A stretch of 12,023 bases of DNA from an uncultured archaeon (lineage in GTDB: Archaea > Asgardarchaeota > Lokiarchaeia > Sigyniarchaeales > SOKP01): positions 1 through 12,023 of the forward strand of contig CAZGJX010000114.1 in NCBI GenBank assembly GCA_964525635.1, written 5' to 3'. The notes below the pieces were generated by a model that was not told the origin of the DNA, did not search any database, and was given only the letters and a program-made list of their open reading frames with translations. A program made the translations under genes and the position numbers. The stretch's first letter is position 1. Each line of letters begins with the position of its first letter. Shown here piece by piece: positions 1-12,023 of the stretch.

Positions 1-28
1 TCCGTTTAAATACTGTCCTGATTTATCA

Positions 29-991
29 TCATTTTTGGAAACTATGACTTACCCTACTTGTAAAATATGCAGCAAATTTATTCAATCTCATTCCTGGTAT
101 TTTAAATTTTGGGGTAATTTTCTTTGCTTCTTTGATTGATATACCAAGAATTTCTATATTTTCTAAATCTCCAATACCTAATTTTCTCTCTACAGCATTC
201 GCTAAATGTGGAACATTTAGAGCGTTTACTTTTCCTATTTCTAGAGCAACGACATCTAAAGCTAATTCATCTGTCCCTGCAAGTATTAAACCCCAATTTA
301 CCATCTTTCCTGAAACAGGACCCATTGGACCTTGCATAACCTTATCAAGGTCATATACAGTTATTCTTTTTTTTTTATTTTTAACAATCCATGAAAAATT
401 GTCTACTATACATTCTCCAAATTCATAAGGATTTCTACCTAACAAATGATATTTTGCTTTAAGTCCTCCTGGTATGATTCCCCAATAGTTTTTAATTGCA
501 CCTGTAATTGTTGCTTCGCCATGAGTTTTAAGTCTAGGCAAATTTATTATAACATCAGATTCTTTCACTGGTTTTGATACATAAATTTCTTTTAATTTAA
601 TTCCATCATTAATATTTTCTTTTATTGGTGCTTCATTTTCAAAATTAACAAATTTTATTTCTTCTTCTATACTGATATCATAAATATTTAATTTTTTGGC
701 AATAAATGTTGCTGTTTTTCTTACTTGACCTGGCGAATCTCCAATAAATATATTATCTGGAGAAATATTCTTTAATTTAAGAAATTTAATTACTCCCCTA
801 ATAATACTAGGTTGAGTACAAGCGTTTTCTTTATCAATTAATAAATTTGGTTTTAAAAGTATATTTCTAGAATTATCAAATTTATATTTTAAATCTGATT
901 CTATTAACTTTAATGCAGCTATGACCGCATCTTCTGTGCTTTCATAGTCTTTTATATTTACTATACTTATTTTTGTTGTGATATTCATCAT
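29..991 (-). CDS. DUF362 domain-containing protein, apparently without the C-terminal 4Fe-4S ferredoxin domain
   Basis: 320-aa ORF with DUF362 motifs ILLKPNL, CTQP, GDSPG, VIINLPRLKTH, TGAIKNYWG and D..ALD. Ends at TGA-TGA-TAA with no CxxCxxC motif. Confidence 0.85.
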   Translation of the reverse strand: MMNITTKISIVNIKDYESTEDAVIAALKLIESDLKYKFDNSRNILLKPNLLIDKENACTQPSIIRGVIKFLKLKNISPDNIFIGDSPGQVRKTATFIAKKLNIYDISIEEEIKFVNFENEAPIKENINDGIKLKEIYVSKPVKESDVIINLPRLKTHGEATITGAIKNYWGIIPGGLKAKYHLLGRNPYEFGECIVDNFSWIVKNKKKRITVYDLDKVMQGPMGPVSGKMVNWGLILAGTDELALDVVALEIGKVNALNVPHLANAVERKLGIGDLENIEILGISIKEAKKITPKFKIPGMRLNKFAAYFTSRVSHSFQK

Positions 992-1211
992 TTGAATCTT
1001 TTATCTTAAAAATTTCATAAAATAGCAACAATGTTGAGAAAAATATTTTAAAAGATTTTAAAATTATTTTTATTTATAGACAATTTTTTAAAAAATAAAT
1101 ATAATTTAAATTTTATAAAGCATAAAAAGAGGAATAATATATTCAAAAGATCTAAAACTAAACTTTAATTATAAACTCGATAATTCATATAATCTGGATG
1201 TAAAAAATCTA

Positions 1212-1763
1212 ATGATATCTTCTCAAAGTGATGCAATTTTTAAGATATGTATTTTTGGAGATGGAGGCGTTGGTAAAACTGCCCTAGTTAGACGATATCT
1301 TAGTGGATTGTTCGATGAATCTACATCAATGACTATAGGACTAGATTGTTATTCTAAAAAATTCAAGATTAAAGATTTAAATATAACTTTACAAATATGG
1401 GATTTTGCTGGTGAGGCGAGATTTAGGTTCCTTTTACCCTCATATATAACTGGATCTTCAGGAGGAATATTTATGTTTGATATTACTAGATATACAAGTT
1501 TTAACAATTTTCCAGATTGGTTAAATATCTTTAAACAAATTTATAAGATAAAAGATGATGTATCTAAATACCCAATAATTATAGTAGGTGGAAAATCAGA
1601 TTTAAATGATACGCGATCAGTTCCTCCAGAAGATGCTGAAAATATTGTAGAAAATGAAAGTCTCTATAAATATATGGAATGTTCCGCTAAAAATGGAGAT
1701 AATGTTGAAAATATATTTATAGAGATCACAAAATATATGTTAAAAATAGCACAAATAATCTAA
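1212..1763 (+). CDS. Ras-superfamily, Rab-like small GTPase (Asgard type)
   Basis: G1 GDGGVGKT, G2 MTIG, G3 WDFAGE, G4 GGKSD, G5 ECSAK. RabF-like segments IGLDC, TLQIW, RFRFLL, YITGS and FMFDIT. No C-terminal Cys prenylation motif. Confidence 0.95.
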   Translation: MISSQSDAIFKICIFGDGGVGKTALVRRYLSGLFDESTSMTIGLDCYSKKFKIKDLNITLQIWDFAGEARFRFLLPSYITGSSGGIFMFDITRYTSFNNFPDWLNIFKQIYKIKDDVSKYPIIIVGGKSDLNDTRSVPPEDAENIVENESLYKYMECSAKNGDNVENIFIEITKYMLKIAQII

Positions 1764-2409
1764 ATGTAGTTTGAATCAAACTTCAATTATAAAGTTTTGT
1801 AAGCGATTATTAACACATTAACAAGAGATATTAATCATTTAATAAAAAAAAGAAAACTGAAAAATATTTTTTTTTTGTTCAAAAAAGGTAAACGTAAATA
1901 AAAAATCCATATATAGTTATCTTAGATATTTTTAATGTAATTATTCAGAAAAAGCATTTATTTAAATATTTCCTAATAATCATTTGATTTTTCTATGAAA
2001 TTATGTTTTTTGATTATTTATTGTAGGATAAGAGGAAATAGTCATTCTTCTTTTTTGTCGGGATCATCTTTTTAAAAAACATAACTATATAACTAAGATA
2101 TTAAGATATTTATTTAATATATAAATCTTAATGAATATAAAGCAATTTAGCAATAATTGGGTGAGGGAAAAATTATATATATATTAAAAAAATAAAAAAA
2201 TGAGTCAGTTGTATATAATCTATGTTAAATTTTCATTATTTATGAATCTGTTCTAATTTAAAAACCAATACCTTATATTAATGGACTAATATAATAAAAT
2301 TATCTTATCTATATTATAATTTAAAAAGAAGAATATTAAACATATTATTTATGTATTTTTATTTAATAAATATTAATTTTATATAAACAATATTTAATAA
2401 TGGGATATT

Positions 2410-2772
2410 ATGCCATTTGGATCATTAATTTTAAAGTGGGATGAAAGAAAGGGTATTGATATAATAGCAAAATATCCTGAAAATATAGAGTCAAAAATAA
2501 CGCGAAAAACTTTAATCCAAATATATAATATGCATCAATACCTAATAGAGGAAGGTGTTATCTGGTTACATCTAGATGCTATAAATATTTCATCTTATTT
2601 TTCAGGTAAAAATAATCCTTATTATTTTATACTAATCTTAAATATCCTTGAAAATCCAGAAGAATTTGAAGAAATAACAAGAAGATTTGGACAAGAATTG
2701 TTAAATAATATAGAAAAGGAAGATCTAAAGGATTTCCTTGCTAAAATAAGCAAAGAACTTAATATAATCTAA
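2410..2772 (+). CDS. Stand-alone longin-like (uDENN/longin fold) domain protein
   Basis: 120 aa. The N-terminal beta hairpin LILKWDERKGIDIIAKYP matches the hhhxW/FDxxxGxxhxxxYP pattern of longin/uDENN-type domains. It is followed by a helix, three strands (VIWLHL, ISSYF, YFILIL) and C-terminal helices. Pattern recognition only. Confidence 0.7.
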   Translation: MPFGSLILKWDERKGIDIIAKYPENIESKITRKTLIQIYNMHQYLIEEGVIWLHLDAINISSYFSGKNNPYYFILILNILENPEEFEEITRRFGQELLNNIEKEDLKDFLAKISKELNII

Positions 2773-2786
2773 AAAAAACAACTTAT

Positions 2787-3635
2787 CTATATTGTATATA
2801 TCATATTATCTAATTTTTGTAAAACTAAGTTGGGTAATAATTCATTATAACTTTTATCAGACTGATTTAACTTATTTTTAATTTCTTGAATCTCTTTTTG
2901 TGTTGTAACTCCTGTTAATACAGCTACAGTCGTAATACCTGCTCTATTTCCTGCTAATATGTCTGTGTTAAGTCGATCGCCAATTATACATGTATTATTA
3001 TTTTTCACTCTTCTCTCCTCTACAATTTTATTTATTCCAAATGGATTTGGTTTTCCAAAGGTTATTTGTGGTTCTTTATTTGTACAAGTTTTAACAGCAT
3101 TAACCATAACGCCTGCACCAGGCATTATTCTATCCTCTGCAGGTAATGTTGTATCTGAATTTGTAGCAATAAATTTTGCACCATAATATAGGATACATTT
3201 TTGTGCAAATGACAATTTTTGATAATTAAAATCTCTATCAAGACCAACTATAACAAAATCTACATCGTCATCTTTATCTTCTTCTTTAATTATAACATGT
3301 CCCATATCCTCTAATTCAGTTTTCAATCCAATCTCGCCAATAATGAATATTTTAGAATTCTTATTCATTTTAGTTATTTCTGCGGCAGTTATAGACGCAC
3401 TTGTGTAAAAATCAGCAATTTCACTCTTAATTCCAAACTTTTCCAATCTTTCTACATACATTTGACGGGTTATTGTAGAATTATTTGAGTTATATACAAT
3501 TTTAATTGATAGATCTTTCAATTCCTGAATAATTTTATCTACGTTAGGGATTATCTTTTCTCCTCGATATACAACACCATCGAGGTCTAGAATAACTAAT
3601 TTAATCTCTTTTAACTCATTAATTAGGACTCTCAT
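2787..3635 (-). CDS. HAD superfamily subfamily IIA hydrolase (NagD/phosphoglycolate-phosphatase-like)
   Basis: Motif I DLDGV, motif II NSNNS, cap region FIATNSD and MPGAG, motif III GKP, motif IV GDRLNTDI. Confidence 0.93.
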   Translation of the reverse strand: MRVLINELKEIKLVILDLDGVVYRGEKIIPNVDKIIQELKDLSIKIVYNSNNSTITRQMYVERLEKFGIKSEIADFYTSASITAAEITKMNKNSKIFIIGEIGLKTELEDMGHVIIKEEDKDDDVDFVIVGLDRDFNYQKLSFAQKCILYYGAKFIATNSDTTLPAEDRIMPGAGVMVNAVKTCTNKEPQITFGKPNPFGINKIVEERRVKNNNTCIIGDRLNTDILAGNRAGITTVAVLTGVTTQKEIQEIKNKLNQSDKSYNELLPNLVLQKLDNMIYTI

Positions 3636-3737
3636 TATTATATAAGATAATAAGGAATAAAATTAAAACATAGTTGTATATTAAATAACCATTTAATTAT
3701 TTCTATTATCTAAAATAAAATATAATGATATGGATTA

Positions 3738-4871
3738 TCAAAAAAATCTGATTGGAAGTCCAAGAATGTTATAAAAAATAGTTATACCAATAGTTATTAT
3801 AATTGGATTTAAAAGATTATCAGCAATATATGTTGGAAAATAATCAAGTAAGAAAAATATTGTTGCTCCAATTAGTGCATATAAGGGTCCTACAGTAAAT
3901 AATCCAATTAGGTATGCACTTCCAACACCCGCAATAAAACCTTCAACACTTTTTTCTTGCCCTCGTAAACAAACGACTTTATGTTTTCCATACTTTCTCC
4001 CAATTAACGCTGCAGCAGCATCAGAAAAACATGCTATTAAAATACCCGCTGAAACTGTTAAAATATGTGCATAACCTTCCAAAAATAAAAGATATGAAAA
4101 AATAACACCAGTTATTAAATATATTTGAGGACCAACAGCATTATATTCTTCATTCCTAAGAACTGAACGTGTTAAAAGATTAAATATAGAATATTCAGGC
4201 CCCCATAAAACTCTGATTAATTCTGATATTATAGCAAAAACTAATATTGCAATTAAAGCAAACATTGTTATATATTTTATTGCTTCAGCACTTCCTATAG
4301 AATAAGGATAATCAATAATATCTCCCCATAAAATATTATATAGACTTTCAGTCTGATTTATAAAATCAATTATTCCTTCATTTATCATCGAAGTTATGGG
4401 TGGCATTATAAAAAATCCAAAAACAGCTAAAATATATAGTAATCCTGCCAAATGAAATATTTTTCTAATAGCTTCCATTTTGAGCGAAATTTTATTTCGA
4501 TATGGACTTTCATTTCTCATTAAAATCATATATCTCATTAATAAGGAAATTTTATTATCATTATTTAAATTATCAGAATCTATTTTATTACTAATTCTTT
4601 TAATTAATAGACTAAAACTAAGAAAAATAATTAATATAATTCCAATCCACCATACCATAAATCCATCAAATGGATAATAAACAAACTCTTTTATTGTGTT
4701 ATAATATCCGAAAATAATGAATAATATTCCACAAATAAAGGTTGAACTAGCTCCATATTTATTATTTTTATAACCCCTATAAGTGATTAAAAACATTAGG
4801 AATGATAATAAAAAAAAGAATAATGTTAATGTTGTATTATAAATATCTGGTAATATTTCCAAGCTAATCAT
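3738..4871 (-). CDS. Polytopic membrane protein of the CTP-dependent lipid kinase/cytidylyltransferase family (Dgk1, phytol/farnesol kinase, dolichol kinase-like)
   Basis: Motifs EAIRKIFH, LRNEE, SDAAAALIGRKYG, KSVEG and DNLLNP, with many hydrophobic helices. Has an extra N-terminal segment of about three TM helices. Confidence 0.82.
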   Translation of the reverse strand: MISLEILPDIYNTTLTLFFFLLSFLMFLITYRGYKNNKYGASSTFICGILFIIFGYYNTIKEFVYYPFDGFMVWWIGIILIIFLSFSLLIKRISNKIDSDNLNNDNKISLLMRYMILMRNESPYRNKISLKMEAIRKIFHLAGLLYILAVFGFFIMPPITSMINEGIIDFINQTESLYNILWGDIIDYPYSIGSAEAIKYITMFALIAILVFAIISELIRVLWGPEYSIFNLLTRSVLRNEEYNAVGPQIYLITGVIFSYLLFLEGYAHILTVSAGILIACFSDAAAALIGRKYGKHKVVCLRGQEKSVEGFIAGVGSAYLIGLFTVGPLYALIGATIFFLLDYFPTYIADNLLNPIIITIGITIFYNILGLPIRFF

Positions 4872-4956
4872 ATATTCAAAATAATTCTATTATTATTGCA
4901 AATATAGAATCAAATAATTATTCTTTGATTTATTTAATTATTAATAAAAAAAACAA

Positions 4957-6048
4957 TTGGATGAATTTGGTTTGATAAAAGAGCAAAATTATTTTCTCAA
5001 AACACTTATGAGATTAAATTCAGGAGCAATTCCAATTTATTGTACAGGTTTTCCAGAAGAAGATTTTATGAAAGAATATATGAAAGAATATAAAATTCTC
5101 TCTGATAATAATAAAGATTTTTATTTAAAAGAAAAAGATTATTCATTAATTAAAAATATTGGTTTTGATGCGATTTCAATTTGGGATTTTAGGAGGGGAA
5201 AGGGGCATTATTTCTTAGATAGTGAAAAAAAGGAATTAAAAGTTGATGGTTGGGGAAGAGTATATAAGAATAATTGGTATACTTGGGATGGTGTATTTAA
5301 AAATGAAGATATTTTGAATAATTGGAAATATTTATCTGCACCCTCGAAAAATAATTTGTTAAAATTAAATAGATTTCTGAAAAAAGTAGGTGATAAGATT
5401 AATTTTGTGTTATCTTTACCCGGTCTTTTTGAAAAAACATGGCAATCAATGGGCTTTATATATTTCTCTAAATGTATAAGGAAGAATATAGATTTTATAA
5501 AAAAAACAATAGATTTTTTCTTCTCATATGTAAAGAATCTAATAAATATGTTGCAGAAAGCAGGGGCTTCTCTTTTTCTTATAGCTGATGATATTGGATA
5601 TAATAATCGATTATTCATCCAAAAAAACATGTTCAAAAACCTATTTCTTGATAAGTATATTGAACTTGTAGAAATAATTCATAATAAAAAAAATCTTGTT
5701 ATAGTTCATTCAGATGGGTATATATCTAATATTATTGATTTATTTATAAAAATTGGTTTTGATGGGGTACAAAGTATAGAATCTAATGCTGGTAACAATA
5801 TATTTGACCTTTTTAAAAAATATAATAATCAAATTTGCTTTATTGGTAATATAGATAATGGAAAATATTTAACTTTTGGGAAGAAACAACAAGTTAAACA
5901 TTACATAGATACTTTAATCAAAAAATCTAGGAAATATAATTCTTCATTAATAATCTCTCCAACCCAGCAAATCAATTCAATTGTTCAACCAAAGAATATA
6001 AAAACTATGATACAAACAACAAAAATGTTTTCTCACAATAAGTATTGA
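4957..6048 (+). CDS. Uroporphyrinogen decarboxylase/cobalamin methyltransferase (URO-D/MtaA-like) fold protein
   Basis: Motifs VDGWGRVY, LPGLFEKTW, IADDIG, VHSDG, GFDGVQSIE and ICFIGNID. TTG start at 4957, with an in-frame ATG alternative at 5008. Confidence 0.82.
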   Translation: MDEFGLIKEQNYFLKTLMRLNSGAIPIYCTGFPEEDFMKEYMKEYKILSDNNKDFYLKEKDYSLIKNIGFDAISIWDFRRGKGHYFLDSEKKELKVDGWGRVYKNNWYTWDGVFKNEDILNNWKYLSAPSKNNLLKLNRFLKKVGDKINFVLSLPGLFEKTWQSMGFIYFSKCIRKNIDFIKKTIDFFFSYVKNLINMLQKAGASLFLIADDIGYNNRLFIQKNMFKNLFLDKYIELVEIIHNKKNLVIVHSDGYISNIIDLFIKIGFDGVQSIESNAGNNIFDLFKKYNNQICFIGNIDNGKYLTFGKKQQVKHYIDTLIKKSRKYNSSLIISPTQQINSIVQPKNIKTMIQTTKMFSHNKY

Positions 6049-6268
6049 TTTTTTGAATTATAAAGAAAATTGTAAAAATAGAATAATAAGGATAATTCTT
6101 GAAGTTTTTTTGTCAATATATTTTTATGATTTAATAATCTAATAATATAGTCAAATCAAAAAAAATAAAAGATATAATAAAAATTAAATAATATCAATCT
6201 AAGTTTAAATATAACTTATAATGTAATTATATTATAAATTATATTATTATTCATATTAATTTATAATT

Positions 6269-6272
6269 GGAG
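6269..6272 (+). promoter_or_regulatory. Shine-Dalgarno-like GGAG upstream of the Roadblock gene
   Basis: GGAG lies 10 nt before the ATG at 6283 in an almost G-free intergenic region. A TATA-like TTTAAATA sits at 6204-6211. Confidence 0.4.
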
Positions 6273-6282
6273 TTATTTTCTC

Positions 6283-6654
6283 ATGATAGAATCAACAGGA
6301 GGAACGCTTGATAGTATTTTGAAGCAATTATTAGCTTCTATTCCGGAAGTAAAGTCTGCAGCTATCGTATCCGTCGAAGGGCTTCCTATAGCATCTGCTC
6401 TTCCACAAGGAGTTGACGAAACTCGTATTGCAGCTATGACCGCAGCAATTCTCTCACTTGGAGAGAGAGCAGCTCATGAAATGCAAAAAGGAGATCTAGA
6501 ACAAATAATGGTGAAAGGAAGTGATGGTGTTCTATTAGTTTTAGCAGCAGGTCCTAATGCGGTTTTAACGGTTTCTACAACTAAAGATGTTAGACTAGGA
6601 TTGATCTTTTTAGATTGCAAAAGGACTTGTGAGAAAATAGCTAAATTAATTTAA
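6283..6654 (+). CDS. Roadblock/LC7 (MglB-like) domain protein
   Basis: 123 aa with the canonical pattern SAAIVSVEGLPIASALP, RIAAMTAAILSLGERAA, LEQIMVKG..G, AVLTV and LGLIFLD. Confidence 0.95.
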   Translation: MIESTGGTLDSILKQLLASIPEVKSAAIVSVEGLPIASALPQGVDETRIAAMTAAILSLGERAAHEMQKGDLEQIMVKGSDGVLLVLAAGPNAVLTVSTTKDVRLGLIFLDCKRTCEKIAKLI

Positions 6655-6875
6655 TTCTTTAAATAATATTTCTGTTAATCTTTTTCATTATTGGTAATAT
6701 TCATTTTTCTTCTATCTAAAAACATTATTAAATTATTAATTTATTAGAGACAAATTATTTTAATAGATAAATTACTATTTCTTAAAATATAATGAAGATC
6801 TTTGTTGTTTTTCAATTTTAATTCAATAAATGAGATTTAATAACATTCTCTACTAACTTAGTAATAAATTTAAAA

Positions 6876-9800
6876 ATGAGCTCTAAAAATTTTGGTAAAC
6901 AATTGATCTCAAGATATACTGAATCAGAATGTGAAAGACAATTATTTTTAGATTTAGCTCAAATATTTCCTGAAAAATGGTATACTGACAAAAGAAAAAT
7001 TGAAAGACGTAAATATATACGCGAAAATTTATTAAAAAAATTAGGTAAAAAATATGAAGAGCTTGTTTATTCCACTCTAATAAAACTCGAAGGAATCAAA
7101 TACAATAATAATATTCTTGGACAAATTGAAGAAACCTATTTGAATCCATATTTATTTCGACAGCTATATAATGAGATGAAGAAATATAATAATCATGCTT
7201 TAATATTATTAGAACATCAATTTGAAATTCCTGAATCGTTTTTCAAATATTTATTTCCCCATAAGTCTTTAGATGATGAAATTCCTGTTAATTTTACAGA
7301 GCAAAGACCTGATATTATTATTATTGGAAATTCCTTAAGTGCATCTTTAGATCCAATTTTTGAATTAAAGCCAAAAGGAATTATCCGTGAAGTTCCTAAA
7401 GAGGAATTAAAATATCGATATGGAATAAATATAATAGATATTAAGAATGTAAGAGAAGATCATATTGGAAAGAAACAATTTGTTGAGATTTTTTATTATC
7501 TTTATACATTAAGCTATTATTTATTTGAACATAATTTGGAAGGAAAATTTTTTGTTCAGATAAAGTTTAATGGGATTTTTCCCAAATATGAAAATTATAA
7601 CTTAAATAACATTAATTCATTAAAAGATATCATAGATTTAACAGTTCAGATCCACTGGAAAGAATCATATCAACTTTTTGTTGACATTATTGAAAAAATA
7701 AGAAATCTTTGGTTAAAAAGTCCAGTTCCAATTGAATCTATTCCTGTAAATATTCAAGTTAATTGTGGATATTGTCCTTTTTTAGAGGATTGTAAAAAAA
7801 CACTTGGTATTGATGGGTATAAAGAACCTAAAGATTGGTCATTAAAATTAATTCCACATACATCTAATTCTATAGCTCAAAGGTTAAATGAATTAAAATA
7901 TATGACTATTGGTGATGTAGCTAAAAACATAAATGCTATTTCAATAGGAAATACTCCTGAACCTATTTATTCTGAATTACCATTATTAGGATTGAGAGCT
8001 AGAGCTCTTATGATAAATGAAGAGGTAAATCCTGAACCTGGAAATATTTACACATACTCACTTCCAAAATATTCATCATTTTCTGTAACTTTTGCAATAG
8101 AAACAGATCCTGCTAATGAAAGAGTGTATACTGCTGGTTTTCTTGTTGAATTATCTACTTCACCAAATGCCCCTTTTAGTGGTGTTTTTGATAATTGGTG
8201 GATTGTTTGGAAAAAATCAATTGATAATAACTATACTCCATTAAAAATTCAAAATGAATTAAATAAATATCTTACTAGGGAAATATCATTAGGAGAAGTT
8301 GGTTGGTTCCTCAATCTTATTAAAAAATTGAAAAATTTGATAATTTTACTCAAAGGGGAGGAAACAAAATCGGGAAAATTAAGAAAATCCACTAGGATTA
8401 TATATCAAATTGCTGCAGTAAATAAAAATGATACTAATGAATCCGAAGCAATATTTACAAAAGAAGTTATAAAAAAATTACATTACATAATTGAATTTTG
8501 CAATACTTTAGAAAATTATGTAGTTGTGCAGGGACTAAATTCAGGTGATTATTTTGGTCCCGCAACGAGTTTTTTTTACTGGTCAAAAAGACAGTTAGAT
8601 AATTTTCAAGATATGTTAGAAAGAAATTTAAATGAAGTGATAAATGATATCCCTATTTATAGGAAATATCTTAAAATACTCTTTTTATTTAATCCCTCTG
8701 ATTCAGAGATAACTAATCCATATCAACCTATGAAATTATTCAATGTCCAGAAGTTTTGTGAAACTGTGTTAGGACTTCCTTTAATTATAAGCTATACTTG
8801 GCATGAAATAGCACAAAAAAGATGGAATACGCTCATTAGTAAGAAATATTGGATTCCTCATTTTAATTATATGGATTCTAATAAATGGTATAAAATGCTT
8901 TTAGAAAAAGATAAGGATAAGGTTGAAAAAAAAAAAAATAATATAAAAAGACAGGTTATGCATAAAGTTAGAACAATAAATCGTCTCAGAATAGAATTTC
9001 AAATAAGGAGCAATTATAATATTTCTAAAAATGCAAATATCATCAGTAAAGATGTAATAAAAAGATCTATTTTACCGCCAGATTTCCATCCTATTGCACA
9101 AGTATGGTATTTATTCTCACGACTTACAGGGGCTATAGATCAAATGGAAAAGATAGAGATAAGAACTATGTATCCCGAATTTAGTATAGGTAAAATGAAT
9201 GCTGCTAAAGTAAGTAATCTCAAAGTTTATAAGAAGAATAACAAAACTTATAATATATTTGAGTTAAGAAATCTATCAAGTAATATGAAAATCGATATTG
9301 GAGATAGATTACTATTGATTCCCGAATTTAAACGTGATATTAGTGCAAATAGACATAAAATTCCATGGCTTATTGCTATTGATGATATTTTATGGTCATC
9401 AAAAATAAATGGATATCAAGTAAAGACTAAATCCTCTTATAATGATTTAACTGACCACTTTAGGGGAGATGAGATAAAGAAAGTAAATTTGGAAAACTTA
9501 GATTGGTACCTCTACCCGATATCTTTTGATGCATGGACAGGAAAATTATATGGTAATAATGGTTTATTAGAACGATATAATATTGGGAAATCATGGCTTG
9601 GTCAACGATTATCTTATATATGGAATATTAAATCAAAAAAAAGGATATTATGGCCTAGAAATTGGACTTTTTCGGGACCATCTTTATATTTATACTATCC
9701 TATTCTATTAAATAAAATTACGGATCATAACATAAAATTAGAAAATTCTAATTTACTAACTGATATTGATCCTATACCTGATCGTTCTCAAAAGAAAGCT

Positions 9801-11357
9801 ATAAACTTAGCATTAGAAAATTCAATTTCAGCTATTCAAGGACCTCCTGGAACAGGTAAGTCACAGACAATTGCTGCATTAGTAGATGAATATTATGAAA
9901 GGTGTATATTAAATGGAAAGAAAACTGTGCGTATTCTAATTACTGCCTTTTCTTATACAGCTCTTCGAGTCATAATTGAGAAAATACAATGCGCCCAGAA
10001 TAATTCAGGTGTTCCTACACATACATCTAAACTTCAAATGATATTTTTGAGATCACGAAATCAACCTCCTATAGAGAATAAAAATGATAACAATAATATT
10101 GATGATCTTGTACGCTACGGATCTACATGGAAACTAAATGGTAAATCTCATAGTGTTACATATACAAATCCTCTTGAAAATTCGCTTGAAGATAGCTTTA
10201 TAATGTTTGGTAATGCTCATCAATTATATTATTTACCGGAACGAGTTAATGATAATTTTTACTTTGATTTGATATGTGTTGATGAAGCAAGTCAACTTCC
10301 AGTAGATTATTTTATTTCAAGTTTACAATTTATAAAAAATAAGAAATTTAAGATAACCAAACCAGAAAAGGCAGGAGAACCAGAAAGTGAAGTTAAAAAT
10401 AAAGAAGAGATAGAAAATCTCTCTTTAGAATATGAAGAAAATGAAATTCCGTCAAAAGTTATCATTGTTGGTGATTATAATCAACTCCCTCCTGTACAAC
10501 CTGTTTCTCCCCCTAAAAATCTAAATATTATCTTGGAAAGTTTATTTGCATATTATGTAAAAAACCTTCAAATTCCAAATACCCAACTTCAAATTAATTA
10601 TAGATCAAATAAAGATATCGTTGGATTTACATCTCAACTTGGTATTTATAAAAATTTAGATGTTTATTCAGAAAATATTAATAAAACACTTTCAGGGGAT
10701 CTAGGAAAGATTAAAAAAGATTGGATAAAGGAAGTATTAGATCCGCAGAAAGTAGTTATAAGTATTATTCATGATAGAAATTATGAGATAGGGATTAGTA
10801 CTCTAGAAGCTGAAATAGTCGTTAATCTTTTAAAAGGATATTATTCTATGATTAATCCTAAAAATGAAGAAGAAGAAAGAAAATTTTGGAAAGAATATAT
10901 AGGAGTTGTAGCACCACATAATGCTCAAGGACGAGTAATAATTCGACGAATTCATTATGAACTTACGAATAATGAAGAACCAATATCAAACCTTAACAAT
11001 TCCGAATTAATGTTTTTGCTGAAAAATACAATTTATTCAGTAGAAAAATTTCAAGGTTCAGACAGAGAATTAATTATATCATCAATTGGTCTTTCTGATA
11101 GAGATCAAATATCTGCTGAAAGTGAATTTATTTATAATCTAAATAGATTTAATGTTCTTACTTCTAGAGCTAAATCTAAAGTAATTTTAATTGCCAGTAA
11201 TAGATTTCTCAAATATATTCCAAATAAAAGAGAAATAATGGAAGAATCGGCACAAATAAGAAGATTCGCTTTTGAATATTGTAATAAATCTTCTCCTATT
11301 TTGATAAAAAATGAAAAAAATAAGAATGAAAAAGTACAATTAAGATATAAAAAATAA
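6876..11357 (+). CDS. Large nuclease-helicase fusion: RecB/Cas4-like PD-(D/E)XK nuclease with 4-Cys Fe-S staple, HhH, degenerate RNase H-like domain, and Upf1/Dna2-type SF1B helicase
   Basis: Cys19 plus C297xxC300xxxxxC306; RPD146; ID188IK190; HhH-like IPHTSNSIAQRL..TIGDVA; FAIETDP. Helicase motifs Q (SQKKAI), I GPPGTGKS, Ia LITAFSYTA, II DEASQ, III VGDYNQLPPV, LQINYRS, VVAPHNAQ, V SVEKFQGSDR, VI RFNVLTSRAK. Confidence 0.9.
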   Translation: MSSKNFGKQLISRYTESECERQLFLDLAQIFPEKWYTDKRKIERRKYIRENLLKKLGKKYEELVYSTLIKLEGIKYNNNILGQIEETYLNPYLFRQLYNEMKKYNNHALILLEHQFEIPESFFKYLFPHKSLDDEIPVNFTEQRPDIIIIGNSLSASLDPIFELKPKGIIREVPKEELKYRYGINIIDIKNVREDHIGKKQFVEIFYYLYTLSYYLFEHNLEGKFFVQIKFNGIFPKYENYNLNNINSLKDIIDLTVQIHWKESYQLFVDIIEKIRNLWLKSPVPIESIPVNIQVNCGYCPFLEDCKKTLGIDGYKEPKDWSLKLIPHTSNSIAQRLNELKYMTIGDVAKNINAISIGNTPEPIYSELPLLGLRARALMINEEVNPEPGNIYTYSLPKYSSFSVTFAIETDPANERVYTAGFLVELSTSPNAPFSGVFDNWWIVWKKSIDNNYTPLKIQNELNKYLTREISLGEVGWFLNLIKKLKNLIILLKGEETKSGKLRKSTRIIYQIAAVNKNDTNESEAIFTKEVIKKLHYIIEFCNTLENYVVVQGLNSGDYFGPATSFFYWSKRQLDNFQDMLERNLNEVINDIPIYRKYLKILFLFNPSDSEITNPYQPMKLFNVQKFCETVLGLPLIISYTWHEIAQKRWNTLISKKYWIPHFNYMDSNKWYKMLLEKDKDKVEKKKNNIKRQVMHKVRTINRLRIEFQIRSNYNISKNANIISKDVIKRSILPPDFHPIAQVWYLFSRLTGAIDQMEKIEIRTMYPEFSIGKMNAAKVSNLKVYKKNNKTYNIFELRNLSSNMKIDIGDRLLLIPEFKRDISANRHKIPWLIAIDDILWSSKINGYQVKTKSSYNDLTDHFRGDEIKKVNLENLDWYLYPISFDAWTGKLYGNNGLLERYNIGKSWLGQRLSYIWNIKSKKRILWPRNWTFSGPSLYLYYPILLNKITDHNIKLENSNLLTDIDPIPDRSQKKAINLALENSISAIQGPPGTGKSQTIAALVDEYYERCILNGKKTVRILITAFSYTALRVIIEKIQCAQNNSGVPTHTSKLQMIFLRSRNQPPIENKNDNNNIDDLVRYGSTWKLNGKSHSVTYTNPLENSLEDSFIMFGNAHQLYYLPERVNDNFYFDLICVDEASQLPVDYFISSLQFIKNKKFKITKPEKAGEPESEVKNKEEIENLSLEYEENEIPSKVIIVGDYNQLPPVQPVSPPKNLNIILESLFAYYVKNLQIPNTQLQINYRSNKDIVGFTSQLGIYKNLDVYSENINKTLSGDLGKIKKDWIKEVLDPQKVVISIIHDRNYEIGISTLEAEIVVNLLKGYYSMINPKNEEEERKFWKEYIGVVAPHNAQGRVIIRRIHYELTNNEEPISNLNNSELMFLLKNTIYSVEKFQGSDRELIISSIGLSDRDQISAESEFIYNLNRFNVLTSRAKSKVILIASNRFLKYIPNKREIMEESAQIRRFAFEYCNKSSPILIKNEKNKNEKVQLRYKK
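8926..8938 (+). repeat. A13 homopolymer inside the nuclease-helicase gene
   Basis: ggttgAAAAAAAAAAAAAta, encoding E-K-K-K-N in frame. Confidence 0.9.
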
Positions 11358-11377
11358 ATTAACATATGGGATAATTT

Positions 11378-12023
11378 ATGGTAAATACAAAATTCCTTCA
11401 TATTGCTGATTTACATCTTGGTAAGAGGCAATATAATATTCATGAAAGATATAATGATTATTTTCATGTTTTTGAATGGATTTTAAATACATCTATTAAA
11501 AAAGAAGTAGATTTTATTCTAATTTCTGGGGATATGTTTGATAATAGAAAGATTGGTCCTACTGTTTTAACAGATGTATTTAATAAAATATCTGAATTTA
11601 AAAAAAAAGCCAAAAAAGTTTTAGATCGTGATATTCCTATTATATGTATCGAAGGAAATCATGATAATCCTATTTATTCAAACCAATCTTGGATGACTTT
11701 TCTTGCTGATTTGGATTTAATTATCCTTCTCTCAGGAGAATATAATAAGAAAACAAAAAAGATAATATTTAAACCATATGATGAAAAAACTCATCGTGGT
11801 GGAAAGATAAAAATAAATGGTATAACAATTTATGGACTTCCATTTTTTGGAAGCTCAACAACACATATATTTCCTCAAATTTATGATGCAATTGAAGATA
11901 ATAGTAAAGATGTTGTTATTTTAATGATGCATTTTGGAATAGCGGGATATGATCCATTAAAACCAGGAATAGAACGATCGGATAATCTGGAAAAATTAAA
12001 GGAAAAAGTAGATTATCTTGCAT
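11378..12023 (+). CDS. mre11: Mre11/SbcD family DNA repair nuclease (calcineurin-like metallophosphoesterase), 3'-partial
   Basis: Hand translation from ATG 11378 gives MVNTKFLHIADLHLGKRQY...ISGDMFD...IEGNHD...LMMHFGI...VDYLA. Motifs I-IV are present and the frame is open to the window end, just before the expected motif V GHxH. Not in the ORF track because there is no stop codon. Confidence 0.92.
   Translation, partial: MVNTKFLHIADLHLGKRQYNIHERYNDYFHVFEWILNTSIKKEVDFILISGDMFDNRKIGPTVLTDVFNKISEFKKKAKKVLDRDIPIICIEGNHDNPIYSNQSWMTFLADLDLIILLSGEYNKKTKKIIFKPYDEKTHRGGKIKINGITIYGLPFFGSSTTHIFPQIYDAIEDNSKDVVILMMHFGIAGYDPLKPGIERSDNLEKLKEKVDYLA

Follow-up and report, generated by a model that had tools for sequence, protein, structure and literature searches.

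The window, by which we mean the whole 12,023-nt stretch of Lokiarchaeial (Asgard) DNA analysed, contains a 1493-aa ORF, designated HEL, that occupies positions 6876 to 11357 of the forward strand and stops 20 bp short of the start of an mre11 gene. No terminator-like site is present in the 20-bp spacer. The contig (C114) ends after the first 215 codons of mre11; the remainder of the gene is found on a second contig, at G000:C7:34-879, and is followed there by rad50 (C7:898-3627), encoding a 909-aa protein. With C114 joined to C7 in this way, the window holds all of the first gene and part of the second in an operon of three, HEL-mre11-rad50. The preliminary description had linked a fusion protein tightly to Mre11 and expected rad50 or sbcC to come next, and the short same-strand gap and the Rad50 gene on C7 bear out both statements. 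The operon promoter presumably lies within the intergenic region upstream of HEL; a scan with a sigma-70 model is uninformative for an archaeal host. We found no published description of a HEL-mre11-rad50 operon in the literature. The features are:

6655..6875, + strand: AT-rich intergenic region, 221 bp, 5′ of HEL; the preceding Roadblock gene stops at 6654
6876..11357, + strand: HEL (P0001), nuclease / exonuclease-like / SF1B helicase fusion, 1493 aa
6876..7865, + strand: HEL residues 1-330, predicted Cas4-like PD-(D/E)XK nuclease domain, stapled by 4 Cys (Fe-S)
8073..9035, + strand: HEL residues 400-720, DEDD / RNase H-like 3′-5′ exonuclease fold, catalytic tetrad incomplete
9159..9524, + strand: HEL residues 762-883, accessory beta-barrel, Sen1/SETX type, as in Upf1-like SF1B helicases
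9723..11354, + strand: HEL residues 950-1493, helicase core of SF1B (Upf1/Dna2-like), with GPPGTGKS as Walker A (989-996)
11358..11377, + strand: HEL-mre11 spacer, 20 bp
11378..12023, + strand: 5′ part of mre11, codons 1-215, with motifs I-IV of the phosphoesterase; the contig end cuts the gene

Domain organization of HEL and its relationship to Dna2

HEL belongs to a family of proteins of about 1490 aa, found in Asgard archaea, that are colinear along their full length. The helicase core matches AAA_11 (8e-14) and AAA_12 (4.9e-19), and the family profile has the helicase 2A domain of mouse DNA2 as its top match in the PDB (2.9e-15), with IGHMBP2 and Upf1 next. When homologues of the helicase domain were sought, HEL family members alone were among the matches listed, with no named outgroup or eukaryotic sequence. 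The N-terminal domain conforms to the Cas4 / RecB-type PD-(D/E)XK fold, and the catalytic D...(D/E)xK motif, a QxxxY-type motif and C...CxxCx5C cysteines are all present. Residues D146, D188, K190, E204/Y208, C19, C297 and C300 are invariant, the distant tier of relatives included, and C306 is invariant within the Asgard group. The PF01930 and PF12705 sequence models have no match in HEL, and a permissive Pfam scan of 29 HEL-family N-terminal domains returned scattered noise only. We predict that the N-terminus is a Cas4-type Fe-S PD-(D/E)XK nuclease, with metal, Fe-S cluster and activity all part of that prediction. Residues 400 to 720 conform to the DEDD 3′-5′ exonuclease fold, with E409 and H662x4D667 invariant. 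In 21 of 22 members, A, S, N or G stands at the position of the first Exo I Asp, and an invariant Exo II Asp was not found; the DEDD(h/y) set of catalytic residues is therefore incomplete. The first catalytic Asp is not conserved; a role in DNA binding or as a scaffold, or that of a non-canonical nuclease, is more probable for this domain than that of a standard proofreading-type exonuclease.

Among the known systems closest to HEL, the TM0106 family of putative RecB-like nucleases (TIGR03491) also pairs a Cas4-like nuclease with an RNase H/DEDD-like fold N-terminally, but the TIGR03491 model has no helicase, whereas HEL has one. TIGR03491 does not match residues 1-760 of P0001, or of P0061, at E<=1, and its matches to distant HEL relatives are weak (1.9e-5; 23.8 and 14.4 bits) and far below the cutoff of 97.45 bits. 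The bacterial enzymes AddAB, AdnAB and RecBCD differ from HEL in having SF1A or mixed motors and, in AddAB and AdnAB, a C-terminal nuclease. To our knowledge, none of these enzymes, nor Geobacillus Bad, shares an operon with archaeal Mre11-Rad50 or has a DEDD-like insert. Bad is a DNA2-like helicase-nuclease (PMC7430649).

The Dna2-like outline noted in the preliminary description is confirmed, in that a 4-Cys, predicted Fe-S, PD-(D/E)XK nuclease precedes a barrel and an SF1B helicase, as in Dna2. HEL differs in the extra DEDD-like domain of ~320 aa and is about 450 aa longer overall. The further suggestion, that this might be a eukaryote-like or ancestral Dna2, did not survive comparison with Dna2 itself. 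Neither PF08696 (Pfam Dna2) nor PDDEXK_1 has a match in P0001 at E<=0.01, or in any of the 29 family N-termini at E<=1, and when the HEL nuclease domain was compared by hhalign with an alignment of Asgard Dna2 nucleases, the probability was 1.9% with the QxxxY helix alone aligned. A separate Asgard family of ~1000-aa proteins, with PF08696, matches mouse DNA2 at 1.5e-61 (212 bits); the HEL family profile does so at 2.9e-15 (58 bits) and within helicase domain 2A only. By these comparisons, HEL is predicted to be neither the Asgard Dna2 orthologue nor the ancestor of eukaryotic Dna2, with the ~1000-aa family the orthologue. A brief statement in PMC12680538 is consistent with the real Asgard Dna2 orthologue being another protein. 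PF08696-type Dna2 was not found in this genome or in any of 40 genomes of the window's family (0/40), and occurs together with HEL in four genomes of family f16 (G054, G073, G192 and G203). Dna2-like proteins of 1200 aa are present in f2. As these four carry both, we rejected HEL as a phylum-wide substitute for Dna2. Eukaryotic Dna2 acts with MRN/MRX in long-range resection; the nuclease domains of its Asgard orthologues have no profile-profile similarity to that of HEL. With HEL Dna2-like in design only, and the orthologue elsewhere, any eukaryote-like resection at this locus would therefore be parallel, not ancestral.

Mre11, Rad50 and the conservation of the operon

The Mre11 sequence in the window matches Metallophos (1.5e-14), and its top NCBIfam matches are archaeal Mre11 models, with a score of 84.7 bits, below the equivalog cutoff of 500 bits for models built on other archaeal groups. 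For a full-length orthologue, P. furiosus Mre11 is the top PDB match (8.9e-26). Motifs I to V (DxH, GDxxD, GNHD, H, GHxH) are all present in the full-length orthologues examined; the window reaches motif IV. Rad50 has Walker A (GxNGxGKS at 30), signature (SGGE at 813) and Walker B (FFDEP at 839) sequences around a long coiled coil, and its top PDB matches are the Rad50 proteins of M. jannaschii and P. furiosus. PF04423, the Rad50 zinc hook, has no match anywhere in the genome. At the apex, 14 of 16 orthologues have C-P-x5-C (C459, C466), with CPVC in L047 and L064 only, and so this Rad50 is predicted to have a CPx5C variant instead of a CxxC zinc hook. In a quick tree search, the Rad50 topology follows taxonomy, which argues for vertical descent over frequent transfer, and the herA/nurA-linked copies from G039 and G029 fall among the HEL-linked ones; the Mre11 of G039 has 40% identity over 488 aa. 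The Mre11-Rad50 pair is thus archaeal-type and vertically inherited, of the same lineage as in the herA-mre11-rad50-nurA clusters of some relatives. A horizontally acquired second SbcCD paralogue, as had been envisaged, is not what these data indicate, as both partners match archaeal Mre11/Rad50 best and the Rad50 tree tracks taxonomy.

Some 20 Lokiarchaeial genomes and contigs keep the HEL-mre11-rad50 order, the cultured Lokiarchaeum ossiferum among them (CP163304; HEL of 1512 aa, Mre11 of 511 aa and Rad50 of 902 aa), with varied flanks. The flanking genes are mostly housekeeping or metabolic genes, among them Rpb7/Spt4, ribosomal proteins S15/S3Ae and TFIIB, and a DNA ligase is located near the operon in two independent lineages. 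Across 41 relatives, HEL and its Rad50 type co-occur almost perfectly, and identities to the window proteins drop in parallel (79, 74, 59, 52, 48 and 41% for HEL; 74, 62, 48, 37, 34 and 32% for Rad50). HEL is co-inherited with Mre11-Rad50. The distribution is patchy, presence and absence varying inside single genera; the three genes were not found in many relatives that are 98-100% complete, and at one syntenic site an unrelated gene is present in their place. The module therefore appears to be dispensable.

Relationship to HerA-NurA

Neither herA nor nurA is located beside mre11-rad50 in this operon (C114 plus C7) or at most orthologous loci. In G039, however, the gene order is HEL-[200 aa]-herA-mre11-rad50-nurA, with all six genes clustered, and in G029 and G037 the same Mre11-Rad50 lineage is encoded in herA-mre11-rad50-nurA clusters without HEL. 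NurA-family genes are present in 39 of 41 relatives. Independence from HerA/NurA, as claimed in the preliminary description, is consequently true of local gene order only. The same source had named herA-nurA directly downstream, with the helicase a sporadic neighbour, as evidence against such independence; the first part of this applies to a minority of the genomes, but HEL does not behave as a sporadic neighbour. HEL, a single-chain SF1B helicase plus PD-(D/E)XK nuclease, is unrelated both to HerA, a hexameric ATPase of the FtsK/HerA type, and to NurA, an RNase H-like nuclease. Two further relationships were considered and rejected. HEL-mre11-rad50 does not alternate with a NurA-HerA-Mre11-short-Rad50 cluster, as 10 f1 genomes have one, 10 the other, 3 both and 8 neither, which is near independence. 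There is no support for reading the solo NurA of this genome (C71) as the operon NurA relocated, as it has no BLASTP similarity to the NurA of the G039 operon.

A predicted role in DNA-end resection

We propose that HEL is an accessory helicase-nuclease for end resection, working with Mre11-Rad50, a reading to which we assign a probability of roughly 0.55, with substrate, polarity and physical contact predicted from sequence. Mre11-Rad50 would recognise the DNA end and open or clip it, HEL would load onto the 5′-terminated strand with its SF1B motor moving 5′ to 3′, and the N-terminal nuclease would degrade that strand, as in Dna2, AddB and AdnAB, leaving a 3′ tail for RadA. This proposed role, motor plus 5′ strand nuclease, equals that of HerA-NurA. 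HEL also sits in herA's operon position beside mre11, with an Mre11-Rad50 pair of the same lineage, and may serve as the motor of long-range resection alongside HerA-NurA or in its stead.

A function in anti-virus or anti-plasmid defence, in which Mre11-Rad50 would sense free or unusual ends on linear invader DNA and HEL would then degrade that DNA processively, is unlikely but has a number of observations on its side. A patchy, accessory distribution inside genera and replacement of the cassette at a syntenic site are patterns common in defence genes. Distant HEL relatives, probably bacterial, adjoin methylase, restriction and toxin-antitoxin genes, a TIR gene adjoins the operon at one locus and a type IIG RM gene at another single locus, and a second Mre11-Rad50 cluster in this genome lies between pAgo and an OLD nuclease. 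The HEL helicase core resembles those of MkoA, DpdJ and other defence helicases, and Rad50 resembles LmuB, but the PADLOC matches are restricted to generic helicase and ATPase cores: MkoA (Mokosh) and DpdJ (Dpd) match HEL only at residues ~970-1040 and 1190-1490, Rad50 has only generic SMC/Rad50-type matches, Lamassu LmuB included, Mre11 has none, and no PADLOC match to a defence-system protein is full-length. The mostly housekeeping or metabolic flanks, the vertical descent to which the Rad50 tree points, the presence of the same Mre11-Rad50 lineage in classical herA-mre11-rad50-nurA clusters, and the operon Mre11 being the sole Mre11 found in the three other genomes of the genus also argue against a defence role.

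Somewhat less probable again is a replication-fork or Okazaki-flap enzyme, a functional substitute for Dna2 that would join Mre11-Rad50 at forks that have stalled or reversed, and not at two-ended breaks. The Dna2-like outline, the fact that no solved sequence matches the HEL helicase better than DNA2, and the lack of a PF08696-type Dna2 in this genome and its family are as expected for such an enzyme. Most genomes of the same family, however, have neither the HEL module, as far as could be found, nor Dna2, and HEL therefore cannot supply an essential replication function; in the four f16 genomes the true Dna2 orthologue is present as well, and HEL is constantly partnered by Mre11-Rad50 and not by replisome genes. 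That HEL and Mre11-Rad50 are mere neighbours, and work independently, we regard as very improbable. A HEL paralogue clade and Heimdall-group homologues have no Mre11-Rad50 neighbour, and HEL can therefore work without Mre11-Rad50; in G038 a 3.2-kb insert parts HEL from mre11, and in G035 the two are divergent. Against this, adjacency persists down to about 40% protein identity, in several families and between unrelated flanks, and the presence or absence of one is almost perfectly linked to that of the other.

Resection together with Mre11-Rad50 is thus our preferred reading, and a more tentative extension of it is that Lokiarchaeia have replaced, or are replacing, the HerA-NurA motor with a single-chain enzyme, both Fe-S nuclease and SF1B helicase, acting directly with Mre11-Rad50. 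Living genomes would then preserve the stages of this replacement, from herA-mre11-rad50-nurA (G029, G037), through HEL-herA-mre11-rad50-nurA (G039), to HEL-mre11-rad50 (most). If correct, the arrangement would parallel MRN plus Dna2 and would not be its ancestor. DNA-end resection in non-thermophile archaea, and the fate of HerA-NurA towards eukaryotes, are described as open in a 2026 review (PMC13748450). The operon provides a concrete, conserved resection candidate in Asgard archaea, one of them a cultured species, built around an uncharacterised nuclease-helicase of ~1500 aa, with the CPx5C apex of Rad50 and the incomplete active site of the DEDD-like domain as further oddities. HEL probably represents a new type of machine for trimming DNA ends.

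Gene order and distribution of the operon

The window spans the entire contig C114 (12,023 bp) of genome G000, which is 4.45 Mb in length, 27% GC, and has an estimated completeness of 100%. The features of the window considered here are:
1212-1763, + strand, Ras-family small GTPase (Ras, 3e-44), upstream of the operon
6283-6654, + strand, Roadblock/LC7 protein (1e-20), upstream of the operon
6876-11357, + strand, 1493-aa ORF encoding the nuclease-helicase fusion, designated HEL (P0001)
11378-12022, + strand, 5′ part of mre11, an ORF that starts 20 bases past HEL and runs off the contig end

The last ORF encodes a calcineurin-like phosphoesterase with archaeal Mre11 as its top NCBIfam models. 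The C-terminus of this Mre11, from residue ~219, is found at the start of another contig, C7, followed by a 909-aa Rad50-like gene and then by rpb7. A 78%-identical relative (L033) has the same gene order, all on one contig, and the prediction in the preliminary description that rad50 would be the next gene was therefore correct. The GTPase and Roadblock/LC7 genes belong to the eukaryote-like signature genes typical of Asgard archaea, and L033 has them in the same arrangement.

Where the contig extends far enough, the genes after a HEL orthologue of at least 40% identity encode, in the same orientation, an Mre11 of ~500-555 aa and then a Rad50 of ~900 aa; the exceptions are G038, with a 3.2-kb insert that carries metabolic genes, and G035, with a divergent orientation. 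Members of a ~35%-identical HEL paralogue clade, and two Heimdall-group homologues, have no mre11-rad50 next to them. The presence/absence patterns of HEL and the operon-type Rad50 are nearly identical. HEL is present in 18 of the 201 genomes sampled from the phylum (families f1, 9/40; f2, 1/3; f16, 5/7; f27, 1/2; f29, 1/3). Among 41 close relatives it is patchy, varies in presence within genera, and was not found in many genomes that are 98-100% complete. In one congeneric pair, the site of the operon in G017 is occupied in G005 by an unrelated 433-aa HATPase_c gene with the same genes on either side, with no operon remnants detectable there. A search of 1.84 billion proteins with an N-terminal HEL profile returned 291 cluster representatives, mostly ~1500 aa or fragments, the named members being from Lokiarchaeia/Promethearchaeota, Hermod-, Heimdall- and Hodarchaeales, Sigynarchaeum, Harpocratesius and the cultured Lokiarchaeum ossiferum. 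Literature searches found no published description of a HEL-mre11-rad50 operon.

The flanks of the operon vary by genus and are chiefly housekeeping or metabolic (Rpb7/Spt4, ribosomal proteins S15/S3Ae, TFIIB, transporters); a TIR gene was seen once, as was a type IIG RM gene. In three loci from two independent lineages, a gene for an ATP-dependent DNA ligase is located 2-4 kb from the operon:
L034:6350-8137, - strand
L035:20257-21774, + strand
L043:1577-3085, - strand

Mre11-Rad50 lineage and linkage to herA and nurA

The Mre11 and Rad50 of the operon retain the phosphoesterase and ABC-ATPase motifs and match P. furiosus Mre11 (8.9e-26) and M. jannaschii Rad50 (1e-19), respectively, better than bacterial SbcCD. 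At the apex of the Rad50 coiled coil, C-P-x5-C replaces the canonical CxxC zinc hook in 14 of 16 orthologues, as exemplified by CPILNEKC (C459 and C466) in the Rad50 on C7 (L058:898-3627). Two divergent Rad50 lineages, L047 and L064, keep CPVC, and a search of the G000 genome with the zinc hook model PF04423 gave no match.

NurA-family genes were found in 39 of 41 relatives. In G039, the order is HEL, a 200-aa ORF, HerA (DUF87, 4e-41), Mre11, Rad50 and NurA, with HEL present as a C-terminal fragment at the contig start and its N-terminal part on another contig. G029 and G037 have the 200-aa ORF, herA, mre11, rad50 and nurA without a HEL orthologue. The 200-aa ORF directly before herA (L090:1118-1720, L093:4089-4691) has no Pfam match and is 43% identical between G039 and G029. 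G039 Mre11 is 40% identical to the HEL-linked Mre11 over 488 aa. A quick ML tree nests the herA/nurA-linked Rad50s among those linked to HEL, and its branching matches taxonomy (96 for the f1 clade, 100 for the window's genus and 93 for G029 plus G033). Judged from this tree, which tracks taxonomy with the herA/nurA-linked copies inside, the Mre11-Rad50 of the operon is a vertically inherited archaeal repair pair. The archaeal best matches and the same tree argue against the alternative suggested earlier, a horizontally acquired second SbcCD paralogue. The proposed independence from HerA/NurA holds locally, where the herA/nurA cluster is absent, but not for the lineage, as the same Mre11-Rad50 is clustered with these genes in G039, G029 and G037. 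HEL may have been inserted upstream of mre11-rad50, after which most lineages would have lost the clustered herA and nurA. A solo NurA on contig C71 of G000 has no detectable similarity to the G039 operon NurA and is not claimed to be a relocated copy.

G000 also has a second cluster:
G000:C25:21434-31831 (L056), all on one strand, pAgo-NurA-HerA-Mre11-short Rad50-OLD nuclease

The pAgo (Piwi), Mre11 and short Rad50 of this cluster are 754, 425 and 692 aa, respectively; the Mre11 is 26% identical to the HEL-linked Mre11 and the Rad50 has a very long outgroup branch in the quick ML tree. This cluster is not clearly the housekeeping copy, because its distribution is patchy (11 of 41 relatives) and searches did not detect it in the remaining three genomes of the window's genus. 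In those three, the operon's Mre11 is the sole Mre11 detected. Several Lokiarchaeial genomes have a third Mre11 type, about 396-409 aa (for example G023:C14:49891-50562, G022:C73:2936-3610 and G038:C1:441525-442190), and at E<=1e-8 some complete genomes, such as G010 (100% complete), have no Mre11 match.

HEL and the Asgard Dna2 proteins

Sequence models detect only the C-terminal SF1B helicase of HEL (AAA_11/AAA_12, with partial MkoA, DpdJ and IGHMBP2 matches). A profile of 22 family members, compared with solved structures, places mouse DNA2 at the top (2.9e-15, helicase domain 2A only), ahead of IGHMBP2 and Upf1. In alignments, the nuclease residues C19, RPD146, D188xK190, E204xxxY208 and C297xxC300x5C306 are invariant, and most are retained in distant relatives. 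In the DEDD-like domain, E409, H643 and H662x4D667 are invariant in the 22 sequences. Exonuclease activity of this domain is doubtful, because the first Exo I acidic position is A, S, N or G in 21 of the 22.

HEL resembles Dna2 in design, but comparisons with that family led us to reject it as a Dna2. Searches with the Dna2 model PF08696 gave nothing convincing in G000 and, within the window's family, matched none of 40 genomes. In 34 of 201 Asgard genomes (f7, 21/21; f16, 6/7; f24, 4/10) the model does detect a protein of ~970-1030 aa, with PF08696, PDDEXK_1 and AAA_11/12 domains, a mouse DNA2 match of 1.5e-61 and a weak, under-cutoff C-terminal RING match (zf-RING_2, E 2e-4 and 4e-5). Two examples of these bona fide Dna2 orthologues are:
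L082:2971-5880, - strand
L083:4765-7749, + strand

PMC12680538 refers to 'Asgard homologs' that are related to eukaryotic Dna2, presumably these proteins. Both families co-occur in four f16 genomes, and profile-profile comparison of their nuclease domains was not significant.

In Lokiarchaeia of family f2, a 1200-1238-aa Dna2-like protein (PF08696, PDDEXK_1, Dna2_Rift, AAA_11/12) is followed at once by a same-strand 762-aa gene:
L087:4745-10655 (G025:C7), 762-aa gene of topoisomerase IA/III type (Topoisom_bac, 6e-94)
L088:1034-7050 (G028:C309)

The pairing in L087 recalls eukaryotic Dna2 with Sgs1-Top3.

Function of the operon

A role of the operon in defence is improbable. The patchy distribution of HEL is in its favor, as are the gene contexts of a distant, probably bacterial tier of relatives, about 1400-1450 aa, with the same N-terminal module and SF1B helicase and a weak TM0106 (TIGR03491) match. 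In L059:607-7060 and L060:1303-8599, the gene of such a relative starts 4 bp downstream of a DUF1156/N6_N4 methylase or adjoins a methylase and a pair of BamHI-like genes, and TA genes, ParE and Fic among them, are close by, a neighborhood that looks like a defence-type context. For the operon itself, defence is disfavored by the mostly housekeeping flanks, by vertical descent and by the absence of any full-length PADLOC match. Slightly less probable still is that HEL acts at replication forks or on flaps, as the module is dispensable and HEL coexists with a true Dna2. A mere gene neighborhood, with no functional linkage, is very unlikely.

According to a 2026 review (PMC13748450), it is still open what became of NurA and how Exo1/Dna2-type resection originated. 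Given that the operon is conserved, that its Mre11-Rad50 lineage is canonical and linked to herA/nurA in some relatives, and that HEL has intact motifs for both nuclease and helicase, we favor, with a probability of roughly 0.55, HEL being an accessory end-resection helicase-nuclease that would translocate 5′ to 3′ and degrade the 5′ strand in cooperation with Mre11-Rad50.
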